Source: a virus (taxonomy: Duplodnaviria > Heunggongvirae > Uroviricota > Caudoviricetes). Taken from it: a DNA stretch of 58,281 nt. The notes under the pieces are model-generated. The model saw only the letters and a list, made by a program, of their open reading frames with translations, had not been told where the DNA came from and did not search any database. Of the stretch, positions 1-58,281 are shown one piece after another. The stretch is taken from positions 1 through 58,281 of the IMG/VR virus record IMGVR_UViG_3300012942_000032. One strand, 5' to 3'. Each line of letters starts with the position of its first letter. Positions within the stretch are counted from its first letter, which is position 1. Both the position numbers and the translations under genes were made by a program.

Positions 1-140
1 CCATTCTTTCTTAGCCACAGAGGCATGAATGTTGGAAGAGGTGCATGTGACATTAAATTCTCCTATTGTATCTTTTATTTATTCAATACGTCTTCTAAAA
101 TTCACTAGGAAATAATATACATAGGAAGTACAATACGATC

Positions 141-1259
141 ATGCACTTCATAGACAGAAAATATTTACTTCTTACCTCGACGTATTTAGAGGGATGGAAG
201 GAAACCGGCAATGATATTTACCGTTTTAGATGTCCCTTCTGCGGAGATTCTAAGAAGTCGAAAAGAAAGACAAGAGGTTATTTCTTTCCGATAGAAGATA
301 CTTGCAGATTCAAGTGTCATAATTGCGGTGCTAGTTTCAGCTTAAACAATTTCTTAAAAGAGATTGCCCCTGATCTTGCATCACAATATAGGTTTGAAAA
401 ATTCTCAAACAGTCATCAGAAATTTGAGAAGAAAGAAGTAGATGCAGAAGCGTTCAAGACAAATACGGCAGAAAGATTGAATGAAACATCAGATTTTCTG
501 TCACCGTTTACAAGGATATTTTCTTTAGATGAAGATCACCCAGCTAGATTGTATTTGACTGGACGTTTAATTCCTAAGGAGCATCAGAGAAAATTGTTCT
601 ATGTGGAAAGTATTAGAGATGTAGCATCAAAACTAGAGACCTATGAGGACAGATATCTTCCTGATGTATCAGCAATCTTAATTCCATTTTACGATGAAGA
701 AGGCGTTCTGACGTATTGTCAATGTAGATCAATTGATGAAGATGCTCCAATACGTTATATCACATTTGAAATTTCAGAAGGACTGAAAGTCTGGGGTTTG
801 GAGAACGTAGACTGGGATTCTGAAGTTTATGTGACAGAAGGGCCTTTTGATGCAATGTTTGTAGATAATGGTATTGCAGTAGCTGGTGCAAGTTTGTTAT
901 CTATTCTTAAATACCTACGCGAGAAAGCAAAATCTTTCACATTTATATTCGATAAAGATTATCAAGAGAATTACGAAGTCTTTAGGCAATTAAAGAATGC
1001 GATTGATCAAGGATGTAAAGTTGTTCTCTATGATAAGCAATTCGTAGGTAAGGACATCAACAAGACTGTAGAAATGAATAATTGGAATGTATCAGAATTG
1101 ATGAGATACATTAGATCAAGGACATATTATGGGCTTACGGCACGTCTTGGGCTGTCTGATTTTAAGAAACCACAAGAAGAAAGGCAGGCAAAAACTTATG
1201 GCAAAAGCCAATATCGCAAAGTCACATCAAAAGTCAAAGGATTCGAAAGGTGGGGATAG
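141..1259 (+). CDS. 61: DNA primase (T4 gp61-like)
   Basis: N-terminal zinc ribbon CPFCGD...CHNC; TOPRIM motif EGPFDAMF. Confidence 0.95.
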   Translation: MHFIDRKYLLLTSTYLEGWKETGNDIYRFRCPFCGDSKKSKRKTRGYFFPIEDTCRFKCHNCGASFSLNNFLKEIAPDLASQYRFEKFSNSHQKFEKKEVDAEAFKTNTAERLNETSDFLSPFTRIFSLDEDHPARLYLTGRLIPKEHQRKLFYVESIRDVASKLETYEDRYLPDVSAILIPFYDEEGVLTYCQCRSIDEDAPIRYITFEISEGLKVWGLENVDWDSEVYVTEGPFDAMFVDNGIAVAGASLLSILKYLREKAKSFTFIFDKDYQENYEVFRQLKNAIDQGCKVVLYDKQFVGKDINKTVEMNNWNVSELMRYIRSRTYYGLTARLGLSDFKKPQEERQAKTYGKSQYRKVTSKVKGFERWG

Positions 1260-1920
1260 CGGATTATTTGCTAATCTCTTAGAATTTTCACCTCTGACTG
1301 AGAATCAAGCGATTGCACGAAACGAATATGAAGATGGAAAGAATCTTCTTATTATGGGCTATGCAGGAACAGGTAAGACATATATTGCATGTAGTCTAGC
1401 TCTTCAAGATTTAGCAAATCATTTCGTTCATAAGATTCACATTTATCGTTCTTCGGTACCTACGAGAGAAATTGGTTATCTTCCAGGCACTGAAGCCCAG
1501 AAGATGGAAGTCTACGAAAAGCCATATATCAAGATGATCAATGATATTATGGGCAGGGGAGATGCTTATCAGATCTTAAAGACAAAGGACAAACTTATCT
1601 TTGAATCGACATCATTTTTGAGAGGAATTTCATTAGACAATACGATTGTTATTGTAGATGAAACTCAGAACATGACAGCACATGAAATCAATACTCTGAT
1701 TACTCGTGTTGGAGAGAATACAAAGATTATTTTCTGTGGTGACTTCAGACAGAGTGACCTAGATTATCGTAAATCTGGCATTAGCTTTCTAACTAAGGTA
1801 TTGCATAAAATGTCAAATCATTTTAGCATTATTGAGATGGAAGCTGAAGATATCGTCAGAAGCGACCTCGTTCGTGATTGGATCCTTGCTGTAGAATCAA
1901 TTAAAGAAGATGAAAACTGA
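1198..1920 (+). CDS. phoH: PhoH-family ATPase
   Basis: Walker A GYAGTGKT, SFLRG, DETQN, GDFRQSD and DIVRS motifs; start moved to the ATG at 1198. Confidence 0.95.
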   Translation: MAKANIAKSHQKSKDSKGGDSGLFANLLEFSPLTENQAIARNEYEDGKNLLIMGYAGTGKTYIACSLALQDLANHFVHKIHIYRSSVPTREIGYLPGTEAQKMEVYEKPYIKMINDIMGRGDAYQILKTKDKLIFESTSFLRGISLDNTIVIVDETQNMTAHEINTLITRVGENTKIIFCGDFRQSDLDYRKSGISFLTKVLHKMSNHFSIIEMEAEDIVRSDLVRDWILAVESIKEDEN

Positions 1921-2086
1921 AAACACCGTTGAGAAGAAAGTTGAATCCGTGGAATCATCCAGAGAGCGTCGTGAAGAGCGACGCTCGAAGGTGAAACTTA
2001 GAAATATTGATCTGAATTATATTGATGATGAAGATGATTTCGATTATTACGAAACACATCGTCATTCTAAGAGAATTTTGAGATAA
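1910..2086 (+). CDS. small charged hypothetical protein (58 aa)
   Basis: hand-translated MKTENTVEKK...KLRNIDLNYIDDEDDFDYY...; fills the phoH-rnh gap. Confidence 0.6.
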   Translation: MKTENTVEKKVESVESSRERREERRSKVKLRNIDLNYIDDEDDFDYYETHRHSKRILR

Positions 2087-2090
2087 AAGA

Positions 2091-2951
2091 ATGCTTTTAA
2101 TTGATATGTCCAATTTGGCTTTTGGAACAATGATTGACTACTGTTCCAAAACCAAAGAGAAGCCTGATATTGATCTTGCCAGGCGTTTAATAATTTCCAG
2201 AATTGCCGATATTAAAACCAAATTGAAGGCCTATTCTGATGAGATTGTTCTTTGTTATGATGGACGTAGGTATTGGCGTCGTCAATTGTTTCCTGAATAC
2301 AAAGGAAAGAGAGCAGAAGGTCGAGAAAAGATGGATTTCGACTGGGATATGTTCTTTCCTGTATATGAGCAATTGAAGGAGGAACTCAAAGAGTATTTTC
2401 CTTGGAAGAGTATTCAGGTTGAAGGCGCCGAGGCTGACGATGTTATTGCTGTACTGGCAATGATCTATGGCAATCAAATTGACGTTTGTATTTGGTCATC
2501 AGATCACGACTACATTCAAATTCAACAGAATGTATGTCCTAAGGTCAAACAGTATTCAGGATATCATAAGAAGTTCTTAACTCCTAAGAATAAATCCTAC
2601 GATATGTTTGAGCATGTTGTGAAGGGTGATACTGGAGATGGTATTCCTAATATCCTTTCAGATGATGATACGTTTATCACAAAGGGTAAGAGACAGAAAT
2701 CCATTACTAAGCTGAAGCTTGAAGAATGGTCTAAATTTGGTCTCGCTCAACCAGAAAAATTCTGTCCAGATTTTGAGACCTTGAAGCGTTTTGAAAGAAA
2801 TATGACGCTGGTAGATTTTCGTCGTATTCCTGATGAAATCAAATCTGAGATTGCAAACGCCTATCAACTAACAGAAGTTGTGAAGGGTAAGATGTTTTCT
2901 TATCTTGCAGCAAATCGTCTAACGAAATTGATGTCATCTGGAAACTTATGA
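2091..2951 (+). CDS. rnh: RNase H / 5'-3' flap exonuclease (T4 Rnh-like)
   Basis: LIDMSN, WRR..FPEYKGKR, EADDVIA, SSDHDYIQ and KGDTGDGIPNI motifs. Confidence 0.93.
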   Translation: MLLIDMSNLAFGTMIDYCSKTKEKPDIDLARRLIISRIADIKTKLKAYSDEIVLCYDGRRYWRRQLFPEYKGKRAEGREKMDFDWDMFFPVYEQLKEELKEYFPWKSIQVEGAEADDVIAVLAMIYGNQIDVCIWSSDHDYIQIQQNVCPKVKQYSGYHKKFLTPKNKSYDMFEHVVKGDTGDGIPNILSDDDTFITKGKRQKSITKLKLEEWSKFGLAQPEKFCPDFETLKRFERNMTLVDFRRIPDEIKSEIANAYQLTEVVKGKMFSYLAANRLTKLMSSGNL

Positions 2952-3205
2952 TCTACGAATACAAATGCGGTGCATGTGGTCATGAAATCACAAAACATCT
3001 CAGAATGGCAGATATGGAAGTGCCGGAACAAGAGCCTTGTGAGAATTGTGGAGAAATGAAGGTCAAGAGATATTTTGGAAATGGAGCAACTTATGCTTTC
3101 ATGAGTCCAGAAGGTCTTGGTCGAAGAAAGGCACCAGGGGATTTCAGGGATCTTCTCAAGATCATGAAGAAAGCTCATCCAGGATCAGTTATTAAGGATC
3201 ATTGA
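2948..3205 (+). CDS. FmdB-family zinc ribbon protein
   Basis: MIYEYKCGACG...PCENCG pattern. Confidence 0.8.
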   Translation: MIYEYKCGACGHEITKHLRMADMEVPEQEPCENCGEMKVKRYFGNGATYAFMSPEGLGRRKAPGDFRDLLKIMKKAHPGSVIKDH

Positions 3206-3206
3206 T

Positions 3207-3572
3207 ATGTCATATTGTAATGATTTCTTTGTGTGCTCTGAATCAATGTCATCTAAGCAAATAGATGATGCAATTGAAGCTCTTTCGAAGATGAAAGAGG
3301 AAAGGAAACTCAAGGAGTTGGCAGAACGCTATTTCAAAAATGATTTGAAAGTCTGGCCAGGTGATGCTATAATGATTGCAGCATTTGGAAAGTGCCAAGG
3401 TGCTTGTTGTCATCACGAAGGACATCTTAAGGTATGCAGAATTATAGATCCTCTCCGTCCATTTGATTGGGGATGGTATGTGTATTGTGATACTGCTATT
3501 TCAGATGATAAGAATAATGGACTGGTTGTCCTTGAATTAAGCGAGTATGGAAAACTTCTGAGCAGTATTTGA
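3207..3572 (+). CDS. hypothetical protein
   Basis: ORF packed into the operon. Confidence 0.65.
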   Translation: MSYCNDFFVCSESMSSKQIDDAIEALSKMKEERKLKELAERYFKNDLKVWPGDAIMIAAFGKCQGACCHHEGHLKVCRIIDPLRPFDWGWYVYCDTAISDDKNNGLVVLELSEYGKLLSSI

Positions 3573-3579
3573 AATTCTG

Positions 3580-3608
3580 TTGACAACCTGTGTTTACTCA
3601 GTTAAAAT
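3580..3608 (+). promoter_or_regulatory. sigma70-type early promoter
   Basis: TTGACA-17nt-TAAAAT. Confidence 0.8.
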
Positions 3609-3625
3609 AATAAGAAACTAGCATC

Positions 3626-4288
3626 ATGCAAAACATTGAAATCGTTCAATCTGTTCATGACTTCATGGATAGATGTGAAAAAGGAGAACTGAAGCCCTTA
3701 AATAAGTATCCTGGTGTTACTACGATTTTGAGTAAGACCAAAGATGCTCCTGGTTTAGATGCCTGGAGACTGCGCGTGGGAGATGCAGAAGCTGACCGAG
3801 TTCTTAAGGAATCGCACGCATATGGTAACAGTCTGGACAAGATGTTATCAGATTGCTGGAATGAAGGTTGGAATCTGGACGAACACAAAGGCGAGCTTGG
3901 TTACAAGATGTTCTTGCAACTCAAGCCACATCTAAAGCATGTTGATCCGATTGCAATTCAATTGTCGATCTGGTCAGATAGGCTAAAAGTCCGGGGAATA
4001 TTGGACTGCCTGTGCTTTTACAAAGGAAAGCTTACCCTGCTTGACTTTAAGAATGCGCGACACGAAAAGAAACCCGAATACGTTGAAGATTATTTCCTTC
4101 AGTGTACTCTTTATTCAATGATGCTATTTGATTTGTTAGGCATCCAGATAAAGCAGATCGCTTTATTCATTGGAGTAAGAGATCAGGCGTTTCCCCAAGT
4201 GTTTGTGCGGGAGACGAAAGATTATGTTAAACCAGCTATTGGCCGTGTTTCTCAGTATTACGGTGGGACACACACATCAATTGCCTGA
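3626..4288 (+). CDS. PD-(D/E)XK (RecB-like) exonuclease
   Basis: GVTTILS, RGILD...LLDFK and LQCTLY (QxxxY) motifs. Confidence 0.8.
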   Translation: MQNIEIVQSVHDFMDRCEKGELKPLNKYPGVTTILSKTKDAPGLDAWRLRVGDAEADRVLKESHAYGNSLDKMLSDCWNEGWNLDEHKGELGYKMFLQLKPHLKHVDPIAIQLSIWSDRLKVRGILDCLCFYKGKLTLLDFKNARHEKKPEYVEDYFLQCTLYSMMLFDLLGIQIKQIALFIGVRDQAFPQVFVRETKDYVKPAIGRVSQYYGGTHTSIA

Positions 4289-4706
4289 ACGAATAATTCT
4301 TCCAGAGGCCAAACAGATCCATTGTTTAGCAGAAACGATCTATCATGAAGCTCGCGGAGAACCTGTAGCAGGTCAACGAGCCGTTGCAAATGTTGTCATT
4401 AACAGAGCTTTGAACGAAGAATTTTTCCCAGATACACTTTGTCAAGTAGTACACCAGCCAAAACAATTCTCTTGGGTTGGACGGACAAAGAATCCTAAAG
4501 AAAACGATCCTGCATTTATCAAGTCCAAGTTACTTGCGGTAGAAGTAATAATGGAACACAATTTAGGTTTGATTGAATCGCCATATTCCATGTATAATGC
4601 GACTTTCTTTAGCAAAGAACCAATCAGGTTGAAATATAACAAGCTTCATTATTTGGGCATGATTGGACATCATATGTTTTATGAATTAGACCCATCAAGA
4701 GGTTAG
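4224..4706 (+). CDS. SleB-like cell wall hydrolase (Hydrolase_2)
   Basis: CLAETIYHEARGEP...VANVVINR...CQVVHQPKQFSW...IGHHMFY; hydrophobic N-terminus. Confidence 0.88.
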   Translation: MLNQLLAVFLSITVGHTHQLPERIILPEAKQIHCLAETIYHEARGEPVAGQRAVANVVINRALNEEFFPDTLCQVVHQPKQFSWVGRTKNPKENDPAFIKSKLLAVEVIMEHNLGLIESPYSMYNATFFSKEPIRLKYNKLHYLGMIGHHMFYELDPSRG

Positions 4707-4707
4707 A

Positions 4708-4935
4708 ATGAGTTATAGCGAGGACGTTCTACAGAAGATTGTAGAAATCGCTGAAAGAGATCGCTTAAATCTATTTGAAGCTGCTGCATCTTTCTGTGAA
4801 GAATTTGATATAGATCCTGAGGAATTTTCAGCTTCAGTTGATCAAGCTGCCCTTGATAGAATTAAGGCAGCGGCTGTCGCAGGACATCATGTTCGCCGTT
4901 GTGTTCAGGCTCCAGCGGCTACTTTGCCTTTCTGA
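4708..4935 (+). CDS. 33: late promoter transcription accessory protein (gp33-like)
   Basis: size, C-terminal LPF and position before gp59/gp32. Confidence 0.7.
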   Translation: MSYSEDVLQKIVEIAERDRLNLFEAAASFCEEFDIDPEEFSASVDQAALDRIKAAAVAGHHVRRCVQAPAATLPF

Positions 4936-4942
4936 GATAATT

Positions 4943-5149
4943 ATGAAACTCTATGTTGTTCACACTACTATTGGTGGATATGCTCACGAAGATCCGTCGT
5001 TAAGCGTCGTTGTTGGTGCATATACGGATCCAGAGGTCGCCAGAAGAGTTGGCACCGTTACTCATTCTGAAAGAACCACTGAGATTGAAATTGACGAAAT
5101 CAAACCTGGTGTGAAAAGTCTAATAGAGCAGATTTATAAGAATAGATAA
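4943..5149 (+). CDS. hypothetical protein
   Basis: ORF MKLYVVHTT...; start trimmed to 4943. Confidence 0.65.
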   Translation: MKLYVVHTTIGGYAHEDPSLSVVVGAYTDPEVARRVGTVTHSERTTEIEIDEIKPGVKSLIEQIYKNR

Positions 5150-5150
5150 T

Positions 5151-5765
5151 ATGTCAGCAATCCTATCATGTTTCAGAGACTATATTGGTCTCAAAGTTCA
5201 TTTCAATGAAGACATGATCTGGAATCGCAACATGGGCAAGCGCCTTACAGAAGAGACACTGTTTGGTAGAAAAGATTATCAATTCTTCCAGCGTTTGGCA
5301 TATCAGATTCCAGATCGTGAAGAAAGAATTCAGTTCTTCATTTCTTGTTTTCTGAATGACCCAGATTCTTGGATTGGCGAGATGCTAGACCAAGAAAAGA
5401 TGCACATTCACAAGCAACGAATGAGAACAGTGAATGCGCTAGATTATCATTTCAGAAATGATGTAGATAATATTGTCAACTTCATGTATGATACTAAGAT
5501 AACGGTTCGTGAACTGTTATTGACAGATGGGCAGTCTCCCCGTATAATACAGGAACTACCAAATATTATTGGTGGTGTGACAGATGAGACGCTTGCTTTA
5601 CTTGATATTGGGTTCAAGTATTGCAAACAGGATTCCTCAGATCCACTTTGGCATCAGAAGTCATTTTTGATTGCTAAATATAAGTACCTCCTCAAGTTAG
5701 ACAATGATAATTTGTTGAAGGTACAATACCAAAAACTAGCGGCAGTAGAGACGAAAAGTCCATAG
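5151..5765 (+). CDS. 59: helicase loader (gp59-like)
   Basis: YIGLKVHF...GRKDYQFFQRLA...NDPDSWIGEM; lies just before gp32. Confidence 0.8.
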   Translation: MSAILSCFRDYIGLKVHFNEDMIWNRNMGKRLTEETLFGRKDYQFFQRLAYQIPDREERIQFFISCFLNDPDSWIGEMLDQEKMHIHKQRMRTVNALDYHFRNDVDNIVNFMYDTKITVRELLLTDGQSPRIIQELPNIIGGVTDETLALLDIGFKYCKQDSSDPLWHQKSFLIAKYKYLLKLDNDNLLKVQYQKLAAVETKSP

Positions 5766-5791
5766 AAGACCGCAATAAAAGGAAAATAAAA

Positions 5792-6712
5792 ATGTCATTT
5801 GCAAATCTTAAGAAGTCATCCAAGGGTGCGTTTGCTGATCTAACCAAGAAGATTGAGGACAGCAAGTCAGGTGGTTATGGGGATGACCGTTATTGGAAGT
5901 TCGAGTGTGATAAAGCGAACAATGGTTATGCTGTAGTACGTTTCCTTCCTGCCCCTCCGGGCGAAGATATGCCGTTCGTTAAGATCTACGAACACGCATT
6001 CAAAGATCCCAAGACCAACAAGTGGTACATCGAGAACTCGCGTACAACGCTAGGTGAAACTGATCCGGTTTCTGAAGCGAATAGCGAACTGTGGAACACT
6101 GGAATTGAGTCGAACAAGGAAATTGCGCGTAAGCGTAAGCGTAACACGAAGTACATCGTGAACATCCTTGTGGTGCAGGACGCAAAACATCCTGAGAACG
6201 AAGGTAAGCATTTCTTGTGGAAGATGGGCCCACGCCTGTTCCAGAAGATTGAGAGTGCTCTGAATCCTGAGTTTGAAGATGAGAAGCCGATCAATCCGTT
6301 CGATATGTGGGAAGGTGCAAACTTCAAGGTCAAGGCACGCGAAGTTGATAAGCAACGTTCCTATGACAAGTCAGAGTTCGATTCGTCAAGTGCTCTGTTT
6401 GATGGTGATGATAAGGCACTTGAGAAGCTGTGGAATGGTCTGTATTCATTACAGGCTGAAATTGCTCCTGAGAAGTTTAAGCCTTACGCTGAACTTCAGA
6501 AGCGTTTCCTTCAAGTAACGGGACAGGTAGGTTCGGCCGCCGCACCTGAGAACGAAGGACGTGGTTCGGTTGACGTGCAACGTGAGAGCTCACGTCGTGG
6601 TACTTCACGTCCTGCAGATGATGACGATGCTCCTAGTCGTGAAAGCGCAAAGAGTGTGACATCTGAAGCAGACGATGAATATGCTGCTTATGCTGCTCTC
6701 CTTGAGGATTGA
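5792..6712 (+). CDS. 32: single-stranded DNA-binding protein gp32
   Basis: DDRYWK, NGYAVVRFLPAP, WYIENSRTTLG, NPFDMWEGANFK, YDKSEF; acidic tail. Confidence 0.97.
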   Translation: MSFANLKKSSKGAFADLTKKIEDSKSGGYGDDRYWKFECDKANNGYAVVRFLPAPPGEDMPFVKIYEHAFKDPKTNKWYIENSRTTLGETDPVSEANSELWNTGIESNKEIARKRKRNTKYIVNILVVQDAKHPENEGKHFLWKMGPRLFQKIESALNPEFEDEKPINPFDMWEGANFKVKAREVDKQRSYDKSEFDSSSALFDGDDKALEKLWNGLYSLQAEIAPEKFKPYAELQKRFLQVTGQVGSAAAPENEGRGSVDVQRESSRRGTSRPADDDDAPSRESAKSVTSEADDEYAAYAALLED

Positions 6713-6715
6713 TAG

Positions 6716-6784
6716 ATAGGGCATTTCCGTATTGGTTAGGGGTTATGTATGCGACCATAGAAGCGCATACATAACCCGCCCTAT
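6716..6784 (+). repeat. long intergenic hairpin (14-bp perfect inverted repeat plus 7-bp outer stem)
   Basis: GGGTTATGTATGCG 6740-6753 / CGCATACATAACCC 6764-6777; ATAGGGC/GCCCTAT; followed by TTT. Confidence 0.75.
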
Positions 6785-6797
6785 TTTGGAGAAGATT

Positions 6798-7391
6798 ATG
6801 GCATATACACACCTTTGTTGGGACATTGAAACACTTGGAATGAAAGAAACAACCGTCGTGACGACGCTTGCAATTGTTCCATTTACGTTTGAAGATGAGA
6901 CGACATATAACGAACTCATTGGAAATGGTTTCTATGTAAAGTTCGATATTGCTGACCAGATTAAGAACTGGAAGCGCACTACTACTCAGAGCACGCTTGA
7001 TTGGTGGAAGACTCAATCAGAAGAAGCTAAGACACTTAGCATCAAGCCTGCTAAGAATGATGTGAAATTCTTAGATGGTCTAGATCAGATTGAGTATTGG
7101 ATTGGAAAATCTGATTACGAATACAAGTACGGGTATAATTGGTCTAGAGGATCTAACTTCGATTTTCCAAAGATTGAAGATATGTTTGATATGGCAGGAC
7201 GTTCATTGCCATTCAATACGTGGAAGATCAGAGATACAAGAACCTATATTGATGTGCTTACAGGTAATGATCGTGGTGCATATGAGCTAAGGAATGGAAC
7301 TCCTAAGAACTTTATTCATCACCATGCTTTGCACGATGCAGCTCTTGACGTAATGCGTCTGAAAGAAATTTACTTCACTTTGGCAGAATAA
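6798..7391 (+). CDS. DEDDh 3'-5' exonuclease (DexA-like)
   Basis: WDIETLG, WSRGSNFDFP, RDTRT and HHALHDAALD motifs. Confidence 0.85.
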   Translation: MAYTHLCWDIETLGMKETTVVTTLAIVPFTFEDETTYNELIGNGFYVKFDIADQIKNWKRTTTQSTLDWWKTQSEEAKTLSIKPAKNDVKFLDGLDQIEYWIGKSDYEYKYGYNWSRGSNFDFPKIEDMFDMAGRSLPFNTWKIRDTRTYIDVLTGNDRGAYELRNGTPKNFIHHHALHDAALDVMRLKEIYFTLAE

Positions 7392-7402
7392 GAGAAATCA
7401 TA

Positions 7403-7684
7403 ATGAGTATTGAAGAAGCAAGTTTTACCATTCCTTCCGATCCTGCTGCTCGTGAAGAGATTAAGAAGGCAATTGAAGATATTTCTAATAACTGGACTAT
7501 TATCGAAGGTTATAAGGAAGTGATCAAAGAAGCAATTGCCGCCGTATCTGAAAAGCATGAGATTCCTAAGAAGTTCATCAATAAGATGGCTCGTGCTTAC
7601 CACAAGCGTAATTTCAATCAGCAACAGCAAGAGAATGAAGATCTTGCTACTCTGTATGAAACGGTGGTGGGCGATGGCGAATAA
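7403..7684 (+). CDS. dsbA: dsDNA-binding protein (T4 DsbA-like)
   Basis: helical pattern IEGYKEVIKE...INKMARAYHK...LYETV resembles T4 DsbA. Confidence 0.7.
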   Translation: MSIEEASFTIPSDPAAREEIKKAIEDISNNWTIIEGYKEVIKEAIAAVSEKHEIPKKFINKMARAYHKRNFNQQQQENEDLATLYETVVGDGE

Positions 7685-7934
7685 TGTCAAACAGTTTAAG
7701 CTAACAATCAATCGTAAACGTGTTCAAGAGATCTTCGAACAGATTGATGGTTATCATGAAAAGTCTATTACAGACGTTGATAAGCTGATTCAGGGAATGA
7801 TGTTTATTGCAGAACAGAAGATCCCTGCATATACACCAGCCGGAAAAGATATTAGCATGAGTATGTTTGATGCTTTCATTGAAAATCTTATCATCGCCGC
7901 TGTAGAAAAAGGATCGGTAGCAGTTAAGCATTAA
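7674..7934 (+). CDS. hypothetical protein
   Basis: ORF MANNVKQF..., overlaps the upstream stop. Confidence 0.65.
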   Translation: MANNVKQFKLTINRKRVQEIFEQIDGYHEKSITDVDKLIQGMMFIAEQKIPAYTPAGKDISMSMFDAFIENLIIAAVEKGSVAVKH

Positions 7935-7940
7935 GAAGAA

Positions 7941-8035
7941 GAGGGACCGGAATCCCCATCTGTGGAGCGCCTCAACAGAACAGAAAGCCTCGAGAAGTAC
8001 AATCGAAGGACAGCGTTGAGGATGGACGCTCAGTA
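7941..8035 (+). ncRNA. candidate structured RNA at the operon end
   Basis: GAGCG/CGCTC, CCTCAAC/GTTGAGG, CCTCGA/TCGAAGG and GGGA/TCCC stems; no convincing start codon. Confidence 0.3.
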
Positions 8036-8041
8036 ACATTA

Positions 8042-8067
8042 AAGCCCCTTAATTGGGGCTTCTTTTT
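8042..8067 (+). terminator. rho-independent terminator
   Basis: AAGCCCC-TTAATT-GGGGCTT followed by CTTTTT. Confidence 0.8.
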
Positions 8068-8076
8068 GGAGATATT

Positions 8077-8214
8077 ATGAAAAGCCCGTATGTATTGCTT
8101 CGTCATGTTGTTTATTGGAAAGGTAGAAGATATGTCTACCGTGTGCCTATGAAAGGTAAGGTAACGGTAGATCCTGGTTACTTCTATTGCCCATATATTC
8201 CAATCTTTAGATAA
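8077..8214 (+). CDS. 45-aa mini-protein with a gp23-like FYCPY motif
   Basis: GGAGA RBS; MKSPYVLLRHVVYWKGRRYVYRVPMKGKVTVDPGYFYCPYIPIFR; flanked by two terminators. Confidence 0.7.
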   Translation: MKSPYVLLRHVVYWKGRRYVYRVPMKGKVTVDPGYFYCPYIPIFR

Positions 8215-8216
8215 GA

Positions 8217-8243
8217 AAAAGCCCCGCAAAAGCGAGGCTTCTA
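8217..8243. terminator. bidirectional terminator
   Basis: AAAAAGCCCCGC-AAAA-GCGAGGCTT between convergent genes. Confidence 0.7.
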
Positions 8244-8266
8244 TCTTCAATTCTTTTTGAATTGTA

Positions 8267-8695
8267 TTAGCACGTGGCTCTTGAGATTTTCAACTGGCCC
8301 GCCAAAATACGAGGAGCACCGTCGCCATTGTTAACGGTCTTTGGAGTCGTCAGTGTCGCCACATAACACAGATTGCCACCAGTAGAAGCATCGTATAGAC
8401 CTGCTCCAGTAATAGTTCCCCAGTTTGCAGTCGGGACATTGAATGCAATGTCGTTGGTATTAGTGTAATCTAGATTAGTTCCAGATGGACCAGTCCAACC
8501 AGTTCCTGCTGCAATTGCTACACGACCATATGCGGTACCTGAAGTAGAAACTTCTACACCACCAGTACCAGCAAGAGCAGGAACAGTAGTGAAGAGAGCC
8601 ACATAAAGGGTTGCAGGCGGTGTATATGACGTATTCTTCAACAGAAGATCCATAAACTTCTGATGTTGATAGTTTGAAGCTGTACTCGATGCCAT
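8267..8695 (-). CDS. virion structural protein (tail-fibre-associated family)
   Basis: TLYVALFTT.P...AYGRVAI...NTNDIAF..PTANWGTITGAGLYDA pattern; late promoter upstream. Confidence 0.7.
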   Translation of the reverse strand: MASSTASNYQHQKFMDLLLKNTSYTPPATLYVALFTTVPALAGTGGVEVSTSGTAYGRVAIAAGTGWTGPSGTNLDYTNTNDIAFNVPTANWGTITGAGLYDASTGGNLCYVATLTTPKTVNNGDGAPRILAGQLKISRATC

Positions 8696-8749
8696 GTATT
8701 ATTCTCCTAGGTTCTTCACGGTTGCCATCATGTATTGCAACCTACAATC

Positions 8750-9373
8750 TTATTTAAGTGTTTTCTTAGAAGCTTCATCGGCATGATCCATTGCTTCTGC
8801 ACCATGGTGATACATCTCATCTTCTTGATGATCCATGTATTCAGCTCTTCCATCACTATAGTGACCTTTTGAATTGTGATGGGCGTTTAAAGTATCAGCC
8901 ATATTTAAAAGTTTTGCATGGTGCCTAGACAAAGCAGCATGATGATCTTCCATAGCTTGATGATATTCTTTACTTCCCTTCTGTAGATTGTCAGCTTTCT
9001 TCTTAAAATCTCTGGCTTGCAAATAGTCAACAGATTCAGAAAGATCTTCATTCATCTTCTTTGAATTAGCTCTATCACCAACATCTTGTTGCTTAGCAGT
9101 TCTTTGAAGATTTTGCTTCTTGTTATCTTGAACTTGAACGACAGTCCACTTCTTTCCTGGATTTTCTTTTTCAAGTTTGATCTTCTGCATTTCAGCAGAT
9201 GCAGCATCAGAATACTTTGACTTGCCTTGAGGATCAGTAGTAGGGATTCTGTTTCTTTCCCCATTAGAACCAATAGAAAAGACTTCAAAAGCCTCCTCTA
9301 GATCTTCTGAAATATCCTCAAGAAGATTTTGTTTGCTATTGACAGCAAAGATTGCTTCAAATAAGCTTGCCAT
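8750..9373 (-). CDS. putative internal head protein, His-rich
   Basis: N-terminus MASLFEAIFAV; repeated L-x-E sites; charged and His-rich. Confidence 0.6.
   Translation of the reverse strand: MASLFEAIFAVNSKQNLLEDISEDLEEAFEVFSIGSNGERNRIPTTDPQGKSKYSDAASAEMQKIKLEKENPGKKWTVVQVQDNKKQNLQRTAKQQDVGDRANSKKMNEDLSESVDYLQARDFKKKADNLQKGSKEYHQAMEDHHAALSRHHAKLLNMADTLNAHHNSKGHYSDGRAEYMDHQEDEMYHHGAEAMDHADEASKKTLK
8751..8758 (-). promoter_or_regulatory. T4-type late promoter variant (CTTAAATA)
   Basis: TAAATA core. Similar cores at 14214-14221(-), 25444-25451(-), about 26498(+), 35990-35997(-), 37492-37499(-) and 49026-49033(-). Confidence 0.6.
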
Positions 9374-9933
9374 TACTTCGAACCTCGAGACTTGTGATAC
9401 AGTTCATTAGCTTTGCCCATATGAACGTCAGCTTTCTTTCTGTAATACTCACTGAATTTATCACCAGGATTGCGCTTCTCATAATGCTCTGCATCCGCAG
9501 TATGCTTCATTGCAGCATGAATATGGAACTTCCAATCTGGATGACTTTGATCAGCTTTTTCTTTATGATGTGAAACTGCGGATTCATGAGCATACATCTT
9601 ACCTAGATGGGCAAGTGCTTCTTTATGTTCCTTGGGATCACTTGCTGACAGCTTATCAACTTTTGATTGAAGATGTTCAGCGGCGGAAACATGATGATTT
9701 ACCATTTCATTGTGGTAATTGTGCATATCGCCTGCAGACTTATGAGCTTCTGCTTTTGCTAGATGCTTTGATTCGATGCTTGAATCGGGTTGAATTTCAC
9801 GGTGTTCGCCGGTGACCTTAGCAACCATGTTTCTATGAAGAGTTTTATTCTTTGCTTCGTTCAATACTTCTGGGACAGCCTTTTGCTGCTTACCAGATAC
9901 GGCGAAGATTGCTTCTAGTAGTGAGTCTGACAT
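9373..9933 (-). CDS. putative internal head protein, His-rich
   Basis: N-terminus MSDSLLEAIFAV shared with the neighbour; VLNE site. Confidence 0.6.
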   Translation of the reverse strand: MSDSLLEAIFAVSGKQQKAVPEVLNEAKNKTLHRNMVAKVTGEHREIQPDSSIESKHLAKAEAHKSAGDMHNYHNEMVNHHVSAAEHLQSKVDKLSASDPKEHKEALAHLGKMYAHESAVSHHKEKADQSHPDWKFHIHAAMKHTADAEHYEKRNPGDKFSEYYRKKADVHMGKANELYHKSRGSK

Positions 9934-9934
9934 A

Positions 9935-10687
9935 TCAATCGGCCTTGTTCGGATCTTCGTCGTGTGGATGAATTTTGTGCTCGTAACCTTCCCAGTCGTG
10001 CTTGGTGTCTTTCCATTCCTGATGCACTTCTGACTTCGAACCTGAGAACTGCGGTCCCCACTTATCGTTAGATCCCTTCTTACGAGTGGATAGAATATGC
10101 AGCTTAGGTTCCTTAGCTTCGGTAATCACTTTCTTTTGACCATGAACTTCATAGCCTTCAGACTGATTTGTTACCCATTCAGTTAGAGCTTCTTCTGTGT
10201 CAAACTTCTTAGCAAAAGGCTTTTTACCCTTTACACCAAATACTTCAAATGACTCGCATACTTGACCAGGAGTCTTTCCGTCCATGTGCTTAAAGTCTTC
10301 AGCATCCTTACCCTTCTGACCATCAGCTTTAATAGAAGCAAGTGCATCATCAAGTGCCTTCATATAAGCAAGCTTGTGGCTTTCAGACTTAAATGCGCGC
10401 TTGGTACCATCAGCTTCTGAATCCTTGTTGAACGGCTGCATCACAGGAGCATTATCTCCTACTTGCACCTTCGTAACAAGACCGCTGATCGGATCAACTT
10501 CAATCATGCAACGCGCCATGCCTTTGGTGGCATGCAATGTGCTCTTTGCTTTCGTATCAGGAGCTACTTGATAACCACGCTCCTTCAGGGTATCCACTGC
10601 CTTTGCAACCCAGCCCGTCGAATGACCAGCCACAGTCGAAAGAGCAAGAGTTCCTGATTCTGCTAGAAATTCATTCAAACTCTTCAT
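9935..10687 (-). CDS. putative internal head protein
   Basis: MKSLNEFLAE resembles the T4 capsid-targeting sequence MKTYQEFIAE. Confidence 0.65.
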   Translation of the reverse strand: MKSLNEFLAESGTLALSTVAGHSTGWVAKAVDTLKERGYQVAPDTKAKSTLHATKGMARCMIEVDPISGLVTKVQVGDNAPVMQPFNKDSEADGTKRAFKSESHKLAYMKALDDALASIKADGQKGKDAEDFKHMDGKTPGQVCESFEVFGVKGKKPFAKKFDTEEALTEWVTNQSEGYEVHGQKKVITEAKEPKLHILSTRKKGSNDKWGPQFSGSKSEVHQEWKDTKHDWEGYEHKIHPHDEDPNKAD

Positions 10688-10698
10688 TCTCGGTTTCC

Positions 10699-11619
10699 TT
10701 AATTTAAATCAATTCGAGGTGCAGTGAACTTTGTCTGTGATCCTGCATCGTTGTAATAGTGACCAGAAGTCTTTACTTCGTAGTTTCCATTGATATTTAG
10801 CGAGTAATCGCCCTTAATGGTTTCTGTCTTATCTCCGTCGATTTCTACATCTGCATCTCCAGAGATCTTGATTTTTGCATCACCATCAACCACGATATTC
10901 ACATCTCCTTTTACATGGAGATATTTGTCGCCTGCCACAATGGTATAATTGTCTTTTACGATCTTATCTACACGAGTTCCATCTGGATTGATTTCTGTAT
11001 ATGTCCCAGATGGATGATATCTATGATATCTTTCTTTACCAGAGGTATCATCAAATTCTTCTACATGACCAGATTCTGATTGGTAGACATGATTATAGGG
11101 ATATTTAGCACCATATGAAGATGATGGTTCAGAGAAAGATGATCCATTAACACCTGTTGCAGTATCTAGATCACTATTTCTCTTTTCAATAGCAGTCCCA
11201 GAAGTTACACCACGGGCTAATCTGTTGACATCAGATTCTCCCTTATTGATAGGATATTTTCCATTTGGATCATTGAAACCATCTGATGGGCTCTTTGCCT
11301 GAGGAATACCAGCAAAGGTTCCCATTACCATAGGTACCTGAGCATTGCCACCATCAAGGAAAAATCCTACAACGTGAGTACCTTCAAGTAGATCTGTTGG
11401 TGAATGTCCTATACCTGAATTTGCTGCTGATGATGTAGGTTGCATCACCATTGCCCACATTAGATGATCAGTAGGTATTTGACCTTTATCTGCTGTATGG
11501 TAACCAAAGATGCGGACCTTGACTCGACCAAGATCTTGAGGATCAGAAGTACGATCTTCAATGACACCTAGCCACCAGGTGAACTCGCCAAAGGAGAATG
11601 TATTAGCTTGTGGCATCAT
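10699..11619 (-). CDS. 5: baseplate hub/spike gp5 (no lysozyme domain)
   Basis: WWLGVIEDR.DPQDLGRVKVRIFGYH OB-fold, YPYNHVYQSESGH, VxGxxxxx beta-helix repeats. Confidence 0.93.
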   Translation of the reverse strand: MMPQANTFSFGEFTWWLGVIEDRTSDPQDLGRVKVRIFGYHTADKGQIPTDHLMWAMVMQPTSSAANSGIGHSPTDLLEGTHVVGFFLDGGNAQVPMVMGTFAGIPQAKSPSDGFNDPNGKYPINKGESDVNRLARGVTSGTAIEKRNSDLDTATGVNGSSFSEPSSSYGAKYPYNHVYQSESGHVEEFDDTSGKERYHRYHPSGTYTEINPDGTRVDKIVKDNYTIVAGDKYLHVKGDVNIVVDGDAKIKISGDADVEIDGDKTETIKGDYSLNINGNYEVKTSGHYYNDAGSQTKFTAPRIDLN

Positions 11620-12851
11620 GTCAAGCTCTCCTCAAGTCTCTTCTTGATCATTTCAAAGTTACAGACATATGAATCTTTATTCAGCATATGAGCTATGGCT
11701 ACGATCAGGTAACGTCCTTGACGTTGCTTATCATATGTTTCCCCAGTCATATCTTCATGTGAAGGTAATTTAACCTGGCAATTCTTACCAATCCATTGAT
11801 ATGCTCCAGCATTACCAGGAGTCTGGATTAAGAGTTTTTCTTGATCTAATTTCTGAATAGCCGACTTTCTAGATGTTTGCCAAATATCAGCATTATCGAC
11901 CACTGTCTGTGTCTTTGCCATTCCAGGATGTTTAGGCATGAAGCTGATATTCGCGTTTTCTGCACCATCACTGAATACAGGATTGTCCCAGGTCTTTACT
12001 GATTTATCGAGCGGAGAATCATCGCCGTATGTGAATACCTTTGTTCCCCAACTCTTATTGATTACGTCATAGCTGGCAAGAGTATTCTTGTAGTAACCTG
12101 ATGACAGATTAGCAACAGCATCAAAATGCTCAAACTGAAAATCAAGAATATTAAGGCTATAATCGTAGACATATTCGCCATTGCTCTTTAGCTCGCCTGG
12201 AGCTTGTTGGAATGTAATGCCTGTAGATTCTGAATCATCTGAATAAAGAAACTCTGACGGTTTCATGATCCACTGATCATTATCTCTTTGGAAAAAGACA
12301 TAATCCGCTGCTCCATCTTTTAGAGCCACTTTAACTAACCAAGAAGCTGCAATAAAAGGTGTCCAATTAGGAATGATAACATGAATTGAATTATCTGATG
12401 GAACCGTATCAACAAAACCACCTTCAAAATATTGAGAGACTAATTGCTGAACTGCATCAGTCGATTTCATGTTGCTGAAAGATCGTTGGACTCTTTTAGT
12501 TTGATTATCTAAGAACGCTTGATCTGCACAGAACACAGTATAGGTCTGTTGCATATGATTCTGAAATTGTTTATCACCAATCCTGTAGATGGTGAATTCA
12601 AACTCTTTCTCTCCATCGCCTGGACTATTGTTTTCAGTGGCGATATCAATTGTTACCTTAGAACCCACCTTAATAGGTAATGTCATCAGAAGATTCGTGG
12701 TATCATTGAAATTGATCTGACACGACCAAGTAGGCGTGAAAATGTCCTGGAAGATTTGAGCTGCCAGGACTGCATCAGAAACATCTTTTCCATCAATAGT
12801 TACGACGAACTTTTTAAGATCACCATATCTACCTGGTGTATTATAAATCAT
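11616..12851 (-). CDS. baseplate hub protein (gp27-like)
   Basis: size, position between gp53 and gp5, GRYLIVAIAH C-terminal motif. Confidence 0.7.
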   Translation of the reverse strand: MIYNTPGRYGDLKKFVVTIDGKDVSDAVLAAQIFQDIFTPTWSCQINFNDTTNLLMTLPIKVGSKVTIDIATENNSPGDGEKEFEFTIYRIGDKQFQNHMQQTYTVFCADQAFLDNQTKRVQRSFSNMKSTDAVQQLVSQYFEGGFVDTVPSDNSIHVIIPNWTPFIAASWLVKVALKDGAADYVFFQRDNDQWIMKPSEFLYSDDSESTGITFQQAPGELKSNGEYVYDYSLNILDFQFEHFDAVANLSSGYYKNTLASYDVINKSWGTKVFTYGDDSPLDKSVKTWDNPVFSDGAENANISFMPKHPGMAKTQTVVDNADIWQTSRKSAIQKLDQEKLLIQTPGNAGAYQWIGKNCQVKLPSHEDMTGETYDKQRQGRYLIVAIAHMLNKDSYVCNFEMIKKRLEESLT

Positions 12852-13390
12852 GGATTCTTGCCTTGAATTGCTTTATTGAACGAATCAACAAACTGGCTGA
12901 TATATTGAGGATTGACGACTAGAATTTCTCTTTTAGATTCATTCTGATCTGTTTCATATTGAAAGTTTGTCACAGGAGAGATATTGAAAGGCAACGTCTC
13001 TCCGTCTTCGATCATTTGTCTATAAAGTGCATCATTTACATCATCTACAAACTTTCCAGAATCAAGTTTTATGAAATGATGAATTCCATATACGTCATCA
13101 TACTTAATGGTGCAGTAATCCTCAAGCTCTTCATCATTCATTGGCCAATCTAAGAACGGATTCACAATGTCATTGATGATGAGAATTGTCCAATGGTAAT
13201 TTGGTTCTTTATAAAGTTCATTAGCAAGAGATTCAGGAGTCTGCCCAGAAGTAATTCTGTAGGTTTGGAACACATAGGTTCGATCTACATTCAAACGTCT
13301 AGGTAGAGCCGCTGTCAGAATGTTTACTGCATCTTTAGAAAATCCATCTACAGAATAGCTAACAGTAGGAAAATATTTGAAGAACGTCAT
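12848..13390 (-). CDS. 53: baseplate wedge subunit gp53
   Basis: FFKYFPTVSY; LysM-like TPESLANELY...YHWTILIINDIVNP..DWP. Confidence 0.92.
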   Translation of the reverse strand: MTFFKYFPTVSYSVDGFSKDAVNILTAALPRRLNVDRTYVFQTYRITSGQTPESLANELYKEPNYHWTILIINDIVNPFLDWPMNDEELEDYCTIKYDDVYGIHHFIKLDSGKFVDDVNDALYRQMIEDGETLPFNISPVTNFQYETDQNESKREILVVNPQYISQFVDSFNKAIQGKNP

Positions 13391-14181
13391 TAGTAGCCAC
13401 CTCCGTTTCCATCAGCATCCCCAAGAACATCATCACGTAGAACAAGCTCGATTTCTGACCATTTTGTGCTTACTGTGATCTCAGAAGGGAAACCATTACG
13501 CATCACACTAAACATTCCTGATGAAGTATAATCTACATCTACTGCGGTGCATACAGCCTTCTTGAACTTGTGAAGCCATTTATTCTCTTCACCTCTCCAA
13601 TGATAACTGATTGCACATTCTTTTGGATATCCTAAGAACGGACCAGGATCAGATGCACTGGTGCCAGGCGGTAGTGCATTAGCGCGCATTGTCTTGATGA
13701 TTTGGTCGATCGTATCACAATCTGTTTCAGTAAATGGAGTAAATCTGAAAGTAAAAGCAAAAGATCTAAAATCTACACCTCTGAATACCATTGTCAGATA
13801 CGGATTGGGAATCTTTCCTGCCACTTCGCCCATTAAAGCATCTGCACTAACTTTACCACCAAGAAGCTGGGCTGCGCTCGAACCTATATTAGCAAGTCCT
13901 GTGCTGACAAGTTTATCTGATGCTTTTGCGTATAGATCATGAAGATTAGCATTAGAGTTCTTTCTCAAACCACCCGCAATGCTTCCTCCTACGAATCCGA
14001 ATTTCTCCGAATCCCAAGAAACGGTTGATGGTTGAGCGACACTTTCAGGCATGTATAACTGAATGATATCATCAATGTTAGAATTCTTGATGCTATCTCT
14101 TTCATAATACTGGAACTGAATGAATGCAGGATTCAAGTCCTCATTCACTAATGTCTTTGGGTAGATAAGCCTCTTCGCCAT
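13390..14181 (-). CDS. 48: baseplate tail-tube cap gp48
   Basis: IQLYMPE, IPNPYLTMVFRGVDFRSFAFTFRFTP; start trimmed to MAKRLIYP. Confidence 0.85.
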   Translation of the reverse strand: MAKRLIYPKTLVNEDLNPAFIQFQYYERDSIKNSNIDDIIQLYMPESVAQPSTVSWDSEKFGFVGGSIAGGLRKNSNANLHDLYAKASDKLVSTGLANIGSSAAQLLGGKVSADALMGEVAGKIPNPYLTMVFRGVDFRSFAFTFRFTPFTETDCDTIDQIIKTMRANALPPGTSASDPGPFLGYPKECAISYHWRGEENKWLHKFKKAVCTAVDVDYTSSGMFSVMRNGFPSEITVSTKWSEIELVLRDDVLGDADGNGGGY

Positions 14182-14202
14182 CTTGATTAAATACCTAGGA
14201 TA

Positions 14203-14685
14203 ATGACAGGAGTATTTACTTTGGCGAATTCTAAATATATTCAAGGTGTTTTTAAGCCTTGGTTTCCAGAAAAGTATGTAGGTGATGCTAACAACGTCGT
14301 CTATCGATCTAGCTGGGAAAACAAGCTGATGCACTGGTGTGATAATAATTCTTCTGTTCTTCAATGGTCATCTGAAGAAGTCGTGATACCATATTTCTCT
14401 AGGGCTGATGGAAAGATGCGAAGATATTTCGTTGACTTCATGATCAAGTTTATTGATAAGAATGGAAATGTTCAAACTGCGATTATAGAAATCAAACCAA
14501 ACAAAGAAACAAGACCTCCTGTCAAAGGTAAGAAGAAAGCAAAGACATATCTCCAAGAATGCTACACTTGGGAAGTAAATCAAGATAAATGGGCTGCTGC
14601 GAAAACATGGGCTGAAAAGAAAGGAATGATTTTTCTTATCTTTGATGAATATGACTTAGGACTCAAGAAAAGACCTGGTAAATAA
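14203..14685 (+). CDS. 4: head completion protein gp4 (TnsA-like nuclease)
   Basis: PEKYVGD..NVVYRSSWE...WSSEE...RRYFVDF...IEIKP; true start may be the TTG at 14221 after GGAG. Confidence 0.93.
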   Translation: MTGVFTLANSKYIQGVFKPWFPEKYVGDANNVVYRSSWENKLMHWCDNNSSVLQWSSEEVVIPYFSRADGKMRRYFVDFMIKFIDKNGNVQTAIIEIKPNKETRPPVKGKKKAKTYLQECYTWEVNQDKWAAAKTWAEKKGMIFLIFDEYDLGLKKRPGK

Positions 14686-14689
14686 TTAA

Positions 14690-15319
14690 ATGGCAACCAA
14701 TAACGAAAACAATAAGAAAAAGAAGGCTCGTAAAGAGACCATCGAAGAACAGGTCCGTAAGGCTGGTCATGGTGGAGCACAATCACGAGCTGCTATTGAA
14801 TGGTTTATCAATAAGGTAAAGAAAGATCTTGGAAAAGATGGACGTGCTAGATCTAGAACGCGTCGTATTCCAGATAGAGCATTTGCAGAGAAAAGAAATG
14901 GACCTATCATTGGTCAAGTCTACTTCTATTCTTATGATCCTAAATTGAAAGAAAGTTTACCTTGGTACGATACTTTGCCTATGGTGATTCCCATCTACTA
15001 CTACGATGATGGATTCTTAGGTCTGAACCTACATTATCTTCCACCTATTGCTAGAGCAAAGCTTCTGGACAAATTGATGGAATATGTTGCAAGATCAGGT
15101 TCTTCGAGAGCTTATATGCGTCTTTCTTATAAGCTTCTAAAAGCTGTCGTGGATAGCAAACTCTATGAACCATGTATCAAACGTTATCTTTATACTCATG
15201 TGAAGTCTAATTTCGTAAGAGTAGAAGAAGAATTTTGGCCAAGAGCTGCAATGCTTCCGGTTCAAGAATTCCAAAAAGCATCAGCAAGAAAGGTATGGGC
15301 AAGTTATGGCCGCAAGTAA
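14690..15319 (+). CDS. 2: DNA end protector gp2
   Basis: YDPKLKESLPWYDTLP, GFLGLNLHYLPP, PCIKRYL motifs. Confidence 0.93.
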   Translation: MATNNENNKKKKARKETIEEQVRKAGHGGAQSRAAIEWFINKVKKDLGKDGRARSRTRRIPDRAFAEKRNGPIIGQVYFYSYDPKLKESLPWYDTLPMVIPIYYYDDGFLGLNLHYLPPIARAKLLDKLMEYVARSGSSRAYMRLSYKLLKAVVDSKLYEPCIKRYLYTHVKSNFVRVEEEFWPRAAMLPVQEFQKASARKVWASYGRK

Positions 15320-15929
15320 TGGATCATTTTGGGATTTTCTATCTCACTTCGGGAATGGGTTTCAACATCCTTCTCGTTATAGAGTAGAATTCAGTCTTCC
15401 CCCTGGCGTTAATCTAGCGTCTGGAACCATTGGTGTGAATACTGAATCAATTCAGGGAAATATTCGTCAAGTTGAGAATATGTTCAACGCCAAAGGTGGT
15501 ATCAACATCAAATGTCATTCTATGACCTTTCCTCAAAGATCATTGATGACATATGAGCACAAACAAAACTCTGCACCTTTTAGAATTCCATATTCTTCAG
15601 TATATGATCCTGTTACTTTCAGTTTCTATGCAGATTCACAATTAGATACCAGAGATTACTTTGATGTCTGGCAAGCTGCGGTTGTGAATATTGGAACCAA
15701 TACGATTAACTTTTATGATGAATACGTTTCTGATATCAAGATGTGGGCTTTAGATAATCAGGGTAATGATAGCTATGGTGTTATTTTATATGAAGCCTGG
15801 CCATTAAATATTGGTACAGTGGATTTCGCCTACGGCGCAACAAATTCATATCAAACTTCTACTGTGACGATGTCCTATAAAACATGGCAACCTGTATTCA
15901 ATAACAGTGGTGTGCAGCGCACAACATAA
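15306..15929 (+). CDS. tail tube initiator / tube-fold protein (gp54/gp19-like)
   Basis: PSRYRVEF...CHSMTFP...LYEAWPLNIG.VDF...STVTMSY. Confidence 0.8.
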   Translation: MAASNGSFWDFLSHFGNGFQHPSRYRVEFSLPPGVNLASGTIGVNTESIQGNIRQVENMFNAKGGINIKCHSMTFPQRSLMTYEHKQNSAPFRIPYSSVYDPVTFSFYADSQLDTRDYFDVWQAAVVNIGTNTINFYDEYVSDIKMWALDNQGNDSYGVILYEAWPLNIGTVDFAYGATNSYQTSTVTMSYKTWQPVFNNSGVQRTT

Positions 15930-16018
15930 ACAGCAAGCAACAAAAATTGCGTTTTTGACCACCTTGTAAGTGCTTGTTTTTATTAGCACAAAATACAGAA
16001 AAGATCACTATTTTCCCA

Positions 16019-16058
16019 GCTACGTGCGGTTTTGCACGTAGCGCGTACACGTAGCGCG
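16019..16058. repeat. GC-rich inverted repeat overlapping an 11-bp direct repeat
   Basis: GCTACGTGC-GGTTTT-GCACGTAGC; CACGTAGCGCG at 16035 and 16048. Confidence 0.8.
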
Positions 16059-16062
16059 CACA

Positions 16063-16518
16063 ATGCAGAAAGTACAATTAGTTGACAATCTAAGCATCAA
16101 AAATTATGAAGATGATCAACCTTGGATATACAAAGGTGATATTTTCATCAGTGATATGATCGAGAAGTCTTATGCTTTCGTTTACCTTATCAGAGATACT
16201 CTAACAGGTAAAGGATATATCGGTAAGAAGCTTTTCTGGACCAAGAAGCAAAAACAAATAAAGGGAAAGAAGAAGTCTATCAAGGTTGAGAGCAATTGGA
16301 AAGATTATTGGAGTTCTTCAGAAGAAATTCAGCGTCTGGTAAGTGAACGAAAGAAAACATTCACTAGAGAGATTTTGCATCTCTGTCCTAATAAAGGAAC
16401 AGCGAATTATCTAGAAGCCAGAGAACAAATGGATCATAGAGTTCTAGAAAGACCGGATTTATGGTACAATGGTCAAATCCAGTGTAGAATCCATTGGACT
16501 CACGTAAAGCTATCATGA
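16063..16518 (+). CDS. denA: GIY-YIG endonuclease II (DenA-like)
   Basis: FVYLI...YIGKK..W...SNWKDYWSSS...REILHLC...WYNGQI. Confidence 0.8.
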   Translation: MQKVQLVDNLSIKNYEDDQPWIYKGDIFISDMIEKSYAFVYLIRDTLTGKGYIGKKLFWTKKQKQIKGKKKSIKVESNWKDYWSSSEEIQRLVSERKKTFTREILHLCPNKGTANYLEAREQMDHRVLERPDLWYNGQIQCRIHWTHVKLS

Positions 16519-16543
16519 AGAAAGGGCCCATTGGGCCCTTTCT
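16519..16543. terminator. bidirectional terminator
   Basis: AGAAAGGGCCC-ATT-GGGCCCTTTCT. Confidence 0.85.
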
Positions 16544-16561
16544 GTTTATTGCAAAGCTGAA

Positions 16562-18319
16562 TTAGTTCGAAGGCCAGAGACGGTTGCGAAGCTCGGCAAG
16601 CGTCTGAAGATTGCTAACCTCTCCATCCAGGAAGATTGTCTTCAGTTCACCTTCATTTGCTTGTTCTGGAGTCTGCTGCTGATACAGAACATATTCTCCA
16701 TTCTCTTTCTCGACGCGGAGCAAGCCCTTCGCCGAATGTTTCGTACCAGAGTCGGTAACCGGAGTCTTCTGCAAATCATGACCCTTACCGTCGATCTGAC
16801 CCCAGGTTGCTTTGACAGCAAGTCCGAAGGTGTCACGCGTCAGGTACTGGTAGGTGAAGCTTCCGACACCGAAGACGATGTTCGTACTTGCGAAACCGTT
16901 GTCCTTCATCAGCTGGAAGATCTGTTCGGCACGCTCCAGCGTAATGCTATCACCGTACACCAGACCAACATGCGGATCCAGGACACGATATCCTGCCTCG
17001 TTGATCGTACCACCGAACTGCTGCCACAGATGTTCCAGAGCACCTACTTCTTCAGGAAGGGGGTTGTAGTCCGAAACATAGATTCGACTATCATTCCAGC
17101 TAACCTGATCTTCGGGCACCTTCTTGGAGGAGTTGCCGTAATGCCCAGCCGGATAATGGATTTCGTGATAGCTGATGAACGTTCCATCTTTCGATGTGAG
17201 CTTGACTTTAGCGGTGTGCTCTTCGTCAAGCAAGACACCCCAGGTATGACCATCGAGCATCGGTGGATTGAAGTGCTTCATGAAGACTTTTTCGACCGAT
17301 TCTCTGAATCCTAGTTCATCCTCGAGAAGAACGAAGTCATTGTCGCCCGTGATGATCTTGACCGGATCGCCGGAATCGGGACGGAACACGACCTTGCCAG
17401 GACCGAAAGCATTTCCTTCGCGCTTCATGATATCATTGCGCAAGGAAGGAGCAACCTTCGTCAAAACGTCCCATAAGTTGATGGTATCCGACACAATAGC
17501 AACCATGCCGTCCGGATAGACTTCGTTCATCAGTCGGCGGTAGGTTTCGAGCTCGCCATAGACAGCATAGTTCAGACACATTACAGCATGCTCGGTTGCA
17601 GGCGGAGCAGTAAAGATCAGTTCCTTGTCCCACTTGGCGCCGTAATAATCGACCAGGTACTTGCCCGCTGCCAGCGTATCCGAACCCACCGACGAAAGCA
17701 GATGACCGGCACCGGAGCGCGCAGAATCTTCTGCTCCTGCCATACCACGTGCCGAGAAGTCATGATTCTGGAAGATCGAGAAACCTGCATCTGCACCCGT
17801 TTCCTTCGCAAAACGCTCCGATAGTCGACGGTATTCGTATGCGATGGTTGCAACGGTAAGCGGCTTCCAGGTGTAGTTGGCCCAGATCGTTTCCAAGAAG
17901 TTCACTAGCCAGCTGAAGCGTGTATCAGTGTTCTTGATCGTCATCAACGGAATGCGTAGATTGATTAGCTCACCTTCCGGAAGTGCCTTCACTTCCAACG
18001 GCAAATATCCCAGATTCCAAAGATCTACCAGATGAGATACGTTCACAACATTTGCGCCCAGCGCACTGTTAATCATATCCTGATATTCGCCGACAACCTC
18101 TTCACACGGACGATCGAAGAAATTTGTCTGCCAAAGATCACGGAGAATTTCTTGCACGAAACCACGAGCCCCGAAATTCACAACCTTTCCATTGAAATCC
18201 TTCCAGTGAAAATGAGCTGCACCACGAGCAGTCATATTGCTATAGACGTACTCGGTATTCGGCGGATACTGATAGAGATGACCAGTCTTGTAGGCATCTT
18301 TCAAAAACAACGGATTCAT
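16562..18319 (-). CDS. nadV: nicotinamide phosphoribosyltransferase-like (NadV/Namat)
   Basis: DAYKTGH..QYP, HDFSARG, PATEHAVM, IVSDT, FRPDSGDP, YGDSIT, FGVGSFTY, KHSAKGLL. Confidence 0.93.
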   Translation of the reverse strand: MNPLFLKDAYKTGHLYQYPPNTEYVYSNMTARGAAHFHWKDFNGKVVNFGARGFVQEILRDLWQTNFFDRPCEEVVGEYQDMINSALGANVVNVSHLVDLWNLGYLPLEVKALPEGELINLRIPLMTIKNTDTRFSWLVNFLETIWANYTWKPLTVATIAYEYRRLSERFAKETGADAGFSIFQNHDFSARGMAGAEDSARSGAGHLLSSVGSDTLAAGKYLVDYYGAKWDKELIFTAPPATEHAVMCLNYAVYGELETYRRLMNEVYPDGMVAIVSDTINLWDVLTKVAPSLRNDIMKREGNAFGPGKVVFRPDSGDPVKIITGDNDFVLLEDELGFRESVEKVFMKHFNPPMLDGHTWGVLLDEEHTAKVKLTSKDGTFISYHEIHYPAGHYGNSSKKVPEDQVSWNDSRIYVSDYNPLPEEVGALEHLWQQFGGTINEAGYRVLDPHVGLVYGDSITLERAEQIFQLMKDNGFASTNIVFGVGSFTYQYLTRDTFGLAVKATWGQIDGKGHDLQKTPVTDSGTKHSAKGLLRVEKENGEYVLYQQQTPEQANEGELKTIFLDGEVSNLQTLAELRNRLWPSN

Positions 18320-18330
18320 GATATATTACC

Positions 18331-19146
18331 TTACCAGTTGAAATGCTTGTTGAGTGGAATTACTTTTACTCTGGAACCTTGCTTAAAGGAGTCTGTTGTC
18401 CAGATTGAATTGTAGTGCTCTAGAACGATATCAACTCCTTTGCTGAAGATGCCGTGAGTTACGAACAGAGTTTTTGAAGCGCAGTGATCGATTGCCTTTG
18501 CAAGCTCGATGAAAGTTCTGCCACCGTCACAAATGTCATCTATCACTAGAACATGATGATTGTTCTTGATTGTAGGAGCTACAATTCCTTTGATTTCGCC
18601 TGTTGCAGGATCACGAACTTTTTCTGCAAAATGCACTTCATTGATTCCAAGTACATCGGCACATTCTTCTGCTCTGAGGACAGCACCCTTATCAGGAGCA
18701 AGTACAACAATGTCCGCCTTTCCGTAATCAGAATATCTTTCGATAGAATCAAGAATTGCAGGATCCATGAAATCTGAAGCATGATATGCACAGATATCAG
18801 AAATATATTTCTTGAGTTCGTATATCGTCACTAGCGAATGTGGATCTACGATCGTAATAGAAGAGAAATTGCCAGTTCCGATGATCTGTGCAAAGACTTC
18901 AAGGCTGAAACTTGTGCCTGGAGCACTTACTCGATCTTGTCGCCCGTAGGGAACATACGGAGAAAGTAGATGAATCTCTGCGGATGGATCTTGATGTCGA
19001 ATTGCATTCGCTTGTAGCAGGACCTTCACAATCTGATCTGAAGTCCCATTTTCAAGCTTCAGATGATATTTTGAAGTATCTTCTTTGAAGTATTCGATTC
19101 CTACTTCACCTGCTGGAAAATTCCAGATCTTGTTATTCTCGTTCAT
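18331..19146 (-). CDS. prs: ribose-phosphate pyrophosphokinase-like (Prs/Adps)
   Basis: FPAGEV, PYVPYGRQDR, VDPHS, APDKGA, IDDICDGGRTF, VTHGIFS. Confidence 0.93.
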   Translation of the reverse strand: MNENNKIWNFPAGEVGIEYFKEDTSKYHLKLENGTSDQIVKVLLQANAIRHQDPSAEIHLLSPYVPYGRQDRVSAPGTSFSLEVFAQIIGTGNFSSITIVDPHSLVTIYELKKYISDICAYHASDFMDPAILDSIERYSDYGKADIVVLAPDKGAVLRAEECADVLGINEVHFAEKVRDPATGEIKGIVAPTIKNNHHVLVIDDICDGGRTFIELAKAIDHCASKTLFVTHGIFSKGVDIVLEHYNSIWTTDSFKQGSRVKVIPLNKHFNW

Positions 19147-19157
19147 GATAAACCTTA

Positions 19158-19697
19158 TTAAGAAAGGACTTCAATCTTCTTTAGAGACCATGTAAGGATG
19201 TATTGATACAGACGGGAATCGATGAAAATCTCACCTGCATTCTTATTCAGAGCACAGGTGTTAATCTCCACCATCCTATCGTACCAATCGTTTCTCTTGC
19301 TTGCGGCAAAATTCATATTGTAGATTGCAACAAAATCACCTACAAGCCACCAGTTCGGCTCTTCATTCTTATCATTGAAATACATCTGATAATCTGAGAG
19401 GAAACCCCATGCAAAGAATGTCTTCTTATTCTTCCAAGCATCATAGATGCCAGCTTTGATTTCAGTAGTCGAAGGTTGATTGGAAATACGTTTCTTCAGA
19501 TGGAGCTTTGCTAGGATCGAATTGTTGCGATCTGAAATATTCTTTTCTCGTTCTTCTAGATATTTGTTGAGGCTTTTCAATGCTCGATTGTTAGCATTCA
19601 ATTCCCAATTATTGATAGCAATATTGGAAACCCTGATGAACTCCATATGGTCTGAAATTTGAATCAATGAAGAGAACTCCTTAGGTTCAGCGCTCAT
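19158..19697 (-). CDS. hypothetical protein
   Basis: ORF in operon. Confidence 0.65.
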   Translation of the reverse strand: MSAEPKEFSSLIQISDHMEFIRVSNIAINNWELNANNRALKSLNKYLEEREKNISDRNNSILAKLHLKKRISNQPSTTEIKAGIYDAWKNKKTFFAWGFLSDYQMYFNDKNEEPNWWLVGDFVAIYNMNFAASKRNDWYDRMVEINTCALNKNAGEIFIDSRLYQYILTWSLKKIEVLS

Positions 19698-20170
19698 TCT
19701 TTGCTCCACTTCTCGATGTAAGAAATCAATTCTGCAGATACATCAAGGTTGCCGTATTTCACAGCAACCAAAAGATCTCTAATTTTCCTGTCCCAAGCCA
19801 GGCCTGTAATCATGCAATGATGAACGGTGTCTGTGAGAAGAAAATCATCTACAGTCCACCAATCAGGAGCATCACCTATTTCTTCGAACCTGGGAATATA
19901 GTATTCGTTGTCGATACTTCTATTCTTATAGATTCCCATGTATAGGTTGACAAAGAAGGAATTCTCGACATCATTAGGAAAAGTATCTTTCCTGAAGATA
20001 CCTAACTTTCTAAAGAGAGAGGAGTTCCTCTTGGCTTGCTTAGCCTTACGATCAGGGATATATTTCAGGATTGCTTTTCTAGCATCCTCTACCCTGGATT
20101 TCTGAAGATTGTCCAGTGCAAGCTTGCACTTCTTCAAAAAGTCGTCTTTGAATTCAGGAGAAATAATCAT
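19694..20170 (-). CDS. hypothetical protein, weakly similar to the downstream ORF
   Basis: P(D/N)WW.V.DF motif shared with 19158-19697. Confidence 0.65.
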   Translation of the reverse strand: MIISPEFKDDFLKKCKLALDNLQKSRVEDARKAILKYIPDRKAKQAKRNSSLFRKLGIFRKDTFPNDVENSFFVNLYMGIYKNRSIDNEYYIPRFEEIGDAPDWWTVDDFLLTDTVHHCMITGLAWDRKIRDLLVAVKYGNLDVSAELISYIEKWSKE

Positions 20171-20343
20171 TTCAGATACGCTTCCACTTCAACGGAAGCG
20201 ATCTTATCGATCAGCGTTTCTCGACTGAAATCTTTAGATCTGATGCCATAATATGTTTCGGCGATCTTCTTGATGGCATCATCGGTTTCCCCTTGAAGAT
20301 CTTCAACGACGTCGTCATAGATATCTTTCACGATCGATCCCAT
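20167..20343 (-). CDS. small hypothetical protein
   Basis: ORF downstream of a promoter. Confidence 0.55.
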   Translation of the reverse strand: MGSIVKDIYDDVVEDLQGETDDAIKKIAETYYGIRSKDFSRETLIDKIASVEVEAYLK

Positions 20344-20392
20344 AGCCTTTGCAGTCCGAGAATTGCTGCTGGGGCTTGCCCCTGCCTTTATT

Positions 20393-20422
20393 ATTATACA
20401 CAAAAACAATACGGTTTGTCAA
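20393..20422 (-). promoter_or_regulatory. sigma70-type early promoter
   Basis: TTGACA-18nt-TATAAT with extended TG. Confidence 0.75.
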
Positions 20423-20438
20423 CAAAACCAAATTGTTG

Positions 20439-20774
20439 TTAAACGTAGAACTTCACTACCACCGCTGCTTTGCGATCAAAACTGCTACGACGCCACGAAC
20501 TGTAATCCGTATAGGTGGTCGGAGCAACGCAGACCGTAGTGTAATACTCGTTTGTCAAGAAACGATATAGAGAAGAAGAAAGCTTCTCAAAATCAATCTC
20601 ATGAAGTTGATGCGCCATAGTATTCTTCAGATGAAATACTGCCCTGACATAGCGACTACCATCATCTGCGGTACGAACACGGTAATCTACATGACCTACA
20701 TCATCTTCTGAATACTTCTCAATGGTCTTCTTGATACGCTTGATTTCTGCATCAAATTCAATACTCATACTCAC
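20439..20774 (-). CDS. hypothetical protein
   Basis: ORF with GAGG RBS. Confidence 0.65.
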   Translation of the reverse strand: MSMSIEFDAEIKRIKKTIEKYSEDDVGHVDYRVRTADDGSRYVRAVFHLKNTMAHQLHEIDFEKLSSSLYRFLTNEYYTTVCVAPTTYTDYSSWRRSSFDRKAAVVVKFYV

Positions 20775-20777
20775 CTC

Positions 20778-21074
20778 TTATTGTGATAACGACAATTCCT
20801 TTCCAAGTTTGTAAATCGTATTCAAAGTTTCAGCTTCACGATTTACAAGGTCAAGATTCACCAGGAACGAAGTCCTAAGATCTTCACCTTCAGGCCAAAA
20901 CATATCTCCATATATGTCACCCGAAATAACAAACGTCTTTCCATCGTTGTACCAATCGACAAGGCACCAATTCTCAATGGTCCCGCCCTTCCTCTTCATC
21001 TCCTTAGGAGTCTTATGGTACTTGTCATAAGTCTCTTGATCGAAGACAAAATCCTCAGGTTTCACAATGCTCAT
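20778..21074 (-). CDS. conserved phage hypothetical protein
   Basis: W...GDIYGD.FWPEGE.LRTS...ETLNTIYKLG pattern. Confidence 0.7.
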   Translation of the reverse strand: MSIVKPEDFVFDQETYDKYHKTPKEMKRKGGTIENWCLVDWYNDGKTFVISGDIYGDMFWPEGEDLRTSFLVNLDLVNREAETLNTIYKLGKELSLSQ

Positions 21075-21268
21075 AATGAATAATTCCAAGTAAGTTTGAA
21101 GTTTTCGACTGTCTTCCTACGTCCGCTATTATACACGACTTTCTCAGGAAGTTGTTCAACTTTAATATCACTGATCTTAAGTTTCATCTTCTTTGACATT
21201 GACTTGATCTTCTTGATACGTTTCAATGTTTCGGTCCACGAACTAAGAGTTACTGATCCTTCTGTCAT
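21071..21268 (-). CDS. basic hypothetical protein
   Basis: ORF overlapping its neighbours. Confidence 0.55.
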   Translation of the reverse strand: MTEGSVTLSSWTETLKRIKKIKSMSKKMKLKISDIKVEQLPEKVVYNSGRRKTVENFKLTWNYSL

Positions 21269-21271
21269 ATA

Positions 21272-21631
21272 TCACCAATCGTATCTGAAGCTGCCGCATC
21301 CCGCTGCAATCACTTCTTCACGCCAAGTATTAAGGACGTCTTCTGAATAGGTACCTCTGTCTACAATACGATCCCACAGATCTTTGTACGATGAAGATTC
21401 CCTTCTCTCCATATAGAATTCGTCGTACAAAGTGCTTCCTGGTTCGAGGATGTCAATAAATCCATCGCCCCAATTGTCCGTAGGAAGATACTCATCTACA
21501 AGTTCAAATGCTTCCCATCGCTCGTTCAAAGGGCGAGTATTATCAGCGATAAACTTACGATATTGATCAATAAGATGATCTCGTAGATTTCCGATCTCAT
21601 TAACCAAACTATTGAAATACTCAATCGTCAT
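21272..21631 (-). CDS. hypothetical protein
   Basis: acidic; ends GCGSFRYDW. Confidence 0.7.
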   Translation of the reverse strand: MTIEYFNSLVNEIGNLRDHLIDQYRKFIADNTRPLNERWEAFELVDEYLPTDNWGDGFIDILEPGSTLYDEFYMERRESSSYKDLWDRIVDRGTYSEDVLNTWREEVIAAGCGSFRYDW

Positions 21632-22799
21632 TAGAATCTCCAAAATTGGAATTATACACACTTCTCAAATTGTATTCTTTTTCAAATCGATCAGACCACA
21701 TCTTCTTATAATCTAAATCTTTTCCGCGCATCTTGTTCATCAAAGTTCCGAAACTATATGGCAGAAGATCTTTTGCAACAAATGCCACCTTCGACCAATA
21801 TTCTCTAGAATTATCTTCTTCAATACCCGATTCACGTAGCAACCTACGGCACTCTGATTCTAGTTCATTCCATTGATCTATGATGCACTGAAGCTCTTTC
21901 AAAACCTTGCTTTCAATCTTTTCGATAATCGCAAGATCTAAACCTCGTTCGACTGCTGTGGATTTGATGTCATCGATGGTTTCGTCAATCACCATTTTTG
22001 CAACATCGCGTTCACGGAGATCTAACAAACGGTGTCGTGAAAGATACCATTTAGTCTTCAGTTTCACTCTTTGTCCGTTAGGAAGAATGATAACCCAACC
22101 TTCTAGATCTTCTTGGGTCTCTACCCATTCCTTCAAAAGACTCCATGAAGGATTCGAGTAATATTCACCTATCCAGGAAACGTCGAAGAAGAGTGACCAA
22201 GGATTCTCAAGAATTTCTTCATCAGCATAGACATATGATCCATCGCTGATAGTTCTGATTGCAAGCAAAGTGAATTGAGGCTCTTTGCCATAGTCAATCA
22301 CAATCTTTGAATCAGGTGACGTATATTCAAAGATTGGTGTATAACCTAGTTCAATGCAAATTTTACAAGAGTCGATAAATCCAGGAATCTTTTCTGCATC
22401 TCTCTGAGCTGCAATTGCTACGTCAGAATAGAAAGACTTCTTGGTCTTAAACCTGACTTCCCCATTACACAAGACAGGAGTAAGCATTGAACCATCGCGC
22501 TTCTCTTGGATTCGCACCCGTCCTGAATCAAAAAGCTTCTTGATCAGATGTTCTTGAGTGAATTCATTCTCATTCAGATTGAAGAATTTCTCAAAGGGAC
22601 GAGCAACGATGTCTCCATGTTCATTAAACACAATTCCACGACATTCAAATCCATTCTTGCGCTTCCAGATTTCAGGATCAGAAATCATGTAGGTGCAAAT
22701 AGTGAAATTCGCTCCATTTACTTCTTGAGTCTGAAATCTTACTGCAGAAAGATCGATGAAGGTATCACGAAGTTCATTTTCGTGGAATGCAGTGAACAT
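21621..22799 (-). CDS. rnlA: RNA ligase 1 (T4 Rnl1/gp63-like)
   Basis: ECRGIVF, FEKFFNLNE, EKRDGSM (KxDG), TPIFEYTSP, EGWV, KLKTKWY. Confidence 0.92.
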   Translation of the reverse strand: MFTAFHENELRDTFIDLSAVRFQTQEVNGANFTICTYMISDPEIWKRKNGFECRGIVFNEHGDIVARPFEKFFNLNENEFTQEHLIKKLFDSGRVRIQEKRDGSMLTPVLCNGEVRFKTKKSFYSDVAIAAQRDAEKIPGFIDSCKICIELGYTPIFEYTSPDSKIVIDYGKEPQFTLLAIRTISDGSYVYADEEILENPWSLFFDVSWIGEYYSNPSWSLLKEWVETQEDLEGWVIILPNGQRVKLKTKWYLSRHRLLDLRERDVAKMVIDETIDDIKSTAVERGLDLAIIEKIESKVLKELQCIIDQWNELESECRRLLRESGIEEDNSREYWSKVAFVAKDLLPYSFGTLMNKMRGKDLDYKKMWSDRFEKEYNLRSVYNSNFGDSNDD

Positions 22800-22808
22800 T
22801 TCCTTTCC

Positions 22809-23018
22809 TTAAGCTGAAATGAGTGCAATGATAAGTGCGAACAAGAAAATTACCACGGCGGAAATCAAGAATACTAAGATAGGCATCCAGATGATAGAAG
22901 TAATCACTACCAACCATGACCAACTTAGAGCACCTGCAAGTTTTGCGATGATCAAGACGATGTAGATCACAGGAATGATAGGAAATGAAATTCTCAAGGT
23001 ATTAGAGGCGCTGCTCAT
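22809..23018 (-). CDS. small membrane protein
   Basis: almost wholly hydrophobic; AKLAGALSWSWLVV..PIW. Confidence 0.75.
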   Translation of the reverse strand: MSSASNTLRISFPIIPVIYIVLIIAKLAGALSWSWLVVITSIIWMPILVFLISAVVIFLFALIIALISA

Positions 23019-23199
23019 TCTTTTGTCCTTTGTTTATTGAATACCAGTCTGATTCAGATTTAATCTTGTCTAGATGTTCACCTAAAACAGTTTCTGATCC
23101 GTCTGATAAAGTGTCAATTCTTGTTGAGATTGTATGCCCTTTTCTATGGAAAACTATCATTTGAACATAAGGGCAATAGAACAATGATTCGGCTTTCAT
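23002..23199 (-). CDS. 65-aa protein with a gp23-like LFYCPYV motif
   Basis: MKAESLFYCPYVQMIVF... Confidence 0.65.
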   Translation of the reverse strand: MKAESLFYCPYVQMIVFHRKGHTISTRIDTLSDGSETVLGEHLDKIKSESDWYSINKGQKNEQRL

Positions 23200-23276
23200 G
23201 CTGCGCGTGGTCTATTATTGTTGTCATCGATCATAATGATCAAAATTATTACAACCACAAGGAATAGAAGATTCAT
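23196..23276 (-). CDS. 26-aa membrane peptide
   Basis: GAGGAG RBS; MNLLFLVVVIILIIMIDDNNNRPRAA; stop overlaps the next ATG. Confidence 0.6.
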   Translation of the reverse strand: MNLLFLVVVIILIIMIDDNNNRPRAA

Positions 23277-23300
23277 AGGAACTCCTCATCTTATTTGTAT

Positions 23301-23329
23301 ATTATAGATGAATAAGGAAATTATGTCAA
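23301..23329 (-). promoter_or_regulatory. consensus sigma70 early promoter
   Basis: TTGACA-17nt-TATAAT. Confidence 0.9.
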
Positions 23330-23356
23330 TTGAGTTTATAATGTAGGATCAAAGAA

Positions 23357-23379
23357 AAGCCCTGAATTAACAGGGCTTA
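23357..23379 (-). terminator. rho-independent terminator
   Basis: AAGCCCTG-TTAATT-CAGGGCTT then TTCTTT on the minus strand. Confidence 0.8.
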
Positions 23380-24132
23380 TTCATCTGCATCTATTGGATC
23401 TTGAATAGGAGGAGCACCTGTATCTGGTGTCCAGCTGATCCATAATGTACTTGAATCGAATGAGGCATTGTAACCCGCTGTCACAAGAGAATCAATTACC
23501 TCTGTATAGAGAGAAATCAAAGATTGATTAGGGACTTTCTGGAATAAACCATTTGGTCCTAAGTATCTTATTTGATTTTCACCGTTGATTGCAGATCGTT
23601 TGATCAGAACATCAAGCTGTCTTAGAATCCAATCTTTTGTGAACTGCCTTAGATCTACGCCGTTGGTCTGACATAGATACAGATTATGGGCATAGAAATT
23701 GAAACCAAGATCAGGAATTCTAATGATTTCAGGATTGGGTGTTTCTTCGATATCCTGATATGTCATTCTAGGTGCATACCACTTAATAGTCATCAAACCA
23801 GATGAAGGAATGACTCCTATTGTATCAGGGACAGGAGATAAAACAATTAGATCTCCATTCTCAGCACTTAGATCTTGTGGCGTTCCATCGTAATGCGTTT
23901 GGAAGCCTCTTGATTGATAGATGTTTGTTAAGGTGTATATTTCCTGTGGAATCTTTTCATATTCATCAAAAGATGCAACAGTAACATCTGCCTGAAACAA
24001 ATAATCTTCAGCTTTGTTACGAACGATATTGTCAATATCTTTAACAAGCTGATAGAGGCGGTCACCAGACATTTGACCTGATAAGGTTTCCGCCTCGGAT
24101 GCTGAGATAACTGAAAAATTGTTAATAGGCAT
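23377..24132 (-). CDS. hypothetical protein with two similar modules (late operon)
   Basis: modules ending SRGF...TIKW and TAGY...WISW. Confidence 0.7.
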   Translation of the reverse strand: MPINNFSVISASEAETLSGQMSGDRLYQLVKDIDNIVRNKAEDYLFQADVTVASFDEYEKIPQEIYTLTNIYQSRGFQTHYDGTPQDLSAENGDLIVLSPVPDTIGVIPSSGLMTIKWYAPRMTYQDIEETPNPEIIRIPDLGFNFYAHNLYLCQTNGVDLRQFTKDWILRQLDVLIKRSAINGENQIRYLGPNGLFQKVPNQSLISLYTEVIDSLVTAGYNASFDSSTLWISWTPDTGAPPIQDPIDADE

Positions 24133-24154
24133 CAGTTTTCTCTTTCGTCAGATA

Positions 24155-24928
24155 TTAAGCAGACAGCACACCAGCATCACGTAGAGAATCTAGAAGAGCA
24201 TTCAAAGCCGTAACGGCTGTAGGAAGATCTGCACCTGAATCAATGTCTGCTACTGCAACACCTTGCTTCACTCCACCAATTGCACCTGAAGCCGCCGCTG
24301 GTAGGGTGTAGTTATTTGCGCTCGCTGCTATACCATTCAGTTTTGTCTTATCAGCCGCTGTCATTAGACCATGGACCGATGTGGTGACATCTGGAATTGC
24401 ACTGATCGCATTACCAATTGTAGTCGAAAGAACAAGTGCATTGATTGATGATGCAGTGGTGCTTGATCCTGCGGTTGCATCAGCTTGCGATAGAGCAGGC
24501 AATGCGGCAGGAATAGTAAGAGTTACATTTCCATTACCATCGGGATCATTACCATTCACGCTCTTAACCACACCAGTTACAGGCGGAGCTAGAGTTACGA
24601 CAGCATCATGAATTGCCTTAGGTGTATATGATGATGCAGTAGTGCTGGAACCAGTTACAATGTCAGAACTTGCACCTGCAGGAAGTGCAGCCTGAGCTCC
24701 AAGAGTAGTAAGAGCTGCTGATGCACTCGCCGCAGTAATAAGAGCCTTACCTGTTGCAGTGGCATCAGAAATGGTGTCCGACTCTACTCCTGACAAAATC
24801 CATGTCTTAAGAATACTAACGGCACCGCCCTTTGTGACTCCACTTTGGTTCAGGACTACATTTTCAGTACCTGTAAGCGATGAAAAAGGACTATCTGTTG
24901 CAATTTGATCAATGGTCTTCTGTGCCAT
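24155..24928 (-). CDS. head/tail fibre-like structural protein
   Basis: Ala/Thr-rich; GLMTAADKTKLNGIA..ANNYTLPAA..GAIGGVK; C-terminal LNALLDSLRDAG. Confidence 0.75.
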   Translation of the reverse strand: MAQKTIDQIATDSPFSSLTGTENVVLNQSGVTKGGAVSILKTWILSGVESDTISDATATGKALITAASASAALTTLGAQAALPAGASSDIVTGSSTTASSYTPKAIHDAVVTLAPPVTGVVKSVNGNDPDGNGNVTLTIPAALPALSQADATAGSSTTASSINALVLSTTIGNAISAIPDVTTSVHGLMTAADKTKLNGIAASANNYTLPAAASGAIGGVKQGVAVADIDSGADLPTAVTALNALLDSLRDAGVLSA

Positions 24929-24944
24929 TTCTTTACTCCAAGAA

Positions 24945-25418
24945 TTAGGTATTTGAAATACTTACTTCGATTAAATCTCCAGAAGATGTATTAACATCAT
25001 CCCCTGTATCTGTTGCGATGGTATCTAACATACTTAAGATAATAAAATCACCTAGATTAGTGACAATGTTATCTCCAGTATCAGTAATGATACCATCATC
25101 CGCTGGAGTAGAGCCTCCGAGCATGGCAATGATTACCGAGTAAGAAACCTTATCATTGTAGCATTCAATATCTCTATTTTTGACATCAGCTGGAATAGCT
25201 GCTTTCAAAATGGCGTATGCTTCATGAAAATCACTCAAGGGCAAACCCAGGTTATGAGTTGCCCTTTGAATGGAACCAAATAGATCAAATTTTACAGCAT
25301 CTGAATTCAAAGCACCTACAAATCTTCCTTCGGAATCAACGGCACAGGTTCTCTGACACCATTTAGCTTCCGAACTTATCAATTGTGCTGCTGCTTCTAG
25401 AACTTGAGTTGCTGACAT
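24945..25418 (-). CDS. probable virion-associated protein, two-domain
   Basis: helical N-domain (KWCQ...DLFGSIQRA) plus acidic ITDTGD repeats; late promoter upstream. Confidence 0.6.
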   Translation of the reverse strand: MSATQVLEAAAQLISSEAKWCQRTCAVDSEGRFVGALNSDAVKFDLFGSIQRATHNLGLPLSDFHEAYAILKAAIPADVKNRDIECYNDKVSYSVIIAMLGGSTPADDGIITDTGDNIVTNLGDFIILSMLDTIATDTGDDVNTSSGDLIEVSISNT

Positions 25419-25446
25419 GATAAGGATCTTTTATTAGACCCTTTAT

Positions 25447-25656
25447 TTATTGATCCTCACTCCATCTCTTATCACAAAGACCGCAATGATAATCAATCCA
25501 ATAGCAGTCACATGACGGATCATAATTGCCAGCGTTACTTTTATAGATCTTTTCTAAGACTAGAGAAGGATGGCAACATTGTTCTTGAATGGCAAGACGT
25601 TCTTCTTGAAGTTTCTTAATTTCTGCATCAATTTGCTGGAGTCGGTTCACGTTCAA
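25447..25656 (-). CDS. small Cys-rich hypothetical protein
   Basis: CCHP...NAGNYDP.CD.YW..CGLCDKRW. Confidence 0.65.
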   Translation of the reverse strand: MNVNRLQQIDAEIKKLQEERLAIQEQCCHPSLVLEKIYKSNAGNYDPSCDCYWIDYHCGLCDKRWSEDQ

Positions 25657-26494
25657 GCTCCTTCATCAATTCATCGAATTCTCTCTTTGACATCTTGTCT
25701 CGGAATGAATTGACGATCAGATTGAATGTATTGCTATCTACACAAGCAACCAATTGTTTGACAATGGTTCTATCAAATACACTATAGGATCTAGCGTTGA
25801 GCCAGTAATCTTCAAAAGCTTCACACGCAATTGGAAAGAAAGGCTTCGCTGCATCGTACATCAGCTGAGCAAGATCACGGATTTCCTTCTGAGCATGAGG
25901 ATCCAGACGAAGCTTTGAGAAATGGAAGAAGTTTTTCAGATCAATCTTCCAATAAAGCTCGGTATAGTTAGAAACAGGAAGAACAATTCTCGCAAGCTCT
26001 CGGGTAAAACCAGTTGCAAGAAGATTCTCGTAGGCCTGATAAGTATCTTCTTGCGTTACATCAATTAGCATCTGAATTGAACGTGCAAGATCAGGATCAA
26101 TAGAATCGCCGCTACCTTGCTTGTTGGTTGCACTCTGTTTCTGAATACGATCGATGTCAGGTACATACATTTCATCAGTCATTTCAGAATAGCGACCAGA
26201 ATATTCATTCAAAGATGCAGTCCTGTGACGAACGAGTTGACGCATTACAAAGATAGGAAGTTTCAAATGGAATCGAAGTTCGCCCATTTCAATAGGAGAC
26301 GTATGTTGATGCCTGACAAGATATCTAATTAGGTTTCTACGATCACTAATTGTTCGCGTCCCCTTTCCATAAGACATTCGAGCAGATTCATCAATACTTT
26401 CATCTGATCCCATAACCTCAACTAGACCAACAAAACCATGGTCTAGATAGGTAGCATAACGGGGATCATCATTAACTTCTAATTGCGTTGTCAT
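25628..26494 (-). CDS. thyX: flavin-dependent thymidylate synthase ThyX
   Basis: ARMSY, HTSPIE, QLVRHRTASLNEYSGRY, ELARIVLP, HAQKEIR. Confidence 0.97.
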   Translation of the reverse strand: MTTQLEVNDDPRYATYLDHGFVGLVEVMGSDESIDESARMSYGKGTRTISDRRNLIRYLVRHQHTSPIEMGELRFHLKLPIFVMRQLVRHRTASLNEYSGRYSEMTDEMYVPDIDRIQKQSATNKQGSGDSIDPDLARSIQMLIDVTQEDTYQAYENLLATGFTRELARIVLPVSNYTELYWKIDLKNFFHFSKLRLDPHAQKEIRDLAQLMYDAAKPFFPIACEAFEDYWLNARSYSVFDRTIVKQLVACVDSNTFNLIVNSFRDKMSKREFDELMKELEREPTPAN

Positions 26495-26535
26495 TTAAGT
26501 AAATACTCCAGATATTTTAACTCAGGGGAACTATT

Positions 26536-26769
26536 GTGGAAAATTCAGAAAGCCTTTTAACTGAAATTCTACTCATGGTTCAAAGTTTGAACAGTAATGT
26601 TGAAGAGTTCAAACTCAAACTTCTTAAAGTAGAAAACGATATTTTACAGTTAAAACAGAGCGTGGACAACATTATTCACAATGGATTTGTGAATGCTGAT
26701 GTAAATGCTCATAGAGTTTGGCATGAAGAGCAAAACAAAGGTTGGTTTCGCAAGCTTCTAGGTTGGTAA
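26536..26769 (+). CDS. coiled-coil hypothetical protein
   Basis: GGGGAAC RBS, GTG start, TAAATA late core upstream. Confidence 0.6.
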   Translation: MENSESLLTEILLMVQSLNSNVEEFKLKLLKVENDILQLKQSVDNIIHNGFVNADVNAHRVWHEEQNKGWFRKLLGW

Positions 26770-26775
26770 GAGACA

Positions 26776-27201
26776 ATGGCATTATTGGAAACAGTTGGTA
26801 CGATTGTAGGTGGCGCCACAGCGGTTGCGGTTGCAGCTTATGGCGCCTGGAATAAATTCAAACAGAATCAGAGTAATTCTGAGGTTGGTGCTGTCATGAA
26901 TGGAGCTACAATTGATATCGTAGGCACGCTCACAAAACAAAGAGATGATGCCTTAAATCAAGCAGATAAAGCTGAAGCCAAGGCGGACAAGGCAGAAGTT
27001 GATCTGGATAGTGCTCAAGATCAAATCAGATCACTAACGTCTCAGATTGCAAATCTAAACAGCCAGGTCTCATTACTGAAACAGTTAGTCGAAAGACTTT
27101 CTGCGGCTCTAGATTTGACAAAGAATCAATTGAATCAAATCATCGAAAACACAAAAACAGGAGCCGATTCTACTCAGGCTCCTGTTTCTGGGAAAACTTA
27201 A
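26776..27201 (+). CDS. membrane-anchored coiled-coil protein (possible lysis protein)
   Basis: N-terminal TM VGTIVGGATAVAVAAYGAW followed by heptad repeats. Confidence 0.6.
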   Translation: MALLETVGTIVGGATAVAVAAYGAWNKFKQNQSNSEVGAVMNGATIDIVGTLTKQRDDALNQADKAEAKADKAEVDLDSAQDQIRSLTSQIANLNSQVSLLKQLVERLSAALDLTKNQLNQIIENTKTGADSTQAPVSGKT

Positions 27202-27204
27202 ATC

Positions 27205-28302
27205 TTAGGCTTCCGCAAGTAGGTATTGCTTGCTGATACTCTTGAAAGACGGAACATTACCATCCTGCACGTCGAGGGACTTAAACACAAGACCTTCGCG
27301 TGCAGTTTCTGCGAGCTGTGATTGACCGTCAGCTTCATTGATGATATGCTCGATATCGACACCATCCAGCATCACACTTCCGATCACAGGCGCAGTTTTC
27401 ACTTCCAAGCCAGTCGATTCCATCAGCTGAATGAACAGCTGACGTTCAGGAAAGGCCATATAACGCTGGAAGTTACCAACGAACACGTCGAACACACGAA
27501 TCTCGGTTTCGGTCAGACCGTAGATGTTGCCCTGAATGTTCGGACCAATCAGCTCACCGCGGATAGCAATCATCGGCGGCTCTTCGGGCATAACTTCCTT
27601 GCCCATATCGTGGTATTGTTTCAGGAAGTCGAGAAAACCGCTCTTCTTTGCAGCATCGACGAAAGCATTGCCTTCCTGTTCCAGCTTCAGGTCCATGTTA
27701 CGCGAAGTAACGCCAACATCACCTTCACGGTTCACGTACAAGGTGATCGAAGAACCTTCCAACTTCTCCTCAACCACAAAGCCCGACTTGAAGTAACCAC
27801 GATTCTCGAAGCTGCGGTAGCAATTCTGGATGCGCTCTTGATCCGTCTTGGGAATCCAGTGCGGATAGTTGCCGCGAATCAGACCTGCCAGCGACGCATG
27901 GATCTTCGGTTCGTATTTGTATACGCCCAGAAGTTCGTCGAGTTGAGCATCTGCACCAACGGTCAGTTCAGCTTGGATATGTTCTTCCGTAATCTCGGGA
28001 AACTGACTGAGCGGAAGAGCGAGTCCTTGCGAAATCTGACCACGCAACTTTACGGTGCGAAGACGTGCGCCCAGACCCTTCTCGAACTGCTTGCCCTGCT
28101 TGTCGATCAGGAACTTGAACTGGGGAAGGTCCGGAAGAATCGAATCAATTTCGAAGAACACGCAAAGATCTCCGATCTTGAATTCACCCTTCTTCGACAC
28201 AACCTGCCAGCCATCGACATTCAAGACCTCGATAGCATCAGCATTGGGAATCGGATCAATTCGACCTACTTCACGAATTGTTACCAGCTTGCGCTCAGAC
28301 AT
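27205..28302 (-). CDS. RNA ligase, DRB0094/Rnl2-like family
   Basis: N-terminal OB-like PIPNADAIE..VDGWQVV..KG; KTDQERIQN; EKLEGSS; REGLVFK; SFKSIS. Confidence 0.92.
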   Translation of the reverse strand: MSERKLVTIREVGRIDPIPNADAIEVLNVDGWQVVSKKGEFKIGDLCVFFEIDSILPDLPQFKFLIDKQGKQFEKGLGARLRTVKLRGQISQGLALPLSQFPEITEEHIQAELTVGADAQLDELLGVYKYEPKIHASLAGLIRGNYPHWIPKTDQERIQNCYRSFENRGYFKSGFVVEEKLEGSSITLYVNREGDVGVTSRNMDLKLEQEGNAFVDAAKKSGFLDFLKQYHDMGKEVMPEEPPMIAIRGELIGPNIQGNIYGLTETEIRVFDVFVGNFQRYMAFPERQLFIQLMESTGLEVKTAPVIGSVMLDGVDIEHIINEADGQSQLAETAREGLVFKSLDVQDGNVPSFKSISKQYLLAEA

Positions 28303-28687
28303 CGTTGCCCACCTCAATTGCTTCAAGATCGTAGTAACCGGAATTATCATCTTTGATGGTGTCTTCCAATGCACTATTGATCTCGAAGATCTGATTATGC
28401 AGTTCGTTGAACCCTTCCGACTTGTTCTTGAACACCTGCAGTTCTTCTTCGCTCAAGCCAGCCATTTCCGCCATCTCAAGGAAGAACTCGAAGTTGGGCT
28501 TGGAACCCGAGATCTCGTCTAAAGCAACCGCTTTGCTAAGTGCAAGCCTCATCAGAAACAAGACACAGTTCAGATCAGAAGCAAAAACGCCTACAGGCAG
28601 ATCGTCCTTGATGGTCTCGAGATCGATGAAATCGTTCAATTCTTTCACGATAACGTCGAACGCACGAGCCTTGGTGTTAATATTCAT
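28295..28687 (-). CDS. acidic hypothetical protein
   Basis: ORF; paralog-like with the next gene. Confidence 0.65.
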   Translation of the reverse strand: MNINTKARAFDVIVKELNDFIDLETIKDDLPVGVFASDLNCVLFLMRLALSKAVALDEISGSKPNFEFFLEMAEMAGLSEEELQVFKNKSEGFNELHNQIFEINSALEDTIKDDNSGYYDLEAIEVGNDV

Positions 28688-28741
28688 GGAATTCATCCTA
28701 TATGAAAGGGGAGACCTGTTACAATCTCCCCTTGAGAGAAA

Positions 28742-29128
28742 TTAGTGAATGCTTCGATTGACGCTCTTGACCCAGTCGCTATCTTCGTAATCGTCCAGGG
28801 TATTGTTAGCGATAGTATTGAGTTCTAGTACAAGACCATGAACCCTGTTTGCACCTTCCTGGAACATCCTGTTATTGAAGTCATCTGCCGGAGGCTTATG
28901 GAAACTGGGAGGAGTCTCGCACAAACTGTCGAACGCTGCTGCTTTTGCCTGGAGAACCCGAACAACCGCCAAACACCTGTTGGTACTGTTATCATCAACA
29001 CCAAACGGAAGAATTGCCTTCGTTCCGCTCTTCATCAATTCTTCATAAAGCCTAAGCCAAGAATCGGATTCACTTTCCAGGCTTCCGATATTTGAGTACA
29101 AGTCCGAAAAATCCTCTTTTACGCTCAT
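28742..29128 (-). CDS. acidic hypothetical protein
   Basis: KA(R/A)AFD motif shared with the neighbour. Confidence 0.65.
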   Translation of the reverse strand: MSVKEDFSDLYSNIGSLESESDSWLRLYEELMKSGTKAILPFGVDDNSTNRCLAVVRVLQAKAAAFDSLCETPPSFHKPPADDFNNRMFQEGANRVHGLVLELNTIANNTLDDYEDSDWVKSVNRSIH

Positions 29129-29131
29129 TTC

Positions 29132-29620
29132 TTATTTTCCCGATTCAAAGTTCCAATTGTTTTTCACCAGATCAATGTATATCTCTTGGAAGAGTTTTCC
29201 ATGACCTGAGTTCGGACTATCTTTGATGCTTTGCTTATTATGGAACTTTAGCCTCTTTTCATTCCGCATCGGGTATAACTCTACACAATGAGCAAGTTCA
29301 TGACAAACAAGCCTAAAAATGTAGAACTTCCAATTCTTTGTGGGCGCCGCTCCTATCAACGGATGATGTTCGTAGTCTTCATACTCGAACAAATCAATCT
29401 CTTCACCTTTCAGGCATGCACTCTTGCACATACCATAATTGATAGCAAGATTGATAAAAGGCTTTCCTCCGTCTTTGATACCTCCCCAAGAATACAACCG
29501 CCTGTCATCGAAAGAAACAAACTTCTGAACTTCAAATTTTCTAAGCCTGTATTTCCTTCTGATGTAAGAAGTCAGCTTATCAATTTGCTTTTCAGTGTAG
29601 TCTCGAATTCTTCCTTTCAT
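29132..29620 (-). CDS. SprT-like zincin domain protein
   Basis: HELAH...HGKLF (HExxH plus distal His). Confidence 0.6.
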   Translation of the reverse strand: MKGRIRDYTEKQIDKLTSYIRRKYRLRKFEVQKFVSFDDRRLYSWGGIKDGGKPFINLAINYGMCKSACLKGEEIDLFEYEDYEHHPLIGAAPTKNWKFYIFRLVCHELAHCVELYPMRNEKRLKFHNKQSIKDSPNSGHGKLFQEIYIDLVKNNWNFESGK

Positions 29621-29724
29621 CGCTAGATTTTCTTATTTTACTTGAATATTTTACACTCAAGCATATAGGTAAGTCTACGACTTATCAACAAACATAGCAG
29701 GATTATTAGGGCAGTGATCACGTG

Positions 29725-29982
29725 TTACTTCTGGATGTAGAAATTATTAAATTCTTCGCCAGTATAACGATTCCTTAGACTCCAGTCTTCCTCAATGTCT
29801 ACAACAGAGGCAAGAGCATAATAAACATTAGAGCAAGAATCCACATCAGGACCAGACATCTTTCCCAAGATAAAACGAAGGTGCTTCGCTTCTTCTTTGG
29901 TAATGAAGAGATTGTATCCCTTGCAGACTTCTTCAGTGATAGTCTTTTCAACAATCTCATTCACGGCACTAATCTTATCCAT
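29725..29982 (-). CDS. hypothetical protein
   Basis: ORF. Confidence 0.6.
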   Translation of the reverse strand: MDKISAVNEIVEKTITEEVCKGYNLFITKEEAKHLRFILGKMSGPDVDSCSNVYYALASVVDIEEDWSLRNRYTGEEFNNFYIQK

Positions 29983-30189
29983 TTACTTGTTCCTAATTTC
30001 ACGGAGGTGGGAAATAAAATACTCTGCATTGCCTGTCACGGATTCTAGACCTCTGAACCTACGTTTGGTCTTTGATGCAGATTTTAGAAACCTATATTGA
30101 GGGTGCTTCTTGGTATCACACTCGAACATCTTTCGAGTAGCCCATTCCCTCTTACCATCCTTCCAAATCTCTCGGTATTCGAATTGCAT
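29983..30189 (-). CDS. basic hypothetical protein
   Basis: ORF, first in its operon. Confidence 0.6.
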   Translation of the reverse strand: MQFEYREIWKDGKREWATRKMFECDTKKHPQYRFLKSASKTKRRFRGLESVTGNAEYFISHLREIRNK

Positions 30190-30203
30190 TCTAGGCTCCT
30201 AAA

Positions 30204-30264
30204 TTGCTTAAGGGCGTTGCGTTAACCCTTAAGCAATGTTAAGATCTTACTTGAAATTTGTCAA
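30204..30264 (-). promoter_or_regulatory. sigma70 promoter with an 11-bp inverted repeat over the start site
   Basis: TTGACA-17nt-TAACAT (30236-30264); TTGCTTAAGGG/CCCTTAAGCAA. Confidence 0.7.
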
Positions 30265-30285
30265 TGATGTTTCAATAACGCTTAA

Positions 30286-30576
30286 TCAAACGTCATGAGT
30301 TAGAGAATTCAAATCATCAAATGAGATATACAAAATATCACAATTCTCATCTTCATAACTATCGAGAAACTTCACACTCGGAACATCAAGATCATCTTCT
30401 TGAAGCTCGGCAAGACTGTCATATAGATTCTCAAACAAAGAAACTGAACCTAGATCTTTATCGTCTTCATCTACATAATTCAGTAAGGCTAGAATCTTGA
30501 TTGCTTGAACCTTGGTTACCTGAAGATTGATGATATCTTTGGTATCGATCAACGAAATTACATTATTCATAATCAC
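30286..30576 (-). CDS. acidic hypothetical protein
   Basis: ORF. Confidence 0.6.
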   Translation of the reverse strand: MIMNNVISLIDTKDIINLQVTKVQAIKILALLNYVDEDDKDLGSVSLFENLYDSLAELQEDDLDVPSVKFLDSYEDENCDILYISFDDLNSLTHDV

Positions 30577-31022
30577 TCCGAATAGATTGCACTATTTGCA
30601 CCATGTTCTGAAACTTCTACAGATATCAATCTACAACGAGGACTGAAACCTGCATCTTCTAACCATTGCTTAGTTACCTGAAACACCATTTCAGAGAACC
30701 TTTCACATCCTGCATAAGGAAGTTCTACGAGACGCAGAATACCACGGGCATCAGCTTCACGAAACCAGTCGATCTCGGGATCGTCATACGATACCAAAGT
30801 CGTATGATCGAAATTTGCACGAAGAATATCTTTCAGATCGTCAAGACCACCAAAGTCGACAACCCAATTCCTTTCATCGAGCGTATCAGTTTCAAACACA
30901 AACTTGAAACCGAGAGCATATCCATGAATCAACCTACAATGCGAATCGTGCGCCCTCCATTGACGAAAAGCACAACTGAAACCTCTATCATTACCGTATG
31001 TCTTTGTGGAACGATATGTCAT
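30573..31022 (-). CDS. queD: 6-carboxytetrahydropterin synthase (QueD-like)
   Basis: CAFRQWRA.SHCRLIHGY, NWVVDFGGL, FDHT, GCERFSE, VEVSEHGANSAIY. Confidence 0.88.
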   Translation of the reverse strand: MTYRSTKTYGNDRGFSCAFRQWRAHDSHCRLIHGYALGFKFVFETDTLDERNWVVDFGGLDDLKDILRANFDHTTLVSYDDPEIDWFREADARGILRLVELPYAGCERFSEMVFQVTKQWLEDAGFSPRCRLISVEVSEHGANSAIYSE

Positions 31023-31024
31023 TC

Positions 31025-31867
31025 TTAAACTCCAAACTTTAATGGACGAAATGGTGGTAGATGTGACGGACGTTCACCTGGATATCCCCTAGGATTGACA
31101 TGAACATTACATTCACCAATCTTATAACTAAACAGGTTATGGACGTGTCCGTGAATCCAATGCTTCAAGTTAGGGTGGTCAAGCATTAAGTCACTCAAAT
31201 CGCTCACGTAGTTCATGTTGCCGTATTTGTCATCTTTATACGATTCGTGGATACTAAGATGACTTGGACCATGATGCGTGAACACTACACAGATCTTGTC
31301 CTCGTGCTTCTTCAATTCTTTCTTGATGAAGTCGACAGCTTTGATGTGTAGCCCAATTGTAGTATCTACGCGAAGTTTTCTGTAGCCGTTTTTAGATTCC
31401 CTAATGACTTTATAATCGGCCATCAACATAGGAGCATGGTATTTCCCAATAGGATCACCTTTACCTATATCAGTCCACAGAGTCGTACCAATGAAGGCTA
31501 CATTGTTATAGACCAATGTTTCATTCTGAACAACATGAATATTGCCAAATACTTCAGTGGCAGCTCTTAGTTTATCTTCATCAGAAGGAAGAGCGCCGCT
31601 ATAGTATTCATGATTGCCAGGAACATACAGGACATGCGCAAAGTTTTCTGAACAATTCTTCCAGAACTCATATTGCTTATGAGCACGACGAGCCTCAATG
31701 ATATCACCTGCAAGGATCAAAACATCAGCAGGCGGATCGAAGAATTCCTGATTGATATCTCCGAAATCTAAATGAAGATCTGAAGCAAATGCAACCTGCA
31801 CAAATCCATTGCTCAATTGCCGCTTGTTATCTAGAACCACAGGAGGGAGAGCAGCAAGAGCCGTCAT
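31025..31867 (-). CDS. calcineurin-like metallophosphoesterase
   Basis: SDLHLDF, LAGDI, GNHEYY, THHGP, WIHGHVH, NPRGYP. Confidence 0.9.
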   Translation of the reverse strand: MTALAALPPVVLDNKRQLSNGFVQVAFASDLHLDFGDINQEFFDPPADVLILAGDIIEARRAHKQYEFWKNCSENFAHVLYVPGNHEYYSGALPSDEDKLRAATEVFGNIHVVQNETLVYNNVAFIGTTLWTDIGKGDPIGKYHAPMLMADYKVIRESKNGYRKLRVDTTIGLHIKAVDFIKKELKKHEDKICVVFTHHGPSHLSIHESYKDDKYGNMNYVSDLSDLMLDHPNLKHWIHGHVHNLFSYKIGECNVHVNPRGYPGERPSHLPPFRPLKFGV

Positions 31868-31869
31868 GA

Positions 31870-32220
31870 TTAATGTCCTTTATATTGGGGCAGATTCTTT
31901 TCTTTCTTGAGCCTCTTTGTGGCAACCTTCATAGCTTCACGGTCGATAGCTTCCATGGTTGCTTTAGTAAGGGCTTCTTCCCAATGTTGATCAATGAGCT
32001 TCTGGATTGTTGCTTGTGCTTCGTCACTATCAAAGTGAGCGTTGAGCATATCACGAATTTTAATGAACGTTGGACCTGGTTTTGAATTCCAGTATGATCC
32101 ATCGCGCATCTGCTCATTTAGTTGAGCACGCACAATATCTTCAGAACGCTTGCGAAAATCATTCTTCAAAGTAGATTGAATGCTTTGAAGATCTAAAGAA
32201 AGATCAAGTTTAAAATCCAT
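31870..32220 (-). CDS. helical hypothetical protein
   Basis: start trimmed to MDFKLD because the longer ORF runs through tRNAs. Confidence 0.65.
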   Translation of the reverse strand: MDFKLDLSLDLQSIQSTLKNDFRKRSEDIVRAQLNEQMRDGSYWNSKPGPTFIKIRDMLNAHFDSDEAQATIQKLIDQHWEEALTKATMEAIDREAMKVATKRLKKEKNLPQYKGH

Positions 32221-32237
32221 AATATACTCTTCAGAAT

Positions 32238-32315
32238 TGGCACACCCAGTGGGACTCGAACCCACATCATTCAGATTGAAAGTCTGAGATCCTATTCCAA
32301 TTAGACGATGAGTGC
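32238..32315 (-). tRNA. trnE: tRNA-Glu(TTC)
   Basis: cloverleaf; TCAGA-CTTTCAA-TCTGA; encoded CCA. Confidence 0.95.
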
Positions 32316-32322
32316 ATACAAA

Positions 32323-32397
32323 TGGCGGGATATAAGGGAATCGAACCCTTGCCACCGGATAGACAGTCCAGTATTCTTGCCGTTAAACTAATATCCC
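32323..32397 (-). tRNA. trnD: tRNA-Asp(GTC)
   Basis: loop CT-GTC-TA (U37); CCA. Confidence 0.93.
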
Positions 32398-32403
32398 ATT
32401 CAA

Positions 32404-32479
32404 TGGTAGCGGGTGCAGGACTTGAACCTGCAACCTCCGGATTATGAGTCCGGCGATCTGCCAATTGATCTAACCCGCT
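32404..32479 (-). tRNA. trnM: tRNA-Met(CAT), initiator-like D-stem
   Basis: CCGGA-CTCATAA-TCCGG; A11; CCA. Confidence 0.9.
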
Positions 32480-32486
32480 GTAAAAT

Positions 32487-32561
32487 TGGTCAGGGCTGAG
32501 AGAATCGAACTCCCTTGCATCACGTTCCAAACGTGCGGATCAACCAATGAACCAAACCCTG
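32487..32561 (-). tRNA. trnP: tRNA-Pro(TGG)
   Basis: loop TT-TGG-AA (A37); CCA. Confidence 0.92.
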
Positions 32562-32574
32562 AGGCTGGAAAGAA

Positions 32575-32635
32575 TTGCAGTTCCTTCCGTATAACTTGAT
32601 TACGGACAAGTCTTAAACCTTTGATCCCGCTGCAA
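32575..32635 (-). ncRNA. candidate structured leader (possible pseudoknot)
   Basis: TTGCAG/CTGCAA, TCCGTA/TACGGA, ACTTG/CAAGT. Confidence 0.35.
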
Positions 32636-32647
32636 CAGTATCTTTAT

Positions 32648-32676
32648 ATAGTAACTTCAAATCATCTGCAAATCAA
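32648..32676 (-). promoter_or_regulatory. sigma70 promoter within the tRNA array
   Basis: TTGATT-17nt-TACTAT. Confidence 0.6.
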
Positions 32677-32704
32677 TCTGATTTACGATAATTCATCTAA
32701 AACA

Positions 32705-32809
32705 ATGACTGCACTTTTCGATCCGCATCTCTGATACGCTTGTATAGGATCTCTAAGTGAGGCTAGCACAGAGAACATAAGCTGCCGTGGTCAACTCCAC
32801 CTGCGTCAT
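32705..32809 (-). ncRNA. candidate 105-nt multibranch RNA
   Basis: ATGAC/GTCAT, GTGG/CCAC, GGC-AGC/GCT-GCC, GATCC/GGATC, CACTT/AAGTG; loop-loop TCTCTG/CAGAGA. Confidence 0.5.
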
Positions 32810-32816
32810 ATTAAAC

Positions 32817-32894
32817 TGGAAGGGGCACTGGGATTCGAACCCAGGAATGCAGGAATCAAAATCCTGTGCCTTAGACCAACTTGGCTATACCCCA
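32817..32894 (-). tRNA. trnQ: tRNA-Gln(TTG)
   Basis: CAGGA-TTTTGAT-TCCTG; U1:U72 mismatch and U73; CCA. Confidence 0.9.
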
Positions 32895-32902
32895 GCAATC
32901 TC

Positions 32903-33040
32903 TTAAAAGCCGAACTTACTTGCCGTTTGAAGCTGAACTTTAAGCTCCAAAGCTTTCAAAAGAATATGAAGGTCGTTACTACTCTTTGCACGAGCGATAA
33001 GATCATCAATCTCCGCAATGATTGGATTTACTTCTTGCAT
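32903..33040 (-). CDS. 45-aa hypothetical protein
   Basis: hand-translated MQEVNPIIAEIDDLIARAKSS...ASKFGF. Confidence 0.55.
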   Translation of the reverse strand: MQEVNPIIAEIDDLIARAKSSNDLHILLKALELKVQLQTASKFGF

Positions 33041-33043
33041 AAT

Positions 33044-33280
33044 TTAACCTTGGTGTTTAAAGAACTCAATTTCACGTTCTTGTTTTGCAACCCATTCTAC
33101 ACTAGGTTTACCTTCACCATCATAATAACGGAGTGGCTTACCTGAAGTCTTAGAAACAATTGCCCACTTACCATTCACTTGCTTTAGGTGCTCAAAAAGA
33201 GTTCGATACTCTTCGAAATTAACCACCTTGGGAATCTGATCCGTCATGAATGCCATCTCCCATTCCGGTACTAATACCAC
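33044..33280 (-). CDS. conserved T4-like hypothetical protein (possible internal head protein)
   Basis: NFEEY..LFE followed by LKQVNGKWAIVSK..GKP...KQER.I.FFK; true start may be MTDQIPK. Confidence 0.65.
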   Translation of the reverse strand: MVLVPEWEMAFMTDQIPKVVNFEEYRTLFEHLKQVNGKWAIVSKTSGKPLRYYDGEGKPSVEWVAKQEREIEFFKHQG

Positions 33281-33297
33281 CCTGAGTGAAATTATCC

Positions 33298-33420
33298 TCA
33301 GGCAACATTAGAGACAATCCATGAAGTAACCCGAACTTGAATATTCTTTGCCCATTGCGGCTGCGGAACAGTCCAACCGATGAAAGCACCTAGAACAACA
33401 CCAGCAAATAGAGTGAACAT
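33298..33420 (-). CDS. 40-aa membrane protein
   Basis: AGGAGAG RBS; MFTLFAGVVLGAFIGWTVPQPQWAK... Confidence 0.7.
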   Translation of the reverse strand: MFTLFAGVVLGAFIGWTVPQPQWAKNIQVRVTSWIVSNVA

Positions 33421-33488
33421 CTCTTTCTCCTGTTAAAAGCGCGTCTTGGTTAGTGTCCATACAGCTAGGCATTAAACGCGCTATAAAT

Positions 33489-33562
33489 TGGTGGACCGTC
33501 GGGGAATCGAACCCCGGTCTCAGCCTTGCAAAGGCCGCATAATCCCGTTATACTAACAGCCC
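33489..33562 (-). tRNA. trnA: tRNA-Ala(TGC)
   Basis: G3:U70 pair; loop TT-TGC-AA; CCA. Confidence 0.93.
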
Positions 33563-33567
33563 AAATT

Positions 33568-33642
33568 TGGAGCGGGATAGGAGAATCGAACTCCTTTACA
33601 TCTGCTTGGAAGGCAGTGGATCAACCAATGACCCAATCCCGC
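33568..33642 (-). tRNA. trnG: tRNA-Gly(TCC)
   Basis: loop CT-TCC-AA; U73; CCA. Confidence 0.93.
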
Positions 33643-34159
33643 GTTTTAACCTAATCGATTCTGCAATCTTTCGTTTATGCTCTTCTGATTTAGGTTTATT
33701 CTTTAACGCTCTACTTACCTTTTGACCTCTAACTTCATTAGTGCGCTTGTTAGCTTCTGAAATAAGCAACCTTGCTGCATCTGAAGTTTTATGACCTTTA
33801 TTCTTTTGACTGATCTTTAATTTAGTCTGATCAGTGTGTTTCTGTCCTTTGAATTTAACAATTCCAGTGTCATTGATAAAACTAAATCCACCTTCACCGC
33901 CGATCTTCAAATTGTAGGTATCTTTTCTAGATACAAATTCTTTGGTTACAATCTCTCTTTCCTTAGAGAACATCAATTCTTCGTTTTCGAAATATTCTAA
34001 TATCTGTTTATCAAAGTTTTCAAGACCATATTTGGAAATAGCATTCTTTAATAGCTTGCCAGATCCTATGTAATTATCATCAAGATTTTTGGTCTTGTGA
34101 ACGCCTACATAAATCTTTCCATTTATTCTGTTTGTAACTTGATACAAATAATAGAACAT
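33596..34159 (-). mobile_element. free-standing GIY-YIG homing endonuclease (Seg-like, NUMOD3)
   Basis: YYLYQVTN..NGKIYVGVH, Y.GSG; NUMOD3-like GQKHTDQTKLKIS; 3' end overlaps tRNA-Gly. Confidence 0.9.
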
Positions 34160-34160
34160 C

Positions 34161-34523
34161 TTAAAACAATTCTTCTAAAGAACCTTTTATATGCACATGA
34201 GTATATAGCCCTTCTTCCTTAGCTATTTTGATCATATGCAAAGTCCCTTTAGACTTTCCGTCCCAAACAGCAATCAATGCATCTGCATATTTTGCCATTT
34301 GTTGATTGCGAATATAACCTGCCCTTTTGCCTTCGTGCATCCAATCTGCAGGAAAATATTTAATCGGCACATCATGTTTCTGTGCCCAAATTTCTCCCTG
34401 TCGATCTACACCAATAGCAGTTCCAGAAACAACCTCCGTTATATTAAATCCAGATAAGCGAATTGCTCTTTCTACAGATTCGTATTCTTTGATTGTTCGT
34501 GTACCAGCAATTATTGTTCGCAT
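34161..34523 (-). CDS. SLOG-family protein (DUF2493/YspA-like)
   Basis: IIAGTR, VVSGTAIGVD, PADW...AG.IRN.QM, WDGKSKGT..MI. Confidence 0.85.
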   Translation of the reverse strand: MRTIIAGTRTIKEYESVERAIRLSGFNITEVVSGTAIGVDRQGEIWAQKHDVPIKYFPADWMHEGKRAGYIRNQQMAKYADALIAVWDGKSKGTLHMIKIAKEEGLYTHVHIKGSLEELF

Positions 34524-34532
34524 ATCAATATC

Positions 34533-34610
34533 TGGTGGACTACCTGGGACTCGAACCCAGAACCTTCCGATTAAGAGTCGGATACTCTAGACCAATTGAG
34601 TTAGTAGTCC
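34533..34610 (-). tRNA. trnK: tRNA-Lys(CTT)
   Basis: TCCGA-CTCTTAA-TCGGA; CCA. Confidence 0.95.
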
Positions 34611-34617
34611 GTATTCT

Positions 34618-34929
34618 TTACTTACCGAAAACATCTTCTAGATCAACACCAACCATATTTGCAATGGCCTTCAGAAGTGCGACCTTCTCATCTATTTCAC
34701 AGTCAGGTTGCCCAGTCTTTTCATCAAGTTCCTTAGCCTTCTTAAGAAGTTCCTTGATCTCTTCAATATCCTTTTTCAGGGCATTGAATTCTTCACGAGT
34801 AGGTGCAACACCAGGAACCAGCTTCGAAAAATCAGGAAGTGATTTGGGATCTATAGTATCAGGAATCCAAGGATATTGCTGTGGAAGTTTGTCCCTGTAA
34901 TGATCACCAACCATTGACACAAAACACAT
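34618..34929 (-). CDS. conserved hypothetical protein
   Basis: C.VSMVGDHY...EF..LK..IEEIKELL..A...D..TGQPDCE. Confidence 0.7.
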   Translation of the reverse strand: MCFVSMVGDHYRDKLPQQYPWIPDTIDPKSLPDFSKLVPGVAPTREEFNALKKDIEEIKELLKKAKELDEKTGQPDCEIDEKVALLKAIANMVGVDLEDVFGK

Positions 34930-34942
34930 AATCTATCCTTTC

Positions 34943-35020
34943 TGGGGAGAACGACGGGACTCGAACCCGCAAGGACCTGATTCACAGTCAGGTGTGTCTA
35001 CCAATTCCACCACGTTCAAC
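34943..35020 (-). tRNA. trnH: tRNA-His(GTG) with a mismatched acceptor end
   Basis: CCTGA-CTGTGAA-TCAGG; G-1/C73; U1:C72 and U2:U71 mismatches. Confidence 0.85.
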
Positions 35021-35028
35021 TCAATTTA

Positions 35029-35103
35029 TTAGGGTGCCTGCTTCGGCACCTCCACCACCTGGTTATTTGTCCAGGAACACACAGTAGGGCAACGACTCCC
35101 TAA
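35029..35103 (-). ncRNA. candidate structured RNA upstream of tRNA-His
   Basis: TTAGGG/CCCTAA, CCTGG/CCAGG, GGTGCC/GGCACC; extended -10 TG-T-TACAAT at 35115-35123. Confidence 0.45.
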
Positions 35104-35162
35104 CTTGTTCAACTATTGTAACATCAAATCTGCATACTACAAGTCAAATAATGATTCAGTAT

Positions 35163-35243
35163 TGGTACGCCGGACAGGATTCGAACCTGCATCTGCCTCC
35201 AGTTACCTTAGTCTTCGTTCGTAGCGAAGCTGGTTACCGACGT
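35163..35243 (-). ncRNA. D-armless tRNA-like RNA with an ACG anticodon arm
   Basis: acceptor ACGTCGG/CCGGCGT, A73, CCA; T-arm GCAGG-TTCGAAT-CCTGT; CTTCG-CTACGAA-CGAAG; no D-stem. Confidence 0.8.
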
Positions 35244-35250
35244 ATGAATT

Positions 35251-35326
35251 TGGAGTGCAGAGTCGGATTTGAACCGACGAGAACAAGGATTTGCAGTCCT
35301 GTGCATTACCACTCTGCCATCTGCAC
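35251..35326 (-). tRNA. trnC: tRNA-Cys(GCA)
   Basis: loop CT-GCA-AA; U73; CCA. Confidence 0.95.
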
Positions 35327-35327
35327 A

Positions 35328-35966
35328 TTAGTTTACTACTCTACCTTTTCTAAAACCTTCTGGTAGATCATTAGTTTTAGATATCTTCTTTGAAATTGTA
35401 CCGTCAGTAATCCAAATTGTGCCGAATTGGGAATTTCCTACACCTTTTTGACTAGTAGCACTAATCTTGCCAATTTTAGATTTGAATTCCTCTGTATGGT
35501 GCTTTCCTAGAAAGCCATAAGAAGCTTTATGTACGAATTCACCTGATTCTATTTGACGATTCCTACTTTCGGAAATCTTCTTCATTGCTTTCTGTTTTAG
35601 ATCTGGATTTTCTAGATATTTCTTTTCTCTAGCATTAACCATACTCTTTGCATGAGAAGATGAATGAGTTAAATTGTCATCCATCGCATTCACAAAATCA
35701 AATCCACCCATGCCACCTGGCTTTAGATTATATGACATAGGATCTTTATGATCTACGAGATCTTTTTCCGTTTCGTACATCTCTTTTGATGATGCACATT
35801 CAACTAAAATTTCTCGATAAAATGAATCTTTGCCATATTTGGCGATTGCTCTTCTTAAGAGTTTTCCTGAACCTAAATAATCATCTTCGATATTTCGAGT
35901 CTTATGAGCGCCGATATAATAACGTCCATTTATCTTATTGATAGTTTTGTAGACCAAATAATACAT
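35328..35966 (-). mobile_element. free-standing GIY-YIG homing endonuclease (Seg-like)
   Basis: YYLVYKTINKINGRYYIGAH, YLGSG, NUMOD3 FLGKHHTEE, GTIWITDG. Confidence 0.9.
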
Positions 35967-35997
35967 GCAAGATCCTATATTCTTGCATGTATTTATA
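35961..35997 (-). promoter_or_regulatory. late promoter TATAAATA plus an RBS-sequestering hairpin
   Basis: ATACATGCAAGA/TCTTGCATGTAT 12-bp inverted repeat covering the ATG. Confidence 0.85.
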
Positions 35998-36002
35998 ATC
36001 TT

Positions 36003-36089
36003 CGGATAGCGTAGGATTCGAACCTACGGAGCCCTTTCGGGCTCGCCGAGTTAGCAACCCGGTGCCATAAACCACTCGACCAGCTATCC
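36003..36089 (-). tRNA. trnS: tRNA-Ser(GCT), CCA not encoded
   Basis: loop TT-GCT-AA; long variable arm; G73 followed by AAG. Confidence 0.9.
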
Positions 36090-36236
36090 TTTGTTTTCTT
36101 CGATTATCTTAGTCAGCTCTTTAAACAGATCGTCTAATAAATCCTTTCGATAATTCTTAGGAGCATTACCGAAAACTTCTTGAGCTAACTTTCTTAGGTG
36201 ATAGTGACGTTCAGGTGGTTTTTCTTCAATTTTCAC
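36084..36236 (-). CDS. 50-aa hypothetical protein
   Basis: GTG start; MKIEEKPPERHYHLRKLAQE...; stop overlaps the tRNA-Ser 5' end. Confidence 0.5.
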   Translation of the reverse strand: MKIEEKPPERHYHLRKLAQEVFGNAPKNYRKDLLDDLFKELTKIIEENKG

Positions 36237-36554
36237 TTAATCTAAACCAATTGAGCAATCACTATCGATCCATTCGAACATGCCCGCTTCTTCATCTAGA
36301 TTTTGAAGAAAATCCCAAATACGCTCGATGATCTTCATCGAGATTGCATCAGGATGGTCTTCTGCATAATCAACACCATCTTTGATTACGGGAGTCCATT
36401 CATTCTCCCAAAGATGGTATGTATTACGAATCCATGTTCCCAAACCATGATGAAACAGAGCAAGGGAATCACGTTTGTGATTCCTAATGTACTCTAGATC
36501 TTCATGATCCAAGCGAGAAATCACATCTACAGCAATGTCGTCAATGTTGATCAT
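36237..36554 (-). CDS. DUF6794-like protein
   Basis: FHHGLGTWIRNTYHLW...HPDAISMKII. Confidence 0.7.
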   Translation of the reverse strand: MINIDDIAVDVISRLDHEDLEYIRNHKRDSLALFHHGLGTWIRNTYHLWENEWTPVIKDGVDYAEDHPDAISMKIIERIWDFLQNLDEEAGMFEWIDSDCSIGLD

Positions 36555-36566
36555 AATATACCTGTT

Positions 36567-36641
36567 TGGCGGGCTACCAAGGACTCGAACCCTGATTCAT
36601 GGATTTGGAATCCACTGTCTTGCCAATTAGACGAATAACCC
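36567..36641 (-). tRNA. trnW: tRNA-Trp(CCA)
   Basis: loop TT-CCA-AA; CCA end. Confidence 0.95.
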
Positions 36642-36647
36642 TGAATT

Positions 36648-36736
36648 TGGCGTACAGGACAGGATTCGAACCTGTGGTGTGTATTTCTACAAACGGGTTA
36701 ACAGCCCGTTGCCATCGTCCTCTCGGCCACCTGTAC
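36648..36736 (-). tRNA. trnN: tRNA-Asn(GTT) with a class II long variable arm
   Basis: ACGGG-CTGTTAA-CCCGT; variable hairpin TGTA-GAAA-TACA; G73. Confidence 0.85.
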
Positions 36737-36759
36737 TAATTTGAATACTTATCTCTTCA

Positions 36760-36835
36760 TGGTGGGCGCACTTGGAATCGAACCAAGGACCAAGCGATTA
36801 TGAGTCACCCGCTCTAACCACTGAGCTATACGCCC
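36760..36835 (-). tRNA. trnI: tRNA-Ile2(CAT), lysidine type
   Basis: GACTCATAATCGCTTGGTC context typical of bacterial Ile2. Confidence 0.85.
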
Positions 36836-36841
36836 TGAATT

Positions 36842-36915
36842 TGGTGGGACTCCAGGGTATCGAACCCTATTCTACGGGTTAAAGGCCCGTTGCATCACCT
36901 TAATGCTTGAATCCC
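36842..36915 (-). tRNA. trnK: tRNA-Lys(TTT) with C33
   Basis: ACGGG-CCTTTAA-CCCGT; CCA. Confidence 0.88.
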
Positions 36916-37467
36916 GTTTTCATTTATTAGTTTGTAACATTTCGCATAATTAGCACCTTTGCCTGCTAATCCGCAACTTATTAGAGCTTTTCTTATTGAA
37001 GGTTCGCGCCTAAGGGCGGCAATTAATTCTTCATCAGATACAAAGGTTTTCTTTGCTTTATTTTTCAAATTTCTACCACGCCAAGTAGGAGTTTGTGCAT
37101 GGCAGTTAGGACAAAGAAGCTCTACATTATTTCTAGAATTATCATGATGATTTCCATCGATATGATCTAATTCTAATGGTATTTCTTTCTCATTCCATTC
37201 ATAAAGATTACAAACAGAACATCGCCCTTCTTGTTCTAAAAACAACCGTTTCTTAGTTAAGATGTCCTCAGCATGTCCTACTTTGAGTATAAAATACTCC
37301 CAAGGTAATTCTAATAATTCTGAAAAGTGTTCTTGTGTTTTTATCTTAGATCCCCGTGTTCTAGGAGATTCTAACAAATTCTGATTATCTTTACAATAAT
37401 ACTTCTCATGAGCAATTAAACCTGATCTAGTTTTGAACTCTCGTCTACAAAACTGACAAATTTCCAT
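36895..37467 (-). mobile_element. free-standing HNH homing endonuclease with an N-terminal zinc finger
   Basis: CQFC..F...GLIAHEKYYC; CSVC...LELDHIDGN..DN...N..LLCPNCH; 3' end overlaps tRNA-Lys. Confidence 0.9.
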
Positions 37468-37499
37468 ACAGATATCCAAGAATAATATCTGTATTTATG
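37466..37499 (-). promoter_or_regulatory. late promoter CATAAATA plus a start-sequestering hairpin
   Basis: ATACAGATAT/ATATCTGTAT 10-bp inverted repeat reaching the ATG. Confidence 0.75.
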
Positions 37500-37526
37500 G
37501 TTTAATTAAACCTGATACTCCTAATT

Positions 37527-37675
37527 CGGCGGCACATGCGGGACTTGAACCTTAGCTTCTGATGGCCATCATAGGCTATTTTACGCGACCTGCATCACAG
37601 TACATCATATTTGAATTTTGGTCGACCTTCCAAATACTTCACTCAATGCTACTCTACCAATTGAGCTAAAGTGCC
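37527..37675 (-). ncRNA. 149-nt tRNA-derived RNA with two hairpin insertions
   Basis: acceptor GGCACTT/ATGTGCC; D-arm GCTC-AATTGGTA-GAGT; anticodon stem GCATT/GATGC with a 48-nt loop; variable AGGTC; T-stem GCG[32nt]GG-TTCAAGT-CCCGC; ends GCCG. Confidence 0.8.
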
Positions 37676-37681
37676 ATTGTT

Positions 37682-37773
37682 TGGCGGAGACGGTGAGATT
37701 CGAACTCACGAGACCCTTTCGGGTCTGCCGGTTTTCAAGACCGGTGCAATAAACCAGGCTCTGCCACATCTCC
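37682..37773 (-). tRNA. trnS: tRNA-Ser(TGA)
   Basis: loop CT-TGA-AA; long variable arm; G73-CCA. Confidence 0.95.
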
Positions 37774-37780
37774 AAACTTT

Positions 37781-37895
37781 TCATGTCGCGCAAGCGCGGT
37801 CATGTTGTATAGCGCCGCCGAGGCCTAGATCTCCGGAAATCATCTTACCTTCATCCCCTAGGATACCTCAGTAAGTTTGTCACCTCGACTTCAGT
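37781..37895 (-). ncRNA. candidate structured RNA
   Basis: CTGAGG/CCTCGG, CCTAG/CTAGG, CGCG-CUUG-CGCG hairpin; GC-rich with no convincing ORF. Confidence 0.45.
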
Positions 37896-37905
37896 ATTTC
37901 AAAAT

Positions 37906-38099
37906 TGGACAAGAAAGGATTCGAACCTTTGCTGCGACAGCCTACCAGTGCTTGCCTTAATTTCAAATACTGCAAAACTCGCCCTTAGCTTTTCTCGAAA
38001 CACATCAACCCTAAGGGTAGCTGTCTCTAGCGCATTACCGGTCTTCAGCCCATGCTCGCTCAAACAATGCCGGCATTCTCTAGATTAGATGTATCGTTC
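37906..38099 (-). ncRNA. about 160-195-nt RNA ending in a T-arm and CCA
   Basis: AAAGG-TTCGAAT-CCTTT-CTTGT-CCA; GACAGCTAC/GTAGGCTGTC, CCCTTAG/CTAAGGG, GCAT/ATGC; 5' end uncertain. Confidence 0.65.
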
Positions 38100-38104
38100 T
38101 CATT

Positions 38105-38192
38105 TGGTGGGCAGTGATGGATTCGAACCACCGAGCCTTAATAAAGGAGCGCGTTTACAGCGCGCCGCAATCGACCTCTCTGCCAACTGCCC
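38105..38192 (-). tRNA. trnY: tRNA-Tyr(GTA)
   Basis: GCGCG-CTGTAAA-CGCGC; long variable arm; CCA. Confidence 0.95.
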
Positions 38193-38201
38193 ATGTTTCT
38201 A

Positions 38202-38230
38202 ATTATACATTCAGAAAACGCATTGTCTAC
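38202..38230 (-). promoter_or_regulatory. sigma70 promoter heading the tRNA array
   Basis: TAGACA-16nt-TATAAT with extended TG. Confidence 0.7.
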
Positions 38231-38526
38231 TGACTTCTTAATAGCGTTTCAAAAGCATCTAATTCAGCGGTGCTTTCAATGATAATCTTCTGAATATCGT
38301 CTCTATCTATCCACCTACCAGGTAAACTGATATACATCCAATCACGATCTGGTTTAACGGTGAAATTGATGTCTACACTTTTAGGATAGGACTGATAATG
38401 ACTATATTCTTCAATAACTTCTAGTTCTGATACACGATACTTATCAAACAAATCTAAAAGATCTTGAAGAAAGCTTACCTTATCCTGATAAGCTTTCAGC
38501 CTTTTTAAATCATATTCATCTAGCAT
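38227..38526 (-). CDS. acidic hypothetical protein
   Basis: ORF. Confidence 0.65.
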   Translation of the reverse strand: MLDEYDLKRLKAYQDKVSFLQDLLDLFDKYRVSELEVIEEYSHYQSYPKSVDINFTVKPDRDWMYISLPGRWIDRDDIQKIIIESTAELDAFETLLRSQ

Positions 38527-38813
38527 AGATCACTCGATGAAATCCAATCGCCGATCTTGCGTTCCAGACCAGTCTCAGAATAGAAAGCATCTTCCAGATC
38601 TTCGTCTGTGTACGATTCCTTTGACTCTTCCCATCCATAACTGGTCATGATGTCGATTGCCCGCGCACGAGTCAGAACTTCATCAGTTCGCCAGCCGTTA
38701 GGGCCATTGAATGTGACATATTCCAAATCATTCTCAACAGCAATCCTGCTCATCTCTGCAAGAGAGTCTTTGATGTTCTTTCTGATTTGATCAATCTTTT
38801 CTTGAGGATTCAT
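38520..38813 (-). CDS. W-x-x-S..C family protein
   Basis: ends DWISSSDLC; YGWEES shared with the neighbour. Confidence 0.7.
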   Translation of the reverse strand: MNPQEKIDQIRKNIKDSLAEMSRIAVENDLEYVTFNGPNGWRTDEVLTRARAIDIMTSYGWEESKESYTDEDLEDAFYSETGLERKIGDWISSSDLC

Positions 38814-38815
38814 TT

Positions 38816-39070
38816 TTACCACTCCATATCAGAAGACGAAATCCAATCGTTCTTAGTGATACGACGGTTTGTCAGGTCGGATTCTTCCCATCCCCATTCT
38901 CCAAGGAATGCATCGTTGGCCAGATACACAGTTTCATACGTAGGGCCAAAATCTGAGATGGAAACATAGAGATCATGCTCTCGTGCATAACGAGCAATTT
39001 CATTAAGCTTGTTGTCGATCTCATCACGGAGATCAGAAATCATGTTGTTCAGTTTATTATCGTGATTCAT
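38816..39070 (-). CDS. W-x-x-S family protein (no terminal Cys)
   Basis: WGWEES...DWISSSDMEW. Confidence 0.7.
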   Translation of the reverse strand: MNHDNKLNNMISDLRDEIDNKLNEIARYAREHDLYVSISDFGPTYETVYLANDAFLGEWGWEESDLTNRRITKNDWISSSDMEW

Positions 39071-39124
39071 CGTAATATACCTAAAGATAGAGTAGGGCGT
39101 CCTTGCCCAATCGCGTTCGCAATC

Positions 39125-40102
39125 TTATGCCAGCACCAAGTCCCTGTAAACTTCCAGCTTCTTGGCTTCGAGCGTGCCGTTGTAACTGTCCCAGAACTGA
39201 TGCGACTTGTTGCGGTTGCCAGTACCATGGGTGTAAACCTCGGTCGCACCACAGAGCGCGCCCCACTTGGTTCCCACCGACATTTCAGCACCAGAACCGC
39301 GCATCGCTGCCTGCATCAGCTTGTTGACTTCACGCACGACGCCCCAAGACTGCTCATCAGCCATCTTCGACTCGTCGTAGAGCATCTTCTGGTAGAAGCG
39401 ACGCGTATCAGCTTCAGCCATCGGAGTCTCTGCGAGCTTCTTGATGTTCTTCATGAAGCGATCCCATGCCTTGTCGATGATACCAAGATCAATCTTTACA
39501 GCACTCGGATCAAACTTCTTCTTGTGAGTAACCTTCACAACAGGCTTGCTCGAGATTCCGCTCAGAGCAATCGTCAAGGTGTTGTTGCAGACCACCCGCG
39601 TACTCACGAACTTCGCAGTGGTAGCCATCGAACCATCGACAGCAGTGACCAAGAGCAAGTGGCCCTTGATATGATCGCCATCGACAACATCATCTTCTCG
39701 TCCAGTTTCCGCCAGCGCCCAAAAACGCTTACCATCGTAAAGCGTACCTGCGGTGCTCAGCTTCATTCCATGGATCTGTACCAGGTCACGGAAAAACTCG
39801 ATAACTTCACGCGGCTGGACGATCTCGAAATTGCTACCGACGATGCTCAGAGCCTGTTCGTTATCAGAACGATACAAGATCTTGCGATCGGGGAAGGTAT
39901 GGAAAATGCTGTCATCCTTCTTGGATTCGAAGATAACATCGCCTTCCTGAACATTCCAGTCCATGCCTGCTGCAACAATCCAATCCTCGATTGAGGCGCC
40001 GTCTTGCAGATTGTTACCGAGACCATGCCAGATTGCGCTCCTCGGACCTGTGAAAGCCATCTCCACAAATCCATCTTCGCGCTGGGTCAACTCATGTGCC
40101 AT
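39125..40102 (-). CDS. DUF932 (phage/plasmid TIGR03299-type) protein
   Basis: MAHEL...WHGLG...AGMDWNV...YRSDN...FE.VQPRE...TAGTL..GKRFW.LA...TSVRVVCNNTL-like. Confidence 0.9.
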   Translation of the reverse strand: MAHELTQREDGFVEMAFTGPRSAIWHGLGNNLQDGASIEDWIVAAGMDWNVQEGDVIFESKKDDSIFHTFPDRKILYRSDNEQALSIVGSNFEIVQPREVIEFFRDLVQIHGMKLSTAGTLYDGKRFWALAETGREDDVVDGDHIKGHLLLVTAVDGSMATTAKFVSTRVVCNNTLTIALSGISSKPVVKVTHKKKFDPSAVKIDLGIIDKAWDRFMKNIKKLAETPMAEADTRRFYQKMLYDESKMADEQSWGVVREVNKLMQAAMRGSGAEMSVGTKWGALCGATEVYTHGTGNRNKSHQFWDSYNGTLEAKKLEVYRDLVLA

Positions 40103-40112
40103 GTGCTTCTCC

Positions 40113-40349
40113 TTAGTCGAGCAAAGACTGGAACTTGCCGGCAACACGTTCTGCGTGATCAGCTTCGATATGGTGAGCATCATGCTCCGCCATCAGCTGA
40201 GCTGCCTTGTCCTTCTTTTGCTGCGCATCACCCCGAAGGACCTGAGACAGATCGATCAGTTGCTTGCACTTCAATTCGATGTCACCAACGATCTGACTAA
40301 CGGTAGCGCGAACAGGAGCCAGCGTCGGTTCTTTCCTTCCAAAAAGCAT
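40113..40349 (-). CDS. coiled-coil hypothetical protein
   Basis: GAGG RBS; first gene after the promoter. Confidence 0.7.
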   Translation of the reverse strand: MLFGRKEPTLAPVRATVSQIVGDIELKCKQLIDLSQVLRGDAQQKKDKAAQLMAEHDAHHIEADHAERVAGKFQSLLD

Positions 40350-40389
40350 GATCTATTCCTCACATTGGGTTGTTAAACTGACTTGAGAA

Positions 40390-40418
40390 AGTGTATTAGA
40401 AATCTAACGCTTTGTCAA
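40390..40418 (-). promoter_or_regulatory. sigma70 early promoter
   Basis: TTGACA-17nt-TACACT. Confidence 0.8.
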
Positions 40419-40421
40419 GAA

Positions 40422-40595
40422 TTACTTCTGATCAGCGCCGTGACCTTCCCAGACCTGATGGATCGCTCCTTTCAGACCATGAGACCAGTCAAGCTGATAG
40501 ATCTTGTAACCCAGGTAGCCGAGACCTGCAACAATCGACAACTGGAACAAGAGAACGAAAAGAGCAAAGATCTTGAATTGACGAAGGGAAAACAT
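40422..40595 (-). CDS. small membrane protein
   Basis: GAGGAG RBS; MFSLRQFKIFALFVLLFQLSIVAGLGYLG. Confidence 0.65.
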   Translation of the reverse strand: MFSLRQFKIFALFVLLFQLSIVAGLGYLGYKIYQLDWSHGLKGAIHQVWEGHGADQK

Positions 40596-40616
40596 CACAG
40601 GCTCCTCATAATGAAT

Positions 40617-40693
40617 TGGTCCGCCCAGAGGGACTCGAACCCCCAACCCCAAGCTTAGAAGGCTTGTGCTCTGTCCAGTTGAGCTATAGGCGG
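40617..40693 (-). tRNA. trnR: tRNA-Arg(TCT)
   Basis: CAAGC-CTTCTAA-GCTTG; CCA. Confidence 0.95.
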
Positions 40694-40700
40694 AAAACTT

Positions 40701-40895
40701 TTAGAGCGGTATCTTGCAACCAGACTCTTTCAAATACTTCAGAACTTCCCTTAACTGTTCTGCATCTTCTATGTGCATGATAAACTTACCAGCTAAAGGA
40801 CTCTTTGCACCATTTGAAATTCTGACTCCAATGTATTGACCGTAGTCGTAGCTCATCACGTCGCACTGGTCAGAAAAATCAAGGTGTTTTCTCAT
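40701..40895 (-). CDS. hypothetical protein
   Basis: ORF. Confidence 0.6.
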   Translation of the reverse strand: MRKHLDFSDQCDVMSYDYGQYIGVRISNGAKSPLAGKFIMHIEDAEQLREVLKYLKESGCKIPL

Positions 40896-41176
40896 TAAGC
40901 GGCTTTCTTCTTTTTATGCTGGTAGGCTCCGCAGAGAGACTTGATGGCGCGCACTTGACCAGTACCAGGCTGCGCATAGGTTAGATAAAGCTTCATCTGC
41001 TTCATACTTACCCTACCGCCAACATAACCGATTTCATCTTCCTTTCGGGAAGCCTTCTTCTCGTGCTGACCCTTCAGATGATCCAAAACCTTAGCATCTT
41101 CGGTCTTGGTAGTGGGATTGTTGTTATTGTAACCACCGGCATTTGCCGTCTTGTTCTTAGACTTCTGGGAGGTCAT
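40895..41176 (-). CDS. basic hypothetical protein
   Basis: ORF. Confidence 0.65.
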   Translation of the reverse strand: MTSQKSKNKTANAGGYNNNNPTTKTEDAKVLDHLKGQHEKKASRKEDEIGYVGGRVSMKQMKLYLTYAQPGTGQVRAIKSLCGAYQHKKKKAA

Positions 41177-41439
41177 GCAAAACTTCCTTCATGGTGAAAA
41201 CATTGAGTGCGGGAATCGTTAAACAAACTGATCCCCAATTGAACTTTGTTGGTACTTCCGCGGAGGGTAACAATCGTATCAGCGTGCTTCCTGGCAACAT
41301 CGATCAGGTATTGAATTACCTTGTTTCGTTGTTCTTCTTGTGTACCTTTAGCAACCTTTATTGTAACACCATCCTTACGAACTGTCAACCGATGTTGATG
41401 ATTACCGCCCTCTGTAATAACCTCAACAGGTTTTGTCAT
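41173..41439 (-). CDS. hypothetical protein
   Basis: ORF with overlapping start/stop. Confidence 0.6.
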   Translation of the reverse strand: MTKPVEVITEGGNHQHRLTVRKDGVTIKVAKGTQEEQRNKVIQYLIDVARKHADTIVTLRGSTNKVQLGISLFNDSRTQCFHHEGSFA

Positions 41440-41669
41440 GCGCTTACCTTTTGCAGAACAGGAGTTTCACAAACCTCAATCTTGAAGATATCATCGACGA
41501 TCATATATCTCTTGCCGTCGTCAGCATCCCAAGCGACCAAATCCAGATTGACATTCTGTCCAATCTTACTCACAACATTCCTCGGAAGTCGAGCTTTATC
41601 ATTCCACAAACTCAGATGCGCAAACGCGGCGCTAATCTGACTGATTTGTTCTGCGCTGTAGGTCTTCAT
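41436..41669 (-). CDS. hypothetical protein
   Basis: ORF after the promoter. Confidence 0.65.
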   Translation of the reverse strand: MKTYSAEQISQISAAFAHLSLWNDKARLPRNVVSKIGQNVNLDLVAWDADDGKRYMIVDDIFKIEVCETPVLQKVSA

Positions 41670-41696
41670 TAGCCCTGTTCCTTAGCTCATACACAT

Positions 41697-41725
41697 ATTT
41701 TACACAAAACTAAACAAAAAGTAAA
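41697..41725 (-). promoter_or_regulatory. early promoter with a T4-like -35
   Basis: TTTACT-17nt-TAAAAT. Confidence 0.75.
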
Positions 41726-41739
41726 TTGTTTTCAATGAC

Positions 41740-42312
41740 TTATTGCGTTACGCTACCTTTGTTTCCATGATGCGTTCTGATTTCCCTATTCAGCATGAAC
41801 TCCTTAACTTCATCCCAGTGCCAAGGTTTCAGATCGTGTCCGTCCACGCCCACATCAAGGATACGCCCAGGAACACCAGTGGGTTTACCATGAGTGTGAC
41901 CGTGAATATGATATGATCCGTAGTGAATAGCTTTCCATTCCCAAATAGGGAAATGACAGAAAATAATCTGCTGACCTTCGATACTGCCTTCCATGTATGA
42001 ATATGGAGCAACCTTACTCCATTGAGAAGTGAATTCTTCTCTCTTTAGAAGTTTGTAATCGTGGTTACCAGGAATCAGAGTCTTTTTGCCGTTTAAGCGG
42101 CGTAGACATTTGATTGAATACTCAATATCCTTGCAACCAAAATCACCGATATGATAGACGGTGTCTTTAGGATGAATTGTTTGATTCCAAACAGAAATCA
42201 TATGTTCATCGAGTTCTGTAATGGAAGAGAATTTAGCTCTTCCATTAGGATAATGTCGCATCAAGGACTCTTGGCCAAAATGTGTGTCAGAAATTAGCCA
42301 AGTATTCATCAA
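41740..42312 (-). CDS. calcineurin-like phosphoesterase
   Basis: ISDTHFG, YHIGDF, GNHD, CHFP, HGHTH, DVGVD. Confidence 0.9.
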   Translation of the reverse strand: MMNTWLISDTHFGQESLMRHYPNGRAKFSSITELDEHMISVWNQTIHPKDTVYHIGDFGCKDIEYSIKCLRRLNGKKTLIPGNHDYKLLKREEFTSQWSKVAPYSYMEGSIEGQQIIFCHFPIWEWKAIHYGSYHIHGHTHGKPTGVPGRILDVGVDGHDLKPWHWDEVKEFMLNREIRTHHGNKGSVTQ

Positions 42313-42737
42313 TCGATCAACTTCACAGGATGCACAGTAATATCATTCAGACTCTCAAAATATCCCACCCAAGGGCAAGATACAGAAATACGCCGACCAT
42401 TGTTTCGTGTATAATGATACGAATATCCTTCTGGTGTTCTCACTTCCTCAGCAGCATTTTCCGCAGCTTCTAGAGTCTCGAACAAATCAACGAATTCTAG
42501 GCAGTTATCATAGGAACCAAAGCTGTCGCCTGAATTGTAGTCCACGACAACCAAGTAATATGTCTTTCCTTTCAAGACTTCAAAATCTACAGTGATCTCA
42601 GAATATCGATCAGCAAATTTGATTCCTAGGATTCCCCAATCAGCTGCCGTGGAACCATTATCCCAAGAACTTTCAGGATCGGGTTCACTGACATAATATT
42701 CATGACGGAAATACTCTACGTCAATCTTAGTTTCCAT
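42309..42737 (-). CDS. acidic hypothetical protein
   Basis: V.Y.SGDSFG...PW.GYFESL pattern. Confidence 0.7.
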   Translation of the reverse strand: METKIDVEYFRHEYYVSEPDPESSWDNGSTAADWGILGIKFADRYSEITVDFEVLKGKTYYLVVVDYNSGDSFGSYDNCLEFVDLFETLEAAENAAEEVRTPEGYSYHYTRNNGRRISVSCPWVGYFESLNDITVHPVKLID

Positions 42738-42738
42738 T

Positions 42739-43368
42739 TTATTGTCCAAAATCGAAATGACGAAAAATGATTTCTTCCTTACCAGCAGGTGCACCTGCAT
42801 TCCATGGGCGGAGAGGTGCGACTCTTACAGAGTAAGGAAAATGTGTTTGGAATCCTTTCAGGTGATTTTCTACATCATCGAAAACCGCAACGACTTCATC
42901 TCCAGGAAAATAAAGCTGGGAATTGATGAAGCTTTCTGCTTTATCTTGTCCAAGAGGAACTACCATCAGGTTCACATTAGATGCAAGGCCTAAATGATCT
43001 TTCAGCCAACCAGAAGTAATTGCAAATGGCGCATTCATCCAGCCGCGAGCAGTAATGATCAAGAGATGATATTCTGAGCCTAAAAGCTTCTGATAATAAG
43101 GAAACAAATCAGTCGGCTTCAAATAGACATTCATCTTTCCAGATTCTTCAAACTTCTGAAGCCAGAAATTAAGATCGTCATCTTTCATGATCTGTCCTTT
43201 AAACGGACTTAGAAGATGATAATCAGAATATTCGTATTTGATCTTGTCAACTAACCAAGGATGCTGATCCTCGATCATCCACTGGAAGAAACCTCTGGTA
43301 AAATGACACAGAGTATCATCCATGTCAAAGATTACCCATTTAATGGGATTCATCCTGATCATACACAA
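42739..43368 (-). CDS. HAD-family 5'(3')-nucleotidase-like protein
   Basis: FDMDDTL, ITARG, K...FDDV motifs. Confidence 0.8.
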   Translation of the reverse strand: MCMIRMNPIKWVIFDMDDTLCHFTRGFFQWMIEDQHPWLVDKIKYEYSDYHLLSPFKGQIMKDDDLNFWLQKFEESGKMNVYLKPTDLFPYYQKLLGSEYHLLIITARGWMNAPFAITSGWLKDHLGLASNVNLMVVPLGQDKAESFINSQLYFPGDEVVAVFDDVENHLKGFQTHFPYSVRVAPLRPWNAGAPAGKEEIIFRHFDFGQ

Positions 43369-43679
43369 CTTCCTTTATTAGGATCGCTATATTCTAAAGC
43401 ATTACCCATTTTGATCAGAAAGTAATCAAAGATCCTGCAAAGGATATTTTCTCTTAGATCTTCTTCACCTTCAAGAACAACCTCGATATTTTCGGAATCA
43501 ATTATCCTTCCATTCCTATTAGCAAAGAATGATTCCTTTGTTCCTGCATCATACAACCAGATCAAATTATCTTCAATAGTTGGCTGAATAACATCTAGAC
43601 CTTCATGGATTACTTTATCTTCTAAGATCGCACGACGAAGAATCAAAGTGGCCTTATCCCCAATTTTCAATGATGTCAT
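43359..43679 (-). CDS. hypothetical protein
   Basis: ORF after the promoter. Confidence 0.6.
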   Translation of the reverse strand: MTSLKIGDKATLILRRAILEDKVIHEGLDVIQPTIEDNLIWLYDAGTKESFFANRNGRIIDSENIEVVLEGEEDLRENILCRIFDYFLIKMGNALEYSDPNKGSCV

Positions 43680-43709
43680 AACCAACCTTTTACATTTGTC
43701 TTGATGTAT

Positions 43710-43738
43710 ATGATACAAGAATCAAACAATTTAATCAA
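43710..43738 (-). promoter_or_regulatory. sigma70 early promoter
   Basis: TTGATT-17nt-TATCAT. Confidence 0.7.
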
Positions 43739-43744
43739 CAGGAT

Positions 43745-43951
43745 TTACCAATGCGAATTGTCGGACTCACCTTCTTGAATGTAGACTTGATCACTGTCGA
43801 TCTTCTTTCCATCAAGATAAAGCCCAACTTCTAACTTCTTTGAAGATCCAGAACCATATTCGTGATTGAAAGAAATTTGGATCCTTAGATTATCTTTCAA
43901 ATATTGCTCAATGAACTGTTCCATCGGATAAACATCTGCACGAGTGACCAT
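43745..43951 (-). CDS. hypothetical protein
   Basis: ORF. Confidence 0.6.
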   Translation of the reverse strand: MVTRADVYPMEQFIEQYLKDNLRIQISFNHEYGSGSSKKLEVGLYLDGKKIDSDQVYIQEGESDNSHW

Positions 43952-43952
43952 A

Positions 43953-44279
43953 TCAATACTCTATTTGAAGAAGGAGTGACGTATCGAAATCAGGTAATCC
44001 ATCACCTTCTGTTTCCATAAACTCTAGATGATCATCAAGAATGGAATCTGCGATATCATTGCTCTTGAACCAAAATCTACGACCATTGTAAGTAGACAGA
44101 ACATCTATACCGTATCTGTGATGGTAGAACTGAGGAATATGTCCGTACTTGACTTTATCCTTCTGTTTCCATATGACACAGTAGATCACAAAAGGGTAGG
44201 AATCTTTATCAATCCTGGAGACCAACTTCAGATTCCTACCCTTAAGGACAGTTTCTATCTCAGAAACTCTTTCTGTCAT
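43953..44279 (-). CDS. hypothetical protein
   Basis: ORF. Confidence 0.6.
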   Translation of the reverse strand: MTERVSEIETVLKGRNLKLVSRIDKDSYPFVIYCVIWKQKDKVKYGHIPQFYHHRYGIDVLSTYNGRRFWFKSNDIADSILDDHLEFMETEGDGLPDFDTSLLLQIEY

Positions 44280-44281
44280 GA

Positions 44282-44515
44282 TCAGCAGCTATTCGCAGAG
44301 GCTTGCCACTGACCAGCCTGGTAATCATTGCCCCAACCGTCGTTCTTTCTATCTTCCAGAACCAGCCAGGCACGATCGCCATAACCTTCCAGACCTTCCC
44401 AGGTCACATGGATCTGATGTTCGACGCCAAGCTCTGCGATGCGATCGAATTTCGCGGCGATGTCAGCAAGAGTTTCATCGATCTCTTTCTTCGCTTCTTC
44501 TTTGGTAAGGCTCAT
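44282..44515 (-). CDS. W-x-x-S..C family protein
   Basis: GGAG RBS; ends GQWQASANSC. Confidence 0.75.
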   Translation of the reverse strand: MSLTKEEAKKEIDETLADIAAKFDRIAELGVEHQIHVTWEGLEGYGDRAWLVLEDRKNDGWGNDYQAGQWQASANSC

Positions 44516-44530
44516 AATATACTCCAGTGT

Positions 44531-44866
44531 TTAGACTCTACCGTCTTGGTAGCGCTCTTTGAAACGATTGATCTTATATTCAATCTTCTGATGCAAAAGA
44601 AATGGATCAGCAAGACGAACTGCTTGATCTAGTAGCAAGATAACATCTGCAAGTTCTTCATGAAATTCTTCTCCACGTTCCTTGTCTCTGACATAGATCT
44701 TAATGATCTCTTTTGTCAGTTCAGACATCTCTTCTACTAGATGAAGATTTGCTTTAGCTTTCGAATGCTGCGGAGAATCAGGCCTAAGAGTATTGATCTC
44801 TGTGAGGCTAGAATATACGCTTCCGTGAGCCATTGGGGAAATGAGTGTCGCATAAAGACTGGCCAT
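44531..44866 (-). CDS. MazG-like pyrophosphohydrolase
   Basis: EEMSEL...EELADV motif. Confidence 0.7.
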   Translation of the reverse strand: MASLYATLISPMAHGSVYSSLTEINTLRPDSPQHSKAKANLHLVEEMSELTKEIIKIYVRDKERGEEFHEELADVILLLDQAVRLADPFLLHQKIEYKINRFKERYQDGRV

Positions 44867-45753
44867 TAAAATTCCTTGTAAGGATCAGCAACCTGAAGAA
44901 CATTCAGACCAATCTGACGCCACATACGGCAGACCTGAGGACGATCATCAATCACCATCTGGATACGAAACTTTCGAGGAACCATGTCTAACAGTTCACG
45001 CTTCACAATACTATCTTTTCTTTGATCTCCTTCTACTCTCATGAAAAGATAATATTGAAAATCAAAGAGTTCAGCCAACCAATTATTCGTTTTCTGTTTG
45101 CAACTTCCATCACGTCCAGAAAGGAAGATAATAGTCTTTCCAGCTTTGTGCAGACAACGAATAAGATCTACAACGTGTTGGATAGGCTTATCTTCATCAA
45201 CACGATCCCATTCAAACGGACCACGTTCTACCATTCTTGCAACAGTGCCATCAACATCGACGATCACAGCGTCTTCAGTGCCACTATTTTCAAACACCTT
45301 GAATTCAGGAAAGAGACGATTCCACTTCTCGAACTGGGTTGCAAGAACAGAGTAACTTACTCCATTGATGCGCTCTGCATTCCTAGAAATAGCTTCATCC
45401 CAAGTAATAGAAAAATACTTGAATTCAACGTCGTAACCATTCTTCACGAAAATACGACGAACATTCTCATAGTTAGAAACAGAAAGATTCGTGTCAGCAA
45501 GGATTACATCACATCCCTTCTCAAGAGCATATTCGACGTCCAGATCACGAAGCTTATCGACTTCAGGCTCCCACTTCCATTTCCAATCTTTCCACTTGAA
45601 ATCATTCCTGCCCTGGGACTTCTTATATGCCAGCACCGACTTCCTGTAATCATCACGACAGATGATAATCGTATTAGGATTTTCCAGGATGTGCTTTTCT
45701 GCCCAAGTTGTCTTGCCAGAGCCAGAGACTCCGATGGTAATGTAAAGCTTCAT
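44866..45753 (-). CDS. pseT: polynucleotide kinase / 3'-phosphatase (PseT)
   Basis: GVSGSGKTT, RDDYR, DVDGT (HAD), LSGR, DDRPQV. Confidence 0.95.
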   Translation of the reverse strand: MKLYITIGVSGSGKTTWAEKHILENPNTIIICRDDYRKSVLAYKKSQGRNDFKWKDWKWKWEPEVDKLRDLDVEYALEKGCDVILADTNLSVSNYENVRRIFVKNGYDVEFKYFSITWDEAISRNAERINGVSYSVLATQFEKWNRLFPEFKVFENSGTEDAVIVDVDGTVARMVERGPFEWDRVDEDKPIQHVVDLIRCLHKAGKTIIFLSGRDGSCKQKTNNWLAELFDFQYYLFMRVEGDQRKDSIVKRELLDMVPRKFRIQMVIDDRPQVCRMWRQIGLNVLQVADPYKEF

Positions 45754-45755
45754 AT

Positions 45756-45983
45756 CTATCCAAGTTGATAGGAAAGTCTCAGAAGATAATTAGCATTTTC
45801 ATCTCTTTCTGAACGATAATGAAAATTCGGAGGAGTTATCGCATTCAGGTAAGCAACAGCTCTATAAATGGAATTCCGTGCTTCCGTCACATCAATATTA
45901 TTGCATGATTTTGTGGAGGTGTCACAGAAAGTTTGTTCTTGATTCGAAAAATCCAAATTCGAGAAACCGAAATCATTTTCCAT
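45756..45983 (-). CDS. hypothetical protein
   Basis: ORF. Confidence 0.5.
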   Translation of the reverse strand: MENDFGFSNLDFSNQEQTFCDTSTKSCNNIDVTEARNSIYRAVAYLNAITPPNFHYRSERDENANYLLRLSYQLG

Positions 45984-45984
45984 G

Positions 45985-46755
45985 TCAGTATCCTAGATTT
46001 TTGATGATCATTGTTGATGGGTTGCAGAAACGGAGCTTGTCTACGTGTGCAGTTTCTAAAGTTCCCTGAAAACTTGCCTCAAACCACTTAGCAAATTCTT
46101 CTTCAATGTAATCGAATTTCTCCAAAGAAATCATCTTGCTTCTAGAAGGAATTTCAATTGTCAGAAGTCTGTGATCTTTGTAGCCTCTAACACCACTCTT
46201 ACCAGGTTCAAATTCCAAGAATTCTAAATCTGAAACAATCTTATCTTTGCAAAATTCAATAGCATTCATTAGTTCTCGAACACCCATCTGACATGAAAAA
46301 CAATCAGGCTTGTACTTAGAACTATGATCCCAGCTAATGAATAGATTGCTTCTATTATTCTGAATATGATCCCATTGGAACTCTAGAGGAATCCATTTCA
46401 TGCCAGAAGGCAACCAATCTCGAATTGTCAATTCCCAAGTAGCATGAATAGTATTCTTATGGAAAAAGATCTTCAGAGCATTTTCTATTGTTTCTCTTAG
46501 CGAACCAATAAAATTAACTGAAGGTTTGAAGAGTTGGTGCCCTACATCAAATAGATAGTTTTCAGAATGAACCACATTGCTTTTGATAACTTCAACATCA
46601 GAATAACCTGGGATGTACCAAATAGAATCTGATGCTTTTTCTAGAAGGAATCGACATTCTCCATCTAAAAGACCTTCACACTCGAGAAGAAAGGACTTCG
46701 TTTGAAGTCCTCCTTCCCCATTCACGATTGTTAGAAAGAATGGTTCTTGTATCAT
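45985..46755 (-). CDS. hypothetical protein
   Basis: 256-aa ORF in operon. Confidence 0.65.
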   Translation of the reverse strand: MIQEPFFLTIVNGEGGLQTKSFLLECEGLLDGECRFLLEKASDSIWYIPGYSDVEVIKSNVVHSENYLFDVGHQLFKPSVNFIGSLRETIENALKIFFHKNTIHATWELTIRDWLPSGMKWIPLEFQWDHIQNNRSNLFISWDHSSKYKPDCFSCQMGVRELMNAIEFCKDKIVSDLEFLEFEPGKSGVRGYKDHRLLTIEIPSRSKMISLEKFDYIEEEFAKWFEASFQGTLETAHVDKLRFCNPSTMIIKNLGY

Positions 46756-48056
46756 TTTAATGTTGCCTTTTCAATTTCAAGAATCTCGGCATAGGTATTA
46801 GCCGTATTCTTATCAAGCCTGCGATCAATAATCCGGGGAAGGAACAAAGATTCGGTAGTACGCTTCTTATCCTTGGAGGTGATACGTTCGTTGTAGCGCA
46901 CCGTCCAGATCGAGCCGATCACATCGTCATTGTATAGACGATCGGACTCACGATCTCTTTGTTCGATACCAGTGCCAACGGAGCACTCGATCTTGTGATC
47001 TGCATCGCGCATGATCAGAGCACCGAGTTTGCCTTCGTTCTTGGTACCCTTCTTACCTTCTTCATAGCCGATACATTCCATCTCGATATCGATCATGTCT
47101 TTCATCTTGCACAGGTCGTAACTGCGCTTCGGAACCCATTTGTGATCAAGATTCTTGACGATGGTACCTTCCAGCTTCAGTTTGCGCATTTCACGGAAGT
47201 GTTCCAGAGCCTCAGCATCGTCGTGTACTATCCTGGTCTCAATCAGCATGATCTTGGAGGTTGGCTTACGCTCCAGAAGATCACGTAGAGCACCAAGGCG
47301 AGTCTGATACGGAATCTTCGAGGTTGTATCCACAATATCCCAGGTCAGGGAATGTATCAGTGATGCTTGTTCCTTGGAAATCGTGCCCTTGATGGCCTTG
47401 TTGATGATACCATTACTGGTCTTGCGATCGAGAGGTTTACCGTTCTTGTAACAAACGAGTTCGCCGTCGAGAGTGACATCTTGATTGAAGATGTTATCCA
47501 TCGTTCCCAAGATATCAATTAGCTGACCAGAACGTGCAAATGCAGTCGCTTCTCCGTTCTCATGAAACTCAAGATGGCAACGTACACCATCTGCCTTCAA
47601 CTGTGAATAAGCGGGGAATTTGATTCGCGACAGATCGGAATGACACGTCATCACGTCGAAGGTCGGCACAAGATCCTTCCAGACCTTGTTCGCTGTCGAT
47701 TCAGAGAAGCCGGCGCGCAAATCCTTCAGGATGACGCGCATCAACAGCGTTGCATCGTCAGGGTCTACATCACCTAAGATACCAGCGACATAATCCAATG
47801 CAGCTTGCCCTGTTCTGTGTCTGTTGACAATATTCTGCTCCAGACAATATAGAGCGCTCCCAAGAGGTAAACTATTCTCACCTATGCGATGCCTGGGCTC
47901 CACTGCCTTTGCAATGTAAAAGCGTACAAAGGGACTATACGCCATCAAAATGACACGTTGCAGAAGTTCGTTATCTTTGTTCCTTCGAAGAATTGCTTCT
48001 TTCTCCAGCTTAGAGCTGGTTGCAGCAATTTCCTCGATAATCTGAAGGATGCTCAT
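46752..48056 (-). CDS. 30: ATP-dependent DNA ligase (gp30-like)
   Basis: SKLEKEAIL N-terminus, QLKADGVR (KxDG), LDGEL, EGTIVK, CSVGTG, SLFLP. Confidence 0.95.
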   Translation of the reverse strand: MSILQIIEEIAATSSKLEKEAILRRNKDNELLQRVILMAYSPFVRFYIAKAVEPRHRIGENSLPLGSALYCLEQNIVNRHRTGQAALDYVAGILGDVDPDDATLLMRVILKDLRAGFSESTANKVWKDLVPTFDVMTCHSDLSRIKFPAYSQLKADGVRCHLEFHENGEATAFARSGQLIDILGTMDNIFNQDVTLDGELVCYKNGKPLDRKTSNGIINKAIKGTISKEQASLIHSLTWDIVDTTSKIPYQTRLGALRDLLERKPTSKIMLIETRIVHDDAEALEHFREMRKLKLEGTIVKNLDHKWVPKRSYDLCKMKDMIDIEMECIGYEEGKKGTKNEGKLGALIMRDADHKIECSVGTGIEQRDRESDRLYNDDVIGSIWTVRYNERITSKDKKRTTESLFLPRIIDRRLDKNTANTYAEILEIEKATLK

Positions 48057-48088
48057 TGCATGGTCCTGTTTGGTGGAATCATGCTAAC

Positions 48089-48117
48089 ATTATACGAAAT
48101 TTTCAAGCAGAAGTCAA
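48089..48117 (-). promoter_or_regulatory. sigma70 early promoter
   Basis: TTGACT-17nt-TATAAT. Confidence 0.85.
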
Positions 48118-48149
48118 GTGATTATCTGCAAATATCTATGAAATATTCT

Positions 48150-48485
48150 TCAATTCTTTTTGCGAGATTTCTTAGAAACTTCTTTAACAGGAGCATCTTC
48201 ATTTGCATTCACTACCTTCATAAATGTCTTATATGTAGTGACATAATAGAAGGATGAGTAATGATGAGCAAATTCTTCACCCATAGTTCCATCAGGCTGA
48301 ACTTCAATCATTGTCCAGGTGTTCGATAGACGACCGTATGTGGGATCTAGGTAATATCCATTCCCTACAACAGCAAGAAAGAATTTTCCATCAGAATCTT
48401 CTAAGGCAACCAGATCACCTCTAGAAACAGATGAGTTCGCAGTCTTGCTAAAATCAATATCAGATTTTTCTACATAGAATTTCAT
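48150..48485 (-). CDS. hypothetical protein
   Basis: ORF. Confidence 0.65.
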   Translation of the reverse strand: MKFYVEKSDIDFSKTANSSVSRGDLVALEDSDGKFFLAVVGNGYYLDPTYGRLSNTWTMIEVQPDGTMGEEFAHHYSSFYYVTTYKTFMKVVNANEDAPVKEVSKKSRKKN

Positions 48486-48494
48486 TCTTCTTCC

Positions 48495-49007
48495 TTAAGC
48501 TACTTTTCCAATACTTCTGTATTCGAGTCTCTTATTAGCAATCTTCGCAACATTGATTGCTAATTCCATTGCCTGGGTAATTCCCATATCAATGTAGACT
48601 ACTACAAGATCTGCATGTTTAATCCAGATCAATTGAGATTGCAGACCAATATCTCTCTCAATTGATAGATTGCTATTCAGCACTTCGTAATAGAAATAAT
48701 GATTAGCAACAGGTGCTTCATTCTTCAGAACAGAATCTTGAAGACATCGTTTAGCATATCTCTCCATTCGTCTAGCTTGTGACGGATCTTCTGCCATAAA
48801 AGGCGATAGAATTACCGCAGCTTTACGATTTGGTTTTGAGACATGCAGAGCTAATTGTGCAGGTTTATTGGCAAGATTGGTATCTACATGATAGACGCCT
48901 TTCTTAGAAGGATCGTCTTTAGCAATAGGATCTTTTACTGTACCGCCAGTCTGAAAATGTGGTGCAATAATCCTTTCAAAGAGCTCGTAAGAAATTTTAT
49001 CAGTCAT
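48495..49007 (-). CDS. nucleoside deoxyribosyltransferase-like fold protein (DUF4406/DUF7768-like)
   Basis: ILSPF...YAKRCLQDS...EAPVANH...ERDIG...ADLVVVYIDMGITQAM. Confidence 0.65.
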   Translation of the reverse strand: MTDKISYELFERIIAPHFQTGGTVKDPIAKDDPSKKGVYHVDTNLANKPAQLALHVSKPNRKAAVILSPFMAEDPSQARRMERYAKRCLQDSVLKNEAPVANHYFYYEVLNSNLSIERDIGLQSQLIWIKHADLVVVYIDMGITQAMELAINVAKIANKRLEYRSIGKVA

Positions 49008-49038
49008 AGTTATCTCCCTATGACTTATTTACAATAGA

Positions 49039-49067
49039 AAAAGCCCGCAAGAACATTGCGGGCTTTT
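49039..49067. terminator. rho-independent terminator
   Basis: AAAAGCCCGCAA-GAACA-TTGCGGGCTTTT. Confidence 0.9.
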
Positions 49068-49072
49068 GGAAG

Positions 49073-49309
49073 TTACTTGTTGAGTGCGGAAGTCATATCA
49101 CAATACTTGTTGTATTTGTTCAGTTCGCCGCCCCGTAGCTTGTACGGATTCGCCCTGATTCCCCAAGTCTTCAATTCTTCCTTGGCACAACTACCGCCCT
49201 TTTCCTTACCCCTGGTTTGTGAGCGAGCTTTTACACTCTTACCAAGCCTACGGGACGTGGTTGCCATGCCGTAGAAACCTTCAGCGTTCGGAACTCTTGT
49301 TGCTCGCAT
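49073..49309 (-). CDS. basic hypothetical protein (or structured RNA)
   Basis: AAGGTG RBS; GC-rich with several stems. Confidence 0.5.
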   Translation of the reverse strand: MRATRVPNAEGFYGMATTSRRLGKSVKARSQTRGKEKGGSCAKEELKTWGIRANPYKLRGGELNKYNKYCDMTSALNK

Positions 49310-49320
49310 TATATCACCTT

Positions 49321-49584
49321 TTAGTATGCTGGTCGCCAACTACCATCTTTGGGCATTTCATCTGTGATATCAGACTTTGCCCAAGACAGAAACTTTTCTT
49401 TTGTAATGATCTTGTATCTGGAACCTGTCTTAACAGTAGGCCCATCGTATTGGACTTCAAAGAGACCGACCCAAATGATTTCTCGATCATTCCATACAGG
49501 AAGAACAAGACTTCCTGTTTTGGAAGGTCTCTTTGCACAAAAGACTCTTCCTACTTTAAGATCTTCTGCTTTCAGTTCACTCAT
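49321..49584 (-). CDS. conserved phage hypothetical protein
   Basis: NDREIIWVG..VQYDGPTVK.G..Y...EKFLSWA..D.T pattern. Confidence 0.7.
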   Translation of the reverse strand: MSELKAEDLKVGRVFCAKRPSKTGSLVLPVWNDREIIWVGLFEVQYDGPTVKTGSRYKIITKEKFLSWAKSDITDEMPKDGSWRPAY

Positions 49585-49592
49585 AGTAATTC

Positions 49593-49880
49593 CTAGAAAG
49601 CGTTCTGATTACAGATTTGTTTGCCATCAGAACCTAGTCGAGGAGTCATCGATCTTCCAGGAAGATTGAGATATTGGCAACCAGTCTGAGGATCAGTGAA
49701 GATGGTTACACCTTGCATTTGATCCCTGGTCTGATCACGGACTATCTCTTGTCGATGTTCTCGAGCCCACTTTTCAGGATTGGCATGTTTCTGGTAAGCA
49801 GGAACAGCAATTGCAGCCAGAATTGCGATGATTGCAATCACGATCATCAATTCGATCAGTGTAAAACCTTTCTTAAGCAT
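49593..49880 (-). CDS. type IV pilin N-terminal domain fused to a DUF6440-like domain
   Basis: [30 protein letters not shown]; [10 protein letters not shown]...[11 protein letters not shown]. Confidence 0.88.
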
Positions 49881-50133
49881 GTTGAGGATAACTCCCAAGA
49901 GGAATCAATGCCGTCCAATTGACGTTTTCATTTGTTGCAAGGAAGAAGTCTTCGTTTGGAAGAGCATCATCGTAGTGAGGAATTTCCTCCAGAAACTTAT
50001 CACAGAACTTTGTTCTCCAATGAATGAAACAATTTCTGTTTCCATCCCAGCGAGCAATCGAAGCATTCCTACACCTACCATCGTAATAGGCACCGTGCTT
50101 CAGATCTTCCTTCCTAACCATCGGTGGTGCCAT
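49873..50133 (-). CDS. conserved phage hypothetical protein
   Basis: L.HGAYY.G.CRNA.IARWD...F..WR.KF pattern. Confidence 0.7.
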
Positions 50134-50302
50134 TGCTCTCTTCCAGTTCTGAACTATAGAGACTGCCATCTTCTTCGTAGACAGCTTCACCATCGATCTT
50201 AATCGTCACCCAGGGAGAACTACAGCAACCACAACCGCCGATACCAACTTCAATACCACGATCTTTCAGAATCTGAAGAACTTCGCTACGATTCATAATC
50301 AA
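50114..50302 (-). CDS. small protein with a GGCGCCSSP motif
   Basis: IGGCGCCSSPWV. Confidence 0.65.
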   Translation of the reverse strand: MIMNRSEVLQILKDRGIEVGIGGCGCCSSPWVTIKIDGEAVYEEDGSLYSSELEESNGTTDG

Positions 50303-51351
50303 CTCACATTCAGTATGATGAAATGCTCACTGAACCTGCCAGTGTTCATGGAAGTCTCCTTGTTGCGGATATCCTTGAAGAGCTTATTCAGCTCACTGAT
50401 AGCAGGTTTGCCGTTAAATGGTTTGAAGACGTTTTCAGGATTACTAATCCGTTTGGTGCCTGATGTTCCCAGATCAACATTCAAAAGAGTAGTTCCCTTG
50501 AACGTAAACCCTTGCTCTGTTGCGTTGAACAAGATGATACGCTTGTACTTGGAATCGTAGATATAAATCTTCTTCTTTCCAAGTACATCTATCGGATGAA
50601 TAGATTTCAGTTTCAACCTATCATCTTCTTTCTGGAACTTCACTTTCGAGACAACCTTATTAGGATTGACCTTTCGTGGTTTCCTGGTGGTAGTTGCAAC
50701 CCTGCGAGTTTTCTTTGCTTCTGTGCCCTTAGAACATTTCTCAATAATGTCCCTACAAGCTGCCTTCAAAGGTTTCAGCGTCGAAGGAAGAAAATAATCA
50801 GGTTCATCAAGAAGATCTCCAAGTAGCTCCTTCGCCATCTCAGAAACTACTTTGAGATCGTCCTCGTAGTCTACAAAGAAATTGTAAGGTTGCCCACAAC
50901 AAGCCGCATCGAGATATTCTTCTGCCAGACCGTAGGTCTTATTGATCTTGGCAACCTGTCTTTTAACCCTCTTAGGAGAATCCGCAATAGGATTACCATC
51001 CTCATCTAAAGACTGCGCCTTCTTAGGCTGCAAATTAGAGAAGTGATTAATCAATCTATCGAAATGCTCATCTTCCAACGGCATACCGTTGGTATGCAAT
51101 CTGCAAAGAGCACCATACGTCATGAAATCTGAAGCTGCGGCTTTTTCCATCTTGGAAATCAGTTCTGGACAATTCTCCTTTGCCCAATGAAGCGCATATG
51201 CTTTCAGCTCATCGTGCTTGCAATTCCTAGCGTAGAAATTCAAGCCGTTTACTAAATCTATCTTGTTCGGAAAGAGAGATTTGAACTTGGGCTCTGTTGA
51301 GCGTCCAATAAGTTCATTTGCCAATGCCTGGCTCTGAGCTCTTTTCCCCAT
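50299..51351 (-). CDS. conserved T4-like hypothetical protein
   Basis: GLNFY, TYGALCRL, KLKSIHP..VLG...YDSKYK, KGTTLLN.D, GRFSEH.II. Confidence 0.75.
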   Translation of the reverse strand: MGKRAQSQALANELIGRSTEPKFKSLFPNKIDLVNGLNFYARNCKHDELKAYALHWAKENCPELISKMEKAAASDFMTYGALCRLHTNGMPLEDEHFDRLINHFSNLQPKKAQSLDEDGNPIADSPKRVKRQVAKINKTYGLAEEYLDAACCGQPYNFFVDYEDDLKVVSEMAKELLGDLLDEPDYFLPSTLKPLKAACRDIIEKCSKGTEAKKTRRVATTTRKPRKVNPNKVVSKVKFQKEDDRLKLKSIHPIDVLGKKKIYIYDSKYKRIILFNATEQGFTFKGTTLLNVDLGTSGTKRISNPENVFKPFNGKPAISELNKLFKDIRNKETSMNTGRFSEHFIILNVS

Positions 51352-51383
51352 CTTTGCAATCCCAATCTAATTGTTATTCTAAC

Positions 51384-51523
51384 AGAATGGGCGGGACGAT
51401 TCATAAGTCTTATGGCTCCAATGTCCAGCTTACTACTGCCCGCCCATTCTCGCATGTAGATGAGGTACTACTTAAAGGTTACATATCAGACTCCTTTGTA
51501 TGTGGTACAACCTTTCTACACGC
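51384..51523 (-). ncRNA. candidate two-domain structured RNA
   Basis: AGAATGGGCGGG/CCCGCCCATTCT 12-bp repeat; GCGTGTAGA/TCTACATGC, AAGGTT/AACCTT, ACATA/TATGT. Confidence 0.55.
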
Positions 51524-51540
51524 ATATTCTACATTTTTAG

Positions 51541-51771
51541 TCAGGCGATGTCAACGAATTTTTGCTTAAAGTTTGAAATCCCGCCGTAATATTCACCATC
51601 AACAAAAATTTGTGGAACAGTCTTTACAGGAACTGGACAAGCTTCCATCAAATCTTGAATTTCATAGTCAACACCAAGCTTCTTTACTTCATAGTCCCAT
51701 CCCTTGTGAGAACAGATATTAACAGCTTCTTGGCAATTGGGACAATTTTCTTTAGAGTAAATCGTAATCAT
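51541..51771 (-). CDS. nrdC: glutaredoxin
   Basis: IYSKENCPNC...TVPQIFVDG..GG. Confidence 0.95.
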   Translation of the reverse strand: MITIYSKENCPNCQEAVNICSHKGWDYEVKKLGVDYEIQDLMEACPVPVKTVPQIFVDGEYYGGISNFKQKFVDIA

Positions 51772-52874
51772 AGAGTGGGAAGTTCCTCGTAATTCAGTTC
51801 TGTTGTCATTACACCAATCACGTAACTGGTGGATTCTGATTCTTGGAGTGCAGTCTGCTTAGAGCTCAGATTAACATGCTTCAAGAACCAAGGAATAGGG
51901 TGACTCTTAGGAATTTCATCGCATCTATACTTGATACCAATGTCCTTAAGCTTCTCCCATGCAGTCCAATCAACAAAAGAGCATAGAATTCTTTCGTTTA
52001 GACCAATGACAACACCTTCTTTACAAAGATAATTTGCCCATTCCTTCTCTTCACGAATAACATCAGCGTAAATCTGATAAACTTCTTCTGCACAATCAAT
52101 CTTCAGACGTGCAAAGTCAGGATCATCCTTTACTACTTGATTGATAATCCAAGCTGTCCATTCTGTATGAAGGAGTTCGTCTTGCAAAATCAACTCAATA
52201 ATGTTTCCATTACCAATGAAAATCTTGTTCTCCATCATTGCAAGCGACGTTGCAAAACTTACCATGAAACGAAGAGCTTCTAGTGCATAAGAAGCATGAA
52301 GTGCTAACCAAACAGCCTTCTTATGATCATAAGGTTCTACGTGGCCAAGACCTAATTCATTTATAGAATTCAGCTCATAAAGATCTTCATAATATTTGCC
52401 AACATTAGCAGCCATTTCTACAATAGGTTGAATATTGTAGATGTTATCAAATACTTCAGAAGGTTTGGTATAGATATTTCTGATAATATGGCTATAACTA
52501 TTAGAGTGAATGTTGGTCTCCATGAAGGACCAGACACTCATCAGAGCTTCTAGTTCTGGAATAGAACATGCAGGACCAAAAACAACAGACGGAGCTTTCC
52601 CTTGAAGTGAATCAAGGGCAGTCTGTCTCAGAAGATTAGAAGTGAACATATGCTTGATGGCAGCAGATGCCTCCTTCATATCTTGCTTGTCTTTGGTCAA
52701 ATCAATTTCTTCAGGTTGCCAAAAGAAACCTCTTTGAACTTTTTCATAGTTCTGGATTTTAGGATACTTCACAGTATCAAATCTCTGCAATGTGACTGGA
52801 CCACGTGGATCCAGAAACATTGTTCTTTCTAGGTATTCAGGATCTTTGGATAGATCGTATTGACCATTACTCAT
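51768..52874 (-). CDS. nrdB: ribonucleotide reductase class Ia, beta subunit
   Basis: FFWQPEEI, DSLQG, ETNIHSNSY, EALRFMVSF, DELLH. Confidence 0.97.
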   Translation of the reverse strand: MSNGQYDLSKDPEYLERTMFLDPRGPVTLQRFDTVKYPKIQNYEKVQRGFFWQPEEIDLTKDKQDMKEASAAIKHMFTSNLLRQTALDSLQGKAPSVVFGPACSIPELEALMSVWSFMETNIHSNSYSHIIRNIYTKPSEVFDNIYNIQPIVEMAANVGKYYEDLYELNSINELGLGHVEPYDHKKAVWLALHASYALEALRFMVSFATSLAMMENKIFIGNGNIIELILQDELLHTEWTAWIINQVVKDDPDFARLKIDCAEEVYQIYADVIREEKEWANYLCKEGVVIGLNERILCSFVDWTAWEKLKDIGIKYRCDEIPKSHPIPWFLKHVNLSSKQTALQESESTSYVIGVMTTELNYEELPTL

Positions 52875-55183
52875 AATTTGCAGCTCTCGCAATCATCTTG
52901 ATCCTCCAATTGTAATACCTTTTCTTGATCATTAACAGCCTGTTCCTTGAACTGTTCTTTTATTCCTGTTTTGTCCATCAGACTATAATACATTGTCTTC
53001 AGACCCCACTTTTGTGCAAGCATAATATTCTTTGCTACTAATGTGACTGGAACACGATGTCCTTCAAAATGTTTGGCGGAATAAAAAGTGTTCGTCGAAA
53101 TACTTTGATCAACATAGGCAGCAAGAACAGCAGCCGTCTTCAAATAATCAATGCAATCTGATTGTTCCCACATTAATTGATACTTGTTCTTCAGTTTATG
53201 GTATTCAGGGACGACTTGAACTAACGAAGCTGCCTTAGATTCCTTGGTAGAAATTAAAGACATCACCATTTCAATACCATTTGTGCTATTGATCACAACA
53301 GAAGAGCTTTCAACTGGGGCAATAGCAAGAAGAAGAGCATTATGAATGCCATAGGTTTTCATATCTTCACGAAGTGAATCCCAAGGCATTGTAGGAGTAA
53401 AATCAGTTAGCTCATCTACTCCTTTATTTCTCAATTCCCAAGGGAAAATACCATCTGCATAGCAGGTATCTTTCCACATCTTGCAAGGACCACGTTCTTT
53501 TGCTAATTCGATTGAAACTTCTGTCAGATAGAATGCTTGTGCCTCAATCCATTCGCGGACTTCCTTTAATGCCTCTGGAGACCCGTAAGTAAGCCCTCGT
53601 TTTGCATGCCAATATGCAAGATTGGTAATACCCACTCCTAAAGGCTTGAAATCTTCATTTGCAAGAGCAGATTGAACGCTCAGGAAGTTTTGGTAGTCCA
53701 GAATGTTGTTAAGGCCCCGTACAACGGAACGACAGGCACCCCTAATATCTTCCTTATACTTAAATCTACCCCAATTAATAGAAGCCAGAGTACAAAGAGC
53801 AATTCTACCATTTTCATCCTCCAGACGCTGGAAAGCTCTTGTAGGAATCAGAATTTCTTGACACAAGTTTGATTGATAGATTGGATGTTTCTTCGAATCA
53901 ATAGGCCCTTGATTAATGATGTTATCAATGAAGTCTAGATAGATTCTTCCAGTATCAGATCTTTCTTTAAGGAGACAAGATTTGAATACATCCTCTGCAT
54001 TCATCTGCTTCTTACGAAGTCCTGTTTTCTTTTCATATTTCTCGTATAATCTAATCCACTCATTCTGATCTGAATAATATGCTTCATAAAGATCAGGAAC
54101 TTCATTAGGATCAAAAAATGTGATTACACCCTTGTTCTTAAACCTGTTCCAAAGATATTTGTTAGTCACGACGGCATAATCAAGCTGACGCACGCGATTT
54201 TCTTCCGTGCCTTGATTATTTTTCAGAACAATAAGCTCTTCAAACTCGTAATGCCAGATGGGATATGTTACCGTCATAGACGCATTACGAATGCCACCTT
54301 GGGAACATGAACGAAGATCTGCAAACCACTTCTTTATGAATGGTGTAAGTCCTGTGTGAGCAATTTCTCCATTTCTGATCGGACTACCTGCAGGGCGGAG
54401 TCGACCAATCTCGAGGCCAATACCTGCTCGCTTTGCGGCGTATTTTGCAACCATTTCTCCGGTTGCGAAGATAGAATCGAGGCTATCATCTGCTCGCAGA
54501 AGCACGCATGAACTGAATTGCTTTGTCTTTGAACCAAGTCCTGCAAGTACTGGAGTGGCAAGAGTAAAGTCTCCGTTTGATGCTTGCTCATAGTAATCCT
54601 TTACTTTCTTTAGACGATCTTTCTTTTCAGAGTGCATCTTTACCGCAGCCGCCACAATGTAACGAATCTGCGGACTCTCATAGATCTTCTTGGTTACCTT
54701 GTTACGGACAAGATACTTTTCAATCAACTGGGTGATAGCAGAATGGGTATATGATTCATCTTTATCATGATCGATATACGAATCTAGCTCATTCCATTCA
54801 TCTTCTGAATACCATTGTAGAAGTTCTTCTGAATACATCTTCTCTTCTACATTCCGCTTCACTACATCATATAGTTTCCATGGTTCATAGCGACCATATA
54901 CTTCTTTTCTGAGAGAGGAATTCTTAAGGCGGCCTGCTACTAACTGATAATTTACATCACCATCTGGATGTGTGATCAATTTTACTGCGGCGTTTTCTGC
55001 AAGTTGATCAATATGCTTAGTCGTGATGCCATTATACAATTCAAGATTCATTGTCAATTCGATCATTGACTCTGAAACATTCGCGATGCCTTCACAAGCA
55101 TATTGCACCTGACGTTGAATCTTAGCGATATCGTAAGGTTCTTTGGTGCCATCGCGTTTAACCACGGAGATTTCTTTTGCCAC
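52871..55183 (-). CDS. nrdA: ribonucleotide reductase class Ia, alpha subunit
   Basis: ATP-cone VVKRDG, FSSCVL, SNLCQEI, APVESSS, LKTMYY, CESCKL. Confidence 0.98.
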   Translation of the reverse strand: MAKEISVVKRDGTKEPYDIAKIQRQVQYACEGIANVSESMIELTMNLELYNGITTKHIDQLAENAAVKLITHPDGDVNYQLVAGRLKNSSLRKEVYGRYEPWKLYDVVKRNVEEKMYSEELLQWYSEDEWNELDSYIDHDKDESYTHSAITQLIEKYLVRNKVTKKIYESPQIRYIVAAAVKMHSEKKDRLKKVKDYYEQASNGDFTLATPVLAGLGSKTKQFSSCVLLRADDSLDSIFATGEMVAKYAAKRAGIGLEIGRLRPAGSPIRNGEIAHTGLTPFIKKWFADLRSCSQGGIRNASMTVTYPIWHYEFEELIVLKNNQGTEENRVRQLDYAVVTNKYLWNRFKNKGVITFFDPNEVPDLYEAYYSDQNEWIRLYEKYEKKTGLRKKQMNAEDVFKSCLLKERSDTGRIYLDFIDNIINQGPIDSKKHPIYQSNLCQEILIPTRAFQRLEDENGRIALCTLASINWGRFKYKEDIRGACRSVVRGLNNILDYQNFLSVQSALANEDFKPLGVGITNLAYWHAKRGLTYGSPEALKEVREWIEAQAFYLTEVSIELAKERGPCKMWKDTCYADGIFPWELRNKGVDELTDFTPTMPWDSLREDMKTYGIHNALLLAIAPVESSSVVINSTNGIEMVMSLISTKESKAASLVQVVPEYHKLKNKYQLMWEQSDCIDYLKTAAVLAAYVDQSISTNTFYSAKHFEGHRVPVTLVAKNIMLAQKWGLKTMYYSLMDKTGIKEQFKEQAVNDQEKVLQLEDQDDCESCKL

Positions 55184-55214
55184 TTAATCTCTCTCCTTAT
55201 TATTAGATGGAAAA

Positions 55215-55241
55215 AGAAGCCTACGGGTTAGGTAGGCTTCT
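55215..55241 (-). terminator. rho-independent terminator
   Basis: AGAAGCCTAC-loop-GTAGGCTTCT then TTTT on the minus strand. Confidence 0.8.
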
Positions 55242-55266
55242 CTGGTACTTCTTTTACTTACTTGGA

Positions 55267-55830
55267 TTAGAACGACTTGCTAAGAGTCAGTTCAGCACCA
55301 TGAGCGTTCTTGACGTCCGCAGTCTTGATGACCAGGTAATTCGCTGCAACAGCAAAACCACTACCAAGATTCAGACCAGCACCAACACGACCCTCGTCAC
55401 GGTTCACAACCTTGCCATCGCCCACGAAACGCTTGAACGAAGCCTGACCAAAGACGGTGTCCGTTACCTTCACCTTCGAACCCAGCTCAAAGCCGTAGTT
55501 CTCGCTCTGCACCACATAGAACGCACGAGCATACGGAGTGAAAATGCCCACCGGGAGCTTCACACCGCCACCAATCTCAGCCTCGCTGGTATAGTTCTGG
55601 CCATCATGGGCAACGTGCAGGGTACGCAGGGCACCATCCACGAAGAAGTTCTGGGTCACGTCGCCGCGAACACCAACCTCACCACGATATACCTGAGTGC
55701 CGGCACTCTGCACCGAGTTCGCAGTCGCCCAAATGTCACCAGCATGAGCAGAACTACATGCAGTCACACCAAAAGCGGCAACCAGACCCATAACAGCAGC
55801 AAACATCACATTCTTAAAGTTCTTCATCAT
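55267..55830 (-). CDS. outer-membrane beta-barrel protein
   Basis: signal peptide ending SAHA; about 10 amphipathic strands; C-terminal Phe beta-signal ELTLSKSF. Confidence 0.8.
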   Translation of the reverse strand: MMKNFKNVMFAAVMGLVAAFGVTACSSAHAGDIWATANSVQSAGTQVYRGEVGVRGDVTQNFFVDGALRTLHVAHDGQNYTSEAEIGGGVKLPVGIFTPYARAFYVVQSENYGFELGSKVKVTDTVFGQASFKRFVGDGKVVNRDEGRVGAGLNLGSGFAVAANYLVIKTADVKNAHGAELTLSKSF

Positions 55831-56068
55831 TCTTCCTTTCAAAATCTTCAATTGCATCTAAGATATCATTATCTGCTAGATGCGCCAAAACATGAGTTTT
55901 ATGAGTACTCATGCACCATTCACACCTACAAGAAGGTCTTCCTAACCAGTGGCCGTCTCTTATCAAAGGAGCTATCTTATCAGCTCTTCTTCCCTGTCTG
56001 GGAGTCATCTTATGATAGAAATCTCTTGCCCAATACCTAGGGTAGACCTTCCTAAAAGTTCTAGACAT
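55814..56068 (-). CDS. basic hypothetical protein
   Basis: MSRTFRK...CRCEWC. Confidence 0.65.
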   Translation of the reverse strand: MSRTFRKVYPRYWARDFYHKMTPRQGRRADKIAPLIRDGHWLGRPSCRCEWCMSTHKTHVLAHLADNDILDAIEDFERKNDEEL

Positions 56069-56184
56069 TTCAATTCTCTATGAGAGTCACAATCTGACTT
56101 AATTCATAGCACTCTCCTTTACGTTTAATGTCTTAAAACGCAATTTTAACAAATATCTGACACCTTAGCAACGATCTTTGTGAA

Positions 56185-56517
56185 TCACTTTGCTAAGTCG
56201 CGATCAATCTTTTCTACCCATGCAACCGCTACAGCAGCAACCTGAATCAATTCAGTGCGCAGATCTTCATTATTCTGCATGATAGCTTCATTCATTGCTT
56301 CTTGAAATTCTTCTAGAAGAATATGAGCATAAGATCCGCATCCTCTCTTGAAAGAAGAATCGCAGGTGTTCTTTGCTTCTTCATGATCACCAATGAGGAA
56401 AGCACCGCTTAGATCGGAAGTCCAGTTGGGATGATTTTGCTCTCCCCACTTTTCATCTTGACGCTTCCGTTCAAAGTAAATCTCATCAAGTACAGCATTC
56501 AATTTCTGGAGATCCAT
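56185..56517 (-). CDS. MazG-like all-alpha NTP pyrophosphohydrolase
   Basis: ERKRQDEKWGEQ, LLEEFQEA, RTELIQVAAVAVAW. Confidence 0.8.
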   Translation of the reverse strand: MDLQKLNAVLDEIYFERKRQDEKWGEQNHPNWTSDLSGAFLIGDHEEAKNTCDSSFKRGCGSYAHILLEEFQEAMNEAIMQNNEDLRTELIQVAAVAVAWVEKIDRDLAK

Positions 56518-56518
56518 A

Positions 56519-56965
56519 TTAGCGCCATCCCTCAGGCCAATTACTGTCCTTCTGATCTACTTCAACATTTTCGGAAGGACCAGAGCCTTCCTTCTTCTCG
56601 AAAGAAACACCTTCGCCGTAATACCCGTTCGAAGAACCATACCAACGAAGAAGGACATAACCACGATCCGTAGCAAAACGATAGAACGTCCAAGTAAACG
56701 AATCGTAATCCTTAGAACCAGAATTAGATGACTCTTCTGCCAAGAAAATCTGATGACCGATAAGATCATCTACATCACCGCAGACATCCTCAAGATAAAC
56801 ATGCTCACAACAATCCTGGTGATGCATCATTCTGTATTCAGTACCATCAGTGCAACGGATATAGACAGCATCACCGTTGCCGGTTTCCATGCCCTCGATA
56901 TCTTCTACAGTGCGACCGATAAGATCACTGATATCTACATAACTATAGTCGCCATAGTAACTCAT
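56519..56965 (-). CDS. conserved phage protein (HxQDCCE family)
   Basis: HHQDCCEHVYLEDVCGD...TWTFY...RWYGSSNGYY. Confidence 0.8.
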   Translation of the reverse strand: MSYYGDYSYVDISDLIGRTVEDIEGMETGNGDAVYIRCTDGTEYRMMHHQDCCEHVYLEDVCGDVDDLIGHQIFLAEESSNSGSKDYDSFTWTFYRFATDRGYVLLRWYGSSNGYYGEGVSFEKKEGSGPSENVEVDQKDSNWPEGWR

Positions 56966-56983
56966 AACGAACTCCTCAAAATT

Positions 56984-57058
56984 TGGTGCCCCCACTCGGA
57001 ATCGAACCAAGTTCTCCGGATTACAAAACCGGTGCATCGCCATTTATGCTTTAGGGGC
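56984..57058 (-). tRNA. trnT: tRNA-Thr(TGT)
   Basis: loop TT-TGT-AA; CCA. Confidence 0.93.
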
Positions 57059-57069
57059 GAGGCTTTTAT

Positions 57070-57603
57070 TTATGCTGCAAGACCAAGAGCTTTCAATCCA
57101 AGATCATGTTGATCCTGAGTTGCAATCAAAGCTTCCGTGTTGGAGAGCTTCGTGAAAGCCTTTTCATGAAAAACTTCATCCGTCAAGATCATATTGAACG
57201 TATGACGGATATCCAAAGGTGCTTCCGGATCATTTGCAATGACACGAATACGTTCAAGGCGCATTGCTTCTGCATGAGCAGCTACCGCAGAACCAGTCTC
57301 AAATGAATCGATGCCAGGAAGTGTTTCCTTCCAGTAACGCTCTTCTGCATGATTAATTTCGTCAGCATCTACTTCAATGCCACGAACATCAAGCAAGTCT
57401 TTGACCCATAAAGCATGCTGACGTTCTTGATCAGCAATAATACTCAGAATTCTAATATCATGAGGGTCAGTTGCATACTGCTCCGCAAATCTCAAGATAC
57501 GATGTGATGCAGTTACTTCGCCTCGGTACTGCTTTACAAGCCATTCGCTCATAAGACGAGGCGAATTCTTTACTTCATCCCACCATTGCTTGGATGTCTT
57601 CAT
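57070..57603 (-). CDS. ferritin-like di-iron protein
   Basis: YRGE, ADQERQHA, AEAMR, LTDEVFHE (ExxH pairs). Confidence 0.85.
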   Translation of the reverse strand: MKTSKQWWDEVKNSPRLMSEWLVKQYRGEVTASHRILRFAEQYATDPHDIRILSIIADQERQHALWVKDLLDVRGIEVDADEINHAEERYWKETLPGIDSFETGSAVAAHAEAMRLERIRVIANDPEAPLDIRHTFNMILTDEVFHEKAFTKLSNTEALIATQDQHDLGLKALGLAA

Positions 57604-57614
57604 GATATTCCTTA

Positions 57615-57690
57615 TGGTGCATCCCCTCGGAATCGAACCGAGATCCTTCGCTCTTCAGGCGAGTACATGAACCATCATTGTTAGAGATGC
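57615..57690 (-). tRNA. trnF: tRNA-Phe(GAA)
   Basis: loop CT-GAA-GA (G37); CCA. Confidence 0.92.
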
Positions 57691-57695
57691 AAATT

Positions 57696-57771
57696 TGGTG
57701 CCGCAGACAGGATTCGAACCTGTGACCTTTCGATTATCGGTCGAAAGCTCTACCAACTGAGCTACCGCGGC
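57696..57771 (-). tRNA. trnI: tRNA-Ile(GAT) with C33
   Basis: TTCGA-CCGATAA-TCGAA; CCA. Confidence 0.92.
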
Positions 57772-57781
57772 GTATTTTTAT

Positions 57782-58078
57782 TTAGCAGTAACTTGACTGC
57801 CAATCTTCAACAGAAACAGTCAGCTTGTTTCTGTGCTCGTGAACATAGATCTTTGATTGGAACGAATCTCTCACATCGTAAAGAGCATCATTGATCTGAT
57901 CGAGCGTGTCATAGACATCATTGTCAGGGACATTCTCGATGCTGATTGCAGTCACAAGATCTTTAATCCTGTTAATACGAAGTTTTCGTGAAGCTTCGTA
58001 GACAGCAAGTTCTGAAGCTTGCTCTTTAGAAATTGCCTCAATCTGCTCTTGGATGTTCTCAAGATTGAAATCCATCAT
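57782..58078 (-). CDS. W-x-x-S..C family protein
   Basis: ends DWQSSYC. Confidence 0.75.
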   Translation of the reverse strand: MMDFNLENIQEQIEAISKEQASELAVYEASRKLRINRIKDLVTAISIENVPDNDVYDTLDQINDALYDVRDSFQSKIYVHEHRNKLTVSVEDWQSSYC

Positions 58079-58084
58079 CTTTCC

Positions 58085-58281
58085 TTAACAGTAGGAATTC
58101 TTCCAGAGACTGACAGTACCATCTTCCAGACTCAGATCCATATATTCGGTATTGTAGTCCATCGAATAAGCCATATCGCAAATCATATCACGAGCTTCTT
58201 CTTCGATGATACCTTCTTCATCCAAATCAACATCAGCAAAGCGAGCAACGATGCTTTCAATGGCCTTGATCTTCTCATTCT
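58085..58281 (-). CDS. W-x-x-S..C family protein (partial; 5' end outside the window)
   Basis: hand-translated ...IEEARDMICDMAYSMDYNTEYMDLSLEDGTVSLWKNSYC*. Confidence 0.7.
   Translation of the reverse strand, partial: NEKIKAIESIVARFADVDLDEEGIIEEEARDMICDMAYSMDYNTEYMDLSLEDGTVSLWKNSYC

What the first reader, a model, noticed from the sequence alone, without database searches (positions are those of the whole stretch)
37527..37675. 149-nt tRNA interrupted twice; removing the inserts gives an exact 76-nt cloverleaf
Seen: acceptor, D-arm, anticodon stem and AGGTC variable loop are canonical. The anticodon loop is 48 nt (hairpin TATTTG/CAAATA), and a 32-nt hairpin (TAGC/GCTA, TGATG/CATCA) splits the T-stem. 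Deleting it restores GCGGG-TTCAAGT-CCCGC, and 149-32-41=76. Bacterial tRNA introns are normally self-splicing group I/II and far larger; short hairpin introns at odd sites are archaeal-like. Inference: either a protein-spliced phage tRNA (two RNA ligases and a PNK are encoded here) or a functional enlarged tRNA mimic. I know of no description of either in phage. It could also be a decaying pseudogene: it ends CCG and has a U6:U67 mismatch.
Basis: partly seen in the sequence, partly recalled or inferred. Interest (0 to 1): 0.85.

Follow-up and report, generated by a model that had tools for sequence, protein, structure and literature searches.

The report
Conserved phage tRNA-like RNA, two extra arms
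A soil T4-like phage carries, inside its tRNA gene array, a 149-nt RNA gene that is a complete tRNA body with two extra hairpin arms (one in the anticodon loop, one splitting the T stem). Three phage lineages keep it through compensatory mutations, so it is a working structured RNA of an undescribed family and not a dead tRNA gene.

Summary
On the minus strand, 37675..37527 reads as a tRNA with a 48-nt anticodon "loop" and a 32-nt insert between T-stem positions 51 and 52. ARAGORN and Rfam miss it as it stands; ARAGORN calls a tRNA once the T insert is deleted.

I found homologues in two other metagenomic T4-like phages (L118; L128/L140). Both inserts sit at the same sites, with the same layout and near-identical lengths. 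Fourteen of 28 modelled base pairs show double compensatory changes, and 97% of cells are paired. The T insert has 18 of 32 nt invariant, mostly unpaired ones (YAAAAU, GGCC tetraloop, AA). This rules out a decaying pseudogene.

- **Archaeal-type splicing is not supported.** There is no conserved bulge-helix-bulge and no EndA or RtcB gene.
- **In-silico splicing gives no shared anticodon.** Only a UGAA motif is shared, at a shifting offset from the stem.
- **The ligases are not specific to it.** Rnl1 and PNKP also occur in relatives that lack the element.

Best reading (about 0.5): a non-decoding tRNA-like small RNA. The tRNA body provides processing and stability, and the two conserved arms are the working parts. 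A spliced, doubly interrupted tRNA remains possible (about 0.2). No RNA data were available. The family is absent from Rfam, IMG/VR, GTDB genomes and the cultured phages searched.

The parts
37527..37675 (-). Whole 149-nt tRNA-derived RNA gene
   Evidence: Sequence. Covariance model R1 scores it 141.8 bits, while ordinary tRNAs score 43 bits or less. Homologues are L118:12675-12833, L128:263-405 and L140:9632-9774.
37669..37675 (-). Acceptor stem, 5' strand (GGCACUU). It pairs with 37531-37537 (AUGUGCC) and has a U6:U67 mismatch.
   Evidence: Six of 7 acceptor pairs show changes on both sides among the homologues.
37651..37666 (-). D arm (GCUC-AAUUGGUA-GAGU) with A14, G18G19 and A21
   Evidence: Nearly invariant in all homologues. 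The first 24-28 nt resemble the tRNA-Thr that follows tRNA-Ser in T4-like and other phages.
37645..37649 (-). Anticodon-stem 5' strand (GCAUU). It pairs with 37592-37596 (GAUGC).
   Evidence: Four of 5 pairs are swapped on both sides in the homologues and all cells are paired.
37597..37644 (-). Anticodon-region insert (48 nt). It consists of a 7-nt 5' strand GAGUGAA, an 8-bp hairpin GUAUUUGG/UCAAAUAU, a 15-nt loop AAGGUCGACCAAAAU and a 10-nt 3' strand.
   Evidence: All three lineages share the layout: a 7-nt 5' strand, a 6-8 bp hairpin of unrelated sequence, a 13-15 nt loop with AGG + GC-rich palindrome + CC, and an 8-10 nt 3' strand.
37638..37641 (-). UGAA, the only motif shared by the 5' strand of the anticodon insert
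   Evidence: It lies 3, 2 and 1 nt from the stem in the window, L118 and L128. It can be read as U33+GAA only if the anticodon stem is 7, 6 or 5 pairs long (inference).
37587..37591 (-). Variable loop AGGUC
   Evidence: Invariant in all homologues.
37584..37586 (-). T-stem 5' strand, first part (GCG, positions 49-51)
   Evidence: Pairs with CGC at 37538-37540. Invariant.
37552..37583 (-). T-stem insert (32 nt): UAAAAU / AGC / CUA / UGAU-GGCC-AUCA / GAA / GCU / AA
   Evidence: The length and layout are identical in the three lineages. Eighteen of 32 nt are invariant, mainly unpaired ones. The 3-bp and 4-bp helices covary, including a strand-specific G.U pair.
37564..37567 (-). GGCC tetraloop closed by U-A (UGGCCA)
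   Evidence: Invariant in all homologues.
37538..37551 (-). Rest of the T arm: GG (52-53), T loop UUCAAGU, 3' strand CCCGC
   Evidence: T stem invariant. The T loop is UUCRAGU, with canonical U54, U55, C56 and A58.
37527..37537 (-). Acceptor 3' strand AUGUGCC, discriminator G73, then CCG
   Evidence: G73 is invariant. CCG is shared with L118, and L128/L140 have CCA. Twenty of the window's 21 other tRNAs encode CCA, usually followed by AAUU as here.
37682..37773 (-). tRNA-Ser(UGA), 6 nt upstream on the same strand
   Evidence: ARAGORN and Rfam. The same neighbour precedes the L118 homologue.
38202..38229 (-). Promoter-like site TAGACA-16-TATAAT (11 of 12) ahead of tRNA-Tyr. It is the likely start of the transcript that carries the element.
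   Evidence: Consensus scan only. In L140 the homologue is followed by a terminator-like hairpin with a T run.
36895..37467 (-). HNH homing-endonuclease gene just downstream (context, not part of the RNA)
   Evidence: PHROG HNH families, E=1e-32. It is absent next to the homologues in L118 and L140, so it is not a partner.

Best explanation
This is a gene for a conserved, structured, tRNA-derived small RNA. It probably descends from the tRNA-Thr that follows tRNA-Ser in T4-type arrays.

It keeps the whole tRNA core: a 7-bp acceptor stem, a canonical D arm, the AGGUC variable loop, a canonical T loop and G73. It carries two conserved extra arms:
- a roughly 35-48 nt arm that takes the place of the anticodon loop;
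- a 32-nt arm that leaves the T stem between positions 51 and 52, making a three-way junction.

I think the arms most likely stay in the mature RNA. On this reading the tRNA body serves to get the RNA cut out of the polycistronic tRNA transcript (RNase P at the 5' end, 3' trimming and CCA repair) and to keep it stable. The two arms, with their invariant single-stranded nucleotides (YAAAAU, GGCC tetraloop, AA, purine-rich 3x3 loop, UGAA, AGG..CC loop), are the functional surfaces. Their partner is unknown; it could be a host or phage protein, for example a tRNA-directed nuclease or another tRNA-binding enzyme, which would make the RNA a decoy or inhibitor.

With an arm at 51/52 and no 7-nt anticodon loop, the unspliced RNA should not work as an elongator tRNA.

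Shown: the sequence, the conservation, the covariation and the placement in tRNA operons. Inferred: expression, retention of the arms and the partner.

That it is a functional RNA rather than a relic I put at about 0.9. That the arms are retained I put at about 0.5.
For: - Homologues: three lineages and four sequences from independent metagenomes carry both inserts at identical sites.
- Covariation: 97.3% of pair cells are standard pairs and 14 of 28 pairs changed on both sides. No shuffle of 500 reached this, and partners slid by 1-3 columns gave 34-46% paired. The hairpin of the anticodon insert keeps pairing with unrelated sequence.
- RNA-level selection: G.U pairs occur only in the tRNA-sense strand.
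- Constraint on the T insert: same length and layout in all lineages, 18 of 32 nt invariant and mostly unpaired. Its identity is 62-78%, against 17-58% for the acceptor and anticodon stems. That is the pattern of a functional module, not of filler.
- tRNA core: U8, A14, G18G19, A21, G46, the T loop and G53-C61 are all kept.
- Operon context: 6-nt spacers after a tRNA in the window and in L140. There is a promoter-like site upstream in the window and a terminator-like site after the L140 copy.
- Features that would hurt a decoding tRNA are tolerated. These are the CCG end in two lineages, U6:U67 in the window, and a 14-nt tandem 7-mer between the T stem and the acceptor strand in L118. The UGAA motif also sits at a varying distance from the stem.
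- Precedent: T4 RNAC (139 nt) lies in the T4 tRNA cluster and has a canonical T arm CCGGG-UUCGAAU-CCCGG plus large hairpins. Its function is unknown (PMC3014915).
Against: - No RNA data exist. Only the source soil DNA run holds the sequence, so neither expression nor mature size is known.
- There are only three lineages, so covariation counts have little statistical depth. Alignment A4 was fitted to the structure.
- The hairpins are only marginally more stable than shuffles.
- No partner protein is conserved next to the element.
- The strict conservation of the split T stem and a UGAA that can be read as U33+GAA fit a tRNA that is eventually spliced equally well.
- The L118 copy has an extra 14 nt that would disturb acceptor/T stacking, which could mean relaxed constraint there.
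Confidence: 0.5

Rival explanations
1. Doubly interrupted pre-tRNA that is spliced. Both arms would be cut out by an unidentified host or phage nuclease. The ends would be healed by the phage PNKP. The anticodon-loop break would be sealed by Rnl1, and the nick in the T-stem duplex by the Rnl2-like ligase. The product would be a roughly 76-nt tRNA, possibly with anticodon GAA.
For: - Removing the inserts gives a valid cloverleaf in all three lineages.
- The exon helices are kept by compensatory changes.
- UGAA followed by a purine can be read as U33-G34-A35-A36-R37. In L128 the 7 nt after the stem, GUGAAAA, form a canonical anticodon loop. ARAGORN calls GAA for L118 and, in one run, for L128.
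- The anticodon insert is 35, 35 and 37 nt long under that reading.
- Rnl1, an Rnl2-like ligase and PNKP are encoded in the window. Their known substrates are broken anticodon loops (T4 Rnl1 with Pnkp) and nicks in duplex RNA (T4 Rnl2); this rests on established knowledge, not on a test here.
- Short introns in phage tRNAs have been reported (10.1101/356790). Other phage contigs carry tRNAs with 40-60 nt anticodon-region inserts.
Against: - No nuclease is identified: no EndA (PF01974) and no RtcB in the record.
- There is no conserved bulge-helix-bulge. The T insert cannot form one, and the anticodon region gives 3 of 4 and 2 of 4 central pairs in L128 and L118 (inspection).
- The anticodon reading needs stems of 7, 6 and 5 pairs. 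ARAGORN's own calls disagree among homologues: ACU, GAA, GUA.
- G73 does not fit Phe identity (A73 in E. coli; own knowledge), and the phage already has tRNA-Phe(GAA).
- The invariant loop nucleotides of the inserts are unexplained if the inserts are discarded.
- Rnl1 and PNKP are present in Xanthomonas phage BUDD and Stenotrophomonas phage Mendera, which lack the element.
- The CCG end, U6:U67 and the extra 14 nt in L118 would handicap a decoding tRNA.
Confidence: 0.22
2. Decaying tRNA pseudogene, a dead tRNA-Thr copy next to a homing endonuclease. The inserts would be repair scars and the RNA would have no function.
For: - The window copy has U6:U67, A15:C48 and CCG instead of CCA.
- An HNH endonuclease gene lies 60 nt downstream, and GIY-YIG genes are spread through the array.
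- A second, degenerate tRNA-like stretch (24 bits) lies 230 nt upstream.
- The phage has a complete tRNA set without this gene.
Against: - Both inserts are conserved in position, length and layout in three diverged lineages.
- Fourteen of 28 pairs carry double compensatory changes and 97% of cells are paired.
- The insert loops are invariant while the stems have turned over.
- The HNH gene is absent beside the homologues.
Confidence: 0.04
3. DNA-level element. The palindromes (TGATGGCCATCA, GGTCGACC) would be binding or cleavage sites for a dimeric DNA protein, or would protect the locus from a homing endonuclease. RNA structure would be incidental.
For: The tips of both arms are perfect palindromes in all lineages: TGATGGCCATCA / GGATGGCCATCC / GGGTGGCCACCC, and GGTCGACC / GGGCGCCC / GGGCCC. 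Homing endonucleases abound in the array.
Against: - Helices contain G.U pairs that would be mismatches in DNA and C.A on the other strand.
- The conserved 3x3 internal loop is not palindromic (CUA/GAA, GGA/AAA, CGA/AGA).
- The tRNA helices outside the palindromes covary as well.
- Twelve-nt palindromes are expected about 38 times by chance in 157 kb (arithmetic). No endonuclease gene is conserved beside the element.
Confidence: 0.04

Closest known systems
Bacteriophage T4 stable RNAs RNAC (species 1, 139 nt) and RNAD (species 2, 119 nt)
   Same: They are small stable RNAs encoded on the tRNA strand inside a T4-type tRNA cluster, larger than a tRNA, and of unknown function. RNAC ends in a canonical T arm (CCGGG-UUCGAAU-CCCGG) and an acceptor-like stem and carries large extra hairpins (PMC3014915; PMC9697503).
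   Different: There is no detectable homology: model R1 matches only the true tRNAs in the T4 locus L115, not rnaC or rnaD. The present RNA keeps the complete cloverleaf core, including the D arm and variable loop, and its extra arms sit at defined tRNA positions. RNAC lacks a recognisable D arm and anticodon stem.
Short 'enigmatic' introns in Lak megaphage tRNAs (Devoto et al., 10.1101/356790 / PMC6784885), and similar inserts in other uncultured phage tRNAs
   Same: These are phage tRNA genes with short, conserved inserts in the anticodon region that are far too small for group I or II introns, and their mechanism is unknown. I saw more examples in IMG/VR and marine contigs (L003/L005, L007, L133/L146, L141/L153), some with compensatory changes between variants.
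   Different: Those reports and examples have a single insert in the anticodon region and usually an intact 7-nt anticodon loop beside it. None has a second insert splitting the T stem. Model R1 gives them 33-43 bits, the level of an ordinary tRNA.
Archaeal and eukaryal protein-spliced tRNA introns (bulge-helix-bulge, EndA/TSEN, RtcB or Trl1)
   Same: Short introns, including multiple and non-canonical positions such as the T arm in some archaea (review PMC4090602, listed; own knowledge). The exons fold into a normal cloverleaf.
   Different: There is no conserved BHB at either site, and no EndA or RtcB in the phage. The inserts carry conserved loop sequences, which BHB introns do not need. 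The host is bacterial: the relatives infect Acidovorax, Xanthomonas, Variovorax and Stenotrophomonas.
YrlA / bacterial Y RNAs with a tRNA-like domain (Rfam RF02553)
   Same: A non-coding RNA that mimics the tRNA elbow (T arm and D arm) and is linked to RNA repair genes in some bacteria and phages.
   Different: The Rfam match is 15.7 bits against a gathering score of 69, and it lies partly on the neighbouring tRNA-Ser. No Ro60/TROVE gene is present. YrlA is circularly permuted, with its ends in the Ro-binding stem, whereas this RNA has a normal acceptor end.
Engineered 'tRNA scaffold' RNAs, in which a foreign RNA is inserted in the anticodon stem of a tRNA for stable expression in bacteria (own knowledge)
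   Same: The same design principle as my best explanation: a tRNA body gives processing and nuclease resistance, and the inserted arm carries the function.
   Different: That is an artificial tool. Here the design is natural, has two arms, and one of them sits in the T stem.

Membership tests
Canonical tRNA (Rfam RF00005 / ARAGORN) | A contiguous cloverleaf that tRNA finders detect at or above threshold | tested here: not met
   ARAGORN makes no call, with or without intron mode. There is no RF00005 match at E<=10 over 37527-37675.
Canonical tRNA (Rfam RF00005 / ARAGORN) | A 7-nt anticodon loop with U33 and an anticodon conserved among orthologues | tested here: not met
   The loop is 48, 44 or 42 nt. 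In-silico splicing gives ACU, GAA and GUA/GAA in the three lineages.
Canonical tRNA (Rfam RF00005 / ARAGORN) | tRNA core: 7-bp acceptor, D arm with G18G19, T loop UUCRANY, 5-bp T stem | tested here: met
   All are present and conserved, provided the T stem is read across the insert.
BHB (archaeal/eukaryal-type) tRNA intron | Two 3-nt bulges on opposite strands, separated by a 4-bp helix, at the exon-intron junctions | tested here: not met
   T insert: the central helix would need AAAA to pair with AGCU, which it cannot. Anticodon insert: 3 of 4 pairs (two of them wobble) plus an extra nucleotide in L128, and 2 of 4 in L118. In the window the MFE fold shows 1x2 and 2x4 internal loops instead of bulges.
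BHB (archaeal/eukaryal-type) tRNA intron | A splicing endonuclease (EndA/TSEN) is available | tested here: not met
   PF01974 has no match at E<=0.1 in the 156.7-kb record, while the controls matched in 4 archaea. The record is about 87% complete, and the host genome is unknown.
Group I / group II self-splicing intron | A conserved catalytic core of 200 nt or more | tested here: not met
   The inserts are 32 and about 41 nt. No Rfam intron or ribozyme family matches at E<=10.
YrlA / Y RNA | A match to RF02553 and an adjacent or co-resident Ro60 (TROVE) gene | tested here: not met
   15.7 bits against a gathering score of 69. No TROVE gene in the record.
tmRNA | A tRNA-like domain plus a tag reading frame | tested here: not met
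   ARAGORN finds no tmRNA in the window. At 149 nt there is no room for pseudoknots and a tag.
T4 RNAC / RNAD | Sequence or structure homology to T4 rnaC or rnaD | tested here: not met
   Model R1 matches only tRNAs in L115. This is a similarity of kind and location only.
New family defined here (model R1) | A tRNA core, an arm in place of the anticodon loop, and a 32-nt arm at T-stem 51/52 with YAAAAU...UGGCCA...AA | tested here: met
   The window scores 141.8 bits, L118 156.6, and L128/L140 162. The next best hits are ordinary tRNAs at 43 bits or less.

The most novel reading that the evidence does not exclude
The RNA is a genuine pre-tRNA with two protein-removed introns in a bacterial virus, one of them inside the T stem. 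The two breaks would be resealed by the phage's own heal-and-seal enzymes: PNKP, then Rnl1 at the anticodon loop and the Rnl2-like ligase at the nicked T-stem duplex. That would give these long-known 'RNA repair' enzymes a constitutive splicing substrate. It would also be the first protein-dependent tRNA splicing pathway described in the bacterial world.
Probability: 0.2. Interest if true: 0.92.

Novelty: new variant of a known kind. Interest (0 to 1): 0.68.

Why it matters
Phage tRNA arrays are now seen as counter-measures to host defences that cut tRNAs (for example PMC10264068, PMC11555353 and PMC13096335, listed). Yet the non-tRNA RNAs that sit in these arrays, such as T4 RNAC and RNAD, have had no function for 50 years.

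This element is a clean, conserved example with a readable design: a full tRNA core plus two arms with invariant loops. That makes the question testable by asking what binds the arms, whether the RNA is charged, and whether it is cut and rejoined.

- If the arms stay, it is a natural tRNA-scaffolded RNA and a candidate decoy or inhibitor of a tRNA-directed enzyme.
- If the arms are removed, it is protein-dependent tRNA splicing in a bacterial system.

Either way it defines an RNA family that is missing from Rfam and that tRNA finders skip.

Tried and rejected
- **Repeats:** I looked for copies of either insert elsewhere in the window and genome, as a MITE- or REP-like origin would predict. There are none.
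- **IMG/VR pattern scans:** six exact or degenerate scans aimed at homologues found no family member. One search found only unrelated phage tRNAs with anticodon inserts.
- **IMG/VR relatives:** the HNH neighbour gave only distant HNH genes. The portal protein gave nothing above 55% identity.
- **Cultured phages:** blastn of the three homologues against 50,697 phage records hit only generic tRNA 5' halves. BLAST and model R1 on ACP17, Variovorax V45v66, Xanthomonas BUDD and Mendera found only ordinary tRNAs.
- **GTDB genomes:** two pattern scans gave 0 and 63 chance hits, none in a tRNA context.
- **More distant DUF932-linked contigs** (L119-L125) have no element within 10 kb.
- **The 78%-identical relative P0003** lies on a 162-kb JGI contig whose DNA could not be delivered.
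- **orf99** found no homologue by the word-index search.
- **RNA evidence:** no RNA holder was listed; only the source soil DNA run and one run with a small share of the sampled words (7%) were found. Read laying and the second sequencing-run run were closed by the operators, so no read-level or expression evidence could be obtained.
- **MAFFT alignments A1-A3** misplace the anticodon stem and the L118 3' end. I therefore made the structural alignment by hand in a script and used the model-fitted alignment A4 for the counts.
- **Considered and dropped:** hammerhead-like reading of the T insert (CUGAUGA/GAAA not conserved, no Rfam hit). The T insert as a class II long variable arm (only 2 of 5 T-stem pairs would remain). 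An intramolecular kissing contact of the GGCC loop with the anticodon-arm loop (complementarity not conserved in L118). The HNH gene as partner (absent beside the homologues).
Full report
**Observation.** The feature is real and lies on the minus strand, 37675..37527. It reads as GGCACUU (acceptor), UA, GCUC-AAUUGGUA-GAGU (D arm), A, GCAUU, 48 nt, GAUGC, AGGUC, GCG, 32 nt, GG, UUCAAGU, CCCGC, AUGUGCC, G73, CCG.

ARAGORN and the Rfam tRNA model do not call it, although they other tRNAs on the same strand. With the 32-nt insert deleted in silico, ARAGORN calls a tRNA with a 41-nt intron. The eight possible splits give four different anticodons, and only one of them (ACU) has U33.

The full cloverleaf with both hairpins as extra arms folds at -34.0 kcal/mol against an MFE of -37.1. 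The two hairpins are only marginally more stable than shuffles. Both inserts are unique in the genome.

**Context.** The window is the first 58 kb of a 156.7-kb IMG/VR virus record from soil. It is a T4-like myovirus, with a T4-type portal, terminase, sheath, gp5, gp6 and a family B polymerase. Its portal is 59% identical to that of Acidovorax phage ACP17 and 53-57% identical to those of Xanthomonas, Variovorax and Stenotrophomonas phages.

The window encodes Rnl1 (21621-22799), an Rnl2-like ligase (27205-28350) and PNKP (44866-45753). The genome has 24 ordinary tRNAs covering all 20 amino acids, including Thr(UGU) and Phe(GAA), so this gene is not needed for decoding.

The element starts 6 nt after tRNA-Ser(UGA). 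A promoter-like site (11 of 12 matches) precedes tRNA-Tyr upstream. An HNH homing-endonuclease gene follows, and GIY-YIG genes are spread through the array. BLAST shows that tRNA-Ser plus the first 24-28 nt resemble the Ser-Thr gene pair of T4-like and other phages. The element is therefore most simply a derivative of that tRNA-Thr.

**Homologues.** Direct DNA searches of IMG/VR and of cultured phages found nothing (see Tried and rejected). Homologues of the neighbouring DUF932 protein led to a Logan contig with the same gene order, L118, which is 88% identical in that protein. There the stretch right after tRNA-Ser(UGA) is a 159-nt homologue.

A two-gap pattern scan of metagenome contigs then found a third lineage, L128 and L140, 143 nt and differing by 1 nt. 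It sits in another T4-like phage that encodes topoisomerase II subunits. There the element follows Ser(GGA)-Thr(GGU)-Gly(GCC), is separated from the last tRNA by 6 nt, and is followed by a terminator-like hairpin with a T run.

**Covariation.** In a structural alignment made by hand, both inserts lie at exactly the same positions in all lineages. On the model-fitted alignment A4 the counts are as follows:

| Measure | Result |
|---|---|
| Pair cells that are standard pairs | 97.3% |
| Pairs (of 28) changed on both sides | 14 |
| Shuffles (of 500) reaching these values | 0 |
| Cells paired with partners slid by 1-3 columns | 34-46% |
| Acceptor stem pairs changed on both sides | 6 of 7 |
| Anticodon stem pairs changed on both sides | 4 of 5 |
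| T-insert helix pairs (of 7) changed on both sides | 4 |

The hairpin of the anticodon insert pairs in all three lineages with unrelated sequences: GUAUUUGG/UCAAAUAU, UAAUAGAU/AUCUAUUA and CUCAUG/CAUGAG. G.U pairs occur only in the tRNA-sense strand. With only three lineages the statistics are thin, but the direction is unambiguous. This is an RNA whose fold, arms included, has been under selection.

**Anatomy of the arms.** The T-stem arm has the same 32-nt layout everywhere:
- Y-AAAAU at the 5' side;
- a 3-bp helix;
- a purine-rich 3x3 internal loop (NNA / RRA);
- a 4-bp helix and a GGCC tetraloop closed by U-A;
- AA at the 3' side.

Eighteen of its 32 nt are invariant, nearly all of them unpaired. 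Its identity between lineages (62-78%) is far above that of the acceptor and anticodon stems (17-58%) and equals that of the tRNA body.

The anticodon arm has a 7-nt 5' strand, a 6-8-bp hairpin, a 13-15-nt loop with AGG + GC-rich palindrome + CC followed by A/U-rich nucleotides, and an 8-10-nt 3' strand. The only motif shared by the 5' strand is UGAA, at 3, 2 and 1 nt from the stem. The split T stem (GCG|GG / CCCGC), AGGUC and G73 are invariant. The 3' end is CCG in the window and L118, and CCA in L128 and L140. L118 also has 14 extra nt (two 7-mer repeats) between the T stem and the acceptor strand.

**Is it spliced?** Archaeal-type splicing is not supported.
- The T insert cannot form a bulge-helix-bulge. 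The anticodon region gives at best a relaxed, non-conserved imitation.
- The record has no EndA, RtcB or Ro60 gene.
- No ribozyme or intron family matches.
- ARAGORN's anticodon calls after in-silico removal of the T insert disagree: ACU, GAA, GUA or GAA.
- One coherent reading exists, N-U-GAA-R-N, that is, a Phe-type loop with the insert after position 38. It needs anticodon stems of 7, 6 and 5 pairs, and it conflicts with G73.
- Rnl1 and PNKP are present in BUDD and Mendera, which lack the element, so the ligases are not dedicated to it.

None of this excludes splicing by an unknown nuclease followed by heal-and-seal. The known substrate preferences of T4 Rnl1 (anticodon-loop breaks) and Rnl2 (nicks in duplex RNA) would fit the two sites. 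That point rests on established knowledge and was not tested here.

**Verdict on mechanism.** I favour a non-decoding tRNA-like RNA that keeps its arms (about 0.5). Three observations point that way. The most conserved nucleotides of the inserts are unpaired. The arms are as constrained as the body. And several features that would handicap a decoding tRNA are tolerated: CCG, U6:U67, the 14-nt expansion in L118 and the shifting UGAA. An arm at 51/52 also lies where EF-Tu contacts the T stem (own knowledge).

The conserved tRNA core then serves excision from the tRNA transcript, end repair and stability, or docking to a tRNA-binding partner. A decoy for a tRNA-directed defence nuclease is an attractive but untested sub-case. 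The rivals are:
- splicing, about 0.2;
- pseudogene, about 0.04, contradicted by the covariation;
- a DNA-level palindromic site, about 0.04. The strand-specific G.U pairs, the non-palindromic conserved internal loop and the covariation outside the palindromes all count against it.

**Comparison with what is known.** The nearest known things are the T4 stable RNAs RNAC and RNAD. They have the same place in a T4-type tRNA cluster, are larger than a tRNA, and RNAC has a canonical T arm. Their function is unknown, and there is no homology to this element. Next come the short introns reported in Lak megaphage tRNAs. I saw similar inserts in other uncultured phage tRNAs, but all have a single anticodon-region insert. 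YrlA, tmRNA, BHB introns and self-splicing introns each fail a defining test (see Membership tests). My data support 'conserved mimic' for this element but do not test 'decoy'.

**Novelty and score.** The family, defined by model R1, scores 142-162 bits on its members and 43 bits or less on ordinary tRNAs. It is absent from Rfam, IMG/VR, GTDB genomes and the 50,697 cultured phage records searched. I found no description in the papers I could search. I class it as a new variant of a known kind, namely tRNA-derived small RNAs and interrupted tRNAs in phage tRNA arrays. The insert that splits the T stem is the unprecedented feature. Interest is 0.68. It is held back by the lack of any RNA evidence and by only three lineages.

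Noticed in passing
window 37906-37984 (-): A second tRNA-like stretch lies between tRNA-Tyr and tRNA-Ser. It has a good acceptor stem (GGGCGAG/CUUGUCC) with CCA and a canonical T arm (AAAGG-UUCGAAU-CCUUU). Its D loop lacks GG and its anticodon region is irregular. Rfam tRNA scores it 24.1 bits, below the threshold of 29. blastn found no counterpart in L118.
   Followed up: partly
window 37780-37830 (-): A GC-rich hairpin, CAUGACCGCGCUUGCGCGACAUG, lies just upstream of tRNA-Ser(UGA). The blastn alignment with L118 already begins here (37819), so it seems conserved together with the Ser gene and the element.
   Followed up: no
window 36895-37467 (-); 35328-35966 (-); 33596-34159 (-): One HNH and two GIY-YIG free-standing homing-endonuclease genes are interspersed in the tRNA array. 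The HNH gene next to the element is missing at the same place in the close relative L118, as expected for a mobile gene.
   Followed up: partly
window 36003-36089 (-): tRNA-Ser(GCU) is the only one of the 21 called tRNAs in the window without an encoded CCA end. The host must therefore supply CCA addition, which makes the CCG end of the element less of a handicap.
   Followed up: no
L118:12804-12817: The L118 homologue carries a 14-nt tandem expansion (ACCCCGC x2) of a 7-mer at the junction of the T stem and the acceptor strand. It is either a slippage event tolerated by the RNA or an assembly artefact of the Logan contig.
   Followed up: no
L133:8918-9052 (-) = L146; L141:2951-3082 (-) = L153; L003:3003-3123 (+) = L005; L007:2272-2403 (+): Other uncultured phage contigs (marine metagenomes and IMG/VR) carry tRNA genes with 45-60-nt inserts next to an intact-looking 7-nt anticodon loop. 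Two variants (L133 and L141) differ by compensatory changes in the acceptor stem and in the insert hairpin. Short inserts in phage tRNAs look more common than the literature suggests.
   Followed up: partly
G000 136477-136659 (+), outside the window; L140:13414-13624 (-): ARAGORN in intron mode calls 'tRNA-Leu' genes with 90-nt and 118-nt introns at these places. They were not checked and may be false positives.
   Followed up: no
window 16562-18319 (-), 31025-31867 (-), 39125-40183 (-): The window also encodes a NAMPT-like nicotinamide phosphoribosyltransferase, a calcineurin-like phosphoesterase and a DUF932 protein. DUF932 has nearly 2,000 metagenomic homologues and proved a good marker for finding relatives of this phage group.
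   Followed up: partly

Follow-up and report, generated by a model that had tools for sequence, protein, structure and literature searches.

A 194-nt stretch in the tRNA array of a T4-like soil phage, initially annotated as one large tRNA-like RNA, is best supported as a composite of a 120-nt filler and a 79-nt tRNA look-alike, and not as one RNA gene. We consider it moderately probable that the stretch combines filler in a cassette slot with a non-decoding tRNA relic, the retained T-arm of which most likely acts as a processing point in a precursor that runs from tRNA-Tyr to tRNA-Ser. In this explanation the first 120 nt (38104-37985) would be variable filler lodged in a cassette slot right after tRNA-Tyr. 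The last 79 nt (37984-37906) would be what is left of a tRNA gene that lost its D-arm and anticodon arm and kept its T-arm together with a 7-bp acceptor-type pairing. An acceptor/T-arm minihelix is the minimal substrate recognised by RNase P, tRNA 3'-end enzymes and T-loop enzymes, and because RNase P and the T-loop enzymes recognise such a minihelix we propose that the retained T-arm is most likely a processing or punctuation module at which the precursor would be cut between tRNA-Tyr and tRNA-Ser. Such cleavage would also yield, as by-products, a 120-nt leader and a short tRNA-like RNA.

The phage and its tRNA array

The IMG/VR virus record has 156,730 bases, of which the window analyzed here covers the first 58,281. 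The phage encodes NrdAB, DNA ligase, Rnl1 and Rnl2, and its closest cultured kin, as judged by the DUF932 protein encoded near the array (39125-40183), are Stenotrophomonas Menderavirus phages at 57% identity. Its minus-strand array holds 24 tRNA genes and a permuted tmRNA as called by ARAGORN, and runs past the window end. The two-piece tmRNA lies just past the window (G000 59838-60195, minus strand) and has the tag AKTKNVAANDDVYAVALAA, while tRNA-Leu(UAA), tRNA-Val and tRNA-Leu(UAG) at 58682-59802 complete a set for all 20 amino acids. An HNH homing endonuclease gene occurs within the array at 36895-37479.

A search of a large protein collection with the DUF932 protein returned relatives at 88%, 78% (P0004, JGI 3300067032), 67% and lower identity. 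P0004 is encoded on a 162-kb contig, with an ORF-free gap of ~1 kb (locus coordinates 11960-12951) following its 104-aa gene. The sole close relative compared as DNA is L014, a 39.7-kb Logan contig with a DUF932 protein 88% identical and a syntenic array that contains GIY-YIG-type genes; DUF932 relatives at 61-67% have different array layouts or no adjacent array. The features discussed below, all on the minus strand, are as follows.

38202-38229, minus strand: sigma-70-like promoter (TAGACA, 16 nt, TATAAT) with 11/12 consensus matches; consensus match only
38105-38192, minus strand: tRNA-Tyr(GUA), CCA encoded, the upstream neighbor; Rfam 53.9 bits; 86% identical to L014:11943-12030
37906-38099, minus strand: flagged stretch, 194 nt, between tRNA-Tyr and tRNA-Ser(UGA)
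37985-38104, minus strand: lineage-specific spacer, 120 nt; holds the GCAU/AUGC strings and the 5' strand of the long helix
37906-37984, minus strand: tRNA-derived relic, 79 nt; Rfam tRNA 24.1 bits, below 29
37914-37930, minus strand: T-arm AAAGG-UUCGAAU-CCUUU, the only part of the element conserved with L014
37774-37905, minus strand: downstream spacer, outside the flagged coordinates; orthologous to L014:12438-12575, downstream flank p<0.002
37682-37773, minus strand: tRNA-Ser(UGA), CCA encoded, the downstream neighbor; Rfam 53.7 bits

The promoter-like site is inside the tRNA array and directly upstream of tRNA-Tyr, and is likely the start of a transcript spanning tRNA-Tyr, the flagged stretch and tRNA-Ser. 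With this site and with tRNAs on both flanks, we infer that the flagged stretch is almost certainly transcribed within such a Tyr-to-Ser precursor.

Searches of GenBank phages and IMG/VR found nothing similar beyond tRNA-Tyr, and no homologue of the flagged element was present in GenBank phages, in IMG/VR or in the loci of relatives that were compared. Exact and degenerate DNA patterns for the 3' end of the element, the 3' end of tRNA-Tyr, the hairpin of the downstream spacer and a motif of this spacer gave no hits or only unrelated loci in IMG/VR. A search of viral and metagenome contigs for loci related by the neighboring DUF932 protein returned only relatives of 35-44% that have no tRNA arrays, a search based on Rnl1 found no related loci, and no homologue of the adjacent 99-aa protein was found.

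Anatomy and folding of the flagged stretch

At gathering thresholds Rfam 15 identifies 21 tRNAs and nothing else in the window. When matches with E up to 10 are admitted the only one inside the flagged stretch is a sub-threshold tRNA, with RF00005 aligning to 37906-37984 at 24.1 bits (E 0.017), short of the gathering score of 29. ARAGORN makes no call in the element at its default setting and only a poor one, of 90 nt and with a loop of 8 nt, at an 80% threshold; its intron mode found no tRNA with an intron. The canonical T-arm that was initially described is present, as AAAGG (37930-37926), UUCGAAU (37925-37919) and CCUUU (37918-37914), followed by CUUGUCC-A (37913-37906). The terminal CCA described with it is a misreading, as these letters are C71, C72 and the discriminator A73 in the sole tRNA-like alignment; the discriminator is followed by AUU and so no CCA tail is encoded.

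Read in order, the 79-nt unit consists of an acceptor (GGGCGAG/CUUGUCC), an arm at 37972-37946, a mini-hairpin (GCUG-UCG-CAGC, 37941-37931), the T-arm and the discriminator A. The acceptor has seven base pairs, five of them Watson-Crick and two G.U (G3.U70 and G5.U68), and GGGCGAG at 37984-37978 is the sole upstream 7-mer complementary to CUUGUCC. Folded in isolation, the 79 nt have as minimum free energy (MFE) structure a four-way junction of the acceptor, a long irregular arm, a 4-bp triloop hairpin and the T-arm. The loop of the D region, AGUAUUUGAAAUUAAG, has no GG at the place of G18 and G19, and the best anticodon-like pairing has 3 bp (AGC/GCU) and an 8-nt loop where an anticodon arm has 5 bp and a 7-nt loop. 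The unit is therefore without D-loop GG, anticodon arm and CCA tail and, with its D-arm and anticodon arm lost, the relic cannot decode.

Several origins of this unit were considered. When the 5' 54 nt were compared, with the T-arm masked, to 115 tRNAs of this phage, its relatives and T4, no similarity was significant (score 23 versus a null of 19.5 +/- 2.2). The best overall match is T4 tRNA-Gln, but the similarity is mostly in the T-arm, and descent from tRNA-Gln was dropped. A split or permuted tRNA was rejected on inspection of the downstream spacer, in which no complementary 5' half was seen. Positions 37961-37995 match 40728-40761, both on the minus strand, over 35 nt at 83% (E 0.002 within the genome). 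The match covers the 5' part of the relic with its GGGCGAG on one side and, on the other, the 3' end of a 64-aa ORF preceding tRNA-Arg(UCU). Paralogy with this 64-aa gene has no tblastn support at the protein level, and the match may be chance or an old duplication. Small ORFs in the flagged stretch (54 aa with a TTG start, and 13 aa) were rejected as not conserved and with poor start contexts.

The initial annotation had described 38099-37906 as one RNA of ~194 nt whose ends are tRNA-like and in which a multibranch body takes the place of the anticodon arm, a member of a new class of phage tRNA mimics, and to this reading we give very little credence. It draws on a canonical T-arm and on an MFE fold in which the helix GACAGCU (38025-38019)/GGCUGUC (37942-37936) encloses inner hairpins of high probability. 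This long helix is real as a prediction, with a pair probability of about 0.99, but its 5' strand lies in the 120 nt that L014 does not have. The same is true of the D-like arm, for which the strings GCAU (38055-38052) and AUGC (38035-38032) with GG between them do exist, but again in sequence absent from the sister phage. The proposed 5' and 3' ends form no acceptor stem, since no partner exists near 38099 and no base of the first 60 nt pairs with one of the last 30 nt at a probability above 0.13. Nor is the 205-nt stretch any more stable than its dinucleotide shuffles (z +0.26), and neither of its two parts does better when folded alone, with z -0.11 for the 120-nt spacer and z -0.52 for the 79-nt unit. 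With the 5' two-thirds specific to this lineage, and with no homologue in the collections and loci named above, a single tRNA-shaped RNA of 194 nt is not borne out. By our own estimate 7-bp helices are expected by chance in 205 nt, and the only features above chance are the T-arm and the 7-bp pairing of GGGCGAG with CUUGUCC. A caution for scans of phage arrays follows, as a strong MFE helix in one sequence is not evidence for an RNA gene.

The fold also bears on an alternative that we regard as unlikely, namely that the 79-nt unit is a working, anticodon-less tRNA mimic released by RNase P, a miniature counterpart of the T4 RNA rnaC whose acceptor end (G1-C72, G2-C71, G3.U70, C4-G69 and A73) would match alanine identity as it does in tmRNA and alanine minihelices. 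The top four acceptor pairs and A73 are indeed identical to those of the phage's own tRNA-Ala. However, the isolated fold is no more stable than shuffled sequence, as its z score indicates, and the acceptor pairing is out-competed in the full-length context. In the 205-nt context the tRNA-like fold is 6.1 kcal/mol worse than the rival fold built on GACAGCU/GGCUGUC, and the pair probability of the tRNA-like acceptor is near 0. Because the rival fold is better by this amount in the unprocessed 205 nt, recognition by RNase P is not assured, and this caveat also applies to the processing role that we propose.

The slot after tRNA-Tyr compared with a sister phage

When the window is aligned with L014 by BLAST, nucleotide identity is 68-82% on both sides with no alignment across 38096-37820. 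The order in L014 is tRNA-Tyr, AAUGAGAA, a 94-aa ORF, a tRNA-like element (~12345-12434), a spacer, tRNA-Ser(UGA) and a 149-nt tRNA-like RNA. The 120-nt spacer of the window also opens with AAUGAGAA, an RBS-like remnant common to both phages, whose GAGAA is the ribosome-binding site of the 94-aa ORF in L014. What stands in L014 as the counterpart of the 120 nt is this unrelated, lipoprotein-like ORF (12045-12329). The similarity between the spacer and the L014 ORF region is at chance level (score 10 versus a null of 9.8 +/- 1.5), which led us to drop the idea that the spacer is a remnant of the ORF, and the spacer has no match in the phages collection. The L014 ORF has the lipobox LMIGC and is inserted between tRNA-Tyr and the pseudo-tRNA. 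Its homologues, all in contexts other than tRNA genes, belong to lysis cassettes in unrelated phages or lie in the chromosome of Dyella solisilvae; one of them follows a Glyco_hydro_19 endolysin in another phage contig (L051). Judged by these homologues in unrelated phages and in the Dyella chromosome, the 94-aa ORF is to be classed as a mobile moron gene or cassette, and the Dyella homologue hints at a Xanthomonadales host. The slot after tRNA-Tyr thus swaps cassettes, a lipoprotein moron in the sister phage versus a 120-nt filler here, and it follows that the long helix, by its 5' strand, and the "D-like arm" both draw on lineage-specific filler.

The tRNA-like element of L014 is orthologous to the 79-nt unit by its flanks (upstream p 0.03, downstream p<0.002). 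In nearly all else it is unlike that unit, as its D-arm (AGCUCAGUCUGGUAGAGCU) is canonical, a 5-bp stem bears the loop AAUCGAG (A33), the T-arm reads GCGGG-UUCGAAU-CCCGU and the acceptor is broken, with 4/7 pairs formed; ARAGORN at an 85% threshold gives it an alternative, weak class II fold. In the window copy the D-stem and ~12 nt of the anticodon-like arm are lost relative to L014, and the acceptor 5' strands of the two copies lie at non-homologous positions. Neither G3.U70 nor the acceptor position is conserved in L014, which speaks against a working alanine-type mimic.

The T-arm, by contrast, is common to both copies. Its 7-nt loop and two inner G-C pairs are identical in the two phages, and this 11-nt core is intact though the flanks are only ~55-60% identical. 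The three outer T-stem pairs have all changed and are all still paired; from window to L014 they read A-U to G.U, A-U to C-G and A-U to G-C, with two pairs altered on both sides and one on one side. As pairing is kept while the flanks are ~55-60% identical, this covariation, which comes from one comparison (with L014) and three base pairs, suggests that the T-arm hairpin is under selection. It would follow that a lone T-arm can outlast the decay of its tRNA gene by compensatory change, which hints at a role of T-arm/acceptor minihelices as punctuation for processing in phage tRNA operons. Maintenance of the T-arm by compensatory change also counts in favor of a working tRNA mimic.

A rather unlikely alternative is that the element is a neutral pseudogene or junk, with a T-arm refreshed by recombination or gene conversion with nearby tRNA genes, or derived from independent insertions of tRNA fragments. 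The region 38096-37820 is the most divergent segment of the neighborhood, the interiors of the window and L014 copies have decayed differently and the array is full of homing endonuclease genes, all of which fit such a scenario. Gene conversion with the neighboring tRNAs, all of which carry GGTTCGAATCC, is a possible source of the T-arm identity. Additionally, an orphan in a more distant relative (L031:16987-17062), in an unrelated slot after tRNA-Ala, carries the identical 17-nt T-arm between dissimilar flanks. However, neutral decay is at odds with the continued pairing of 3/3 changed T-stem pairs and with the intact 11-nt core between diverged flanks, and flanks orthologous to L014 on both sides argue against independent insertions. 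The 3' strand of the L031 orphan, ACGGUCA, resembles a tRNA-Ala end of the type seen in the window; homology of the orphan with the flagged element was rejected as their flanks are not similar (p 0.3).

The spacer downstream of the relic is better conserved than the flagged stretch. Its core (~37890-37815) is a hairpin or three-way junction kept by compensatory changes relative to L014. The closing helix GUCGAGG/CCUCGGC corresponds to GUCUAAGG/CCUUAGGC in L014, with five inner pairs changed on both sides. A CGCGC-loop-GCGCG hairpin follows at 37800-37785, before tRNA-Ser. The L014 copy of the spacer folds with a z score of -2.4, and the structure has no Rfam match. Thus, from its pattern of substitutions, ~37890-37815 looks like a better candidate for a conserved structured RNA than the flagged stretch. 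Elsewhere in the array, an anticodon-odd tRNA-like RNA (35163-35243, minus strand; L014:15180-15275) is conserved in both phages, with compensatory changes in its acceptor (ACGUCGG/CCGGCGU versus ACGGCUG/CAGCCGU), and is much better constrained than the 79-nt element.

Comparison with known RNA families

The T4 record (NC_000866) annotates two such RNAs, species 1 RNA (rnaC, 139 nt, 70908-71046) and species 2 RNA (rnaD, 119 nt, 71053-71171). In T4 a tRNA-Arg ending in CCA-A is followed by rnaD, which starts AUGAGAAAC, and then by rnaC. The locus described here parallels this placement of rnaD and rnaC after tRNA-Arg, as in both cases a tRNA with CCA is followed by a spacer RNA of ~120 nt and then by an RNA that does not decode and joins a canonical GGUUCGAAUCC T-arm to an imperfect acceptor. 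The parallel is one of arrangement only. In a MAFFT alignment with rnaD only CCAAATGAGAA aligns, and a link to rnaD via AAUGAGAA was rejected as explained by common AAU trailers plus the RBS-like GAGAA. Since most tRNA trailers in these phages begin with AAU, the sharing of AAUGAGAA with rnaD reduces to ~5 nt.

Like rnaC, the element comes after a tRNA in the array, and this placement favors a tRNA mimic. In its isolated MFE fold the 79-nt unit also adopts the rnaC topology of acceptor, arm, arm and T-arm, which would point the same way, but this fold has z -0.52, is out-competed in the longer transcript and is not conserved in L014. In contrast to the 79-nt element, rnaC is 139 nt long, strongly conserved and very stable (z -4.6). 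We built a covariance model of rnaC from five homologues (T4, Moon, PG7, COW86c and KaAlpha) with 47 pairs, 15 of which have compensatory changes. At E up to 10 this model does not match the element and finds only generic tRNAs at 10-20 bits, a result that does not support membership in the rnaC family and weighs against a miniature rnaC counterpart. The claim of an uncharacterised class fares no better. A covariance model of the 79-nt unit matches ordinary tRNAs only (20-24 bits), with the L014 orthologue below real tRNAs at 12.7 bits and the L031 orphan at 17.9 bits, and this result likewise counts against a working mimic. We think it improbable that the unit is a functional alanine-type mimic which would be released by RNase P, read by the host AlaRS and T-loop enzymes and present as a small stable RNA. 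If it were, it would resemble rnaC, or the tRNA-like domain of a tmRNA, in miniature and could, for example, draw off factors that read tRNA acceptor ends by acting as their sink or decoy.

Homologues of T4 rnaC are located at L044:254-405 (Citrobacter phage Moon), L045:254-403 (Enterobacter phage PG7), L046:251-404 and L047:224-371. In Moonvirus and Karamvirus these lie between tRNA-Trp and tRNA-Gly without rnaD and are unannotated or called "tRNA-Met", the call in PG7 being 95 nt within the element and that in Moon on the opposite strand and abutting it. The five rnaC sequences together give a well-covarying four-way-junction structure.

Other families offer partial likenesses. The element resembles the tRNA-like domain of tmRNA, or an alanine minihelix, in its G3.U70 acceptor, A73, T-arm and lack of an anticodon arm. 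However, a CCA tail is absent, as is a tag frame, the lack of which was initially noted, and neither ARAGORN nor Rfam calls a tmRNA there; the tmRNA of the phage is a separate gene at 59838-60195. An alanine minihelix is further set apart by the G3.U70 pair that L014 does not conserve. For the Y-RNA-like YrlA (RF02553) the only match is a weak one outside the element (37651-37711, 15.7 bits versus a gathering score of 69). A TROVE (Ro60-type) gene ends a 20-tRNA array in a relative with a DUF932 protein of 61% identity (L032:19779-20972) and would fit nearby Y-RNA-like partners. Theta ribozymes are HDV-like and adjoin phage tRNAs; each is a nested double pseudoknot that starts at the tRNA 3' end and has a catalytic C in J4/2. 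Kienbeck et al. 2024 (PMC10879173) report them from Caudoviricetes of the gut only, those of Bacteroidota and Bacillota. Like them, the spacer is sequence other than tRNA that immediately follows the 3' end of a phage tRNA, but it is not conserved; the HDV family has no Rfam match here at E up to 10, and P1 pairing was not found by eye.

The closest likeness is to the tRNA pseudogenes of phage arrays. Like these, the element lies in an array on the same strand as its neighbors, has a perfect T-arm, acceptor-type pairing and a weak full-length tRNA match (24.1 bits), and has, in the sister phage, a degenerate tRNA unlike itself as its counterpart in position. It differs in that its T-arm has been kept by compensatory substitutions relative to that phage, which is unexpected for a long-dead pseudogene. 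What endures of the initial annotation is a non-decoding, tRNA-derived element with a perfect T-arm in a phage array, one that stays below the gathering score of every Rfam family. Phage tRNA clusters are already known to hold degenerate tRNA-like elements, and among these the flagged one is a weakly constrained singleton without a family. It adds, in effect, another degenerate, tRNA-like remnant to those of phage tRNA arrays, here in a slot that changes fast, and as such matters little.

Follow-up and report, generated by a model that had tools for sequence, protein, structure and literature searches.

An IMG/VR phage record encodes a 95-residue protein (P0001) in which the leader and N-terminal helix of a type IVa prepilin are joined to a small domain of the DUF6440 family. 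We analyzed the window, that is, the whole 58,281-nucleotide stretch of DNA carrying this gene, which comprises the first 58 kb of a 156,730-bp record estimated to be 87% complete. From the sequence, we give about an even chance to the interpretation that the hybrid protein is processed by host PilD and, as a decoy or tether, disturbs or re-tools type IV pili for superinfection exclusion of pilus-dependent phages. Phage-encoded pilin-like proteins and modular pilins are both known; what appears to be new here is the predicted fusion of a pilin cut down to its alpha1-N segment with DUF6440.

Few phage receptors are as common as type IV pili, which also serve bacteria in motility, adhesion and DNA uptake. 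Pilin look-alikes encoded by phages have been shown to be anti-phage devices only recently, in the case of P-FimU, and the known examples are confined to prophages and to proteins with a full pilin fold. P0001 keeps only the part of the pilin that is recognized by the assembly machinery and PilD, the rest being a phage domain. Should the proposed function prove correct, it would show a virulent phage disabling or re-tooling pili within a single infection cycle, and would provide the first functional handle on DUF6440, a domain present in phages of at least six host genera, as well as a compact pilus inhibitor.

Architecture of the hybrid protein

The coordinates of the hybrid gene, its modules and its neighbors are listed in Table 1. 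Two observations favor the ATG at position 49880, rather than the TTG further upstream at 49898, as the start codon: the homologues begin with MKxxG, and this ATG shares nucleotides with the stop codon of the preceding ORF (ATGCTTAAG). The predicted protein consists of four parts, namely, the MLKKG leader, a 25-residue hydrophobic stretch (FTLIE...P-A-Y-Q), a charged segment (residues 31-56) and the C-terminal ~40 residues.

Table 1. Features of the hybrid gene and its surroundings, with other genes of the record mentioned in the text
Feature	Position	Strand	Remarks
CDS of the prepilin-DUF6440 hybrid P0001, 95 aa	49593..49880	-	stop codon 49593-49595
Leader MLKKG, residues 1-5	49866..49880	-	basic, ends in Gly(-1); predicted prepilin peptidase cleavage site
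Pilin alpha1-N helix, residues 6-30	49791..49865	-	type IVa major-pilin type; PF07963, TIGR02532
Charged linker, residues 31-56	49713..49790	-	helical up to residue 52 in the AF2 model
DUF6440 mini-domain, residues 57-95	49596..49712	-	PF20037, invariant columns, AF2
350-aa protein, first of the cluster	50299..51351	-	phrog_11903; conserved in Stenotrophomonas phage Mendera and related contigs
106-aa ORF, upstream of the hybrid gene	49873..50193	-	phrog_18490; stop overlaps the hybrid ATG
87-aa ORF, downstream of the hybrid gene, same cluster	49321..49584	-	phrog_9722
Sigma-70-like promoter match TTGACA-17-TAGAAT, upstream of the cluster	51526..51554	-	11/12; consensus match only; candidate early
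Intrinsic-terminator-like hairpin, closes the cluster	49039..49067	-	12-bp stem followed by a T run
Second sigma-70-like match TTGACT-17-TATAAT	48078-48117	-	11/12; directly upstream of the DNA ligase gene
NAMPT, 585 aa	16562-18319	-	NAD salvage
Two RNA ligases, RnlA-like and RnlB-like	21621-22799, 27205-28374	-	
Second prepilin-like gene, same record	G000:C1:76740-76865 (= L007 ~1426-1551)	-	beyond the window; product of ~41 aa

The N-terminal region of P0001 has all the features of a class III signal, with a short basic leader, Gly at -1, Phe at +1 and Glu at +5 relative to the predicted mature protein, a hydrophobic helix of ~20 residues, and Pro at +22, followed by Y24 and Q25. The first-pass annotation of this DNA had described the leader and helix of a type IVa prepilin, including E5, followed by a short DUF6440-like domain that is not of the pilin kind and has two cysteines, and both parts of this description were borne out. 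The N_methyl domain (PF07963) was detected in residues 3-26 (E 3.2e-9, 36.4 bits vs a Pfam cut-off of 21.2), and the NCBIfam prepilin model TIGR02532 scored 40.4 bits against a cut-off of 16.3. In PHROGs, the protein matched pilin-helix families together with full-length families of unknown function, such as phrog_8801 and phrog_11767. The pilin head model PF00114 gave no match on P0001 at E<=1 in the Pfam search, with the PilA proteins of Dyella, used as a positive control, scoring 71 and 62 bits, and equivalog models of pilins and pseudopilins covered only residues 3-48, far under their cut-offs, those of PilA aligning with just residues 3-34 (46.7 vs 138 and 38.7 vs 400). By these sequence comparisons, P0001 is devoid of a pilin head and is not a PilA.

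The likeness to PilA ends after approximately residue 30. In residues 31-56, 44% of the amino acids are charged and 16% are large hydrophobic ones, compared to 20% and 32-40%, respectively, in the alpha1-C of two Dyella pilins; across the seven homologues described below, the equivalent segment is 24-48% charged, and large hydrophobic residues account for 12-20% in six of the seven and for 24% in P0252. Unlike the pilin alpha1-C, the linker appears not to be amphipathic. P0001 shares with PilA (PF07963 + PF00114, represented by Dyella L012) the leader, G-1, F1, E5, P22 and the alpha1-N segment (23 of 27 positions for P0001, 26 of 27 for the Dyella prophage homologue P0003), but differs from it in having no PF00114 head, in the length of the mature protein (90 aa vs ~144 aa), in being charged rather than amphipathic after Q25, and in the location of the cysteine pair, which falls in DUF6440 and not in the pilin D-region.

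The Pfam hit to DUF6440 (PF20037; residues 45-90, E 1.4e-6, 28.4 bits vs 26.5) is marginal. Nevertheless, an exhaustive profile-free search with residues 38-95 alone retrieved 199 cluster representatives at E<=1e-3, nearly all of them small proteins of the DUF6440 type, and these related clusters, together with the invariant core columns, uphold the call. The core motif is TDxxTGCQYL...TPR..xDGxQxC, and D63, C68, Y70, P80 and C90 are invariant in an alignment of 138 DUF6440 sequences. The two cysteines are C68 and C90, both within this domain, and presumably form a disulfide in the periplasm.

Inspection of the N-termini of 152 listed DUF6440 proteins showed that nearly all have a plain transmembrane or lipoprotein-type anchor in a protein of 55-135 aa; a prepilin start is present in only 7, leaving 145 without one, and the N-terminal anchors of the ordinary members have no sequence in common. 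In the C-terminal ~40 residues, with the TGCQYL...TPR...DGxQxC motif, in its size (60-110 aa) and in being encoded in an early or accessory phage region, P0001 resembles these proteins (PF20037; phrog_8801, phrog_11767, phrog_14094), among which Aeromonas phage 56 gp10 and Rhizobium phage L338C_091 are examples. It departs from the usual architecture in that a prepilin signal and helix replace the transmembrane helix or lipoprotein signal, and, judging from these sequences, the pilin anchor on DUF6440 is a rare swap. Unrelated phages, whose hosts are Aeromonas, Pseudomonas, Rhizobium, Ralstonia, Xanthomonas and Bacillus, encode canonical members in their early accessory regions. DUF6440 is a phage-enriched periplasmic module, normally carried on other anchors.

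A separate observation is that some very large proteins, secreted or on the surface (P0123, P0125, P0135 and P0141), contain 3-12 copies of the DUF6440 core of ~33 residues in tandem; they include two proteins with collagen repeats (925 and 1,729 aa) and one with a TPS domain (1,446 aa). The repeats suggest that the core is a generic extracellular beta-hairpin unit; no functional hint was found in the large repeat proteins (collagen-repeat, TPS-secreted) matching DUF6440. In the searchable literature, DUF6440 is named in a single paper, on an unrelated subject, and neither P0001 nor either of two ordinary DUF6440 proteins was matched by PADLOC.

An AF2 model of P0001 built from the 138-sequence alignment (mean pLDDT 87) consists of helices at residues 8-33 (pLDDT 92-97) and 35-52, followed by a small beta domain at residues 59-90 (core pLDDT 90-96, with 93-96 over most of the domain); when modeled alone, DUF6440 forms an antiparallel meander of three to four strands (pLDDT 85.6). 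With the full model, a Foldseek search of the PDB yielded no match at E<=0.001, the best pilin match being weak (3sok_B, E 1.3, TMq 0.29), and a wide VIA-align search yielded only generic long helices, with Z<=4.9. With the DUF6440-only model, the best Foldseek match was vaccinia G3/L5 (E 0.9), and the VIA-align matches were mostly single beta-propeller blades (best Z 4.2). In the ESM Atlas, all clusters retrieved were either DUF6440 or unnamed. The predicted fold of DUF6440 is therefore best described as a small antiparallel beta-meander, and the fold searches yield no functional lead.

Homologues and the pilins of Dyella telluris

In a search of an index of 5.8 billion proteins, the only full-length relatives of P0001 were P0002 (71% identity) and P0003 (58%, Dyella telluris), with thousands of further matches to the pilin helix alone. 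Altogether, seven DUF6440 proteins start with G-F-T-L-I-E (P0001, P0002, P0003, P0124, P0127, P0134 and P0252). In the alignment of the seven, the homologues are 53-68% identical to P0001 overall, and K3, G5, F6, T7, L8, I9, E10 and P27 are invariant along with the DUF6440 core. Gene order is conserved between the window and three T4-like metagenomic contigs that carry homologues (L003, L008 and L009); the non-syntenic homologues come from another large phage, one short contig and a ~100-kb Dyella telluris prophage (L002). A Q-x-H-x-x-P stretch follows the helix in all but one of the seven prepilin forms, pointing to a common origin of the six that have it. The DUF6440 domain tree, computed from 38 columns and 138 rows, contained no strongly supported branch and is compatible with the prepilin anchor having been gained once or several times. 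A megablast search with positions 48000-52000 of the window produced no match among GenBank phages. In IMG/VR contigs generally, prepilin-like genes are common, the helix pattern having been confirmed in at least 350 cases.

The codon-level comparison of five of the seven prepilin-DUF6440 genes gave pN values of 0.14 for the leader and helix, 0.26 for DUF6440 and 0.50 for the linker (residues 31-56), which is thus the fastest-evolving module, with synonymous change at saturation (pS 0.76-0.82; 0.76 for the helix). By this measure, the hybrid is a conserved coding gene, and the pilin part is its most constrained part. The hybrid is not a chance occurrence, given that pN is far below pS and that the 156.7-kb record contains only one other prepilin-like match, which scores under the cut-off.

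Dyella telluris is the one case in which both the element and the host are known. P0003 is encoded at ~127.7 kb on the chromosome, amid genes for ribonucleotide reductase (RNR), dUTPase and thymidylate synthase and dozens of small ORFs. The surrounding element (L002, G001:C1 ~65-138 kb) encodes an integrase at 65.5 kb, a terminase at 101.7 kb and an RNR-glutaredoxin fusion, and a T4 gp23 was not found in it. The presence of a copy in this integrated element indicates that the family also occurs in a large temperate element. A gene in a 102-kb IMG/VR provirus (L035, 102,485 bp) matches residues 1-91 at 58%, and this provirus most likely is the same Dyella element. At ~100 kb, the element is unusually large for a temperate prophage.

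The Dyella telluris genome encodes 17 distinct prepilin-type N-termini. From Gly(-1) onward, P0003 is identical in 26 of 27 positions to the 151-aa major pilin PilA with a PF00114 domain (L012), including all of mature residues 1-25, and in 24 of 27 to a second PF00114 pilin, with only 6-20 identical positions in the remaining prepilin-type proteins, that is, minor pilins and pseudopilins. P0001 itself matches the two Dyella PF00114 pilins in 23 of 27 positions each and the other Dyella prepilin-type proteins in 7-19; GspG-like pseudopilins match the helix in 10-12 of 27. The comparison of the helix with the host PilA, which had been proposed as a check, therefore came out positive for the Dyella prophage and its own host; for the protein from the window, the comparison is with the Dyella PilA only.

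At the DNA level, the prophage helix differs from the host pilA at 9 of 81 bases (72 are shared), and among the 26 residues that agree, 7 are encoded by synonymous codons, which argues that the identity of the helix has been kept by selection at the protein level and does not reflect a recent copy. The GC content is 41.3% in the window, 58.5% in the Dyella prophage region and 61% in the Dyella pilA region; because of this difference, the host of the window phage is probably not Dyella, despite the common gene family.

A T4-like phage with a variable accessory slot

The record contains a T4-type major capsid gene, gp23 (PF07068, 413 bits), along with genes for gp32, a gp5-like baseplate hub, a tail-tube cap, a primase and two RNA ligases, as well as NAMPT, thymidylate synthase, class I ribonucleotide reductase and an ATP-dependent DNA ligase. 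Neither a tyrosine integrase (PF00589) nor a prepilin peptidase (PF01478) was found in the 156.7-kb, 87%-complete record. With this gene content, the assignment as a virulent T4-like myovirus is well supported by the sequence at the given completeness of the record, in agreement with the earlier description of a lytic phage. The nearest cultured relatives by gp32 and DNA ligase infect Stenotrophomonas and Xanthomonas, with identities of 61% and 41%, respectively, to the Stenotrophomonas Menderavirus group and of 57% and 43% to Xanthomonas phages X1 and BUDD. NAMPT and RNA ligases are typical auxiliary genes of large T4-like phages, and those of the window are included in Table 1.

The hybrid gene belongs to a minus-strand cluster that consists, in this order, of the genes for the 350-aa protein, a 62-aa ORF, the 106-aa ORF, the hybrid and the 87-aa ORF. 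No Pfam domains were identified in the neighbors of the hybrid gene. The overlap of its start codon with the preceding stop codon suggests translational coupling to the 106-aa ORF. Together, the promoter match at 51554 and the second one at 48078-48117 suggest a series of minus-strand early transcription units, to be read with the observation that promoter-like sites in general show no enrichment over shuffles.

A recurring gene order, RNR, glutaredoxin, 351-aa protein, small ORFs, hybrid, DUF7768, DNA ligase and PNKP, was identified in three contigs. In phage Mendera (L115), a 338-aa homologue of phrog_11903 directly abuts the DUF7768 gene, and no prepilin motif was found in the corresponding region. 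The number of small ORFs between the phrog_11903 and DUF7768 genes varies, with four here (49321-50302), one to five in the related contigs and none in Mendera. Given this variation and the empty slot of Mendera, the hybrid gene is an accessory gene in a variable slot; because the syntenic Menderavirus slot is without it, the gene is dispensable for this type of phage.

Beyond the window, the same record encodes a second prepilin-like protein, which is helix-only, starts with MKKFQKGFTLVELI and ends with HFIGKFW; PF07963 scores 19.2 bits on this peptide, under the cut-off (E 2.4e-4). As far as sequence similarity goes, there are two different pilin-derived genes in one phage record.

Predicted role in pilus interference and competing explanations

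Sztanko et al. (Cell Rep 2026, PMC12952977) showed that prophage homologues of FimU (P-FimU) are incorporated into Pseudomonas pili and block tip-binding phages, and reported PilA-like proteins of putative function, including helix-only ones of ~60 residues, in Xylella prophages and in virulent phages of four groups. Hence the precedent of prophage pilins blocking pilus-dependent phages, invoked in the first-pass annotation, is real. P0001 is similar to P-FimU, P-PilA and the truncated PilA proteins in being phage-encoded and having a prepilin signal and a pilin helix. However, P-FimU and P-PilA have a full pilin fold and can be superimposed on their host counterparts, whereas the head of P0001 is the unrelated DUF6440 domain and its likeness to host pilins, rather than extending over the whole length, ends at about residue 30; furthermore, the block has been shown for P-FimU, whereas P0001 comes from a T4-like myovirus and is known here from sequence alone. 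Many bacteria have modular pilins, onto which further domains are grafted (Raynaud et al., PNAS 2021, PMC8179133). As in PilB and PilC of Streptococcus sanguinis, a class III signal is followed in P0001 by a grafted domain unrelated to type IV pili (PF07963 + PF20037 in one 95-aa chain), but the Streptococcus proteins are cellular and carry a bulky adhesion graft on a complete small pilin module, unlike the tiny graft on alpha1-N only in the phage protein.

Under the mechanism we consider, the hybrid would be transcribed early from the sigma-70-like promoter. Prepilins insert into the membrane in an N-in, C-out orientation and are cleaved and methylated by PilD, and the resulting inner-membrane pool feeds the assembly platform. 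The hybrid would be inserted in the inner membrane in the same orientation, host PilD would cleave it after Gly5 and N-methylate the product, and the product would join the pool of mature pilins. By virtue of its PilA-like helix, it might then be taken up by the type IVa pilus assembly platform, where the missing pilin head would cap or poison the growing fiber, or else DUF6440 would be parked at the machine or on the pilus. Functional pili would be removed or altered as the outcome; the likely benefit would be to shut out competing pilus-dependent phages, and a possible additional benefit would be to stop pilus-mediated uptake or motility during infection. Pilus-dependent phages are common in Xanthomonadales. 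To our knowledge, T4-like phages do not use pili themselves, so the benefit would only be against other phages; the protection of progeny from adsorption that had been suggested initially presupposes that pili are the receptor of the window phage. Overall, that initial reading is partly supported. The T4 immunity proteins Imm and Sp, as well as lipoprotein exclusion proteins such as T5 Llp and Cor, were considered as possible analogues, and no search result links them to the hybrid.

Several lines of evidence are consistent with the decoy interpretation. The sequence features that define a prepilin are all present in P0001, with scores above the curated cut-offs, and the eight invariant residues of the leader and helix are retained despite the much lower overall identity among the homologues. 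An early role can be inferred from the neighborhood of early-type nucleotide-metabolism genes, the 11/12 sigma-70-like match and the putative translational coupling. By analogy, P-FimU and the PilA-like or truncated PilA genes of virulent phages (PMC12952977) lend plausibility to the proposal, and in Stenotrophomonas, the genus infected by the nearest cultured relatives, phages are proven to use type IV pili as receptors (PMC6024842).

An argument against the decoy is that, in 145 of the 152 proteins, DUF6440 works on plain anchors in many phages, so that the effector could be DUF6440 itself. The helix would then be a membrane anchor only and DUF6440 a periplasmic effector with its own target, other than the pilus machinery. 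The three interchangeable anchor types, the lack of pilin features in most members, the location of canonical members in early accessory regions of unrelated phages, and the purifying selection on the DUF6440 core itself are all compatible with this possibility. We regard it as the main rival, but consider it unlikely: a simple anchor has no need for invariant G-1, F1, E5 and P22, for near-identity to a host PilA, or for a constraint stronger than that on the effector domain. Because the helix is the most constrained part, and the anchors of ordinary DUF6440 proteins share no sequence, the constraint seems to be on pilin identity rather than on mere hydrophobicity. The conservation of the helix and its near-identity to the Dyella PilA, as opposed to minor pilins and pseudopilins, thus favor a pilin-specific role over that of a mere anchor.

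An involvement of pili would also be compatible with the hybrid being polymerized in the fiber or at the tip of pili or pseudopili, where it would display DUF6440 and change their properties, such as adhesion or receptor masking, leaving assembly unblocked. The class III signal followed by a non-type-IV-pilus domain fits the published definition of a modular pilin (PMC8179133), P-FimU is incorporated without loss of pilus function (PMC12952977), and the homologue in the temperate Dyella prophage is found precisely where long-term conversion would make sense. However, known modular pilins retain the complete pilin fold (PMC8179133), whereas in P0001 no pilin module was detected beyond alpha1-N (no PF00114 match at E<=1), the alpha1-C-equivalent segment has many charged and few large hydrophobic residues, and the best pilin match to the model is weak, so we regard such a role as quite improbable. 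Still less probable, and indeed hardly to be expected, is that the protein is a substrate sink, abundant early expression of which would saturate PilD, or feed the protein into the T2SS pseudopilus, and thereby block the maturation of both pilins and pseudopilins. PilD is common to type IV pili and the T2SS, and the canonical cleavage motif of P0001 and the service of PilD to both systems would be in line with such an effect. Nevertheless, the helix fits PilA and not GspG-like pseudopilins, saturation of the enzyme has no need for a conserved DUF6440 domain, and a cheaper means to that end would be the mini-prepilin, helix-only, that this phage encodes at another locus.

Within the preferred interpretation of interference with pili, a more specific and considerably more speculative version, which we hold as a tentative and rather doubtful one, is that the pilin helix is an address label that delivers a DUF6440 effector to the type IV pilus machine or fiber, making the hybrid a pilin-guided inhibitor for superinfection exclusion used by virulent T4-like phages and by the Dyella prophage. 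Taken together with the mini-prepilin, large virulent phages might then routinely carry several pilin-derived tools, and, if this is true, several such tools per phage would reprogram the type IV filaments of the host.

Because the record is without a prepilin peptidase of its own, processing of the hybrid would need a host that makes type IV filaments, and the piliated host implied by the first-pass annotation is a reasonable expectation. The helix itself is a modest clue to that host, pointing to a proteobacterium with type IVa pili and PilD.
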